Assembly: GCA_040285825.1 (NCBI GenBank)
Contig: JAUPSS010000004.1
Location: 930,001 to 994,000, forward strand
Length of the DNA: 64,000 bases
Direction of reading: 5' to 3'
From: Eukaryota sp. TZLM1-RC
Taxonomy: Eukaryota > Protista > Metamonada: BaSk clade
The position numbers were made by a program, and so were the translations under genes. The notes under the pieces are model-generated. The model saw nothing but the letters and a program-made list of their open reading frames with translations, made no database searches and had not been told where the DNA came from. Each line of letters begins with the position of its first letter. Position 1 is the stretch's first letter. This document shows, one piece after another, positions 1 to 64,000 of the stretch.

Positions 1-287
1 ATTAGAGGAAAATGAAAAAGTGGCGACAATTTGAAGTAGAAATGTTTTCGCAAAACTATCTTTTTTGATTGTAAGGTATGGAAAGTTAAAATTTGAATCA
101 TCCACAAAGTCCAATTGTTCCACAAATTCCTCATCTTCTTTCCCCTTTCGATTGACCTTGCTGACGTCATCATTTTGACTGTGTATGGGTAACGATTGTG
201 TAGTTTCCGATACTTGACGAGAACAAACTAGAGGAGCACAACGTTCCATAAAAGAACTATAACTAATCACTGGAATATCATCGTCAA

Positions 288-309
288 GGTTAGGGTTAGG
301 GTTAGGGTT
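288..309 (+). repeat. (TTAGGG)3 telomere-like run encoding NPNPNPN on the minus strand; a shorter run lies at 1833-1848
   Basis: ggttagggttagggttagggtt read directly. Confidence 0.8.
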
Positions 310-470
310 GGTATCAGAAATTTGTGGATCGGAAACCATGGAGTCAAGTTGGCAATCACCATTGTCGACTTGGGAGTAACAAAAGCTACCCCCCTCTGCA
401 ATCAAATCTTCATCACTATCATCATCAACAATGCTGACGTCATCGTGATCCCCACTTGTAACCTCACTCG

Positions 471-504
471 TCACCGCATCCTGACACGTGTCAGGATGCG
501 GTGA
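471..504. repeat. Perfect 34-bp palindrome
   Basis: tcaccgcatcctgacac|gtgtcaggatgcggtga; ORFs on both strands end in HRILTRVRMR*. Confidence 0.95.
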
Positions 505-2300
505 TTGAACAGCTCACTACGTCGAGGTTGGGGAACAAGGCCAAATTTTGAAAATTCTTGTCGTACTTGGATAACAACATCGTGAAGTTCCTGAAGCCAA
601 AAAAGTGACAAGAAATAGGGTAATTCTTCAATAATTTCTTGGGGATTTTCTAAATTATCAATAATATAACCCTTCTTCTTGATGAACCACAGATAAGCAT
701 CAACCCCAGCAACTAGATCAGACCTCGATCCACCAGAAAAATTCAATAATGATTTCATACCGGCAGCTGGATTACCCATTGGTGTCTTGATTGGACACTT
801 TCGGTCAGATATACAAGCAGCAATGATGGCGTATTCACCCAACCCCAAACAACAGCCATAAAAGGCCATTTTAGCAGCCTTAATTGATAGGGGCACTGAT
901 AAAACAACTCTTCCCATTGAAAAAGTGTATGGGAGTTTTGGGTAAGGTCAGAATTTTCGTTGACAATAACCCCTTCCCTAATTAAAACATTATAAGCTTG
1001 CGAAACACGATTGAGATAAGGGGTGCAGGCAAGGATTGTAGTAGCTGTTCAGGCTCAATTACCCCTATATTTAAGCAACTCAATACTAAACGTGTTAGCG
1101 AAACTCTGAGCGTCATGGGTTTACTTTCTTCGAGTAGACAATTGTCATACAAAAAATTTGGGATCATTCTAACCACTACCCCAGGCCCCAACCTTTCAAC
1201 TCGACCCTCAAGTTGAGTTAATAACTGTTTCGACGCCCAGGTTTCCACTAGAATGTCGTTCCGCTCAGCTTCTTTATACCAAACTTCCTTATGAACACAC
1301 GTGTCGATTACGATATTAATGTCAGGAATTGTAAGCGAAGACTCTGCGATATTTGTTGCTAAAATAACCTTTACTCTGTTTCTTCTTCTTTTTGATTTAG
1401 GCTTTAAGGCCTTTTCATTATCTTTCGAAGACAAACTGGAGTGAAGCATGCAAACGTCAATTTTGCCAGCGATTGGTGACGTGGCAAAGGCATCTGCAAG
1501 CTCATTAATGATACCCATTCCAGGTAAAAAGATCAGAATTCCATTGACTTTATGGAAATGTCGAGAAAATAATTTTTTCTTAATTATGCCCTCTACAAAG
1601 GTAGGTAATTGCTGACGAATTTCAAAATTACATCGAACAGGGACAGAAGGGTCTGAAAAAAATTGAAATTCCGAATTATCATAGGTGAAATATCGTCCAA
1701 AAAGGGAATCATCCAAATAATACCTGAAAATTTCAAATTTACGACCAGAAACTTGTACACTTGTGTGCAATCGTGAGGGAATATTTGAATAAAACTTACC
1801 AAACTGCTCCTCAGACTCTGACCCCAACATACGGTTAGGGTTAGGGTTGAAATTTGAAACGTATTGATCTGCGTATAAATCTGCCAAATTACTTGTGGGC
1901 AAAGTGGCAGACATGAACACATTTCTTGATGGTTTTTTCGCCAATAAGAACTTACACAAAGTCAAACAAAGTTCACCATCAACGTCACGATTATGGACCT
2001 CATCAAAAATCAAAACATCAATTTGATTGCTTCCATTTTGGTCGCTCAAAATTGACTTTAAAAGACCCTGACACACCCCATTCGTCACAAATTTAATCCT
2101 ACAATCAGATGTGAAACAAGCATCCCCTCCGATATGATACCCAATTAGAGAAGGAAAAAGGAGTCCCCATTCATTGGAAACTCTTCTAGCTAGAGTGTAG
2201 CAAGGAACTCTTTGTTGTTGGGAGACGACTATATGGGGTAGAGGAACATTGGATTCAGCAGCATCGTCAAGAATCATTTTGGCTAGTTGGGTTGATTTTC

Positions 2301-2505
2301 CTATTGTTAGTTTGTTTAAAAAAAGATGGGAATGGAAAATTCAACAACTTAAATGAAATAGAATAACAACTCGGGATTCATATAAATGTTGGGTCATTAT
2401 TACCGGAATATGGTCCACACAATAAAAAAACCAAGTAATTTCAACTAAAACAACATTTAATTCAAATAATTTGGTAAGACCAAATCCCACACTAACTCAA
2501 CATAC
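2301..2505 (-). other. Spliceosomal intron, 205 nt, phase 1
   Basis: Donor GTATGT at 2505-2500; branch point and acceptor ACTAACAATAG ending at 2301. Splicing restores GSGKST. Confidence 0.85.
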
Positions 2506-2844
2506 CAGAACCAATTTCAGCAGCAATAGTAAAAATGATTTACTGAGGCTCATATGAAGTTCCTTGTTTCGTATATTGCCCAATGGTTGTTTATTACAAT
2601 CATTGATCAAATCTTTAAAGTCCATTTTGGGACAATTATTATAACAATTGTGTTGTCAAAGTCCGTGCTATGGTCATTTGTGTAGTCATTGGTATGATTG
2701 ATTGAATGATTTTCGATTTGGAATCTAAGTGCCACTTTTGCAAGGGCTCATCTTTAACAATGATCGTCTTGAAAAAAAGGGAAGAAGCAAAGCATCACTT
2801 ATTTATTATAACATTTATTAAATACACCCAGTCATATGAAAATT

Positions 2845-3305
2845 ACTAATGAAAACACATTTGGTGACAAAATACTTTGAAATACAAAACAACCTAATAA
2901 CTTGCATGGATGTTGATTAGAGCCATATCTGTTTTTAGTAACCCCTTCCAACTCCACTACATTAATACAGACGACTGGTGAACAAATAAAATTATCTATA
3001 AGGGACTGTAAACTGTATAACGCTGACGATACTAACGATGTTGAGTTACTTAGGGTATTCGCAGATAGTGATTCAGGTAAACATGTCATCGAAGAAATCT
3101 TTAGCGAGTGTAATACTGCTCAAGGAACCTTCTGTACTGAGAAATGGTTTGGTGGAGATACTACCGATGAACCACTCCATTCTATAAGATACTCAGAAGT
3201 GTATCAACGATTTGATAAGAAACCAAAAGAAGATAACGAAAAATCTATTGAATCCAACAACGCAGCTCGCCCTCGCCCCGTGCCTCAGCAAAAGCGTCAT
3301 CCGTT
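2845..3305 (+). mobile_element. Decayed Ty3/Gypsy integrase C-terminus and chromodomain-like tail
   Basis: Collinear nucleotide similarity to ~46860-47325 (e.g. gattcaggtaaacatgtcatcgaagaaatc; tggtttggtggaga). Confidence 0.85.
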
Positions 3306-3340
3306 TTTGCTAAATCTTTGCTAAATCTTTGCTAAATCTT
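3306..3340. repeat. Tandem (TTTGCTAAATC)x3 at the duplication breakpoint
   Basis: Read directly. Confidence 0.9.
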
Positions 3341-3362
3341 CCAGTTTTGCGGACGCTCTAAG

Positions 3363-3605
3363 TCACCATATAGCATATCTAGAGTCGCCACCTAGCTTAA
3401 CAACCTCAACATTTGGGAAAAATGATAATAATTGTGGATCATAATCAACTTCATCATAGTAAACATCAAGTTTTTTAATTCTAGTATTAATTACTTTGAG
3501 GCCAATATAATCAGCAGATATTTGAAATTTTAAATCACAAATACTTTCGTTTAAATTTAAATCTTGAGGATCTTTTAAAAACAACTTCTTTTGAATTGTA
3601 TGATC
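3363..3605 (-). pseudogene. C-terminal fragment of the RCC1-repeat gene family
   Basis: FLKDPQDLNLNESICDLKF..INTRIKK matches the end of ORF 30010-30390. Confidence 0.75.
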
Positions 3606-4610
3606 ATTGATTAAGTCTTTTCTTTTTCTTAATGTATCACACCTTTCTTGAAATCCTTCTCATGACTATCGTTCTTCCTCGTCATGCTATAGATTCACAC
3701 TATAGATACATTAAAATAAAGATAGGTTAAGTCTCATCACATTTTTAATTGAAATCTCAGGGCCAGTATTAAACATTCCGCTTATATCTCATCTGGAAGC
3801 ACATTCTGGCGAAGGAAACAGCTGTCTTTCAGTGATACAACATGACTGTTCAATTAAAGATGAAGAATTGGTTAGACATTGATTCGATCTGAAGCAAATC
3901 TGTTTTGTATAATAAATAGATTATAATTCTGTTTATTACTCAATAATCAGGTTGTTGTTGCTGTTAAATGATATCGTATTTGATCCTGGTTGCGACACTG
4001 GTCTTGTATCTGAATGAATAGACCAACAGACATTTCATATAGTATTTTCGTTCATTTGTCAGATATCAGTAACGATTACACGTGGAAGTCCCATTGTAAT
4101 GAGTGGCTGAGTGCAATTTACTTTAATGATGATTTAAGTGGTAAATTGAATCACATTGGCGAAAACCTCACCTTGTTTGATCATAGGAACATTATCATAA
4201 ACAAATTATTATTGAACAAATCAGTTTAACTGAAATACAGTCTTTTCTAGAACCAAGCAAAAGCAGCTTCGCACAGTAAGAATTGGTTATGAGTGTGTAG
4301 GATTTTGGTTTGGGACTTCAATTCTGACAAATTTGAAAGAGCCATCTTGACTCAACTCAGCTCATGTTTGCTAAACGATAAGCTTGATGGACAGCCCATT
4401 TCTGAGTACACCATGTGAACGTCGAGTTGAAGCTAATAGAAAAAAAGAGCAACAATTGAAATGCAGCTTAACTGAATGTTCTGTTCACAATAAGCATGAA
4501 ATTCATGTGTCTTTTTGATTTCAGACTCATTGACTCCTCATTTGGTATGTAAGAAGTCCCTCAAATAAACTCTCATGAAGAAGTGGGGTTGAAATTCTTT
4601 TGATATGCTC

Positions 4611-4988
4611 TCACACTGTATCTATTGGTATGTTTGTTTCAATTAGTTCGTCATAAATGGCCTTTTTATCATCTTGTATTATCTTATGTAGCACAAATAC
4701 TCCACTAATAAGGTTAACTGGTTCTACAGCAAATAGCTTTTGACATTGTTTTGACATTTTTGATTTGGTCTGCATCGAATGAATGTACATATCTCTGTTA
4801 AACTTTGGTTTCCTTATTGAATGGGATCTAACCCCACAAGAGCATCCTTTGCATATAGTTTTCATCAATACTTTCTGATGGACCATTGTTATGATTCTTT
4901 TGTTTTTCTTAAAAGAGGGGACATCTGTTTTTTCATTCCACATAAATGCCAGAAGTAAATGACTTGGTTCCACGTCATCAAAATACAT
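4611..4988 (-). pseudogene. Unknown ORF fragment inside the duplicated block; partial third copy at ~27170-27335
   Basis: 125-aa ORF present twice; no family recognised. Confidence 0.3.
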
Positions 4989-6274
4989 TATTGCTTACGC
5001 TTTGCTTGACACCAATGGTGTCCAGGTTTTGTAATTCAGTTAGAGGTGTTTTGTTCATCTAGGTGTTGGTGTTATCTTTATTGGTGAATTTTTCGGGTGT
5101 CTTTGGTGCCTCCGTACTGGTATGTTAGGACATTCAATTATATTTGTCACTTCGATTCGCACTGCAAATTTTCTTTTTTACAACCTTTGTAGTGTGTTAG
5201 GGGTTCTACAATCGAATGGTTTTTTCTAGAGAATCTTTTAGTTCAATTACATTCAATCTTCTTCTAAACACTATAATATAATCTATTATTGTTTATGGCC
5301 TTATTTAGTGTCTTTCTTTGATAAACACCTGTTTAAAATGAATAAATTTAAAGACAACTTGTTCAATGACACCAGATTCCTATAAATAATAAGTACAAAT
5401 AACAGACTTTTTGACAGAAAATTTGTTAGTAGCAGAATAAAAATAACCAAGAACAGAAACTACAAGCCACTAAACAACATCTATTACTGAAAAAGGAAGA
5501 AACACTGATGAAATAAACCAATATATGAATTATTCAAAGCAACCCACTTGTTCTGTCACATTGTGCTTGTTGAGAAGCAGTAATCCTCCACCAGTTGTAA
5601 AAAACAATTATTCAACAAATAGAATCAACAGCTATAATGTTACTTATTGAAGAAAGAATAAAGCTAAAACTGTTGATCAAAACTGTTGCTTGGAATGTTG
5701 GACAGAAGATATTTACCATGTTTTGAAAACAAATTTTCAAAAAACACCCTCTTCTAAGTTTAATGCATTAAAAGTTAAAAAAATTCCAACAATTGTAGAT
5801 AATTTTAAGTTATGTCCTAACAGTAGTCATTCCCATTTCTGTTTTAGAATTTTTTCATAATGATATCACCATTGTTTAATTGATTATTATGTTACATTGC
5901 ATTGGTTGACCTCTTTTTATTGTACATATCTGGTATTTTGCATAATCCAAAAAACAAAACGAGATCAGTTTTACACATGAAAAACTTAACATGTATTCTT
6001 TCAGGGATTTGTTGCAGTAATTTTAGTAACCCTTAAATTTAATAGTTTACATTAAAGTTAAAGTGTCGGAAATATACAATAAAATAACACAATTTTTGAA
6101 CCAATTGCTAATCAAAAATTCTAATTTCAATTTGAGAATTATGAAAGTTTAAATATTAGCTGTCAAATAGAAAAGGTCTTGATTGAAATGATCTCAAACC
6201 TTACATTCAATGAACAAAAAGTTTGATGTCAAGAACTTAAAAAAATCAAATTTAAAACCAAAACATTGCTTTTT

Positions 6275-8259
6275 TTTTTATTATTTATTTTTATTCAACA
6301 ACAAATATGAAATACACAATTAAAACTCCACATCCTCAAAACCTGCCTCCCCTACATCAAAACAATTAATCGCCAAAGATTCAGAAAATTTCCCAAAAGA
6401 AGATAGTGAATCAGAAATTAGTGTTACCATTCCCTTAAAAATAGAAAATACAATCCTGTTTTGCCAGTAAACACGATTGAAAATTCTTCCAGTTCTTTCC
6501 TTTACAACTACAATAAAATCCTCAAGGAAAGCCATAGCAGCCTTACCTAGAGATCCAAGCAAAGAAAAAACAAATGGACATAAATTATATTGGGCATGAG
6601 AATTTTCATTAACCGAGGAAATGGGTTTCGCATATTTAGCAATTTTATATTTTTCGCCTGCAAGAAGAGGATTATTTACATCCGAGTTAATGAAATGTTT
6701 GTTAGAGGAATTACAAGGGTCAATAGACATGGCGTCCAAAATAGTAAAACTACCATTTAAACCAGGAACAACTAGATCACCTCTAGTCAGACCCATAGAA
6801 GCTCTGTTGTAACGCGTACTATCAATATTGGGATCATCAAGAATTAATTTTGATAACAGCGGTTCTAAAAAGGAATCTACACGATATGATTTGCACATTA
6901 CATAAATTTGGTCCCTGACGTTATTATGCACTTTGCTTCTAAACGTAATGAAATGTTTACAGTTCAAAAGATGAGTAAACAAAAGAGGTTTACCACATTT
7001 ACAAGTTAAATGATTGGGCAAATTGTTTGGCCACAGAAAACAACGAAAACGCATGTTTAGAAGCCATTCATTGTCTTTTAACAAGAGTCCATAAACAGAG
7101 GGAACTTGAGTTACTAAAGCAGCAGCTGAACTATCACGAATATCCTTTAAAAAATTACCGAAAGCGGGATTTTTAGTTTTGGCCAAGCCAAGTCTTACTT
7201 CATAATCCAAGCCTTCATATAATTTAACCAGATGGTGCTGAAGCTTTTTCAAGCAAAAACGTAAATTTGGAAGTGATCGAGTGGGAATTTCTTGAACATT
7301 TTGAGGAAAACACTGAATCCAGATATCACTAGGCAAATTTTCTAATTCAAATTGCAGTTGATTCAAGTAAAAATTTGATTCACCATTGATCAGATGAACA
7401 TCAAAAGGGAACCTTTGGAAAAATTCAAAAACAAAATTTTTACCACCTCCCAAAAATGCTGCTTTACACAGAATCGAAGATTTGGTGAATCCAATTCCAC
7501 CCAAATCTGCTGAACAAAATACATGACTTCGAATTAAAGATTCATTTACTTCTAATAAAGAAGAAAAAAATTTGACTCGAAGTTTGTTAAAAGATCTGCA
7601 AAAATTGAGAGATACCGAAGGAGGAGTTGACCTTAAAATATGAGTGAATTTTCCAGAATAACAAATTTTTAAAATAAAAAATTTGATGTGTTTCTCAATG
7701 TCACATTCAGCAATAAAACTAAGATCCTTGTCAAAACTTCTCCAATAAATTGTTTAACTGGAAATAAATTTCATCCAAATTGCCAAGCCAACATCCAAGA
7801 AACTTAAAAGCTTGTTGGTCATAATTGATAAAAGGAATCTGAGCTCCCCCAATCATCAAATATTGTTTTTCTCTACCAATCAAGAGACATTTAGATGGGT
7901 TCAAAGCTAAACCAATTTCTTTGTATTTCGCCGCAATGTTTTCAGAAACCCTAGAAATGCTTTCAAAAGAACCAATAATAGAAATGTCATCCATATAGGC
8001 AACAATACGCAAATCAGGGAAATCTTGTTGTGTCATTTTAATGATATTATGAATAGCCAAACAAAACAGCAAAGGGCCAAGAGGATCACCTTGTTTCACA
8101 CCAGAAGAAGATTCAAGGGTAAAGGAGTCAAAAATTAAGTCTGATTTTTTTCCATAAAATAAATAAAAATATGCAGAAAGTTCAGGAAAATCATGAAGAA
8201 GCACATCAAAAATACAATTACGTTTCACAGAATTGAAAGCATTTTTGAAATCCAAATTG
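6275..8259 (-). mobile_element. 5'-truncated CRE-like (RLE) non-LTR retrotransposon, family A, with A tail and ~14-bp target-site duplication (TSD)
   Basis: DFKNAFN, QGDPLGPLLF, YMDD, FLG, GGIG, CxC..HLLNC..R..H, RGD..D..EKYK endonuclease motifs. One frameshift near 7733. TSD aaacattgcttttt at 6261-6274 and 8260-8273. Confidence 0.95.
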
Positions 8260-8334
8260 AAACATTGCTTTTTGAATTAAATTTTTGTTGGAATTTTCCA
8301 GGCAAATGTTGCAAAGTACACAACATTGAATCTT

Positions 8335-10065
8335 ACGATGTTGAAGATAGTAGGATACATGGATGATATCTCAATTATTGGTCCATTAAATGTTTTAAAT
8401 GAAATAACTTCTGAAGCCTCATTGTTTTACAGAGATATTGGTCTTTTGCTTAGTGCCGACAAATGTATTCTCATAGGAAAGTTAAAAGAAACATTAACCA
8501 TTGATGGAGTTGAAATTCCTTTTCTTAACTATTCCTCAGATGGTTTTCGTGTCCTAGGATGCTGGCTTGGAAATGTTCCAAAAATTACTGAAGACTTGAA
8601 TAATCTTTTAATTAAATTTGGTTCTGAACTTGACACAATTTCGTCATTTGAAATAAAGAAAAATATTCAGTTTTTTATTTTAAAAATTTTCTACTCCGGT
8701 AAAATTATTCACATATTAAGAACAACATCTCCTGATATTTCATGCGAGTTTTGCTGCTCATTTAATTATTTGAGAACAAAATTTTTGCATCTTTGATTGA
8801 CGTCAATCCTGAACTAATTCGAAGTCATGTTTTTTATCATCTAATTTTGGTGTAATTTATTTCACTAAATCGTCTTTTTCTGTCAGGCTGCTTTTTTGGT
8901 GGAGGAAAAAAATTTGTTTTTGAATTTTGCAACCGCTGTCCCATTGATGTTCATTTTCTGAATTTTACACGCAAAATTTTCTTAGAGACCTACAAAATAG
9001 TCTTGCTTGTTTGCCGTCTGAAATCTTGAGTAAATTTTTTCCAGACAATGTGCAGAAAATACCATCTAGAACACTAGTCAATCGGAGGTTTTGTGGTAAA
9101 AAATTGCAACACAAGTTAACAATAATTTTTCAAGGCTTGCATTTCAATGTTCTTTTTGGCTCGGCCCAAATCAATAATCATGTTTTCGCAAATTTTTTGT
9201 CAGATACTCAACACAGTTCCTCTTTGTGTATAATTACTCAGATTCCTCAAATATTTGGTCTTCTTTCAAATAATACCGAATCTTCTTGTACAATGCTCCT
9301 TCGTTGTTCTGTTTGGCCTGATAACGTGCCTCATTATTAGATTTGTAAATGTGGATCAAAAATTTTTCCAAATCATTTATTCAATTGTAAACATTTTATT
9401 ACTTTCCGATCAAAAGTTCATGATGTGGTAAGAGATCAATTCTATTGTATGTCAAAATCTCATAGAATTGTTTCCTATTTAGAACCATTACCTTACCATT
9501 TGGTTGATGAAGATACTTTGAATTCTTTTGGTCGAAATAGAGGTGGTTAAATGCTTGTAGGTCTTGAAGGTACTACCATTATTACAGATGTGAGCTCCAC
9601 TGATGTCTGTAATGATTCTTTTATTATAATGGCTTAGTCAAAATGTAGAGACCGCTTAACTGTTTCCCAAAAAGCCAAAATTGACAAATATAAAGCAAAA
9701 TTGTTGTCCTTGAATGCAGAATCGCATACTCATTATGTCCTCTGACCATTTGCAGTTTCTTTTTATGGAACTTTTGGACCTCTGACTTTATCTTTTCTGG
9801 ATGATTTTGTTGAAATTGTGAAACAACGTACTGAAAGAGTTTTTGAAAAGAGTTTTTGGCCAAACAGAATAGTATTTGCGATTTTCAAAGGTGTTGTTCC
9901 CTTATTATCTTCACCTTTGTTATCTCTTGGACGCTTTTATGAAAGAACAACTTTCAGTCAATTCTTCCTGGTTGATTTGTTTTAAGAGGACATAGAATTT
10001 TAACCTTGTACTATAGTTTGTTGTTGTTGAAATAAAGAAATAAAAGTTTATAAAAAAGAAAAAAT
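8335..10065 (+). mobile_element. Degenerate 5'-truncated CRE-like element related to family A
   Basis: YMDDISI, LGCWLG, CKHFITFRSKVHD; many stops and frameshifts; A-rich end. Confidence 0.9.
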
Positions 10066-11134
10066 CTAGTTTCATCAAATTTGATCCCATCAGTGCTGAT
10101 CTTATGTTAATATGTGTTGTAGTTTGATTAAATACACACTTTATAGATATCCCTTCAACATTTGATAATTGTTTTTCTGCAATCGACACTTTAAATCAAA
10201 ACACCTAACTGCTGATGATTTTATTGAATTCAAAGCAAAAAGCACAAAAATTTTTAAGAATATTGCTGAAGCAAATGCTGGAAGGAATTGACAAGATTTT
10301 TACTTTTCCATTTTTATAAACCAAAAACAGTGAATTGAAGAGTTGTAGGCAAATCTCTGTGTTATTTAGAAAACTTCAACATTGAATTTAATGATTAACT
10401 TATTAGAAGTGATGTCATAATGATATAAGATAGTCAGCTAAAATGGATGTAAAACTACAATGTTTTTATGATGTGGGGTTAATTATTTGAAACGGACGCA
10501 GAATTAACATACAAGAATTTCATATTTGATCACGCAAAATCATTGTATGGTCAAAACAGTACAATTACCGCAAATCAGTGAAGACAAAAGAAGATTTTTA
10601 ATGACATTGGTGTTTTAGTTAAAGGTCAACGTGAAGAACATAAAAATAAATGTTTCAAATTTACTTTTACATTTCTGAACGAGAATGAAAATTGATATCA
10701 AGGTGTTCAATTGTAAAATATTTCACACAAAAAATGTGCTTTTTTACACATATAAGATCAGTCGTGTTTTTCTTGACCAAATCAATTATTAACCACAATG
10801 TCATTGTTACAATCTTAAAATATTGACTCAAATATAAAGTAGTAAAGACTATGAAATCGAATCCGGAATTTTATATGATGAAGAATATTGAATTCAAAAA
10901 TGGAACACACATCTTTATTGTAACAATTGAATTGAATAAATTGTTTTATTCAAGACTGATAGGATTTCTCCAAAAAATTACATTCACTTTCACCAATATT
11001 TGCTGCTCAATTTATGTTTTATTTACTTTATGCTTCTTCACAATATGTTGAAATTTTATTTGAAACTAAGCTGAAGGTATCAGCAATTACATATAAAAAG
11101 TTGTAAAATATGTGATACTTTGAAATGATTGTTC

Positions 11135-12098
11135 ATCTTATTACCATTACCTGGGTAAATATCAATCAAAAATGTCATGAATTCTCTTGAACGTTCTTGA
11201 ATACAAATTGCATGAACGTGTTTTATGATTATCACTGTGTTTTACCCATTATTACGTAGAATAATTTACGTATTATTACCTTTACGTGTCATCTGTAACA
11301 ATAAAGAATAACAAGATGTTTATTAAATTTCATTGGCCCTTATAAAGACCATCACTAGTGAAGTCTATACTAGACTAATTGTCCACAATACAACAATAAT
11401 TGATCATTTTTGTTACAAACGTTTCATTAGTAGCACACAGTGTTAAATCTTCGTGGTACAATTGTAACAAACAGTGAAGACTCTGATGACTGGTTTTCAC
11501 CTTTGTAAATCTTGTTCAGCTGTAGCTTGTTTAAGACCTCCAATACGTGTTCCAGCACAGGTAATTAATCTTTCTTCTATCCCCTTTTCAATTTGTTTGC
11601 TGAAATTTTACCATGAATTAAAAATAAAGAATATGGGATGTCACACCGTTGGGGAAATCTTTCTTCCTTAAAGATAAAAATTATTGTTTTCCAACTTCAA
11701 ATTTCGTCCTTCTATCCTGAAAAAAAAAATTGTTCGCAATTTATCTTTAAAAGGACGTTTTGGTTCCGCTAAGCAATGTTTGTTGTCATCAAAAATTGCT
11801 GAATGTAATGAAAACACTGTTGCTCAGCTTAAAAGTCTCCATCTTTTTGAAGCTTTTAAGTGTGCCAAAATCTGATAATGTCAGTTATTAGAGCGACAAT
11901 CTCCCAATTTACGAATCAAATTTGATTAAAAACAATTACAAGGATCATATCATTCAAAGGTAGAAATTCCAGAAATATGTGAAAATAAATTTTTACATTA
12001 TCTTATTACCATTATCTGATTAAATATCAATCAAAAATGTCATCAATTCTCTTGAACTTTTTTGAATTCAGGTTGCATGAACGTGTTTTATGATCATA
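11135..12098 (+). repeat. ~100-bp diverged direct repeats (11135-11235 and 11999-12098)
   Basis: atcttattaccatta..aaatatcaatcaaaaatgtcat..ttgcatgaacgtgttttatgat in both copies. Confidence 0.75.
11485..11880 (+). mobile_element. N-terminal (pre-RT) fragment of a CRE-like family A element
   Basis: CxxC..RPPIRVP and GRFGSAKQCL..LH match 54590-54950. Confidence 0.8.
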
Positions 12099-13199
12099 AG
12101 TGTATTTAAACTATCACTATGAATATTCTATTACTGACACGGCACATTGTGCTAATAAATTTTCATAATTTACCTGTTACTAGCTCATTTTTTCCACACC
12201 AAATGTCTTCACATATCCCCCTTCTTGACTATTCTTGATGCATTTGAAGACAAAGTTCGAATTATAAGAAAACAGTTGCTACATCCGGATGACATTCGCC
12301 ATTTGTTTTGCTTTTTCAATCAAATACACTGTGTCAAACTGAATGAAATCGCCGACATTCTCGCTTTTATACAACCCTTTGTTCCACTTAAGCTTTGTAA
12401 GACCGGTAGCAAGGAATTCCTGCGACCACTGATTTTCAATGTTTTGGTTTTGATGTGTTGAGGTATTGGGAGGTTGTGACATATTTGAATCTTTGAAATA
12501 AAGACCTTAGTATCATTATTCGACTGGATATCAATCAAGTATTTCACCGCTTCTATTAAAGTATCTTGATTCTTGTGTTGCTTGTAAGGAATCTAGGTTT
12601 AGGTTTGTTTGATCTTAATGTATATCAAAATCCTCAAGTTTTGCTTTGAATAGATCTTGGTTGTTCTAACTAATCCTTTTTTGCCAAAAATCCACGTTCA
12701 ATAACAAAAAACAGAATGAAATAACCAGCACAGAGACACAATAATAGACCAGCTTTGGGATTTGTATATCTTGCTAAAGAGTGATAGAACGGGTGTTGTG
12801 ACTGCCAAAAAATATGTGTGTGCAAGAGGTTCGTGACATGTTTATGCTGGGGTAAGAAGTGAATGCATGAATTAAAATGTGAAACTTTATACGAACACAT
12901 GGAATCTACAAACACCAAGATAAAACAAACAACTGCTGTGACTTGCCACAATTTCATCAAATTTGACGCCAGATTGCTGATGTCTGGAAAGAAACCATTA
13001 AAGCAGGTCTAGTATCAATAGTAAATGTATCTACTTACCAGTTTGATCATGTTTTATTGTTTTGTGGATGTGAAAAGTTGAAAATAATCCAAATTTTATA
13101 TGTAACTGAAACTAAAAAATCAATCATTTCTGATTGTCAGTAAACCTTCTACTTTCAGTAAGGTCTATGAAGTCATAGGCACGTACATGTTCTCTTCAT

Positions 13200-14210
13200 C
13201 AGTTCTTTGAGCGGCCAGTGTGTCATTAGATTGATGGACAGCTGACCAAGGTGACCACCATGGCTCACCTTGGCAGCTTGTTGGCCAAAGTTTTTGCTGT
13301 GCGCTTCCCTGAAGACAGTCATTGCCTGACTCAGCATCAATTCTGGATCCAGTGTCTTGACTTTGTGGCGGTCTCTAAGCCAAAACTCAGATATTCATTC
13401 AACAGACCTGGCAAAGGTCATATGTATGAGAAGCTCGAGCAAATCTCTACATCATGGCCGTTTGATGACTTGTTTATGTCAAGAAAAGGTCAGAATCATG
13501 CGCTACCCACTAGTAGACCACTTCAACATTTAGTGTAACGAAGGTGCCGCCAGCTGCAAGGCAAAAACTACCAGCTCCTATTTGATGGTCTTGTGTCTTG
13601 AAAGCTTACCTTCTTCCGCTCGTATGCAATTGGTCATAACTGCCCTGTACCAGCCACTTGAGTTGGCTATGTACTTCACGGTAACACGAACTTTCGAAAA
13701 CCTCTTCTTTCTTGGTTCAACACACATCATACCATGGCTCTCACTCTATTCAACTTCTTGGCTGGTGATCCTCAAAGGTAAAACACTATTCTTTCTTCCG
13801 CAAGAGTGACTCTTAATCAAGGGAATAGTACCTACATTTTTTGTTGCGGATTAACAATCCAAAACCACCTTGAGCAAGCCTTTCCACAAACCTTCAGACG
13901 ACATAGACTCACCTCATTGCTTGTTTGAAGGCTATTTTTGTTCCCTTTTCCCAGTGTATTTTGAACCTCTTTGTATTCAAATATATATCAAAAACACTCT
14001 TAAAGAACCATTATTCGTTTTTCAAGACAAAAGCTGACAACTATAGTTTGACCTTTAATGGTGATAGTGTATGGGTAACTTAGGTATAGGTTTACTTGAT
14101 CTTAAGGTATATCAAAAGCCTCAACTTTTGTTTTGAAAAGATCATGGATGTCCTAATTGATCCTCTTTACCATGAATCGATTGCCTTTGAGTTCAGTTGT
14201 CGGCCCTGAT
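13200..14210 (-). repeat. Unidentified dispersed repeat or decayed coding family; copies at ~50715-51378, ~58620-58950 and partly ~12595-12690
   Basis: Shared strings such as tagtgtaacgaaggtgccgccagctgca and aatcgattgcctttgagttcagttgtcggc. Confidence 0.75.
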
Positions 14211-14229
14211 TAACATTATAACATAATGG

Positions 14230-14770
14230 GAAAAGCACTTATATACCTTTTTCACAAAAAATGGAAATCATATAAGTCTCGAACAAACAGATGGACAGTT
14301 TAACCGTTTGTTTGTGGCATTAAAGGGCACAATTGATGGGTTTCACTTTTGTCGCCCAATGATATTGCTTGATGGAACACATCTACGGAGCAAATTTAAA
14401 CAGGTTTTATTGACTTCAACAGCGATTGATGCAAATAAACATCTATTCCCATTGTCATTCGCCGTAGTCCCTACCGAAAACAAAATAAATTGGTCGTGGT
14501 TTTGCGAAAACTTTAGAAAGAGTTATGGTGACGAGATAGCGACATCTATTTCAGATCGAGAAAAGGGATTATTCGATGCAGTTGCTACAATCTATCTGAC
14601 TGCCAATCACGCATACTGTGTGAGACATTTGGCCAAAAATATGGGAACGAGATACACAGGGTTAATATGGAAAGAGGCAAGAGCTTTAACATAAGAAGAA
14701 TTTGATGAAGCGATGGGAGACATTCGTTCAGCGTCTATAAATGTTCATCAGAAGATGCTGAAGACTGGAT
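14230..14770 (+). mobile_element. MULE/MuDR transposase fragment (catalytic core)
   Basis: RPMILLDGTHL..LLTSTAIDAN..FPLSFAVV..E...W.WF..SDREKGL..H.YCVRHL. Confidence 0.92.
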
Positions 14771-14777
14771 GATATAA

Positions 14778-16874
14778 AGACATTGCCAAATAGTTACACA
14801 ACAATGTAGCTTTTGATAATGTAAGGTTCCACAGTGGCAGCATGTACCCAATTCTAGTTTTGCCACTTGGAAAATTCCATTTTCAAAAATTAAGTCTGAT
14901 TTATCAAAATTAAGACAGAATTATAGTGACGACCAACTGGAGAAAACCTGGAAGGAACAGTTCTGCTCTATAGCAAAACGTGGACGACAGACATTGTTAA
15001 CTGAAATGTCCCAAAGTTTTCTTTTTTCAAGGTTCCTCATATGTATGAGGTTCGCTTGGATAAAACATCAGCTGTTGAACCTAGTCCAGAGCAAGTTTTC
15101 GCCGCTCGCAGTGCTTACGATCACGAGTTATCTAGAGTATAGAATTCGTTGGAAAACCTTCCTACTGTCAGAAGCCTCTCAAATAATCCCGCAACCACCC
15201 CCAAACCTTCTCGTCCCGAGAAAAAAGCTGTTCATGGAGAGGATGAAAACGGTAACCCTTGCGTTTTCTGGGTCCCCAGGAGTCAAGTACTCTCTTCTAA
15301 TCCCTCCATTTCCAAATCCCTCTCTGGTGATTTGTCCGTTTCGGATCTCGACATTTCTCCTCCCATCCTTCTCCCATCAAACGCAGTGGATTTCGATATC
15401 GCCAAAGCGTCTCGTAGTTTGTACGACGACCGGACCATGAAACCCCAATCCGATCGTAATCGTCCTCGCCTCAAGAAAGACATGATTTCCAACACTGGCA
15501 ACATCATTGCTTTCATAAACGATTTCATCTCCTGAGCCTTCAATGATAGAATCTCCCAAGACTTCGAATGTGACCCCAATAAACTCGAGAAGTTGCTCTC
15601 ACTAACGAAATCGCTGGTCTCACTCAGCTCACAGAAACTCACAAAGCTTGTACACATCGAGCTACTCATCATCCAAAGTATGTTCCGCTCAATGAGCGCT
15701 ACGATGAGCAAGTCCATGAATGGGACATTTTCAGAGCCGGTACCAAAATCAACCCAGCTGGCATTAGTTCATGTGTCGACACTGATGTCATCTCTACCCT
15801 TGCAATGTTTGCAGGTGGTATCATACCTGGCCTTCAACTGCACCAGATAAACGATGAAGAACTGTGGGAAAACATCCTCTTCGCTTCACAATTTCCTTAT
15901 CTAGCCACTGCCAAACTCACCTTATCCAGAGTCAAAATGGATTACAACATTCCCAATTACCAGAGTAGATGGATAAAATGTATATCGCCAGTTGGTTTCG
16001 TCGTCGTTCAGTCACTGGGTATGAGAAATACGTTAGCTAGCAATCGTTTCCAACCCTATCAAAAGGTGATTAAGCTTGAGGAATGGGACATTGCGTTCTC
16101 CATCCTTGACAACCTTGGCATGCACCCACTTTTCAACGAGCTGTTCAAATCTTGGACCTACTCATCCGTTGATGTTAAACGCCGTCTGAGTGATTTTATC
16201 GATGTTTTTTTCTAAATTTTACAATAATTGGTGCAACACTAGAACATTCGAAGAACAGAAACGTGCTCGAAAATCTGTCAGGAATTTCACTGGTCCCGAA
16301 GCCCAAGGTCCTATGTTCGGTGTAAGATCCCATCCCCATGACCAAAAGCTCATCGAGCCTCACGAACATGTCGAGCATATTTCGACCAATAAGGAACAGC
16401 AGAAACGCAGAGTCAAAAATCTCAAGAAAGGCTCTGCCAAGGACGACAAGCTGAATTTTCCTCTGACACCTGTGCTTTTTGCAAAGAACCAGGACACACA
16501 GTTAAAGAATGCATCCACCCTCATTGCAAAAGATCAACAATTCCGAAAAACGAGCGTTGTAGTCTCGATAGTTTTAGTGGTGATAATAATAAACGTTCTT
16601 GTAGTTATAGAATCAATACAATCAACATCACAAATTCACACTCTACCAACGTCGACCCTTCATCAGATCATACTACAATCTTTCTTGAACAAATGGTTCA
16701 CCCTCTACATATTCTCCTCCCAAATCGCTCGTAAATCCATTGAGCACATCTGATCACCACACTGGTTATTCCAATATCAATAGAAATTTTAGTTTATCAT
16801 CTGTTTAGCATATACTGTACCGTAGACATTACCCAACAGTTACACAACAACGTAGCTATAGATGATGTAAAGTT
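14778..16874 (+). mobile_element. Decayed gag-like region between ~50-bp diverged direct repeats (14778-14829, 16824-16874; possible LTR remnants)
   Basis: RPRL..IIAF motif shared with 48287-48730; knuckle CAFCKEPGHTVKECIHPHCKRS at 16471-16536; flanks agacatt.cc.aa.agttacacaacaa.gtagct. Confidence 0.65.
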
Positions 16875-16879
16875 ATATT

Positions 16880-16990
16880 TATTGGCAACAACCGTAAAAC
16901 CAAAAATTGGGCATTGGATCATTGATGCATTTGAGCATTTGAAAGCGAATGAGGAAAACTTTATTGTAAGTGGATGGGAGCATGTTCGCT
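16880..16990 (+). mobile_element. Possible pogo-like DDE transposase C-terminal fragment
   Basis: VKPKIGHWIIDAFEHL..FIVSGW resembles the end of DDE_1; short and weak. Confidence 0.3.
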
Positions 16991-17952
16991 AAAACATTGA
17001 AAGCAAGCCCTTGAATAGTTGTTTAATAGTTAATTTAAAAAAGTGCTATTTAGAAAATTTCCAAAGTAAATTGTTGTTTTTTCTGAAAACTGTTCGAACT
17101 TTTATTATTTTTCGAATTAATTTTGTTCAAACATTTATCTGTTCAAACAACTGTGAATCGCAGTATTTTTCACAAACACGGTAGCTGAAATAATATGGAA
17201 CCAACTTGAACATTCTTTCCTTGAAACATGTTTATCCAAGCGCAAGATTTAAAACCGTAGAAGGAAAGGAAGCGATTCCGAAAGAGACAGATTCTCGGAT
17301 TGGCGAAATTTCCTAGTCACTTCAGAAAAGTAACTTTACCATTGCCATAAACGAAATGGATCTGCTCGTTGCTTCATTGCCTAGCTAAAATGTTAAAGGA
17401 ACGTGATAGTATTTTGTGAAGCTTGGAATTTTCTAGATTAGAAATTGACTCTGCCATAAACAAACTAATCTTGTTAAATCTTGGCCTCTTGATCGATTTG
17501 ATTTTGGTTTTGGTTTACCTGACTATTTCGACAGAGAATGCCCTCAACTTGATTGCAGTGCCAACTAGAACATCCCTCACCAAACTGATAGGAATGAATC
17601 AATCACTGAAGGTTCAAAATATTTAGGACGATAAACAGCTTACTTATTGCAAACTCATTCCAGCTCTTCTGGCTCTAAAGTGTTAAATATAACCTATAAT
17701 TATACTTCACTATTTCATTGAAATAAATCATCCAAATTACTCTGACTCTGACAGCTACTCTTTCAAAACTAGTCTCTCTCCATATAATTTCTCAGATCCA
17801 GGTGCTCAGCACCTTAATGAACCCTTTGAGCTTTGAGACAACTAAGGAAGCACAAAGAAACGATGAAAAGTTTCAAGAGCAAGTGACAAGAGAATTAATC
17901 AAGAGCAACAAACCAACTATAACTAACAACAAAATGGTGAAGATCCAAATTC

Positions 17953-18098
17953 ATGTAGACTATACAAATACACGAAATTAGAACTTCCTTGACTGTAATC
18001 AATTTCAAACAGTTAAAAACTGAATGATTCATGATGACTCAATCGTTTATGTGATGATGAACATAAACTCCAAATAAAGAGAATTACTCTCAATATTT
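17953..18098 (+). repeat. ~145-bp LTR-like repeat; second copy at 52295-52438
   Basis: Both start TGTAGACTATACA and end gaattactctcaatattt; the second is followed by TGGTAG, which resembles a primer-binding site. Confidence 0.6.
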
Positions 18099-19754
18099 TG
18101 CATGGAAATGTAGTAAATTTTGTGTGCGATTCTAGAGCAATAGACAGACATTAGAATACTCGGTGCTAATGAATTCAAACATACATTTGAGAAAGTCAAA
18201 AGAGCTACAAAAAAGATGAAAAAAAGTAAAACTGAGTGACCAAATTCAAAACATTGCGACAAGAGAAAAAAAAGAAAAAATACAACAAAAGCAAAATAGC
18301 GAATTTTCAAAATAAACACATAAATAAAATGAATTGATTTGATTAGGCTTAATTGAAATAAGTCAAACTAGAAAAACTTTAATTCAAAAAATGAAGCACT
18401 ATTAGTTATTCAATAAACATAAAATTAAAAACCAATGAATTTTGATCCATCAGGGTCTTAATAGCAACAATGATTAAAGTTTGAAAAAACAGATTTATGA
18501 AAACAACCTAAAGAGTACCGTCACTTTCGAAACTTCCGATCGATCGGATAGTTTTGTTCTTCATTTACGACCAAAACGAAAGATCATCACCATGAACCAC
18601 TTTAATATCATGAAAAATTGTTGACGATAACCTGCACTGGAAAGCTATAATGTATATCAAAATGTAATCTTTAATCAAACCCAAAAGATACAACTTACCT
18701 AAAGAAGAAGATGCAAGAGAGTTATCGCGACCAGCTGAAACGGAAGCTACTTAATGTAATGGTAGTTTGATTGGCAATTTGATTGGTGAATTGATTGTTT
18801 TGACTCCAGTAAATTGACGTAGACATTCACTCGTATTCCCCACGATAAACCTAACCAGAAAATGTGAAAGAAAACTAAATGGACTAAACTCCAAGCATTA
18901 TTTCCGATCGATCGGGAATTCATAGTTATTTGTAGAGAAATGATCAGTTCTTTGAAAAAGAATTTTGTATAGGACACCGATCATATCCAATCAAATCTGG
19001 TTTGAAATCTGAAAATGTATCTGGGGCAGGATGAGGGGTACATTGAGACGCAATGCATGACAAACGTGACTTTGAAGGGCGATTGATGAAAGCCGTGAGA
19101 GTTCTAAACGTAATTCTTCGTCGTCAGTAAAAACTTACCTCATTGGTTCTTTGATAGGCTATACAACAGAAATCGGAAACGATTTGCGCAGAGATAGTTG
19201 GGCTTGCTCTTCTGTTTGTTTGACGTGAAACAGGAGGATCATATAGGAGATCGAAGGAAGGATTCGTGGAGCCCTGGCCATAACGTCCTCTTGAGTAGCG
19301 AAAAAGGATGGAAGTAGTACGAGAGATGACATCGCGATCTTGGCTGTGCTCTTTGTTGAGAAGTGTTAGATTTTCCATAAGATAAACTCCCACAATTTCT
19401 TCCTATTATTGATCAGCGGATCTCAATTTGAATCAAGTTTCTCCTTCCAAGCTAACCAACAACTTCAAATTCTATGATCTCCAAGATCATGATCATCAAA
19501 ATGAAACACTGATGCCTTCAAAGCTTGGAATTCGGTTCGAATGGTAACCCTGCAACAGTAAATAATTTATGAAACATTGTTTATTACGTACTTATTGTTT
19601 TTAGTTGAATTCTTTTTGAAATACTCATTGTCACCGTTAAACCATCTGTTCTAGAAATTCCTTGAATAGAAGTCATGTTTCAAGGGTATACTAGAACTAC
19701 TTAGCTATTTTTTGTTCCATTTATGTTATTATGTTGGTTAATATATATGCAGCT

Positions 19755-20640
19755 TGGCTGTTTTAAATCATGATCCTCACTCATTGTTATTGGGAAAGGG
19801 TGTTTGTGAAAATAAGTCCTCAGATTCTTGACTTTTTGTAACCATTGTACCACAAAGATTTATATTGTGTGCCACTGATGAAGCGTTTGTAACAAAAATG
19901 AGATTATTTTTGAATATCCCCATAAATCAATTATTATCAAAAGAAAAATGTATTTGTTCGAATTCACCTCAACTCATTTTGCGCCATGCTCTGAATTGTT
20001 CTAAATTGATAAGTTATCGTTCTTCATTGCATGATATTGTTAGAGACACTGTTTTCAATATGGCACAAACTGCAAGAATATCGTGTATCAAAGAGCCTCT
20101 GCTGGAGGAAACACTTTCTCTGAATAATTTTGGTGCTGATAAAAAAGGTGATGTATACTGTGATTGGATTGATAACCCTGAAGCTATTGTTGACTTTGTC
20201 TCATGTAATGTTGCAAATGACACTTTGGTTCAAAGAAGATAACTTAATCCTGTGAGTGCACTTGATTTTAAAGCAAAAGAAAAACATAGAAAATATGATA
20301 AAGATATTGAAGAAGCTTATGCTATTAGAATTACACAGCTAGTGTTTATTGCTTTCCCATTTTCGATAAACGGAAAATTATCAGTTGAAGCAGAAACTTT
20401 GTTGAATGACTTCCAAAAAATGGTTCAAGAAAAAACAATGAAAAGATTTGATATTTTTTATGGCCTTCTCGGATTCGATTTGCCATTATTAATAGATTAC
20501 CTCGGTTTTTCAATAGAATAAGGGATGCTTTAGCTAGACAGTAAGCAGATCAAGATTTTGTAGAGGAAATCCTGATTCAATGATAATCGTCTTCATTAGT
20601 TATGAATTAGTTTAATTTAATGTGCAAATTCAATAAATAT
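19755..20640 (+). mobile_element. CRE-like family C 3' fragment
   Basis: Close match to 60370-61250 (HALNCSKLI..GDVYCDW..DFVSCNV). Confidence 0.9.
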
Positions 20641-20887
20641 TAAACCATGCCACTAAATTGTCAAAGATTGCGAGTTCCCAGTTGCAGTCCCTATTTGAAT
20701 GAGTCATCTTGTGAACTCGATAGATGGGCACCTTAAATCTGGACCAAATGTTTTTTCCAATCAATTCATGAAATTCCAAACCGATCTCTTTTGAATATTT
20801 TTTACTTATTAAAGAATTCTCAATTTTACGGCTGATATTACACTTGAAAAAAATAAATAGAGACACAAATGTTGATATTGTGTGTAA

Positions 20888-22580
20888 TTTTTTTAAAAAC
20901 TGGAATATTTATTGAGATAAGAAAACCATCTAGAATTCAATATCCTCCAAACAAGCGTCACTATTACTGAATCTATTCACAGCATTACGTTCATATTCTA
21001 CACCAATAGCTAAAAGTGCCTTTGAAATCATTGTTGGAATAGACTTGAAAATGCAAAAAACAATTCTATTTAACCAGAAAGTGGAGTTCATTGTTTTACC
21101 AGACCTATTCAGTAACACTTTCTTAAAATTTTCCAAAAAGTGCAACCCTGAAGGTCCAATATTGCCAAAAAGAGAAATTGCAAACGGCACAAACTGATAT
21201 TTCACATGTTCCACTCTACCTAACTGTACCAAAGGTTCTTCATATTTTTTTATCTTCTTTTTTTCGGCGTTAGATAACGGCGAGTCAGCGGAATACACTA
21301 AACGAGCAGCAGAATTTTTGCAAACATCCACTGAGACAACGTCTACAACATTGAGAACACCATCGATCCCTAGAGCTACTAAATCTGCCCTTCTTTTACC
21401 AAAGGAATCATCAATTTGATCTGAAGACAGCTTACGTAATAGTGGCTCAATAAATGCCTCTATATTGAAACTTTTGCACATGGCATATAATTGATCACGA
21501 ACTGAGTCATGAACAATTGAGCGATAAGTTATAAAATACTTACAGTTTAAAATAGGGGAAAGCGTAACAACACTCTTGCAGCGACAAATTAAATCATTTG
21601 GTAATGAACAAGGCCATAGCAAACATCTCATTCTCATTGCAGTGGTCCATTGGTGATCACTAAGTAAAAGGCCGTAAATGTTGGGAATTTGTGAGATTAG
21701 GCAACTTGAGCAACTGTCTTCAAGATCAATCAAAAAGTTTGCAAAAACGGCATTTTTTTCCTTAGCCAAGCTAAGACGTACAATATAATCCGTGTTTTCT
21801 AAAACTTTCAAGATTTGTTTCTGCAATTTTGCAAAAGTCAGTGGTACGGAGAGCAAGCTTCTTGAAGGAAGTTCCACAATATCAGAGGGGAAACATTGAG
21901 CCGAAATATTGGGTGAAAGAGTTTCAATTCCTGTTGCAATGAAATAAGATAAGAGCTGCCACAATTTTCAATGAGATGAATTTTTTAGGAAAACGATTCA
22001 CAAATTCAATTAATAAAATTCTTTCCACCTCCAATAAAGGCAGCTTTACAAAGGTAGCTTGATTTATGAAAATCAACACCACCAAAATTTGTACCACAAA
22101 AAATGTGGCTTCGTAACTGAGATGCATCAATTTTCAATAATTTTGCTAAAAAATTGGTTCTTTGTTCATTAAAAATGCGACAATACTCCACAGAAATTGA
22201 TGGTGATGTTGATCTCAAAATATAAGTAAATTTTTCAGAATAACAGACTTTTAGGAAAAAGAATTTCCAATGTTTCTCAATATTCAAATTTTCTATTGAT
22301 TCTAGTTCATTTCCAAATTGAGTCAACAGAGTCAAAAGTTGGCCTTTGGCTTCTTCGATATTTCCGAGATAACATCCCAAAAAACGAAAACCAGACTGAT
22401 CATAATTAATAAAGGGGACATTGACATCATTAATGAAAAAATCAATTGGTTCATGGCCAATATTCAAACATTTGGAGATATTCAATGAGAAACCAATATC
22501 TTCATAACGCTGTTGAATAAAAGTTGCTATTTGTTTCAGAATTGTAATAGGAGCAATTACAGAAATGTCATCCATATATG
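20888..22580 (-). mobile_element. 5'-truncated CRE-like family B element
   Basis: YMDD at the 5' break; FLGCYLG; RRAD..DVVSVD..AEKKK; two frameshifts near 21950-22010; short A tail at 20888-20894. Confidence 0.92.
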
Positions 22581-22704
22581 TTGTTTAATAAAAACTTCAA
22601 AAAATGGCTCAATCCAAGTCATGATGACGTGTTACCAACTCATTTTGAAACTACATCAACCGAAACCATTCTCCCCACAACCACATCAACCACCTCTACA
22701 CATC

Positions 22705-24888
22705 ATGTCTTCACACTTTAATCACTCCTGTCCTGAAATCGATCCTGCCGATATTGAACTAGGCGAGAAGATTGGTCAAGGAGGCTCTGCTATTGTCTAC
22801 TCTGCCAAATGGTTCTGCCTTGCCGTTGCCATCAAGCTCGTCTTTCTCACGGACGAAGGGAAAGCCAAACTCAAGAAAGAAATCTCTCTCCTCTCCATGT
22901 TGAACAGTCCCGCCATCCTCCGTGTCTTTGGAGTCACATACATTGACAACAAGATTGGCATTGTAATGGAGCTTGCCACATCCTCTCTCAACGTTCCCTC
23001 TTCTTTATCAAACCAAAATCTAGCCATTGCCAAAGAACTTTGCTGTGCCATGAAGGTCCTCCATTCGAAATCTGTCATTCATGGTGACCTCAAACCACAA
23101 AACATCTTGCTCGTAAATGGCCAAATTCGACTCGCCGACTTTGGTACTTCTAAAGTAATTGCTGATCACACTGCCAATTCCACTTCTCTTACTTTTACAC
23201 CCAAATATGCCGCTTTAGAGGTCTTTGATAATAGAATAACAGAAGCTTCTGATATTTATTCTATTGGCGTAATTTTATATGAATTACTTACTAATAAAGT
23301 AGCTTTTGAGGGTTTAAATACTCAATTTTCTCTATTGGGTGCTAAGTATCAGGGAAAAGAGCTTGCATTTGATCAAAAAGTTCCAGAAATTTTGAAAAAA
23401 TTGGTTAATGATTGTATGTCCAGTGATCCCTCAAAAAGACCAACGATTGACCAAATAATTCATCAATTGAGTTTATTGGAAAATTATGCTGGAGAATTGC
23501 CTTTGATAAATGAATTTAATCCTAATTTAAGGCAAAATTGTCAAAATTGTGCTCAAAAAGACCAAATTAATGAAGATTTGAGTCTAGAAAATGAAAATTT
23601 CCGAAAATCTATTATTGATTTAAATCAGAGAAATCAAGAATTAACACTTCAAAATTCTAATCTTGTCTCTAGAAATCAAGAATTATGCCAAACTCTGGTT
23701 GAAAAGGATCAATTAATAAATGATTTGAGAATAGAAATCAGCAATTCAAATTCCAAAATTGACGCACTTTCCCAAAAAGAAAAGAAATTAAAAGAACAAA
23801 TTACTTCAATTCATCAAATTTGCCATAATAATTTTGCAGAAAATCAGAATTTTGGTAATCCTAACCAATTATTAGTTGATGATAGTTCTTCTAATGAGGA
23901 TCAAGAAGAGATCAACAGTAGTGATTGTGACCAAAATTTGCAGGGTGGGTTTGAAAATTTAGAAGTTGAGTCTGATGGTGATACGCTTGAACAAATGGTT
24001 GAAAAAGGATTGGAATTTTATAATGATGAATGCTACCAAGAAGCAGTTTTTTGGTGGAGAAGAGCTGCTGAAGCTGGTCATGGTTATGCTATGTTTAATT
24101 TAGGTTATTGTTATGGAAATGGTCAAGGTGTAGAGAAGGATTACCAACAAGCCTTTCATTGGTTTAACAAGGCAGCTGAAGCTGGTTTTAGTGTAGCAAT
24201 GAGAAATTTAGGTGTTTGTTATAGAGATGGTCTAGGTGTTGAACAAGACCATCAACAAGCATTATATTGGTTTAACAAGGCAGCTGAAGCTGGTTTTAGT
24301 GTAGCAATGAGAAATTTAGGTGTTTGTTATAGAGATGGTCTAGGTGTTGAACAAGACCATCAACAAGCATTATATTGGTTTAACAAGGCAGCTGAAGCTG
24401 GTGATGATGATGCTATGTTTAGTTTAGGTTGTTGTTATAGAACTGGAAAAGGTGTTGATCAAGACCATCAACAAGCATTTTATTGGTTTAGCAAGGCAGC
24501 TGAAGCTGGTAATAGTGTTGCTATGGTTAATTTAGGTTGTTGTTATAGAAATGGCAAAGGTGTTGATCAAGACCATCAACAAGCATTTTATTGGTTCAAA
24601 AAAGGTGCTGATGCTGGCAATACTGCAACTATGGTTGTATTAGGCCATTGTTATCGCTATGGTCATGGTGTTGAACAAGACTATTCTCAAGCAGTGTTTT
24701 ATTACCAAAAAGCTGCTGAATTGGGCCATGAGTATGGAATGTTCAATTTAGGTAAATGTTATGAACACGGTTACGGTGTACCTAAAGCCCTTCACCAAGC
24801 TATTGAATGGTACGACAAGGCCAAAGATGTTGGTCATCCAAAAGCTGCTAAAAGGATAGAAAGTTGTAGGAAAGAATTGTCAGATTAA
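22705..24888 (+). CDS. TKL-like protein kinase + coiled coil + ~8 Sel1-like repeats (727 aa; likely start MSSHF)
   Basis: GQGGSAIV, VAIK, HGDLKPQN, DFG, YAALE, DIYSIG, RP motifs, then 36-aa Sel1 units (A..W..KAAEAG...AM.NLG.CY..G.GV..D). The ORF-track N-terminal extension runs into the upstream retroelement. Confidence 0.93.
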   Translation: MSSHFNHSCPEIDPADIELGEKIGQGGSAIVYSAKWFCLAVAIKLVFLTDEGKAKLKKEISLLSMLNSPAILRVFGVTYIDNKIGIVMELATSSLNVPSSLSNQNLAIAKELCCAMKVLHSKSVIHGDLKPQNILLVNGQIRLADFGTSKVIADHTANSTSLTFTPKYAALEVFDNRITEASDIYSIGVILYELLTNKVAFEGLNTQFSLLGAKYQGKELAFDQKVPEILKKLVNDCMSSDPSKRPTIDQIIHQLSLLENYAGELPLINEFNPNLRQNCQNCAQKDQINEDLSLENENFRKSIIDLNQRNQELTLQNSNLVSRNQELCQTLVEKDQLINDLRIEISNSNSKIDALSQKEKKLKEQITSIHQICHNNFAENQNFGNPNQLLVDDSSSNEDQEEINSSDCDQNLQGGFENLEVESDGDTLEQMVEKGLEFYNDECYQEAVFWWRRAAEAGHGYAMFNLGYCYGNGQGVEKDYQQAFHWFNKAAEAGFSVAMRNLGVCYRDGLGVEQDHQQALYWFNKAAEAGFSVAMRNLGVCYRDGLGVEQDHQQALYWFNKAAEAGDDDAMFSLGCCYRTGKGVDQDHQQAFYWFSKAAEAGNSVAMVNLGCCYRNGKGVDQDHQQAFYWFKKGADAGNTATMVVLGHCYRYGHGVEQDYSQAVFYYQKAAELGHEYGMFNLGKCYEHGYGVPKALHQAIEWYDKAKDVGHPKAAKRIESCRKELSD
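24158..24402 (+). repeat. Perfect 108-bp tandem repeat (~2.3 units) within the Sel1 array
   Basis: Units starting at 24158, 24266 and 24374 are identical. Confidence 0.92.
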
Positions 24889-25559
24889 TATGTTTGGTTA
24901 TGAAAGGTTTAGTTTTTTCAAATTGTTACCAATAAAATGCTACACAAAGGGTTATTTGAAAAACGATTGAATACATCATGTGTTCTTCAACTTGTGTGAC
25001 ATTTTCCTAGTGACAAGCCTTTTTGGTTATCTGATTGCTCCAACCTTCACAAACCCTCCAAAGGGAAATACTACAATGTTCTTTTTCCAAATTTCCAGTG
25101 TCAATACATTTGAATTCTTACAAAAATTACGAAAGCAAATTAATTAATGATGATTTGATTGAGAACAGCGTATTTTCACCTTCAAGACAAATCATCTTTC
25201 ACTTTCGATTTTGTTATATTTTTACCAACAAATGTTCTATGTATTGAACTTTCATACTTGTTGAATCTTCCCCAACATAATAGAGAACCTGACCTTTGAC
25301 ATTACGAAACTAGGAACTTCATATGAGCCTCAGTTAATCGTATCAAAACGATACTTTTACACTTGTAGCAATGGTGTATTGAATTTTCAACATTCAGCTG
25401 TGTACTTTAAGTTTTGTATTTAAATATTGGATTTTTCAATTTAATCTTCAACAATTTAAAAGCTCAATGAATAAATTTTGTTGATTTCTACAACTTGTAC
25501 ACTTAACAAAATCAACTCATCACTAATAGGACCAATTCATGGAACCAAGGTTTCCCCTA

Positions 25560-25950
25560 CAGAATCTTGATCTGCTGGCTGTCTAGCTAAAGCTTCTCTT
25601 ATTCGATTGAAAAACCGAGGTAATCTATTAATAATTGCAAATTGAATCCGAGAGCGCCATAAAAAATCTAATATTTTCATTGTTTTTTCTTGAACCATTG
25701 TTAAGAAAACACTCAAAAAAGTTCCTGCTTCTACTGATAATCTTCCATTTATAGAAAATGGGTAAGCAATAAAAACAAGATGTCTATATCTATCAGCATT
25801 AGCTTCTTCGATGTCTTTGTCATTTTTTCAATGTTTTTCCTTGGCCTTAAATTTAAGAGCACCTACAGGATTAAGTTTTCTTCTTTGAAGCAAAATGTCA
25901 TTTGCAACATTATATGGGACAAAGTCAACAATAGCTTCAGGATTTTCAAG
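25560..25950 (-). mobile_element. CRE-like family C 3' remnant
   Basis: Similar to 60440-60830. Confidence 0.85.
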
Positions 25951-27809
25951 TTGAAAGTTATACACATTGCAGTCAGTAAATGAAGGTTAACTTTGTTGAA
26001 TGACTCATAAAGTTGCTGTTCTGACAAACGGCAAGTCACCTATAAGATCATTCTCATCCATAGAAGGAATAAATTCCGAATGAAGGAAACATTGCTTGAA
26101 AATGTTGCTGGTTTAATCAATTCAAACAATTCCACTATAGCAGGGACAACTATATCCACAATACTCTCAAGAGGATACTCTCCATAAAACTTACATGTTC
26201 TGCGATCAATGTCACATCAATGAATATCACGTTGATACTCAGCCGTCTCCCCACAGCACCGTACTTGTAATATCGTCATCCACACAAGACATCGCCAACC
26301 AAGCCAAGCTGTTCGCTCTCCATTGCCACGCCACGTCCCCTCATTACTCACCGCAGTAGCTTATGTCCTCTCGCCTCCTCACCCCGTCCCACTCTACTCC
26401 TTTCTGATCCGATTATGTTGCTTCGTAGTAATGCCACGTCATGCCACGTCATAGGGTGATGATTACCGACATTGCTTCCACTCACACCTCTTTTGTGTTT
26501 TTAATTACTTTCACCATTAACTTTGTTTGCAACTTGTCTTCAGGTACACCTTTATAGTCCTCAGCAAACAGTGATTTCCTTAATTTCAGGTTTAGCTTTC
26601 AACCAAATTCTTTGTTTTCACTGAACGTGTAAGTTTCTTGCATCGACTGCTTCACGGCATTCTGGACAATTATTTTGTTTTGGTTAACAATAATCCATTT
26701 TTCAGATGACCGAAATCACCTTTACCATATTGTGTTTTCCCTTTCTCAATACGTTTGTTCTTATGGTGAGGACATTTTGGAAAGGAGACATTGGATCTGA
26801 CAGCGAGAGGGAAGATGGTGTGGGATTGAAAGGTCTTGTGTCTATGCAGGGTGGAACAACATTCATGGCAAATGGAGCATTCACAGTCAGTTCAGGGACT
26901 TCATCCAAAGCAAGGTTCGCAGAGAGGAGAGTGTTGAGAGGAGGCTTCGATGATGTCACGTAGAGTGATGTTGATACGATGGCACACTGAAAGAATCTCG
27001 TTGTGGAATTAGGTCGGCCGATCTAAGGGTTGTGGTTTTGATCCGACTTTGATCACAAAACATGTAAGTTTTAATTTAATAACTGTTTTTTTTAATTTGT
27101 ATTTCATTTTGTAGTTTTTTTTTTAATTTGTTTATATTTGAGAATTCCAGGTTTGTTTTCTAATTTTAGTTTTTGATATGCTCTCAAACTGTATCTATTG
27201 GTATGTTTGTTTTAATTAGTTCGTCATAAATGGCTTTTTCATCATCTTGTATTATCTTTTGTAGCACACATACTCCACTAATAAAGTTAACTGGTTCTAC
27301 AGTAAATAGCTTTTGACAATGTGTTGACATTTTTGCCATTCATTAAATGAATGTGTAAGCAACTGCTTTGCTGATTTTCCAAATTGCTCATGCTTCACAT
27401 CAAGAGGTCTTTAAATGAACACGAGGTAATGGACCACTGATTCTTATTTTGAAATAGATGAACCTGAGTACATAGCATTTCAGGCAGCAATTTATCAAAA
27501 ACACAGGCATATGAATACATTCGAAATTATTGTACAAAGATTTTGTTTGAAGCAACATGTCACTACGTGTTTTTTTGTCACAGATTACAACTCAAAAACA
27601 AATTAATGAATGTAGAGCAAGACATGGACAACCATTGTTTGAATGATCCATTTGTCAATTAAAATTCAAGTGAATATGAATCATTCTTTTAAATATTTAG
27701 ACGAATGAAAGGACAGAATGCATGATCTACTAAATATTGAGCTACATCAGTTTTTATCAACTAAATCAAAATGGTAACATCCTCTTACAAGATTCAAATA
27801 TTTTGCAGC

Positions 27810-27970
27810 ACCTGGGTTCACTAGAATCCATGGCTTATTCATACCATATCTTAGCTTGGTGAAAGTTGAGTACACGTTTACCAAATTTATAACAAATACC
27901 TAAATTTTCCTATGCTATATCCATCTGTATGTTCATAACCATTATTCTGTTCAATAATACTTGAGCCCAA
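27810..27970 (-). pseudogene. Heavily decayed Sel1-repeat C-terminal remnant
   Basis: Resembles the terminal Sel1 unit (aatttaggtatttgttat..tggtatgaataagcc..gctgca). Confidence 0.5.
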
Positions 27971-28039
27971 CAACGAATAAAGAATAACAAATACACAAAG
28001 TTCCAAACTCCACATCGCAACAGTTAATCACTAATGAAT

Positions 28040-28600
28040 CAAAAAGTTGTGTTAGGATCAGAAATTCACTTCACCATTCCCTCATAAAACTTGGAATTAC
28101 TCCAAAATGCTCAAAGAAAACTGAGACAGTTTCACCTCAACAACTGGGCAAAGAAAGATCAAAGGAAATTATTTCTATTCGAGAAATAATTTTATTGGCA
28201 GCAAAAACAGGCTTAGAAAATTTGTATTTTGCCCCAGCAAGAGGAGGATTATTGGGATCAACACTAACAAAATAAATATAAGAAGAGCTACAAGGTCCCA
28301 TTGATATGGCAACTGAAATTGCGAATTTCCATTTAAGCCAGAAACATCCAAACCACCACTTTTTAAAGCCGCAAAAAGCTATATCTAAAGGTTTCCTAAT
28401 TAATAATGGGGTTATCGTGGATCCATTTTCATTGCAGAGGCTCTGAAAATGAACTTACTCGATTTGATTTGCAAATGACTTAAATAAGGTTCCTGACATT
28501 ATTACGACCTTAAACAGTAGATGAAATACGATGCTTACAGTTCAAAAGATGAGTAAAAACAGTTTCCATTACATTAACATGTTGATCATTGAACTTTTGA
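28040..28600 (-). mobile_element. Decayed CRE-like family A endonuclease region
   Basis: FTHLLNCKH and nucleotide similarity to 6400-6990. Confidence 0.75.
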
Positions 28601-29007
28601 CAGGGAAAGCTTTCAAACATTATTTCCCTTGTTCCAATGTACTAATGCTTCTATTACCCTCCAAAATAATTATAAAACTCGTTACAACGATGTGAACTTT
28701 GAAATTCAACCAACTGTAGCTTTTTGTGACTCTTTCATCGAATAGGAGAAACAATGGAAACGAGTAGACCAGTGGAAGAAACCTGGTTACTAGAGTTTAG
28801 TCCCATTAGTTCTGTTTCACAAGATTTCTTCTACCTTGTTACTCTTAATGTTGAACATGTCGAATGATAGCATTGGTTGATGGAATATAAAATGACATTA
28901 GCGTTTTGTTGGAACAATTTGAGGTGAAATAGAGCTTCTCACAACCATCTTCTTTCCTCAGGCACCTTCTGTTGCCCTGTTGCTTCCCCTTGGCAATTTC
29001 ATGAGCC

Positions 29008-30440
29008 ATGGATCTCACCTCTGATGAAGAACACACTTTACAATCTTTCCTTCATTCTGCCCAAAATAACTATTCGATGTTTTCTCTTTCCTGCTTAACT
29101 TCTCATTCTTCCATGAAACACACCACAAATGAAATCATTGACAAAGCTAAGGTCAGCTTGGATGTCCCAATATCCGATCGATCGGAACGAATGGTGGGAG
29201 CGAAGTCCATTTCCAGCAGTTTTGCACATACAGTTCTTCTCACTCATTCTGGTGAGGTTTATGGTTGGGGGGATTTGGGCTAAGTGCAGTGTAATGGACC
29301 AGACGCAATCAAAATTCCAATCAAGATACCTTTAAGCTACATTGTTTCCATTTCAGCTGATTATCACCACTCACTTGCTCTCTCTGCTGAGGGAAATTTG
29401 TTTGGTTGAGATTGCAATCAACATCAACAAGTTTCTATGTCAAATAGCATCTCCCTACCAATTACACTAATAGAAATTACTCATACCATTAAGGAAGTTT
29501 ATGGTGCCGAGCATTGGTCATTTATTGCAATTGATGTTTAACATTCAGGTAACATTTTTCTTGAAAATCGAATGTCTATGATTGAAATAACACAATATCT
29601 TGTTTTTTTAAGAACGCAATTAGCAGGTCACGATTCTTTTTTCCGAGGTAATCAAGAAAATGAGGATTTAATATTTGTGATTTATTTTAAAGGTAGTGTA
29701 TGGAAATTCTTTTAGAGGGGAATTCCTTTAATAATATACCCACCAAAGTCCAAGGTTTAACCAATATTGATACCATTAGTGGAAGCAATGGTAGTTATGC
29801 TGCCATTGATGTTAATGGGAAAGTTTTTGTGTGGGGTAAGTTGGCTATTTGACTGTGATTTCTATGAAAATTGTAAACAGCCTGTTTGTATTGCAGCTCT
29901 TAGCAAAATTCAACACTTTTCAGTAGGTCATAACTTCCTTTTTGCCTACAACAAAAACACTATTTGGGTTTCAGCATGATACTATGTAGGTCAATTAGGT
30001 ACAGGTGATTTGATTGATCGACCACGACCTGTCAATGTATTTGGATCTGAAATATTTGGTGCTTTTCACCATCCAAAACAACCTTTGGATAGCATGTTTA
30101 GTGGTCTTGTTAAGCTTGTTTATTGGGAATATTTAACTTATTTGCTCTTAAATGGTAATTTTCCATATGTTAGGGCAAAATTTTCCACCAAATGTGGTAT
30201 TAGTAAAAGGCTAGATCAATTTGCTCAAGAACTTTTTAATGTTCATCCAATTCAAAAGAAGTTGTTTTTAGAAGATCCTCAAGACTTAAATTTAAATGAA
30301 AATATTTGTGATTTAAAATTTCATATATCTGCTGATTATATTGGTCCCAAAGTAATTAATACTAGAATTAAAAAAATTGATGTACTATGATGAAGTTGAT
30401 TATGATCCACAATTATTTTCATTTTTCCCAAATGTTGAGT
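29008..30440 (+). pseudogene. RCC1/BLIP-II repeat protein pseudogene
   Basis: HTVLLTHSGEVYGWG, HSLALSAEG.LFG, GQLGTGD; multiple stops and frameshifts. Confidence 0.8.
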
Positions 30441-30690
30441 TTTCCAGTTTTGTGGACGCTCTAACATATCTAGAGTCGCCACCTAGCTTAACAACCTCAA
30501 CATTTGGGAAAAATGATAATAATTGTGGATCATAATCAACTTCATCATAGTAAACATCAAGTTTTTTAATTCTAGTATTAATTACTTTGAGGCCAATATA
30601 ATCAGCAGATATTTGAAATTTTAAATCACAAATACTTTCATTTAAATTTAAATCTTGAGGATCTTTTAAAAACAACTTATTTTGAATTGT
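30249..30690. repeat. Diverged inverted repeat, ~190-bp arms with ~55-bp spacer
   Basis: 30249-30440 is approximately the reverse complement of 30495-30690; both strands encode DPQDLNLNE.ICDLKF. Confidence 0.9.
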
Positions 30691-33421
30691 ATGATCATTG
30701 AATAAGTCTTTTCATTCTTAATATATCACACCTTTCTTGAAATCCTTCTCATGACTATCCTTCTTCCCCGTCATGCTATATATTCACACTATAGATACAT
30801 TAAAATAAAGATAGGTTAAGTCTCATCACATTTTCAATTGAAATCTCAGGGCCAGTATTAAACATTCCGCTTATATCTCATCTGAAAGCACATTCTGGCG
30901 AAGGAAAAAGCTGTCTTTCAGTGATACAACATGACTGTTCAAATAAAGATGAAGAATTGGTTAGACATTGATTCGTTCTGAAGCAAATCTGTTTTGTATA
31001 ATAAATAGATTATAATTCTGTTTATTTCACAATACTCAGGTTTTTTTTGGTGTTAAATGATATCGTATTTGATCCTGGTGGCGACACTGGTCTTGTATCT
31101 GAATGACTGGACCAAGTACATTTCATATAGTTTTTTTCGTTCATTAGTCAGATATCAGTAACGATTACACGTGGAAGTCCCATTGTAATGAGTGGCTGAG
31201 TGCACTTTATTTGATGATGATTTAAGTGTTAAATTGAATCACATTGGCGAAAACCTCACCTTGTTTGATCATAGGAACATTATCATAAACAAATTATTAT
31301 TGAACAAATCAGTTTAACTGAAATACAGTCTTTTCTAGAACCAAGCAAAAGCAGCTTCGCACAGTAAGAATTGGTTATGAGTGTGTAGGATTTTGGTTTG
31401 GGACTTCAATTCTGACAAATTTGAAAGAGCCATCTTGACTCAACTCAGCTCATGTTTGCTAAACGATAAGCTTGATGGACAGCCCATTTCTGAGTACACC
31501 ATGTGAACGTCGAGTTGAAGCTAATAGAAAAAAAGAGCAACAATTGAAATGCAGCTTAACTGAATGTTCTGTTCACAATAAGCATGAAATTCATGTGTCT
31601 TTTTGATTTCAGACTCATTGACTCCTCATTTGGTATGTAAGAAGTCCCTCAAATAAACTCTCATGAAGAAGTGGGGTTGAAATTCTTTTGATATGCTCTC
31701 ACACTGTATCTATTGGTATGTTTGTTTCAATTAGTTCGTCATAAATGGCCTTTTTATCATCTTGTATTATCTTATGTAGCACAAATACTCCACTAATAAG
31801 GTTAACTGGTTCTACAGCAAATAGCTTTTGACATTGTTTTGACATTTTTGATTTGGTCTGCATCGAATGAATGTACATATCTCTGTTAAACTTTGGTTTC
31901 CTTATTGAATGGGATCTAACCCCACAAGAGCATCCTTTGCATATAGTTTTCATCAATACTTTCTGATGGACCATTGTTATGATTCTTTTGTTTTTCTTAA
32001 AAGAGGGGACATCTGTTTTTTCATTCCACATCAATGCCAGAAGTAAATGACTTGGTTCCACGTCATCAAAATACATTATTGCTTATTCTTTGTTTGACAC
32101 CAATGGTGTCCAGGTTTTGTAATTCAGTTAGAGGTGTTTTGTTCATCTAGGTGTTGGTGTTATCTTTATTGGTGAATTTTTCGGATGTTTTTGGTGCCTC
32201 CGTACTGGTATGTTAGGACATTCAATTATATTTGTCACTTCAATTCGCACTGCAAATTTTCTTTTTTACAACCTTTGTAGTGTGTTAGGGGTTCTACAAT
32301 CGAATGGTTTTTTCTAGAGAATCTTTTAGTTCAATTACATTCAATCTTCTTCTAAACACTATAATATAATCTATTATTGTTTATGGCCTTATTTAGTGTC
32401 TTTCTTTGATAAACACCTGTTTAAAATGAATAAATTTAAAGACAACTTGTTCAATGACACCATATTCCTATAAATAATAAGTACAAATAACAGACTTTTT
32501 GACAGAAAATTTGTTAGTAGCAGAATAAAAATAACCAAGAACAGAAACTACAAGCCACTAAACAACATCTATTACTGAAAAAGGAAGAAACACTGATGAA
32601 ATAAACCAATATATGAATTATTCAAAGCAACCCACTTGTTCTGTCACATTGTGCTTGTTGAGAAGCAGTAATCCTCCATCAGTTGTAACAAACAATTATT
32701 CAACAAATAAAATCACCAGCTATGATGTTACTCATTGAAAAAAGAATAAAGCTAAAACTGTTGCTTGGAATGTTGGATAGAAGATATTTACCATGTTTTG
32801 AAAACAAATTTTCAAAAAACACCCTCTTCTAAGTTTAATGCATTAAAATTTAAAAAAAATTCCAACAATTGTAGACAATCTTAAGTTATGTCCTAACAGT
32901 ACTGATTCCTATTTCTGTTTTAGAATTTTGTCATAATGATATCACCATTGTTTAATTGATTATTATGTTACATTGCATTGGTTGACCTCTTTTTATTGTA
33001 CATATCTGGTATTTTGCATAATCCAAAAAACAAAACGAGAACAGTTAAAAAAAGAACAGTTTTACACATGAAAAGCATAACATGTATTCTTTCAGGGATT
33101 TGTTGCAGTAATTTTAGTAACCCTTAAATTTAATAGTTTACATTAAAGTTAAAGTGTCGGAAATATACAATAAAATAACACAATTTTTGAACCAATTGCT
33201 AATCAAAAATTCTAATTTCAATTTGAGAATTATGAAAGTTTAAATATTAGCTGTCAAATAGAAAAGGTCTTTATTGAAATGACCTAAACCTTACATTCAA
33301 GAACAAAAAGTTTGATGTCAAGAACTTAAAAAAACAAATTTAAAACCAAAACATTGCTTTTTGAATTAAATTTTTGTTGGAATTTTCCAGGCAAATGTTG
33401 CAAAGTCCACAACATTGAATC
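30442..33421 (+). repeat. Segmental duplication copy 2, with the empty retrotransposon site at 33349-33362
   Basis: Single aaacattgcttttt joining flanks that are separated in copy 1. Confidence 0.95.
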
Positions 33422-34134
33422 GTAGCTGAAAAGAAATTATTAATTTCACCAAAAGTAAGTTGATTACATTTAGGGTATACTACTTGAAAAAAATGTGCAT
33501 TTCAAATTGATTGAAAAGTTCTAAAACAAGGTGTTGAATTTTGGTCGGTGGCAAAATGAAATGGTTATTCAGATGAATATTTTTTTAAGAATATTTTCTG
33601 TTGTTGTCAGTCTTGTTTCTCACAGTGGACAATAAAATAAGTATTTTGCTTTAGTTTTATATTTTGTTTATTAATTAAACAAGTCATATCTTTTACTTAA
33701 TTATTCGAGCTTTGGTTTTCCATATTTTCTTTCCCATTAAAAATAATTTTTTGGCTCACCCAGCTATAATTTTATTTGTTTATTTTTGTTATGACAATAA
33801 TAATATTTATTTCTATCAGCTAAACCCAAAACCACAACAATAACCATGAAAGCAAGTATAAAGATTAAGATTATTTATAGTAATTTTGATGAAAATGATG
33901 ATAATGAAAATGAAGCTTTTTACAATTATTAGTTCAAGAAATTGTTGCTCGCTTTTCAATTGTTGATTCATATCGAAATAATGGGCTTCTTTTAAATGCA
34001 ATTAAATGCCTTCTAAATGGTCCAAAATAAATAAACTTGAGCATAAAGTATAACTTGAGTTACCTCTTGCGATGCCTGAATACGACGTCCACACAAATGT
34101 TTATATTCTTTAAAATATACATTCTTAAACATTT

Positions 34135-34870
34135 GCTTTATTGAACTTGCACACTTAATATAATTAATTCATAACTAATGAGACGAAATTCATTGACCCA
34201 AGATTTTCTCTACATGATCTTCATCTGCTTGCTGTCTAGCTAAAGCTTCTCTGATTTGATTGAAAAAACGAGGTAAGCTATTAAAAATGGCAAATTGAAT
34301 CCGAGAGCGCCATAACAAATACCAAATACTTTCATTGTTTTTTCTTGAACCATTGTTTGGAAGTCATTCAAAAAAGTTTCTGCTTCTACTGATAGTTTTC
34401 CGTTTATCGAAAATAAAAAAAAATAAAAAATATGGTGGTCTATCTCTATCAGCATTACCTTCTTCGATATCTTTGTCGTATTTTCTACGTTTTTCTTTAG
34501 CTTTAAATTCAAGAGCACCTACAGGATTAAGTTTTCTTCTGTGTACCAAAATGTCGCTTTCAACATTACATGAGACAAAGTCAACAACAGTTTCAGAGTT
34601 CTCAATCCAATCACAGTATACATCACCTCTATCATCAGAACCAAAATTATTCAGAGACATTTCCTTCAGCAGAGGCTCTTTGATACACGAAATTCGTGCA
34701 GTTTGTGCCATATTAAAAACAGTGTCTCTAACAGCATCATGTAATAAAGAACGATAAGTTACAAATGCTTCATTAGTAGCAAACAGTCCAAATCTTCGTG
34801 TTACAATGGTTACAAACAGTGAAGAATCTGATGACTGGTTTTCACAAACACCCTTTTCCAATAACAATGA
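34135..34870 (-). mobile_element. CRE-like family C 3' fragment with an internal deletion
   Basis: LLEKGVCEN..SLLHDAVRD..DRGDVYCDW. Confidence 0.9.
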
Positions 34871-35059
34871 AACATAACATAACATAATAACATTCTCAAA
34901 CATAAAATAAATAACTTTTTCTAAAATTTATTCGTTTAGAAAAAGTCAGATACTTGTTATTATATTTTTTGTTTCATCGAATAAGTAAACCAATGGAAAT
35001 AAAAAAAGAAGACCAGGTTAACTTTGAGAAAATCATCGTTAACTGAGTTTCGCTCCATG

Positions 35060-35727
35060 ATAAACACTACAAAGAAGCAGTTTTATGGTGGCAAAGAGCA
35101 GCTGATGCTGGTAATAGTGTTGCTATATTCATTTTAGGTTGTTGTTATAGAGATGGACAAGGTGTTGTCCAAGACCATCACCAAGCTTTTTATTGGTTTA
35201 AAAGAGCCACTGATTCTGGTCATGCTGGTGCTATGAATAGATTAGGTAATTGATATCACCATGGTCATGGTGTAGAAAAGGTTCACCAACAAGCCTTTTA
35301 TTGGTTTAGCAAGGCAGCTGAAGCTGATAATAGTAGAGCTATGTTTAATTTAGGTGTTTGTTATAGAGATGGCAAAGGTATTGATCAAGACCATCAACAG
35401 GCTTTTTATTGGTTCAAAAAAGGTACTGATGCTGGTTATGCTAGTGCAATGAATAATTTAGGTCAATGTTATTTCAATGGTCGTGGTGTTAAACAAAACT
35501 ATTCTCAAGTACTGTTTTATTGTCAAAAAGCTGCTGAGTTGGGTAATAAGTATGGAATGTTCAATTTTGGTTTTTGTTATGAACACGTCAGAGGTGTATC
35601 TAAAGACCTTCGCCAAGTTATTAAATGGTACGAAAAGGCCAAGCAGTCTGCTTTTTCCAAAGCTGCTGAAAGGGTAGAACGTTGTAAAAGAAAACTTGCC
35701 AGACGATCAAGAAGTAGAAGATTATAA
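35060..35727 (+). pseudogene. Sel1-repeat gene 3' fragment with an in-frame stop near 35251
   Basis: Homologous to 24030-24888; no kinase domain upstream. Confidence 0.85.
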
Positions 35728-35914
35728 AGTACTGTGGTCTATTCAATAAATAATTTTGTTTATTAATGTTACTTTTATTTATTTTCAGTTTTAGTCAAAT
35801 ATTGTTCAAATTGGAATGAGGATTGATTAGCATATGTTAATGTACTCGGAAAAATTCAATTACTCTTTTGTCAAGTTGCAAACATTATATTACTTTATTT
35901 CAAGCCATTTTCTT

Positions 35915-36295
35915 TTTCATTTGGAGTTTTGCGGTAAAAAGCTTCGACAAAAATTGTCAAAAAATTTTGAAAGCTCGGAATTTGATGTTAGACTCTGCTT
36001 AGCCAAGAAAAAGAATCCCGCTTTTGCAAATCTTTTACAAGATATGTGTGATAGTACATCTTCTGCCTTAGTAACAAGAATTGCTCAAGTTTATGGCACT
36101 CTCTTAACTGATTCTGCCTAGACTTTGAATATGAGATTTCGTTCCTTTTTTAGCCTGATAATTTACCTCATAATTTAATTTGTAAATGTTCTGGAAAAAT
36201 TATATTTACTCAATTGTTAAATTGTAAACATTTTATTTCTTTTAGAAGCAAGGTTCACGATGCTGTAAGAGACCAGTTATTCTATGTGCAAGTTT
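35915..36295 (+). mobile_element. Internal fragment of a CRE-like family A element
   Basis: Close match to 56405-56775. Confidence 0.9.
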
Positions 36296-37292
36296 TGTAC
36301 AATTGAATGCTGAAAGGTTAAAAGATTGTAAAATAAGCTTGATAGAAGCTCTGGTAAAAGTTTCAACAAAAAAATTGGACTATTTTTAAACTAATTCAAA
36401 ATGAATAGGCCATATTTTTTGTTGAGAATTGTTAATGTTTGAATGAAAACTTTCAAAAGGAAACAATCATCATAAAGATTGTCTTAAGATGTACATTGAG
36501 AATCAAATTTTCCAAGTTTAAAAGGTCTAAAAAATAAACAAATCCACACACAATTTTGCTATTCAAAATCAATCACTGAGTATTTTGGGATAACATATCC
36601 AACTTCGAAAAAAGTGAATGATATTATACAAGACATCATCCTTTTTTCACCCAAAGAAAGTTGACTTAAAACGAAAATGTACTTAGTACAATGGCTGACT
36701 TCCCTAATTGATCAAAAACTTAAACACAACCTGTTGAAGTTAGGTTTGTCTATTGGCAAAATATGATACATCATTAGTAATTAACTGTTTTGGGAGACAA
36801 ATTCTGTTCCTTTTACTCACAATGGTCATTAAAATCCCCCCTATTGTTGTAGTGATGTTCTCTTTTCAATTTATAAAAGCATTTATCTATTTTTTTATCA
36901 GTGCAGTTTTGATTTCATAACATAATACATAATTTCTCATTTGCAGGTTTTAGTAGAAATTATTATAATTTCTACAAGTCTCTTTGGAATCAGTAATGAA
37001 AATTTTTGATAAAAATTTGGATGATGGCTTTGAAAATGTTAGCAGATCCACTCAATAGAGCAATTGTTTTCAACTTAATTTTCAACACTGTAGTTCTTCA
37101 TTATTTACATTGGACATCGCTTGCTGCATCATTCTCTCGTATAGTTTGTTAGTCATAGTCTCTCATATTACTGGAACAGTATTTCATCCATTGTTTATCA
37201 TTAAAAGATAACAACTATCAATTGAGCATCAGCCTAATGAACCAAAGCAAAACAATCAACATTCAAATCATATTTATTGAAAAAACCAAACC

Positions 37293-38303
37293 CTAATCCT
37301 TCTTTTCTTGATCCTTCTTCAACTCAAAACCAATCAAATACTTGAATTGACCAAGACAAAGTGCTACAATCAAACATACAGGAACTACACAAATATAAAT
37401 ATAAAGCAAAACTGGCTGTCCGTGATTATAAATCAACATCACCGAAATGGCCATCACACAAGCACAAGCATAGGCAAAAAGAGAGGAAAAGTAAATAAAT
37501 TGCTTTTTTCCTTGAATAGATTCAAATCTAGACAACAACCGTAAGTACAATGCAGGAACCAGAATATCACCATTTCCTAACAAAGAGAACCTATCAGCCC
37601 CCTCTACCCCACTAAAATACGACAGGGGGTATCGTGGGAAGGTTAGCTTAATGGGAAGGTCAAGGTTAGTAGCAACAGAGATCATTATTGGGGTTTTAAA
37701 AACAAAGAAGATATCATAGAGGAACAAGCCGGTTAGTAGAGTAAAACCAGTTTTGAAAGACCCAACTGTAAGCTGCCGGGAAGCAACAATGCAGAAAAGG
37801 AAGGAGAAGAGATTGTTTAACATCCAGTGCTTAGTGGTGATGTAGAAGTAACCAAGAACAGAAGCCGGAACTAACCCAATCACCAAGGCCCAAGAGAAGG
37901 GGAATTCTTCGTGAATGAAGAGAAACTTAATGACCACCTGTCTAGAGGAGAATAGGCGAGGAAGACGGTGAGAGAGGAGCTTGGAGGTGATACGGACCAT
38001 TTCAGAAGAAAGAGCTATGCATGAGATGATGAGGAAGTAAGCAGTCAGGACCCTGTTTACCCATATTTTAGAGCAAAACTTGATGACCAGGAACAGGGTG
38101 ACGAGAGCCGCACCAGCTACGAATGGAAACTTTGCAGCGTCTTTAACAGTCAAGTGCTCAGTGCTGGTCTCTTCTTTTGTGTTTTTTGATGTAAAACTAC
38201 ATAAAAACGTGGTAAATACGGCTGACAGGATAATGACAGCGAATGAGACATGTTCCTCTGTTATGGTATAGTTGAAGACATTTAGAAGCTGCAAAGGTTC
38301 CAT
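37293..38303 (-). CDS. SPP: Signal peptide peptidase (peptidase A22B, presenilin-like)
   Basis: Multi-TM protein with LFLYDIFFVF (YD), LLGNGD (GxGD) and GQPVLLY (PAL motif); lysine-rich C-terminus; single open ORF. Confidence 0.92.
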   Translation of the reverse strand: MEPLQLLNVFNYTITEEHVSFAVIILSAVFTTFLCSFTSKNTKEETSTEHLTVKDAAKFPFVAGAALVTLFLVIKFCSKIWVNRVLTAYFLIISCIALSSEMVRITSKLLSHRLPRLFSSRQVVIKFLFIHEEFPFSWALVIGLVPASVLGYFYITTKHWMLNNLFSFLFCIVASRQLTVGSFKTGFTLLTGLFLYDIFFVFKTPIMISVATNLDLPIKLTFPRYPLSYFSGVEGADRFSLLGNGDILVPALYLRLLSRFESIQGKKQFIYFSSLFAYACACVMAISVMLIYNHGQPVLLYIYICVVPVCLIVALCLGQFKYLIGFELKKDQEKKD

Positions 38304-38859
38304 TGAAAAGTGTTGATGCTAACTTTATCTTTTTCAATTTATCTTTTTTTCTATTTTTTCCCTTGATTTCAACTCTGATGATCATTATTTTCACTAGTGA
38401 GAAAGTCAAAAAGCGACAAAGCAATTATAATGATTGTATATACACAGTGGAAAATCATCCATTAAATTAGAAAAAACCTCCAATTTCAGAAATTCCAAAG
38501 ATGTAAAATTCTCATAATGATTGTTAAATTCAAGGCTCGTGTCATAGTTTTGTGGATGCACAAAGGTCAGTAAAATGAACAAGATTTGACACACAAAAAT
38601 CTTGTGTCTACCACTAATGATAGTTTTACGTATTCAATTCAATTTACAAGGAAGAATTTCTATTAGGGGAAATTGTGACAACACCGCTTATTTTCCAAGT
38701 CCCTGCAATCATAAAATGTGATACTTCTGGAGAAAAGTTGTGAGCAATTAAAAACCAAAGACTTCTGAACAAATTCGCTAGTACTTATCCAACAATTAGA
38801 AAGTTTTATTTCAGTGAGCAAGTGTGAAATTCTAAATACCTTTTATCAAGATTAAATGT

Positions 38860-39385
38860 AAAAAAGTTGATAAAAGAATGGCTCACTACCATTCAAAAGG
38901 AGTCACCCTGTAGTTGAAATCAGTATCATGCTTATAATCACAATCAACAGTACGTTGAAATAATAAAATTTGTTTAATTATTCTACTTTATTGACATTAT
39001 CATTGACTTGAACATCAAACGTTAACCACAAAATACTTAAATCCAAAAATTTTCAACAAAGGGAATTTTCATTGATCACATGTGTTTATATAGATTTTAT
39101 GATTGCACAAATGAATTTTGAAAATTAGGTGTGGAAAATTGAACTAAATTTCTCAAAGATGGTTATTATTACTTGGATTATAAACATGTGAAACGATATG
39201 TATTTGTAAACATGCAAAGAAATTGAAAAATTTGGTAAATAGTCATACTTAAAGTGAATAATTCTGAATTGCATTGTTTGAATATCAATCACTATGGTCA
39301 AATGACAGAACTTGTTATACAAGGATTATCACTATCTTTTCCCAATAACATTTCTTCTTTAAATTGTTGAAATTTATCATCACAC
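38860..39385. repeat. ~520-bp diverged dispersed repeat; partner at ~59158-59720
   Basis: aaagaatggctca..aatcagtatcatg..gtgaataattctgaatt..cccaataacatttcttctttaaattgttgaaat in both. Confidence 0.8.
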
Positions 39386-39559
39386 TCGAAATTGATGATT
39401 TGCGGGGGTTAGACGTGGTATACTTAAACGCAATGTAATTTATTACGAAAGCAAAAGGGTTTCCTTCGAATTAAGGGCTACAGAGCATATGAATATGATA
39501 AGACGATTATTATTAGGTATGTTCATCTCTAATTTTAGGCATGTTTAATAAATTTTTTT

Positions 39560-39935
39560 CTCTCTTTCACCATGCAAAACGAAGTTCCATCAGGACTTTT
39601 TCCCAGTATAAACAGTGCCTTTTCTTGCCTTTTAATCTTGGGCTTTTAGCCAAGGGTTTGCATTAATGAAAGAGTGCAGCAAAGAATCTTCCTGTCAGTT
39701 TGTTTGCGACCGTAGTTACCTTTTTAAGCCTGTCGTTTCGAGTCAGGATAGGCAGCGTAAGGGCTACACTAAGAACACTGGTTGTCTCTTTACTGTTTTG
39801 TGCTTCACAATTGAATGTTCTTTTGCCACTGAAAAAGGGTGACAACATAACCATGCTTTTGTCTCCAATCCAGCGGCACATCCGGTTCACAAACAGGTCA
39901 ATAAAGGGCAAAAGACCTACATTGTTGATCACCTC
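39560..39935 (-). mobile_element. Possible MULE SWIM-region remnant
   Basis: Frameshifted IDL..RMC..W..LCCH pattern. Confidence 0.35.
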
Positions 39936-40049
39936 ATAGCAGCAACTCCTCCTCGATTTATTTGTATGGGTTTAAGAGTTCCTTTGCTGGATCGAATCTG
40001 ATTTCTCAGGATATTTACAATATATCGACGAGTTTAAAGATTAGTAGAG

Positions 40050-40345
40050 CTGCCACCATTGGAGAGCTACTAATGGAGTTTATGCTACTTCATGAGATGA
40101 TATTTCGCATTTATCCTGAACAGACATCATACAAATGAGGTCCAATGATAATCCTGAAGTAGTCCATGCTGTCAGAGGCAGACCAGCAGTAGCACGGAAT
40201 CATAACCCACTTTCAACACAATGAGAACCCTCTGGATTTGAAATTGCACGTCAAGTAAGAACATGTCCACCAGGACAACGACTATGTGGACAAAGTCACG
40301 AGCAGGCCACAATGCACGTACTTGTCCAAAAAGAAGACAATAATA
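40050..40345 (+). mobile_element. MULE-like C-terminal remnant
   Basis: RGRP followed by a ..GHNARTCP knuckle. Confidence 0.5.
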
Positions 40346-40569
40346 AAAGCATTTAATTACACACTCTTATGCTCTATTAGGTATGAAAAGTATAGATAAA
40401 TAGGATCTTAGAGATGGAAAAGAAGGAGAAACAAATTTATTGAACATGCCTAATAAACGCCTATAAAAAACAAAATAATCACATGAACTATCAATAATAA
40501 TAAAGCTAGTCAAGACTAACAAAGCCCTTTCTCTTTTTCAAGCGACGAGGCCTCGGAACGACGGAAGGA

Positions 40570-40895
40570 ATAGTCTTCTTTGGATTACTACTAAAGCAAT
40601 GTTAATCCATAGTAATCCTCTTGCTTTTCCTGATGCTGACTCATCCATCTTAATTTCCACAGATGCCCCTGATAAAGCAATTGCTGGCATTATCTGGAAG
40701 AAACTTGAACCTTGACCCCCTGGTACTTGCTTAACCAAACGCAAAGTTGCCCATGTATCTTTTTACTCTCGAATCCTGACTGCCTCTCAACAAAACTGGT
40801 CTACCATGCAAAAAGTGCTCTTTGCCATAGTAATGACCTTAAATCAGCCCAACCCTTCCTCCTTTTTAGTGACTAAGCATTTTACCTTTTTCTGA
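40570..40895 (+). mobile_element. Ty3/Gypsy RNase H fragment, second family
   Basis: LISTDAPDKAIAGIIW..RKVAHVSFYSRILT..WSTMQK; homologous to 45300-45545. Confidence 0.85.
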
Positions 40896-40904
40896 AGAAA
40901 TTTT

Positions 40905-41280
40905 GGGATAGTCATACAGGAACAACTGGTTTTTATTAATGAAGTTAGTTTAAGACTAGGAAAATTACACCGAAGGTATGGCAGATCACCTAAAAGGACC
41001 CCCTTGTGAGTGAAAAAAGACCTCAGTTCAAAGAAAGGCAAATAAGCTTTGACAGTTTTCGCTATTTCTGTGACGGGAGTTCTTGCATGCAGCTTACGGC
41101 GCAGATATTTCAACAGAATTGCTTTCACTGAATTTCTGAAGAGTTTACTGAATGGAGATCTCCTAGGAGTGTTTGGTACAGCCAAGTCTATTATCATCAT
41201 GGACGGTTGTGGAATTCACCGCCATAGAGGTATAAAAGAAGGTTTAAAGTTGTCTGGTGTCGACAGCTTAATTTTGAAGG
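40905..41280 (+). mobile_element. IS630/Tc1-mariner DDE transposase remnant
   Basis: LVFINE..RRYGRSPK (first catalytic D mutated), AIS..GVL, F.EFL, IIIMDGCGIH. Confidence 0.8.
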
Positions 41281-41377
41281 TTGATGTCCGTAGGGGCGAC
41301 GTCGGTGAACGTATGTCCTGCTAACTGAGACGTTTTCTTCAGGCGAAAAGCAGGGCTTGATTGGTGGCACTGCGCGA

Positions 41378-41990
41378 AAAAAAATCAGCCGACCTTACAG
41401 AAATCAAAACTTATATCGAAGCAAAAGAATTATTCAATCTAAGAACACGAGAGTTCAACCAGCAACCTTAAAACAACCTCAGCAGGAATACTCAAACATA
41501 AGAAGATCAGAAGACCAAATGATTAATCAATTCAAAAGAATATTTGGATTCTCTTCTGATGTTGTTATTAGATTTGGTGATTCGAGAGTTGCTGCTTATA
41601 AAATCAAAAGTTGGGCACCTACTATTAAAGAAAAATTATTGAGAAAGCTGTTCAAATAAGCCAGATATACCGTCCTTTTAATTGATGAATGCCGAACAAG
41701 TAAGTATTGTTCTGCTTGTGCTGAATTTGGTCAAATCAGAATGAATTCTGAAGAACACGGTATCAAAAGGCCTAGACTTGTGGATATAAGACGTTTGAGA
41801 GAAAGAAGAAAATATTTGAAGTGGTGGTATGCATGAGACATAAAAAAAGACATTATAGTTCAAAACACGAAGGAGAAAAGTCAACAGTAGACGCAAATTC
41901 AATTGCTTGTGGACTACGTCGATGTTCAAAGTGCAAAACATGGTGGGATAGGGATTTTTTACCATAAATAGATTACTTTTGGTTGTATGA
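41378..41990 (+). pseudogene. Fanzor (eukaryotic TnpB-like, Fanzor1-type) C-terminal half, decayed
   Basis: KSADLTEIKTYIEAK..REF; NIRRSEDQMINQFKRIFG..DVVIRFGD..APT..LRKLFK*ARYTVLLIDECRTSKYCSAC; CGLRRCSKCKTWWDRD. Confidence 0.82.
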
Positions 41991-42009
41991 GGCAGACTTG
42001 TCTCACAAA

Positions 42010-42400
42010 TATCATGAAGCCCGCCAAGTCTCAACCTTCTCTTTCTCATTCAGAATTTGCTGCTCTTTTGGAAGGTCTGGAAGATTCCAACATGATTGCT
42101 GATTTCAGCGGCATCAAGCAGAATTGCCTTATCGCTATAGAGTTGGTCATGGCAGATTCTGTGGAATTTGACCGAAATCTAGTGTTGACTTTTTCATCTG
42201 ACCATTTTCCAGCTTCAAGGACACGAGACAAGACCTCTTTTTTCATGCTTTGTTCTGCTTTGTCCCAGAACTGAACCTTTCTCTAAGCGATCAGGCGTGA
42301 CTGGACATTTAAAAAAACTTCACCCAGATGTCAGCAATGACGTTTTGAAACAGTCTGGACACATGAAATGCGGTTGTGGAGACATCATCCAAGTTGATTG
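42010..42400 (+). other. Decayed ORF with a zinc-finger-like end; possibly the 5' end of a non-LTR element
   Basis: TGHLKKLHP..MKCGCG. Confidence 0.3.
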
Positions 42401-42405
42401 TGTTG

Positions 42406-42577
42406 TGTTAGCTGAGGCTAAACGCCACTTTCCGGTTTTGGAGAGTATCACGTGTAGCATCACGTGATCAATAGTTTAAATTCAGTTCTTGTTTAATTTA
42501 GTTTGATTTTTGGTATATTTACAAAAGAGCCCCATTTGAGAACACCCACTTTAAAAAAAGAGCCCCATTCATAAACA
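42406..42577 (+). mobile_element. LTR-like sequence (TGTTAGC...AAACA) related to 49927-50078
   Basis: tgttagc..taaacg..actt.cc..ttttgga.agt..atcacgt..tttaaattc shared between the two. Confidence 0.6.
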
Positions 42578-42689
42578 TCCTTTTCAATATAGACCCATTG
42601 TTCTATAACGTCGATGTCTTCCGAAAACAACAATATAGACACTCTCAAGAAGTACCAGTTACATGTGGGCGCATTCTTCCTCGATAATG

Positions 42690-42890
42690 CATGGCTGTTA
42701 AAGGTAAGAGAGTTACCCATTATAGCAATGCTGAAACAAATGCGACTCAAAATGACAGCCTGGATCAACGACAGAAGAAAAGAAGCAAGACAATTGTCAG
42801 AAAACCTCAAGATTACTGTAGTACCACCAGTGTACGAGGCAGTAAAGCAGAACCTAAGACGTGGAAGAATGATGAGGGTCTCTATTTGTG
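42690..42890 (+). mobile_element. MULE transposase C-terminal fragment fused in frame to gag
   Basis: VRELPIIAMLKQMRLKMTAWINDRR matches the MuDR R.LPI..L..IR..M.W...RR pattern. Confidence 0.65.
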
Positions 42891-43057
42891 GTCTATCCAT
42901 CCCATACATATCCGACCCATCGGCCAGAATTGAAGAACTCGAATTTTCAAGAGGGGTATTTACACTCCCAATGTCGACCGTAGCTAACGCCTTCTTAACA
43001 GGTCTGGACAACTTGGCATAAACGAGCAATTTATTCGAGATTTACGGTAAACAATCT

Positions 43058-45874
43058 TTGTGGAACGACAAACTAGTCTCGTTCAACGATTTAACCAAAG
43101 TGGCCAGAGAGAAACTTTTGTCTTGGATGCAAGCCGCACCGAACAAGGAAACCATCCAACTACTGAGAAAAGAGGCGAACAAACCTAAATTAGAAACAGG
43201 AGAATTTCATTCGTCAGAAAGGAAAAGGAGAACCGACCCTGAAGACCAACAATTCCCTCAATTGAAAAAAGGTAAACACACCAGAGGGGGACAGAAATTT
43301 TGTACCTTTTGTCAAATCCCAGGTCATATTATAACAGAATGTGGGGACCCAACCTGTAGTCGCTCATTGGTCCCTATGAATCAAAGAAAAGGCGCCGGCT
43401 ATGGTAGAGGCCGTGGAAACTTTAGTAGAGGCAGTAGAGGCAATTTTAGAGGCCGAAGTAGAGGCCGTGGTAATTTGTATAGAGGAACTAGGGGCCGAGG
43501 TGGCCGTGGTAATAGAGGTAATACATATCGTGAATGTAACGTCCTTAATAACAAGTTTAATAACAAAAACAAATCGTCGCATGTTACAGCTCCCGAATTG
43601 AATCAGATTTGTTCTTCTACTCAATCGGACAATTCAGCTCAAACAGCCCTCTTAAATCCACTCTCTTTCTTGAACATTGGAAATAGCAACATAAATAATC
43701 AGATTAATGTAATAAATAATACAGAAAGAGATTTATGCAACCGAACAGGTAACAATGCTCCTTGTATAAACCACAACAGATCCCAGCAGCCTCAGTTTTT
43801 AGAACTTCAGGTAAGAATTAACAGTACAGTCATAAAAGGCATGATAGATGCAGCTGCATATTGTTCTGTCATTTCCCTAGACCTAGCAAATCTGTGTTCA
43901 ATGTCCATCAATGAAAACGACATCACACAATTCATCCCTGCTAGTAACGTATCGACCAATTCGCTTGGAAGTGCACAAGGCATTTTGACGTTCAATGTTG
44001 GTAGCATCGCGAACCAAGTTTCAATAAATCATACTCTCCCCGCAATCCCGGGTTCAAACAAATTTTACATGTTACAAAAACTTGGGTTATTGACATCTGA
44101 CCGTTTAGTAATTGTACTAGACGAAGAGCGCCGCACTTTACTAAATGCTGAAACCGAATTTGATAACAGAATTAAAACTCACCAAATCGGTCATGTAGAA
44201 TCTATTCCCAGCAGTGAAAAAGATTTTACCCAGCAATTAGATAGATCTGGATGTGAGATTAAATTAGATGATAGTGAGTATAATAAGAGTTTGTCTGATA
44301 TATTAGGTCAATACAAGGACGTATTCAGCGAAACGCCCAATAAAGAAGGCATCGATTGTCCACCCATGTCAATCCCCTTTTATAATCCTAACGCTATTGT
44401 ACATAAACCAGCAAGGGGTCTCAACCCAAAGAAATTACAAATAGCTAACCAAATTTTTGACGAATTAATCGAAATGGGCTATGTAATTGAATCGAACTAT
44501 AAATTCAGTTCCCCTATTGTATTAGTAATATACCCTGATGATCGAAAACCGAGGTTGACAGGCGATTTCAGCGGTAAAGATGGTGTTAACGCTCTTACTA
44601 TTCCAGTTGAGTCTAACTTACCATTAATTTCGGATGTTTTGGAATTTCTAAGTCAAGCCAACTACATCGCCACTTTGGACCTTCCAAAAGCTTTTTGGCA
44701 GATGAAAGTCGCTGACGAGGATATTGAAAAGACATCCATCTCTATCTCTGGCAGATCCATTATGTTTAAAAGGGCATGTTTCGGATTAAAGAATATCCAA
44801 GCAATTTTTCAAAATGTTATGATGGAAATTTTTCAGATAGACGGAGTGTTCATATACATTGATGACATAATCATAATTGGATCAACCCTTCAACAATTTT
44901 TAGAAAGAATTCAAAGAGTACTGCAATGCGCAAGGGATAGAAGAGTCAACATTGGATTGAGAAAATGTAAATTCGTTACTGACAAACAACCAATTGACAT
45001 TTTAGGCAGCGCTTTCCAATATAGACAACGTAAAATTAGTCAAAAACGAGTCGATGCTTTAATTAACATCCCTGCTCCAAAAACAATAAAAGAAGTTCGG
45101 TCATTAGTCGGCTCAGTCAATTTCATCAGAGACTGGCTCCCAAACATTTCACAACTGATTGCACCCATAAACGAATTAATCAAACACAAACAACGTCGTG
45201 TCAACTGGGAAACCAAACACGACCAACTATTAAAACAAATAAAAGAATTGATCATTAATCATATGCCTCTGGAATTACCATCACCAGACAAACGCATTTT
45301 AATAAGCACCGATGCATCAGACATCGCAGTAGGAGGAGTTATCTGGCAAGAGGTCGAACCATATGCACCCACAGGAACTGCATTAAAAGATAGAAAAGTA
45401 AAACCAATCTCTTTTTACAGTAGAATATTAACTGATACTCAAAAACGTTGGTCAACATTACAAAAGGAACTATACGCAATATTATTAATACTAACAGAAA
45501 GCCATTTAGAAAGCTTCCTCATCACTCGACACTTAACCATATTCACCGACCATAGAAATATTGCGTTCCTCGCCACAGCTCCAGAAAAGAACAGAATAGT
45601 CAAAAGATGGTTACCTATTTTATCAGAATTTGATTTTGATATAGTACATGAGAAAGGAGAAGACAATCACTGGGCAGACATGATGTCACGAAACATTGAT
45701 GACAATTCAGTAATACCAGAATTAAATCACATCAGTCACCCACACGATCCTTACTGGCACGGTGAAATTCCACCCCCAGATGACGATTCCGACTATGAAA
45801 GTCCAGAACCAATCCACATTCTCGAATTATCAAGACAGATTTACCAATCTTTTCAAATTGGTTATCCAAAGTAA
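43058..45874 (+). CDS. Gag C-terminus (CCHC, RGG box), protease, RT and RNase H polyprotein
   Basis: CTFCQIPGHIITEC, IDAAA, LDLPKAFWQ, FGLKN, YIDD, TDASD, TDH, ADMMSR; frameshift near 45830 into the integrase frame. Confidence 0.93.
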   Translation: MWNDKLVSFNDLTKVAREKLLSWMQAAPNKETIQLLRKEANKPKLETGEFHSSERKRRTDPEDQQFPQLKKGKHTRGGQKFCTFCQIPGHIITECGDPTCSRSLVPMNQRKGAGYGRGRGNFSRGSRGNFRGRSRGRGNLYRGTRGRGGRGNRGNTYRECNVLNNKFNNKNKSSHVTAPELNQICSSTQSDNSAQTALLNPLSFLNIGNSNINNQINVINNTERDLCNRTGNNAPCINHNRSQQPQFLELQVRINSTVIKGMIDAAAYCSVISLDLANLCSMSINENDITQFIPASNVSTNSLGSAQGILTFNVGSIANQVSINHTLPAIPGSNKFYMLQKLGLLTSDRLVIVLDEERRTLLNAETEFDNRIKTHQIGHVESIPSSEKDFTQQLDRSGCEIKLDDSEYNKSLSDILGQYKDVFSETPNKEGIDCPPMSIPFYNPNAIVHKPARGLNPKKLQIANQIFDELIEMGYVIESNYKFSSPIVLVIYPDDRKPRLTGDFSGKDGVNALTIPVESNLPLISDVLEFLSQANYIATLDLPKAFWQMKVADEDIEKTSISISGRSIMFKRACFGLKNIQAIFQNVMMEIFQIDGVFIYIDDIIIIGSTLQQFLERIQRVLQCARDRRVNIGLRKCKFVTDKQPIDILGSAFQYRQRKISQKRVDALINIPAPKTIKEVRSLVGSVNFIRDWLPNISQLIAPINELIKHKQRRVNWETKHDQLLKQIKELIINHMPLELPSPDKRILISTDASDIAVGGVIWQEVEPYAPTGTALKDRKVKPISFYSRILTDTQKRWSTLQKELYAILLILTESHLESFLITRHLTIFTDHRNIAFLATAPEKNRIVKRWLPILSEFDFDIVHEKGEDNHWADMMSRNIDDNSVIPELNHISHPHDPYWHGEIPPPDDDSDYESPEPIHILELSRQIYQSFQIGYPK

Positions 45875-45972
45875 GAGCAGAACAACAACTGGCCATTAGC
45901 AATAACGATCCATTATTCAAAAACGCCACACTCTGCAGAAACACAGAAATCTGGCTTAATAATAATAATAAA

Positions 45973-47352
45973 ATGATAATACCGACCAAACTAAGAAAAA
46001 CAGCACTCAATCTAATACACGGATTAACACAATCAGGCCACCCAAGCAAAAACGAAAGTCTTCACAAGCTTTCCAGAAGTGATTTTTACTGGCCAAACAT
46101 GAGAAAAGACCTCATCAAACACATCGAAAAATGTCCTACTTGTCAGAAAACAGCCCCCATAAAACAATCAAAGACCTCCTCAACGGGCTCACTGTGGGCA
46201 AATCGTCCATTTGCTAAACTAAATGCAGACACAATTGGACCTCTGAATAAAGATAATAATGATAATAAATACTTATTAGTTTTCGTCGACAGTTTCACTA
46301 GATATACAATACTAGTGCCACTGAAAGAACTCAATGCTTTAGAAGTGGCAGATGCATTAATTTGGAATATCTGCGCAATATTCGGCATACCTATGGCTAT
46401 ACATAGTGATAATGGCCCAGAGTTCGCCAATGAAACATTCAAATTGCTATGCCAGAGAATGTCAATCGAAGTCACAAATTCAATTCCATATCACTCTGAA
46501 AGTAATGGATTGGTGGAAAGGAAACATAGGGATGTAATTAAATGTATAAGAAGATTATTAATAGATTACAACGACTATGACGCTTGGTCCACATATGTCC
46601 CAATTACACAGTTATTAATTAACTCAACCAAAAGCAGAATCACAAACCACACCCCCTACGAATTGATTTTCTGGTCATCTATCAGCCCTAGATCAGACCC
46701 TGCTAACATCCTTGGCGGCATATTCGATTTTGAATCCAATGTCCCACTTTTACAAGACCTCAAACTTAAAACTGATCGTCTCCAAAAGAAATGGGAGGAA
46801 GCAGAGAAGCACCAATTATTAAACAAACCCATTCGGAATAATATTAATAATAATACAGAAACCACATTTAATATTAGTGCCTATATTCTTCGAAAAGCTA
46901 AGCAAAACAGCAAATTGCATGGATCTTGGTTAGACCCATTTTTAATTATAGAAATCCCATCCAATTCCACATTGACAGTTAAGAACCTGACGACTGGTGA
47001 TGAGACAAATGTATCAAAGAGGGACTGCAAAATATACAACGCTGACGATCCTAACGATGTTGATTTACTCAGGGCAATCGCAGCCACCGATTCAGGTAAA
47101 CATGTCATCGAAGAAATCCTTAAGGAATATAAAACATCTCAGGGACCCTTCTGTACTGTGAAATGGTTTGGTGGAGAAACTACCGAGGAACCACTCCATT
47201 CGATCAGATATTCAGAAGCGTATAAGCAATTTATTAGTAAGCCAAATAAAAGAAAACGCAAAGCTAATATATCCAATAGCTCGTCTCAGGCTCTCCCCGT
47301 GCCTCGACAAAAGCGATATCCGCAAAGGAAGCGGAACAACAATAGTAAGTAA
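45973..47352 (+). CDS. Integrase (HHCC, DDE) with a chromodomain-like tail
   Basis: H..GH..CPTC, DTIGP, VDSFTRY, SDNGPEF, SNGLVER, VIEEIL..VKW..TEEP. Confidence 0.93.
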   Translation: MIIPTKLRKTALNLIHGLTQSGHPSKNESLHKLSRSDFYWPNMRKDLIKHIEKCPTCQKTAPIKQSKTSSTGSLWANRPFAKLNADTIGPLNKDNNDNKYLLVFVDSFTRYTILVPLKELNALEVADALIWNICAIFGIPMAIHSDNGPEFANETFKLLCQRMSIEVTNSIPYHSESNGLVERKHRDVIKCIRRLLIDYNDYDAWSTYVPITQLLINSTKSRITNHTPYELIFWSSISPRSDPANILGGIFDFESNVPLLQDLKLKTDRLQKKWEEAEKHQLLNKPIRNNINNNTETTFNISAYILRKAKQNSKLHGSWLDPFLIIEIPSNSTLTVKNLTTGDETNVSKRDCKIYNADDPNDVDLLRAIAATDSGKHVIEEILKEYKTSQGPFCTVKWFGGETTEEPLHSIRYSEAYKQFISKPNKRKRKANISNSSSQALPVPRQKRYPQRKRNNNSK

Positions 47353-47380
47353 TTTTAATTAACGAAACGGGAGAAGGTAG

Positions 47381-47457
47381 TGTAGGTATCACACTAGTGA
47401 GTACCTTTATATAGAATGACATTTAATAAAATTAACTTTATCTTAACTCTCTTTACA
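47381..47457 (+). mobile_element. Putative 77-bp LTR
   Basis: Follows a PPT; TGTA/TACA ends; internal TATATA and AATAAA. Confidence 0.7.
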
Positions 47458-47470
47458 TCCAGCTAGCATA

Positions 47471-50078
47471 ATGCCCAACGGCAACACTTGTGACACAAGA
47501 TTTGTCAAAGGAGGTTACGAGAACGGACTTGGCTCCCTTTCCCCTCCCAAACATAGAATCTGTCAGCAAGGATACGGATGTAAATCCCACCTTAGACACG
47601 TCTTCTCCCCTAGCAATATACGACGAACTCCAATCTCAATTAGAGGAGATGGAATGGGAAACGACTCATTAGAGGGATTCTTTAAGCTTTTAAAAAAGGA
47701 TGCAGAAGCCTACCTCCAGCCTACATATTTCTGTCTGTTCGAGCAACTTCCTCCTCTATGGAGTGCCATTCCAAAGCGAGGCGTTCGGGCGTAACGCAGA
47801 GCGACGTCCCAAACTGTCTGGTTTGGAAAAGAATGAAAGAGATAATGACCCTTCCCATCAAGGATAGATTGGACTGGAAGGCTACTCATTTGGATCAATT
47901 CAGCAGAAGGGTAAGATTTCTTTCCATCGAGCAGAGATGTAGGACAGACTCAGAAGACATCATACAATCTGAATTACTTGGCTGGCTTGATCCCAACTTC
48001 GATAAGGAAATTCATGGAGCAGGAAGAGAGTAGTAATCCGGAAAAGCTTGAACCAGTAACACCCTGGTTCGACGCTGATGTTCTAAACAATATTCATACG
48101 GAATGATCATCTGTATCCACGTATAGGAGTCGTCCCAACAACTATGTCCAACAAAATGGTAACTCGTTCACGAAACAACGAGATTTCAGACAATGGTTAA
48201 CGGGAAATCCATCCACATCTCTACACGTTCCCAAATTACCTGTCGTAGCTCCCATAATTTAAAAATAAAAGTAAACCAATTCAGGTTTGCTCTACAGCAT
48301 ACCCGAACACGTTCCAACAGTAAACGTCCGGGTACCTGTAGGAAGGCAAGATGTTACACCTAAGGAAGAGCCAACTTCCTCTCGACCCATGGAAAGTGAA
48401 ATTGAAGAAGATACAAAGTTAAATGGGCCAGTCGTCAGAGAAACGGCTCTTCCTCAACCCTCAGTAAGAGTTTATTCTTCAGACAGACCCATGAGTATTG
48501 AGGGCCTCCCATCCTCAAGAAGAGCTATTGATATGAGCATAGCTAGCAGCCTGCATAGACAAATTGACCTACGGTCAAAAGACATCGATTATAAAAGACC
48601 TCGGTTATCCGCTGATGACCCCATCAATAAAATGTCTATCATAGCTTTTCTTTTAAAATATCAAACTTGGGATAAATACGGGCGAAAGAGAGCTTATAGA
48701 AGCTTTGAAGCCCCAGGTCAATCAGATTAGACCAGAGCCTTCATGATGGCTACCCAGCTATTTGGAGAAGGCCAAGCAGAAATAACCCAAGAAAGGATTA
48801 AAGATCTCCCCAAATATATACGCGACAAGATCACTAGGGATACAACACAGCCTTTGGTAAGAATTGACCCAGCTATAACAGAAAGCTCGGACCCCCAATC
48901 CACCATTATGATTTATTCAGGAGCATGATGATGAGCACTTGCTGTGCAGGAATATCTAGCATGATCGACCCTAGCCTTCTATCTAGGTGGCAGAGTCAAG
49001 GTTTACTCGGTATTGATTAAACCGAATGAACTGGGGAAAAATCCACAATAACCATGAGGCTGACAATGAGTTTAGTCGGTATGTAGAAGATTTTGGAGAC
49101 GTCATGAGAATGACCACCTACATGACCGACCTAACCATCTCTGATTTAGTGAGAAAAAGCAGTGGGTTGATAACCATATCTCCCGCTCTAATAGCCGAAT
49201 ACTTCCTTATGGGGTTGATTAACTTTGCAATATCAAGCAACCTCCTCCCAGTAAGGACTAGACAATCTTTGTGGGATTCACCAAACAGGACCACTTAACT
49301 CGATTTAATATAGATAACTAGAAGGAACTTCCTCTCTTGGTGTTTCACAGCGGCAAACAAACCCACAATGGACATACTAAGGAACAGGGCTCATGAAGAA
49401 GACATTCCTTTGGGACTCGTGGTGATGAGAACTTATTCAATTGGAATAACCCCATCAGCCCAACCTCCAACAAAACGGCCTAGAAGTTCAGGTGGAAAGT
49501 CAAGAGGAACCCTTCAACACAAATTCATTCCTGAAAAGCACGAACGAGAGGGCTCAAAATTCTGTACATTCTATAGCAACGTCGAAGGTAAAAACCATGT
49601 CTGCCACACTGTATTCGAATACAAAGACACTCGTTGTGCTAGAAGCCAAGTTCCCAAAGAGCAAACAAACTGCTACTCATTTGGTCAAACCTTGCTTGTC
49701 CTCTTTGCCTCCCGAGATCTTGAATTCCTACGTAGCTGCTGATTCTGGCGAACTAATTCATGGTGCCATAATCGATGTCTCTGAAAACTCCGCAACTGTT
49801 CTTTGGTCAGACGGAACCACTACTGGCCAGCCCGTTGACTCTATCCATAATACCACAGCATATTCACGGTTCATGAAGCTCTCTATTGATCCTCCGAAAA
49901 CCCGACGAAAAAGAAAGAAAAGGCAGTGTTAGCAGTAGATAAACGTGACTTGCCTTTTTTGGAAAGTGATCACGTCATCACGTATTTAAATTCTAGTTTT
50001 ACTTTTTTATAGTTGATTTTCTTATATTCTGTCCATAAACTTCTGTTTTTGTTTATGTATTGTGTATGAAAAGCAACA
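47471..50078 (+). mobile_element. Decayed second gag joined to a chromodomain-like tail (pol absent), then PPT and LTR 49927-50078
   Basis: FLMGL..QSLW..LSW and KFCTF..H..CARS parallel gag at 42990-43370; AADSG..VLW..TT.QP..TTAY parallels the integrase tail; PPT gaaaaagaaagaaaaggcag then TGTTAGC...GCAACA. Confidence 0.75.
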
Positions 50079-50714
50079 GAAGATCCCAATTAGCCCAACT
50101 ATTCATGACCAACTATCTCCCAATTATCTAAAAATTAAAAATCAGTTTATGATCACTGACGACTTCCTCGTTTCTTCCTACCAGAATATGTCTTAGATAA
50201 TGAAAAACCAAACCAAAAAAGTGAGAGCTAAATACACTATGCATTATGCTTAACATTTGCATGAATAAGTATCTCGACGGCTGAATAGATGCACCAATAA
50301 AAAGGCTAAACTTGTAACAATAAAAGGAAATGCTAAAACAAAAATGAAACAAAGATTGATTGGATTTCGCTAATGTGTAATTGAAAACCGTTTTGATGAC
50401 TTCAAACGCACTATGGATCTAGTTGATAGACCTGAAAGACCTGTCTATCAACTTTTCATTCAATACTTCCACAATGACTTTCAAGAGATAATGGCTGGAG
50501 TGAAAAATTTATACTATTCTGAAAAATGCAACCCAATGAAATGCAACCTAAGATTTTATATCAACATGATTGTCAGAAGTAAAAAAGACGCAGACGATAA
50601 TCCCCTATTAACTCTCAACTGTTTCCCAATAACTGTCTCTAATTTTGCCTAACACTTTCTGGTGGACTCACTCAAAATTTGCGATCACTTTTTGATCAAG
50701 AAAATTGCCTGAAG

Positions 50715-51378
50715 TTGTACCCACTAGTAGACCTCTCCAACCTTTAGTGTAACGAAGGTGCCGCCAGCTGCAATGCAAATATTAGCAGCTCCTTCTTGAT
50801 GGTCTTGTGTCTTCAAAGCTTAACTTCTTCCGCTCGTATGCAATTGGCCACAACTGCCCTGCACGAGCCACTTATGCTGGCTCTCTACTTCACAACAACA
50901 CGAATTTTCGAACACCTCTTCTGTCTTGGTTCAGCACACACCATACATTGCCTCTCACTCTGTTTAACTTCTTGGTTGGTGATCCTCAAAGGTACAACAC
51001 TCTTCTTTCTTCCCAAAGAGCGATTCTTAATTAATGAAATAGTACCTACATTTTTTGTTGCGGATCAACAATCCAAAACCATCCTTTCAAAGCAAGCCTT
51101 TCCACATACCTTCAAACGACATACACTCACCCCTGTTGCTTGTTTGTTGCTTGTTCATAGCACCAGCATGACCAACATCAGCAGCTTTTTTGAACCAATT
51201 TGTAAATGGTCTTGATCAACACCTACATTTACACATACCTTCAGATGACAGAGACTCATCCCATATGCTAGTTTGAAGTCTGCTTTTGCTCCCTTTTCCC
51301 AGTGCATTTTGAACCACTTGAATCCAAATATACATCAAAAACACTCTTAAACAACCCTTATTCGTTCTTCAAGACTGT
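50715..51378 (-). repeat. Copy of the unidentified 13.2-14.2 kb repeat containing a ~70-bp Sel1 fragment (51155-51225)
   Basis: ORF 50796-51215 parallels 13582-13809; tcatagcaccagcatgaccaacatcagcagcttttttgaaccaat matches 62981-63025. Confidence 0.8.
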
Positions 51379-51399
51379 CACCACTGTTGAGACAGCGCA

Positions 51400-52175
51400 C
51401 AACCAACATTTAAAAGTTGACATGAATCGGAACGTCCAAGACTTCGAAAACCACTTCATGACTGGGAGCTGCGGCTCAGGTAGACCCCAAGAATTGCTTC
51501 GTGCGTTACGCCACAGTGCTTAGCCGCTCTTAGAGCTCAGAGTAGATTTCATCTCTGCATCTCTCAATATTATTACTGCATCAATATTATTGATGAACAA
51601 CAATTGCGAGTCAATATAGTACTTTAGAGACGGCGAGTAACCAATTATAGAGAATACACTTGAATTGGGATATTCAAGACTTCAGCGAACGTTGGGGAGA
51701 CTTTACTGTCCGCTAAATGAGAACTGTCTCATGAAGCACATCCATTTCAGAGGTTAGAGCCAGTGATAAAGCCATTGACGCCAAACAATTCAGTGTATTC
51801 AAAATCAATCACTGATAACTTATAAAAAGTGTAATCCACTCCCATCATTTGGCAACACCACTCAGTGTAAGTCTTTGTCGATATTCTGACTGCTGATCAC
51901 ATGAGTTGGTGTTCAGCCAGATCTTATGACAAGCAGAGAAGTAATATTAGAGATGGCTACCAACAGCATATGGGCCATTACGTAAGAGCTAACTCAAAAA
52001 TATGAAACGCATCGGAAAATTCAAACCCACGGGTTCCAGCAGCATCTCTCCAAATCATCCAAGTAAACACCAGAAGGACCAGATCAAAAAGGAAAGAGAC
52101 GTGTCGAATATAGGTAGATTCTGTGGTAATCCTGGTAACACCATTAAAAAACACCCAGACTGTCAGAGGTCAAAA
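51400..52175 (+). mobile_element. Decayed gag remnant
   Basis: Ends in RFCGNPGNTIKKHPDCQRS, a degenerate form of the same knuckle. Confidence 0.45.
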
Positions 52176-52698
52176 ATATAAATAAAAATAGATTAATCCC
52201 GTTGAAACCCTCTTGAAACCCTGTTTTAAAAAACCCCTTTTTGACTTACAACTATACCTATTGTAAATAGTGAACCTACAAAGAGCCAAAAACATGTAGA
52301 CTATACAGACACACGTAATCAGATCTTTCTTGACTGTAATCAACTTCAAACAGTCTAAAACTAAATGATTGATGATTACTCAGTCGTTTATGTATGTATT
52401 TATAGAGACTCTAAATACAAAGAATTACTCTCAATATTTGGTAGAGACTCTATATTAAAATTAAACAATGTGGACCAAGAAATAAAGTGTATTCTAATGT
52501 TGAAATTAGTACACTAATTCCCAGTCCTGTTGAATTTTTTGATCAATTTCCAACCTGAATTATAACATTAGAAAATGAAAGCAAAAACTTATATTTGCTT
52601 TAATATTCAACTTTGATGTTCAAGATCTGGTATTCTTAATTGTCAATGGGGGTTTTAAATATGTGTTTTGATATTGATTTGTTCAAAACTTCTTAATT

Positions 52699-53600
52699 TT
52701 AAAATCCATTAAACGAAATAATTAAATGCAACAGTGGTAAATATTCAAGAAAATAGTTATTGAACATGACAAGGTTTGTATTATAAATAATCACTGTTTT
52801 GGTTAATTCAAATGGACCATTAGTAGCAGTTGAATCACGAAGAAAAACAGTTTCTAAATCAATAATAGAATCAGTAGCAAAAAGAAATTGACAATCAACA
52901 ACTACATCATCAAAATCAACATTGGATTTAACAAGGGTAATAAGAGGTTGACCATTAGCACATCCACTGATAATTTTACCATCAGAATCAACTGGACCTA
53001 AAGTTTTGACATTAGTGAACTCCAAGTTTGAATCACCAAATGTGATAAATGAACAAAACCAAGGGTATGGATACACTTACAAGATAAAAACAAAGTAAAA
53101 GTCTAGCATAAGTTCCAAAGGATGAAAAGATTGAGTTAAAATGGACAAAAAAAACGTATAAGTAAAAAGAAATTGGGTGGTTAGCTTGGGGGTTTATGTT
53201 CTGAAAAAAGCCAAGAATAAGAATGAAAGAACTAACAAAGAAGATGATCTTAGGCAATGACAACGAGAACAATGTCGTTGAACAACAACAATATCGAAAG
53301 CAAGGATGATGAGTATCAAGAGGATGTTGATACTGGGAGGATGGAGTGTTAAGCATTCTGTTCAAACGAGGGCAAGGGCTGGGTAGGAAGGATCACACGA
53401 GTATCAGTGCCATGGATGAAGAGGTTTGAATGATGGAATTGTACGATGGATAAAGTTGTTGGGATGAAGGAATGAAAGAGCAAAGCTGATGGTCACAGAG
53501 AGCAGCTTGTGGAGGAGGTGTAAATTCGTTGAAACTCCATTGTTGAGATACTTCAAGAAATCCTTTTGTGTTGCTGAAACCTTTGATAACCACCAATCAA
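52699..53600 (-). pseudogene. Fragmented unknown protein gene, possibly secreted or membrane-bound
   Basis: Three consecutive same-strand ORFs; no family recognised. Confidence 0.3.
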
Positions 53601-53674
53601 TGATGTTTTGCTTAGTTTGAAAAGATTTGATATTTCTTTATGACGCTTTTGAATTTAATTTGTCATTATAAAAA

Positions 53675-53815
53675 GATTGCCTCGGTTTTTCAATCGAATA
53701 AGGAAGCTCTAGCTAGATATCAAGCAGATCAAGATTCTGTAGAGGAAATCTTTGTTCAATGAATTTCGTCCCATTAGTTATGAGTTAATTTGTCAAGTGT
53801 GCATGTTTAATAAAT
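53675..53815 (+). mobile_element. CRE-like family C extreme 3' end
   Basis: Matches 20495-20635. Confidence 0.8.
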
Positions 53816-53872
53816 AACTAAATAAGATTTATCAACATCTTTTCCCGAAAACTTTTCCATTTTCAATGTTTT

Positions 53873-56800
53873 TTTTCTCCCTCCCTTAGTCAAGCCTTTC
53901 ATATTTTACTTTCTGTCAAGGCGTCAAAGTCGTACTGTTTCTCTGTCAAAACGATTCCTTTGGCTGATAGTGACTCTGATACTGATTGGAACGCCCAAGC
54001 AAAGATTCTACCAGTCAGATCAAGCTCATCCACTCCACTTCCCCACTCTCCCCACAATACAAGCTATGCTCGAAATTCGTCTCAAAAAAATTTTCATTCA
54101 AAAACTGATCATTGTACCAGAAAAAACACAGAAAAACCACCATTACGTTCCTTGCGTTCTGTTGCGCGTTCTATTAACAACTCCGTTTCTCGAAATTTGT
54201 TTTCTCCAGCTGAAACTGCAAAAAGTCAAAAGTCTATTTCTACTTTCAACTCAAAAATTGACAAAATTGAAAGAACTAAAAAAATGAAACCACTGCCATT
54301 AAAAGGTTCTCAAAAAGGTTCGATTTGTGGTATCAGTGGTCATAATTCGAGAACGTGCCCTGAGAAACAAAAAAGAGAATTTGAATTAAAATCTGCTCAA
54401 TAAATTCTCAAATGTTCTGTTCCAGCTGTTGCCGTTGTGAAAGGTGCTGAAAATAATGTTTCTGACGATCAACAGTTAAATGCTTCTAGTGTTCCCTCTT
54501 CTTCCCCTTCTGAAAACAGTAATTTTTGTTGTCCAATTTTCAAAAAAGATGTTGCAGATTCACGAAATGGTCGAAAACTTCTGTTTTGTACGAATTGTAA
54601 AGCCGTTGATACCGTAAGACCCCCGATCCGGATCCCAGTAGAAATAAGTCCCGCCAGTACAATCCCCTTCTCAATGGAAATGAGAAATTTTACTTCTGAA
54701 TTGAAAAATAATAAGTGGAATATTTCATCCTTCTGGAAATATTTTGCTAGAAAAAACAAAAATTGTTCTAAGAAAAAATTTGGAAATAGAAAAATTGTGA
54801 AATCAAAAATTTGCCGTAAATTGTGCTTACGTGGTCGTTATGGTGCCGCAAAGCAGTCTTTGTTTTCCTCTTCTTTGGCTGATGCAAACTCTGATACCCT
54901 TGAAAAACTTCAAAAGTTGCATCCTCAAAAAAATTTCAAGTGTAGCAAGCCTGAAGTGTGTCCTTTTTGGATTGAAAATCCTATTACTGCAATTGAAGTT
55001 CTTAAAGCTATTCAAAAATTGCCGAAGGGGAAAGCAGCAGGCCCATCTGGAATTTCTTTTGATCTGTTAAAAATAGCGTGTTCCAGTGCTCCCGAAATTG
55101 CTGATGATCTAGCCCACTATTTTCAACAATTGATTGTTTTGAAAAATAATCCTCCATTTGAATTACTCGCAGCACGTCTGATTGCTTTAGTAAAGCCTGG
55201 AAACGGAATCAATCCTGATGGAATACGACCAATTGCTGTTGGTGAATCTCTATCTCGTTAGCTGGCATCAATTGTCTTCGATCGTGTCAAAGACAAAGCT
55301 TCTATATTTTTGAATCCTCATCAATTTAGAATCAAAACAATTGATGGTGCTTCTGTTGCTGCTATTGCCTCTGATACCTTTTTTAATGCAGAGGAAAATA
55401 ATTTTATTTTTAATCCCGACTTTAAAAATGCTTTTAATTCTGTAAAGCGAGAAGCAATTTTTGATGTTATTAAATCTGATTTTCCTGAGCTATCGAGTTT
55501 TTTCTACCATTTTTATGGGAAAGAATCAGATTTAATTTCTAATTCATTTGGTCTTAAATCATCTTCTGGAGTGAAGCAGGGAGATCCTTTAGGCCCATTA
55601 TTGTTTTGTTTAGCTATTCACAAAACTTTAAATATCATTAAGCAAAAATACCCTTCTATAAAAATTGTTGCTTATATGGATGATATATCCTTGATTGGTT
55701 CATTTGATTTACTAGAATTGGTTGCTCAAGAAATTGCCGATTCATATGAAAATATTGGGCTTCATCTTAATGCCAGCAAATGCCTTCTGATCGGCTCTTC
55801 TGCTCAAGACCTCGTGATAAACGATTCTATTGTCCCTTTTACTAATTATAGTAGTGATGCTTTTAAGTTACTTGGTTGTTGGTTAGGAAATGTGCCTCAA
55901 ATTCAGAATGAATGGCAAGTTATTTTGGAAAAAATGAAAATTGAACTTGATTCAATTTCTTCTTTAGATATAGAGAAACATATTAAATTTTTCATGCTTA
56001 AAATTAGCTACACTGGGAGAATATCCCACATTTTGAGATCTTGTGCTCCTTCCATAGCATTAGATTTTTGTCGTTCTTTTAATTCATTGAGAACAGAATT
56101 TTTTGCTGATTTATTGGATGTAGAACCAGGAATGTTGAAAAGCCATTTATTTTCTTCAGCAAATTTGGGTGGTATTGGTTTTACTAAATCTTCAATTGTG
56201 TGTCAATCAGCATTCTTGGGTGGTGGCAAAAATTTTATTTATGAATTTTCTCGTAGATTTCCTGATGATTCTCATCTGTTAGTCCCCAATTGAAGTCCCT
56301 ATTTGTATGAGTTATCTTGTGAACTTGAAAAATTACCGCCACAAATTTGGACCAAATGTTTTCCTCAATCAATTCAAGAAATTCCAAACCGATCTCTATT
56401 TAATTTACAGTTTTGCTGTAAAGAGCTTCAACAAAAATTGTCAAAGATTTTTGAAAGCTTGGATTTTGATGTTAGACTTGGCTTGCCCAAGAAAAAGAAT
56501 CCCGCTTTTGCAAATCTTTTACAAGATATGTGTGACAGTACTTCTTCTGCCTTAGTAACAACAATTCCACAAGTTTATGGTACTCTCTTATCCGATTCTG
56601 CTTGGACTCTGAATATGAGATTTCGTTCCTTTATCTGGCCTGATAATTTACCTCATAATGTAATTTGTAAATGTTCTCGAGAAATTACAACTACTCATTT
56701 GTTAAATTGTAAACATTTTATTACTTTTAGAAGCAAGGTTCATGATGCTGTAAGAGACTAGTTATATTGTATGTGTAAATCTCATAGAATTGAATCCTTC

Positions 56801-57352
56801 TTGGAACCTCTGTTGTCAAATCAGTTTGATGCTGAAGATGATTTTCATAAGAATAATAGAGGTAATGTCATATTACCTGGATTAGATGGAAGTTTCATTT
56901 TATTGGATGTAATGTCTGTTGATCCTTGTAATGCCTCAAATGAAAGGCTAGTTAATTCTGAAATTCATAATCCCCTTTCAAATGCTGAAAATTTTAAATT
57001 CAAAAAATACAATGAACCCTTGTCCAAATTGGCCAGTCTACAGCATGCAAAATACAATTTGTATCCATTTGTATTTTCCCTTTTTGGTTCACTTGCACCA
57101 ACTGCTTTACGTTTTTTGGATGATTTTGAAATGATTGTAAAGAGAAGAACTGGCAGAAATTTCAACAGATTGTTTTGGCAAAATAGAATTGTGTTTTCTA
57201 TTTTTAAGGGGATGTTGAAGATGGTTTCTGATGCTTTGCTTTCTCTTGGATCTCACTATGAGAGAGTTGCATCTAGTGTTTTTGTTCTGGGAGAGATGGA
57301 TTTTTTAGATGTTGATTTATAGGTTTTGAATAAAATTAAATTTTAAAAAAAA
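53873..57352 (+). mobile_element. Apparently full-length CRE-like (RLE) non-LTR retrotransposon, family A; one reading frame with four premature stops
   Basis: GHNSRTC knuckle, KAAGPSG, RPIAVGE, FKNAFN, QGDPLGPLLF, YMDD, HLLNC, RLE. ORF pieces across 53960-57322 are all in one frame. A8 tail; candidate TSD attttcaatgtttt at 53859-53872 and 57355-57368. Confidence 0.93.
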
Positions 57353-58174
57353 GAATTTTCAATGTTTTAAATTAACCCTCTTATTCGAAAATGGTTATAA
57401 TTGTGCAACGTTTTTCTATTTTTTGTTGAATAAAATCCAATGAATAAAGGTTAATAATATATTGTGTTTTGTCTTTGAACAAGTGTCGGTAAAATATCAT
57501 TTTTATGACATTTTTCCCGAAAATTAAAAAATAAAAATATTTCTTCCACCACCTTGGAGTGGATTCACTCTTTATTTATTACACAGCTGCTGATATGAGA
57601 TTTCAAGTGACATCATAATCTTACAACAAACCAGAATTTTTAACTTGCTTTTCCATTATTTCAATGATTTTGCATTGTCTCGTTATTTGATTAAAAAAAT
57701 TGTCCAGAAAGCAATTAATTGTCAATATATAGCAAAATTGAAACATAATGGATTTCAGTCACAGACAAAATTTTAATTTCTTTTCACCATATCATATGAA
57801 TCTCCAGTAAACTATCGAAATTTTTTCTTATTCAATCTAAATATAAATCAACTCTATTGAAGCTGGTGAGATCCCAAGTGATTTTTGACATGGATTTCTA
57901 CTTCTTACTTCACTTGTCAACCGTCCGATAGATCACAGGTTCCATAATCCAATGTTTTTCAGTTATGTTTTTCAAAATTTAAGGCATAAAAATAGAAAAT
58001 GGCTCATCTCGATTTAAATTCATCTGATCATTTGAATTAATTTCTTCTCAACGATTTTTATTTGCTAATTAATCATGAAACTATATTTGTTCAATTTTTG
58101 GTTAAAACTGAAAATAAATGAATTTAACATTAATAAACAAAGTTATTTATTGAATAGACCACAGTACTTTATAA

Positions 58175-58615
58175 TCTTCAGCTTCTTGAACTTCTGGTAT
58201 GCCAATATTCTATCCTTTCAGCAGCTTCTGGATGACTAGCATCCTTGGCCTTTTCGTACCATTTAATAGCTTGGTGAAGGTCTTAAGGTACACCTTTACC
58301 ATGTGCATAACAATTACCGGAATTTAACATGGCTATTCTATCACCAGGCTGCCTTATTGAACCAATAAAATGCTTGTTGAAGGTCTTGATCAACACCTTG
58401 ACCATCTCTATAACAAACACCTAAACTACACATAGCTGATGAATTACCAGCTTCAGCTGCCTTGCTATACCAATGAAAGGCTTGTTGGTAATCTTTTTCT
58501 ACACCAACACCATGGTCATAACAATTACCTAAATTAACCACAGTATCAGCATGACCAGCATCATCACCTTTTTTGAACCAATAAAAAGCTTGTAAATGGT
58601 CTTGATCAACACCAA
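58175..58615 (-). pseudogene. Sel1-repeat 3' fragment fused to the unidentified repeat (58620-58950)
   Basis: AFYWFKKG..NLGNCY; 3' flank shared with 35726-35800 and 62110-62285. Confidence 0.85.
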
Positions 58616-59774
58616 CATTTACACACACCTTCAGACGGCCCAGACTCATCCCTATTGCTAGTTTGAAGCCTTCTTTTGTTCCCTTTTCCCAGTGTACTTT
58701 GAACCTCTTCGAATTCAAATATGCATCGAAAGCACTCTGAAGAACTCTTTTCTTTCTTCAAGACAAAAGCTAATAACTATAGTATGACCTTTATTGGTGA
58801 TAGTGTACGGATAACTTAGGCATAAGTTTACTTGATCTCGATGTATATCAAGAAACTCATTTTTTTTGAAAAGATCTGGGTTGTCCTAATTGATCCTCCT
58901 TACCATAAATCGATTGCCTTTGAGTTCAGTTGTCGGCACTGGTTAACTTTAAATTATAGTTCATTATAGTTTAAGTATATTTGTGCTCTAGCACTTAAGT
59001 GGAAGGAACCCCTTTTACCTTCGTAATAAATAATTTTATGTTTTACCTTGGTATGAACCCTCACCACATATCATGCTAGTAATCCCAACCAAGTCATTTT
59101 CTAGCTAGAGAACTTTCTGATCTCAGAAGATGACTCAAAGACCAAGATCAATATTAACTGTAAAAAAATTGATGAAAGAATGGCTCATTCTCATTCAAAA
59201 CGAGTCACGTGTTAGTTCAAATCAGTATCATGTTTATAATGACAATCAAGAATACATTGAATTAATAAAGTCTGTTTAATCCTTGTACTTTATTTACAGA
59301 ATCATTTACTTGAACATCATACGTACACCTTAAATTATTCAATAATTATTAAATTAATTCCAAAATTGTTTATTAAATCATTTATCAACAAAGGGAACTT
59401 TTAACGATCACAGGTGTTGATATAGATTTTGTGCTTACTCAAATGATTTTTTGAAAACTAGGTGTAAACTATTTAACTCAAATATTTCAAAGGAGATTAT
59501 TACGACTTGGATTATACAGATGTAAAAGGATAAGTACCTGTCAACATGCAAAGAAATTGAGAAAATTTGGTGAATAGTAATAAATCAAGTGAATAATTCT
59601 GAATTCCACTGTTTGAATATCAATCAATATGATCAAAAGACAGAACATGCTATCCAAGAGCAAACACTATGTTTTCCCAATAACATTTCTTCTTTAAATT
59701 GTTGAAATATACCATCACCTTCGGAAATTTTGTTTTATTCGATGAAATTTATTTTGAACGCTAACATAACATTA

Positions 59775-60300
59775 AACAAAAAACTAGAACTCTATATCCT
59801 CAATACACCCATCAACATCACCAAATCCCTTAAGCGCGTGATTTTCATACTCTATTCCTAATTGTAACAGTGCTTTGGTCAACATTTCTGGAATTGCTTT
59901 AAAAATATTAAAAACAATTCTATTGTGCCAGAAATTGAAGTTCAATTCTTTTCCTGCTCTTTCGTTTATTAAACTTCTGAAACCTTCAAGAAATTTAATG
60001 CCAGATATTCCAATGTTAACAAAAAGAGAAACAGCAAATGGAACCAACTGATACTTGACATGCTCAACAAGTCCTAGCTGAGATAAGGGTTCATTGTACT
60101 TTTTGATTTTGCTCTTTTCAGCAAAGCAAAGTGGAGTTTCATCTCTTTTAGCAAAATCAATTGCTCAGTCTTTACAAACATCAACAGTGACAACATCACC
60201 AACTTTAATAACACCATCAGACGCAGGGGTAATTAAATCAGCACGGCGTTTCCCAAAGGTATTTTCATCTTCATTTTCACCTTCGAAATCAAGTGACAAT
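59775..60300 (-). mobile_element. CRE-like family B endonuclease fragment
   Basis: KRRADL..VDVCK..AEKSKIKKY..VPFAVSLF..EDIEF*. Confidence 0.88.
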
Positions 60301-60358
60301 TTTACAAAATTCTTATCATGAATGAAACATTTAATTATAGAAGTTGCTGGTCAATGTG

Positions 60359-61674
60359 AAAAAATTTTATTTATTGAATTTGCACACTTGATTAAATTAA
60401 ATCATAACTAATGGGACGACTATCATTAAACCAAGATTTCCTCTACAAAATCTTGATTTGCTTGCTGTCTAGCTAAGGCTTCTCTAATTCGATTGAAAAA
60501 CCGCGGTAATCTATTAATAATGGCAAATTGAATCCGTGAACGCCATAAAATAATATCAAATCTTTTCATTGTTTTTTCTTTCACCATTTTTTGAAAGTCA
60601 TCCAAAAAAGTTTCTGCTTCAACTGATAATCTTCCATTTATCGAAAATGGGAAAGCAATAAAAACCAGCTGTGTATTTCTATCAACATTTGCATCTTCAA
60701 TTTCTTTATCATATTTTCTATGTTTTTCTTTTGCTTTAAAATCCAGAGCAGCCACAGGATTAGGTTTTCTTCTGTGAACCAAAGTATCGTTTGCAACATT
60801 ACATGAGACAAAGTCAACAATAGCTTCAGAATTACCAATCCAATCACAGTATACATCACCTCTATCATCAGAACCAAAATTATTCAGAGAAAGTGTTTCT
60901 TTCAGCAGGGGCTCTTTGATACACGATATCCTTGCAGTTTGTGCCATATTGAAAACAGTGTCTCTAACAGCATCATGTAATGAAGAACGATAAGTTATCA
61001 ATTTAGAGCAATTTAGAGCATGGCGCAAAGTGAGTTGAGGTGAATTCGAACAAATACATTTTTCATTTGATAATAATTGGTTAATGGGGATGTTCAAATA
61101 TAATCTCATTTTTGTTACAAATGCTTCATTAGTGGCACACAATCCAAATCTTCGTGGTACAATGGTTACAAAAAGTGAAGAATCTGACGACTTGTTTTCA
61201 CAAACACCCTTTTCCAATAACAATGAGTGAAGATCTTGATTTAAAACAGCCGAGCTGCATATATTATTATAAAGATCTTTTTCATACATTCCAGTCAATC
61301 TTTTCTGTAATGTTCGAAGAGTGTACTTCAAATTTAATACATTTTTTTCTGGAATAATGCCATTGAATGATTGGGGAAAACATCGACCCCATTTTTCTAC
61401 ATCAATTCTTGAAATTTCTTCATTTAATGCAAAAACAGTGGAACTTTGCGTTGTCATCAATAAATCTTCCCAATCTGCAAATCTTTCGGAAAACTCCAAG
61501 ATTGCTTTTCTGCATCCACCAACAAAAGCACACGAGGTAAGAATAGAAGCCTTCGTCCACCCTAAACCACCATAATGTGGACTAAGGTAAGCATGATCTG
61601 GAATTTGAAACATTTTACATCCCAGTAATTGAGACAGAACTTTTGCACGTAACTCATTAAACTTTTGAGTCAAA
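60359..61674 (-). mobile_element. 5'-truncated CRE-like family C element with an open 415-aa ORF and candidate 10-bp TSD
   Basis: GGLG, CIC..HALNC..R..HD, RGD..D..KEKHRKY; ggtcaatgtg at 60349-60358 and 61675-61684. Confidence 0.92.
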
Positions 61675-62289
61675 GGTCAATGTGGTAATACATGCTTGCC
61701 ATGTAATTCATTTTTTATTATTTGTAGAAATTTTCACCTTCCTTTACCAATTGAATGATGATTAACAATAACCATCACATTGGTTTAATCGTTGAAACTT
61801 GATCAGTGTGTAACTGAAACGAGGGACGTGGTTTCCTTTTCTAATACCAATAACCTAAATTAATTACAGCATCAACATAACTATTTATGCAAGTAAATTC
61901 AACAACCGAAAATTAATTCAATTATCTTCTATTTACATTTATAATGTGCAATTTGGCATAATTCGATGGAGCCAACAACAAATATATCAAATGTGTTTAA
62001 TTTGTATAAGTTGAAATAAAAACATTGACCTGTTGTAAACAATATGAGTTAGTAAGTTTAACAATTTTAATTAACCATGTTTTGCTTTTTGAAAAACATT
62101 TCGAAGTACCAGATCTCAATTTAAATTTAAGTGATCATTTGATATAGTTTCACTTCATTGGTTTTTATATGCTGGTTAATCATCATTTTTTATTTAACAA
62201 TATTTGATTAAAACTGAAAATAAATAAATGTAACATAAAAAACCAAAATTATTTATTGAATAGACCACAGTACTTTAAAATCTTCTACT

Positions 62290-63080
62290 TCATGATCGTC
62301 TGGCAAGCTGCCTTTTGCAATCTTCTATCCTATCAGCAGCATCTTCATCACCAGCGTTCTTGGCCTTTTCGTACCATTTGATAGCTTGGCGACCGTTTTT
62401 AGGTACACCGTAACCGTCTTCATAACAAACACCTAAATTTAATATTCCGTACTTATTACCCAATTCAGCAGCTTTTTGGTAATAAAACACGGCTTGAGAA
62501 TAGTCTTGTTCAACACCAAGGCCTTGGTTATAACAGTAACCTAAACTACACATGGTATTAGCATTACCAGCATCAGCACCTTTTTTGAACCAATAAAAAG
62601 CTTGTTGATGGTCTTGATCAACACCTTGACCATCTCTATAACAAACACCTAAATTAAACATAGCAACGCTGATACCAGCTTCAGCTGCCTTGCTATACCA
62701 ATAAAAGGCTTGTTGGTAATCCTTTTCTACCCCATGACCATTTTCATAACAACAACCTAAACTATTCATAGCACCAGCATGACCAGCATCAGCAGCTTTT
62801 TTGAACCAATAAAAAGCTGTTGATGGTCTTGATCAACACCTTTGCCATCTATATAACAATTACCTAAATTAAACATAGCAACACTATAACCAGCTTCAGC
62901 TGCCTTGCTATACCAATAAAAACCTTGTTGGTAATCCTTTTCTGCGCCAAGATCATGGTTATAACAATACCCTAAACTATTCATAGCACCAGCATGACCA
63001 ACATCAGCAGCTTTTTTGAACCAATAAAAAGCTTGTTGATGGTCTTGATCAACACCTTCGCCATCTCTATAACAAACACC
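62290..63080 (-). pseudogene. Sel1-repeat array fragment with a frameshift near 62818
   Basis: ~7 Sel1 units; abruptly joined to CRE family C sequence at 63080. Confidence 0.88.
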
Positions 63081-63345
63081 TCTTTAATACACGATATTCC
63101 TGCAGTTTGTGCCATATTAACAACAGTGTCTCTAACAGCATCATGTAATGAAGAACGGTAATTTATCAATTTAGAGCAATTCAGAGCATGGCGCAAAGTG
63201 ATTGAGGTGAACTCGAACAAATACATTTTTCTTTTGATAATAATTGATTAATGGGGATATTCAAATATAATCTCATTTTTGTTACAAACGCTTCATTAGT
63301 GGTGAACATTTTACATCCCAGTAATTGAGACAGAACTTGTGCTTT
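63081..63345 (-). mobile_element. CRE-like family C internal fragment with a deletion
   Basis: Matches 60915-61135 joined to 61608-61642. Confidence 0.88.
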
Positions 63346-63419
63346 GTTACAATTGGAAATTTTGGGTCTCTGTTGAAATAAAAAAAATAAAACAATTAAA
63401 AACAAAAATATTTAATGAA

Positions 63420-63750
63420 CTAAAAAATGACTGAAATATGACAACGTTCTAATCTTGCGCTAGCAACTGGATGAGCAGCATTTTTAGACTTTTGGTTAGA
63501 ATTTAATAGCTTTGTGAAGGTCTTTAGGTACACCTTTACCAAATTCATAACAGAAACCTGTGTTGAGCAATCCATGTGTCCCAATTCGGCTGCTTTTTGG
63601 AACCATAAAACCGCCTGAGAAAAGTCCTGGTGAACACAGCTACAATTGTCATGATAAATGTCTAAATGATACATACAACAGGGTAACCAGCATCAGCAGC
63701 TTCATGGTACCAAATAAAAGACTGAAGGTATTGTTTTTTCCTGTACCACC
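63420..63750 (-). pseudogene. Decayed Sel1-repeat fragment
   Basis: QAVLWFQKAAELGH; terminal HP.A..RLE.C. Confidence 0.7.
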
Positions 63751-64000
63751 TTAAACCTTTTGCATCATTTCTTTAGCGGTGCAGCCGCTACAAATCAGAT
63801 TTATTTGTTGCTCCTGCCCATTCACGAATCGGGTTAATACATCGATTCTAGAACAAAGATGAGATAATTGTTGAGTTTATTCTTGATTTCGTAATTTAAA
63901 TTCTTCGTTTGTCTGTTTTATACCAATGTTAACTTCGCAAAAAGTTTGCTATTTTTGATTCAAGGTTTAATTGTTTGGGTTTTTAAGCGCAAATGTGACA

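Follow-up and report, generated by a model that had tools for sequence, protein, structure and literature searches.

A dead fragment of a Fanzor1 gene, truncated at both ends and set in a mosaic of transposon scraps, is the best explanation for the sequence described here, and its adjacency to a DDE_3 transposase remnant would reflect a pile-up of transposons at one site rather than the decay of a single element; we put the probability of this reading at roughly 0.6. The window analyzed (i.e., the whole 64-kb stretch of DNA) belongs to contig JAUPSS010000004.1 of Eukaryota sp. TZLM1-RC, a source strain assigned to the free-living metamonad Skoliomonas litria (PMC11603281).

Identity of the Fanzor1 Fragment

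The C-terminal half of a gene for Fanzor1, an RNA-guided DNA nuclease of eukaryotes and a rearranged-RuvC homolog of TnpB, occupies positions 41362–41964 on the plus strand of the window, where it is read over three frames and is matched by A1, a profile of the P0003 protein family that was built solely from relatives in genomes other than S. litria. The retained span runs from a degenerate RuvC-II strand through an alternative Glu and a zinc ribbon to the RuvC-III Asp. P0003 itself, a 387-aa hypothetical protein of Skoliomonas sp. GEM-RC (GEMRC1_007298), was found by an exhaustive search with the 58-aa third piece of the fragment (E = 5e-4). It passes Pfam’s threshold for PF07282 (Cas12f1-like TNB, formerly OrfB_Zn_ribbon), and every piece of the fragment is collinear with it. 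As gathered by word search, the P0003 family has six members in GEM-RC, one in TZLM3-RCL, and three in metagenome/Logan assemblies, and its 644-aa member P0012 possesses the RuvC-I motif IVAIDPGK. The closest relatives of the fragment are P0003 and its paralogs P0005–P0010, with the TZLM3-RCL member, RCL1_004497, being P0006. Identity to P0003 is 42% over 184 aligned residues, with the breaks read through as X, and falls to 31–35% for the other family members, including a second S. litria copy at locus L010.

An hmmsearch with A1 over the six-frame translation of the window, cut into 1,981 stop-free segments, returned four collinear matches and zero others, all four being on the plus strand. 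Specifically, profile positions 109–141 match segment 41361–41468 (E = 6e-4), positions 149–208 match segment 41309–41656 (E = 1e-15), positions 212–264 match segment 41660–41833 (E = 8e-9), and positions 264–300 of 361 match segment 41776–41964 (E = 8e-5). Ordered matches of this kind to four segments are far above chance. A1 likewise matches the solved Fanzor1 structures of Spizellomyces punctatus (SpuFz1, 8GKH; E = 1.7e-28), Parasitella parasitica (PpFz1; E = 4e-18), and Guillardia theta (GtFz1; E = 6e-15), and since the same profile recognizes both the window pieces and these structures, the assignment to Fanzor1 is correct. A first-pass annotation of this DNA had called a Fanzor remnant and proposed a search against Fanzor/TnpB profiles; the peptides it quoted are all present at their coordinates, in three plus-strand frames.

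Single-piece searches were less telling. Pfam PF07282 matched segment 41660–41833 alone only weakly (E = 0.062), phmmer against PDB with single Fanzor pieces gave zero matches, and a word search with the 100-aa ORF, length-filtered such that full-length Fanzors fell outside, found as its sole match the ORF’s own gene model, P9112_006197. A second copy of the fragment was sought across the 64-kb window, and none was found.

Catalytic Layout and Lesions

The fragment is made up of four pieces. The first (41362–41468, frame mod3 = 0; ..KKSADLTEIKTYIEAKELFNLRT..) corresponds to the helical region upstream of RuvC-II and is identical to P0003 at 11 of 13 aligned residues, including KELFNLRT; leftward of its start at 41362–41384, paralogous read contigs part from the window. 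The second (41477–41656, frame mod3 = 2; ..EDQMINQFKRIFG..VVIRFGD..APTIKEKLLRKLFK) holds EDQMINxFK, the degenerate RuvC-II strand VVIRFGD, and then APTIKEKLLRKLFK, with Gly (RFGD, 41576–41578) occupying the RuvC-II site at which canonical TnpB has Glu. The third (41660–41824, frame mod3 = 2; ..LLIDECRTSKYCSAC..) carries an alternative catalytic Glu (41687–41689, within LIDECRTS), located 37 residues after the Gly and aligned with the invariant E267 of P0003, followed by the first CxxC pair (CSAC, 41708–41719), and it ends with a basic insert. Finally, the fourth piece (about 41827–41964, frame mod3 = 1; ..CGLRRCSKCKTWWDRD..) includes the second CxxC pair (CSKC, 41923–41934) and the RuvC-III Asp (41953–41955, within WWDRD).

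An inert RuvC-II residue combined with a downstream, alternative Glu is the rearranged catalytic layout that characterizes Fanzors (PMC10530073), and the fragment, with Gly at the canonical site and Glu downstream, has this arrangement. The two catalytic residues that the first-pass annotation had read as retained, the Glu at 41687–41689 and the Asp at 41953–41955, are indeed both kept. The segment between the CxxC pairs, which had also been described as long and basic, proves to be a family trait that is common to P0003, P0006, P0010, and SpuFz1. Like the fragment, the Fanzor1 proteins of S. punctatus (SpuFz1, 8GKH), P. parasitica, and G. theta have GD(W) at the canonical Glu site, the alternative Glu in a (D/N)E(Y/C)RTS motif, a zinc ribbon (CxxC...CxxC) interrupted by a long insert, and W(N/D)RD. 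In contrast, the fragment retains about 200 of more than 600 residues in a broken frame and lacks RuvC-I, WED/REC, the C-terminal tail, and a guide-RNA region. Members of the P0003 family share the basic insert between the zinc-ribbon halves but are longer than the fragment, possessing the N-terminal Fanzor half and a PolB-type exonuclease-like ORF upstream, both of which the window copy lacks.

The damage is distributed along the whole fragment. One frameshift lies between 41468 and 41477 and another near 41821–41841, and an in-frame TAA nonsense codon on the plus strand (41657–41659) replaces a Lys of P0003. Profile positions 1–108 and everything upstream of them are missing from the window, such that the RuvC-I and WED/REC half is gone, as had been recognized earlier for RuvC-I; this half is present in relatives, including P0012 and the L010 copy. 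On the other side, Fanzor homology stops at ~41960 (profile position 300 of 361), with unrelated sequence beyond, leaving the fragment with neither the C-terminal NSxINIY..RP tail nor any 3′ guide-RNA region. An Rfam search over 39400–43100 gave nothing meaningful, and an Atlas search with the piece 41972–42271 returned only noise. Because of its two frameshifts, one stop, and truncation at both ends, this copy is dead, able neither to cut DNA nor to supply a guide, in agreement with the earlier view of it as non-functional.

The DDE_3 Transposase Remnant

Upstream of the Fanzor fragment, on the same strand, lies a Tc1/IS630-like DDE_3 remnant (40896–41274) that is read in a single frame and covers residues about 155–277 of about 360. 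In a tblastn search, the full-length, 362-aa DDE_3 gene of GEM-RC (L004:13035–14120) aligned with 40908–41276 at 36% identity (E = 8e-16), which bears out the IS630/Tc1 transposase remnant called in the first-pass annotation. All seven DDE_3 family members compared match the remnant, at 31–37% identity, and an HMM of the family detects it with E-values of 4e-9 and 6e-16, the best DDE_3 homology reaching 1e-22. General models applied to segment 41046–41324 were weak on their own (Pfam DDE_3, E = 0.013; NCBIfam IS630, E = 0.017).

The remnant contains two in-frame stops (41007–41009 and 41043–41045), and its first catalytic Asp has been replaced by Asn (40938–40940). The second catalytic Asp is kept (41202–41204, within IIIMDGCGIH). 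The N-terminal DNA-binding part is missing, as is the third acidic residue, the remnant stopping at 41274; a complete D,D,E triad is thus lacking. In the DDE_3 family, the second Asp is spaced 34 residues from the Glu, which is Tc1-like. Skoliomonas DDE_3 proteins of the Tc1/mariner-IS630 type (P0014–P0020) resemble the remnant in their catalytic core and second Asp motif. In contrast, only about 125 of about 360 residues survive in the remnant, for which the search for TIRs was negative. The DDE_3 neighbor is a genuine transposase fragment, but as dead as the Fanzor piece.

Most DDE alignments end at 41276. Two queries, P0016 and P0015, aligned past this point, up to 41468, and this extension was rejected as spurious because read contigs show 41274–41358 to be a different repeat and because 41385–41468 fits P0003 far better.

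The Surrounding Mosaic

The two remnants belong to a mosaic of roughly 4 kb that consists of same-strand scraps from at least five kinds of transposon, in the order Gypsy RNase H, DDE_3, an 85-bp repeat piece, Fanzor, and a MULE-like fragment, after which an intact Gypsy element follows. The Gypsy-type RNase H fragment (40590–40892, plus strand; Pfam RT_RNaseH, E = 1.3e-6) is 50–54% identical at the amino acid level to the pol ORF of the window’s intact Gypsy (45242–45544) and directly abuts the DDE_3 remnant. This junction is spanned by an exact read contig (40752–40944), exact contigs also span the junction between DDE_3 and the 85-bp piece, and since both are bridged in this manner, neither is an assembly artifact. 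Downstream, the MULE-like transposase fragment (42593–43018, plus strand) was recognized by tblastn against a SWIM-domain gene of S. litria (L007, 15956–16165; E = 1e-5), while a Pfam search on the same fragment gave nothing.

The RNase H, DDE_3, and first Fanzor pieces (40590–41468) are tightly joined and share the frame mod3 = 0; as the foreign 85-bp piece lies among them, this common frame is probably a coincidence. Just upstream of the mosaic is a 919-bp unit (39535–40453) that has 28-nt inverted repeats of 93% complementarity at its ends (TTAGGCATGTTTAATAAATTT...), with a degenerate CCHC gag-knuckle-like stretch near 40242–40340 and no clear target duplication. Also upstream, a 550-bp stretch (38845–39393) is 79% identical at the DNA level to a retroelement region at 59147–59729.

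The first-pass annotation had placed the transposase about 100 bp from the Fanzor remnant, and this distance was right, but the interval is not an empty spacer. Within it, 85 bp (41274–41358; no strand assigned) derive from an unrelated repeat present in multiple copies, and over this piece the depth of read contigs from the same sample is 20–40, versus 2–3 on the flanks, and the contigs that cover it enter different sequence at both sides. Since 41274–41358 is another repeat in the read contigs, the DDE_3 remnant ends at 41274 and the Fanzor fragment starts at 41362–41384. The piece is GC-richer and reaches 10–15 times the single-copy depth in DNA read contigs. Within it, at 41311–41342, lies a 32-nt intron-like sequence (GTATGT..GCTAACT..CAG) that is spliced out in the NCBI model P9112_006197. 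Neither the window nor the fetched loci yielded the parent repeat, for which a gene with an intron and many copies, or an intron-spreading element, would be candidates.

Fanzor Loci and Repeats in Skoliomonas

Four copies of a Fanzor-ending repeat in GEM-RC (L002, L004, L011, and L012) terminate on the right at one fixed point. The exact shared right end is ...GAGTTGAGAACCACAG, and the left parts vary by deletion or 5′ truncation; L011 is the longest copy, at least 11.5 kb, and L012 is 5′-truncated, starting inside the Fanzor gene. In L004, a 760-bp, MITE-like element (11526–12285) with perfect 31-nt terminal inverted repeats (CAGGAGTTGGAAAAATTGCATTGCCAATTAA) has inserted just outside the Fanzor repeat, 10 bp from its right end.

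Every Fanzor subfamily sampled in Skoliomonas has, directly upstream of the Fanzor gene and on its strand, an ORF resembling the 3′-5′ exonuclease of family-B DNA polymerases (L001:8818–9957, L002:7888–8609, L005:7062–8345, L011:7428–8507, and L010:8410–8643). These ORFs are 28–37% identical to one another, versus only about 24% to the host PolB, and some of them retain the ExoII and ExoIII motifs.

On the window’s own contig in S. litria, a nearly full-length Fanzor (L010:8934–11134) represents a different subfamily and is closest to P0012. Its RuvC-I motif is present (AASDPGK), but Lys stands in place of the alternative catalytic Glu (LIDKFRTS). Some 5 kb downstream of it lies a scrap from the C-terminal part of a separate Fanzor (L010:16040–16279).

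One Element or Accumulated Neighbors

Tc1-type transposons are known to carry Fanzor1 genes. Bao and Jurka, in 2013, reportedly described Mariner/Tc1-borne Fanzor1 elements. Such elements have also been described by Jiang et al. (2023, PMC10530073), and the association of the Fanzor1c clade in particular with Mariner/Tc1 (PMC10530073) speaks for the idea that the two remnants once traveled together. The alternative to accumulation is that the window preserves the relic of a composite Tc1/IS630-Fanzor transposon, in which a transposase and then a Fanzor lay on one strand within one TIR pair, with the transposase tail, the spacer, and the N-terminal half of Fanzor having been lost through internal deletions and a small insertion. 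We regard this as a possible, though unlikely, history. Like the described elements, the window has Fanzor1 and Tc1-type pieces side by side on one strand, 88 bp apart, and they are the sole Fanzor and sole DDE_3 pieces in 64 kb, such that their lying within 90 bp of one another would be unlikely under random placement. Unlike those elements, the window has foreign DNA between the pieces, both of which are fragmentary, and no common TIRs were found. The separator is an unrelated, multi-copy repeat with flanks of its own, and further scraps crowd the site, with the Gypsy RNase H abutting DDE_3 and the MULE-like piece lying downstream.

Relatives provide evidence on both sides. In its L002 and L004 copies, the GEM-RC Fanzor-ending repeat carries DDE_3 residues 1–69/80 on the same strand as Fanzor, near the left end that the two have in common; a full DDE_3 gene lies 1.5 kb past this repeat in L004; and in S. 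litria L010, a DDE_3 gene lies 9 kb upstream of the Fanzor of the other subfamily. However, L002 and L004 go back to a single event. Overall, DDE_3 occurs within 10 kb at four of the eight Fanzor loci (the window, L010, and the pair L002 and L004, which counts as one event) and is absent within that distance of the Fanzor loci L001, L003, L005, and L012. In the reverse direction, only one of the four loci fetched around DDE_3 genes (L006) has a Fanzor within 10 kb, with none in that range of the full-length DDE_3 genes at L007, L008, and L009.

Boundaries that would define a composite were likewise sought. A search of the window for inverted repeats or TIRs enclosing 40896–41964, with a TA duplication, gave none, nor were TIRs found around the DDE_3 and Fanzor genes in L006 and L010 or in the flanks of four full-length DDE_3 genes. 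The ends of the GEM-RC Fanzor repeat showed neither TIRs nor matching termini, and the left end of that repeat was absent upstream of the full-length DDE_3 genes. The first-pass annotation had proposed testing whether intact copies are linked to the same transposase within TIR/TA boundaries; in the loci sampled, linkage is inconsistent and enclosing TIRs were not found. Owing to the 85-bp separator, the flanking scraps, the lack of TIRs, and the inconsistent linkage in relatives, a composite is not established.

Accumulation at a common site is the reading we prefer, and the caveat of the first-pass annotation, that in such a patchwork the two might be neighbors by chance, describes what remains the more likely history, given the 85-bp separator, the mosaic, and the lack of TIRs. 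Taking the identity, lesions, and boundaries of the Fanzor and DDE_3 fragments as observed, we infer that transposons would have piled up at the site and that deletions would then have whittled them down, leaving DDE_3 beside Fanzor.

Two further explanations are far less probable. In the first, the mosaic would be the product of a single stitching event or process with one orientation, for example filler DNA, template switching during repair, or capture by a mobile element. Its fragments are indeed 85–600 bp long with tight junctions, all four that can be assigned a strand (RNase H, DDE_3, Fanzor, and MULE-like) are on the plus strand, and the GEM-RC Fanzor repeats have a fixed right end with variable left parts; four co-oriented pieces, however, amount to a mere 1-in-8 coincidence, and no second copy of the mosaic was seen, leaving this explanation highly improbable. 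The second, that the chimeric model P9112_006197 (P0001, 142 aa), which strings together the DDE tail, the 85-bp piece, and the ORF that covers the second Fanzor piece, is a real, expressed gene with one spliced intron, has in its favor the NCBI model itself and the textbook signals of the 32-nt intron, but it is scarcely credible, as the protein belongs to no Pfam family, has only itself as a cluster mate, reads the Fanzor region over half of its length in a frame that does not match the Fanzor family, and terminates at the very TAA that interrupts the Fanzor frame. P9112_006197 is flagged as an annotation artifact in which three unrelated repeat scraps have been stitched together.

Age and Significance

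Stop codons are scarce in both remnants. Against a background of one stop per 16 codons, the Fanzor coding path contains 1 in 198 (P = 6e-5) and the DDE coding path 2 in 127 (P = 0.015). Identity to the nearest relatives is 42% for Fanzor and about 36% for DDE. Stop depletion together with an identity of only 36–42% to relatives suggests that the parent lineages diverged while active and that the copies in the window died fairly recently.

Paralogous read contigs with about 88–90% identity cover 41362–41469 and 41683–41914. In the latter contig, the TGA found at 41834 in the window is missing, and a gap of 5 nt at 41841 would keep the frame open, suggesting that a better-preserved copy of the fragment’s Fanzor subfamily resides elsewhere in S. 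litria. The first-pass annotation had supposed that this lineage carries, or carried, a Tc1-Fanzor family, possibly with intact copies; less broken copies do seem to exist, as seen in these contigs, but the origin of the window’s two remnants in one element is the part that was not borne out. A bolder proposal, to which we give rather little credence, is that S. litria harbors an unannotated Fanzor1 subfamily, 42% identical to its nearest relative (in GEM-RC), that includes a less broken copy and was, or is, carried with a Tc1/IS630-like transposase. If true, this would be the first case of a Fanzor lineage borne by Tc1 in a metamonad, and an intact copy would become available in which RNA-guided cleavage could be tested.

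The host of the fragment is a metamonad, and a literature search on Fanzors and metamonads found no paper linking the two. Taken by itself, the copy in the window is a decayed member of a known family and fairly ordinary. On the question of whether metamonad Fanzors travel with Tc1-type transposases, the window contributes one ambiguous data point. The value of the copy is that of a marker, indicating that a further, divergent Fanzor1 subfamily once lived in S. litria.
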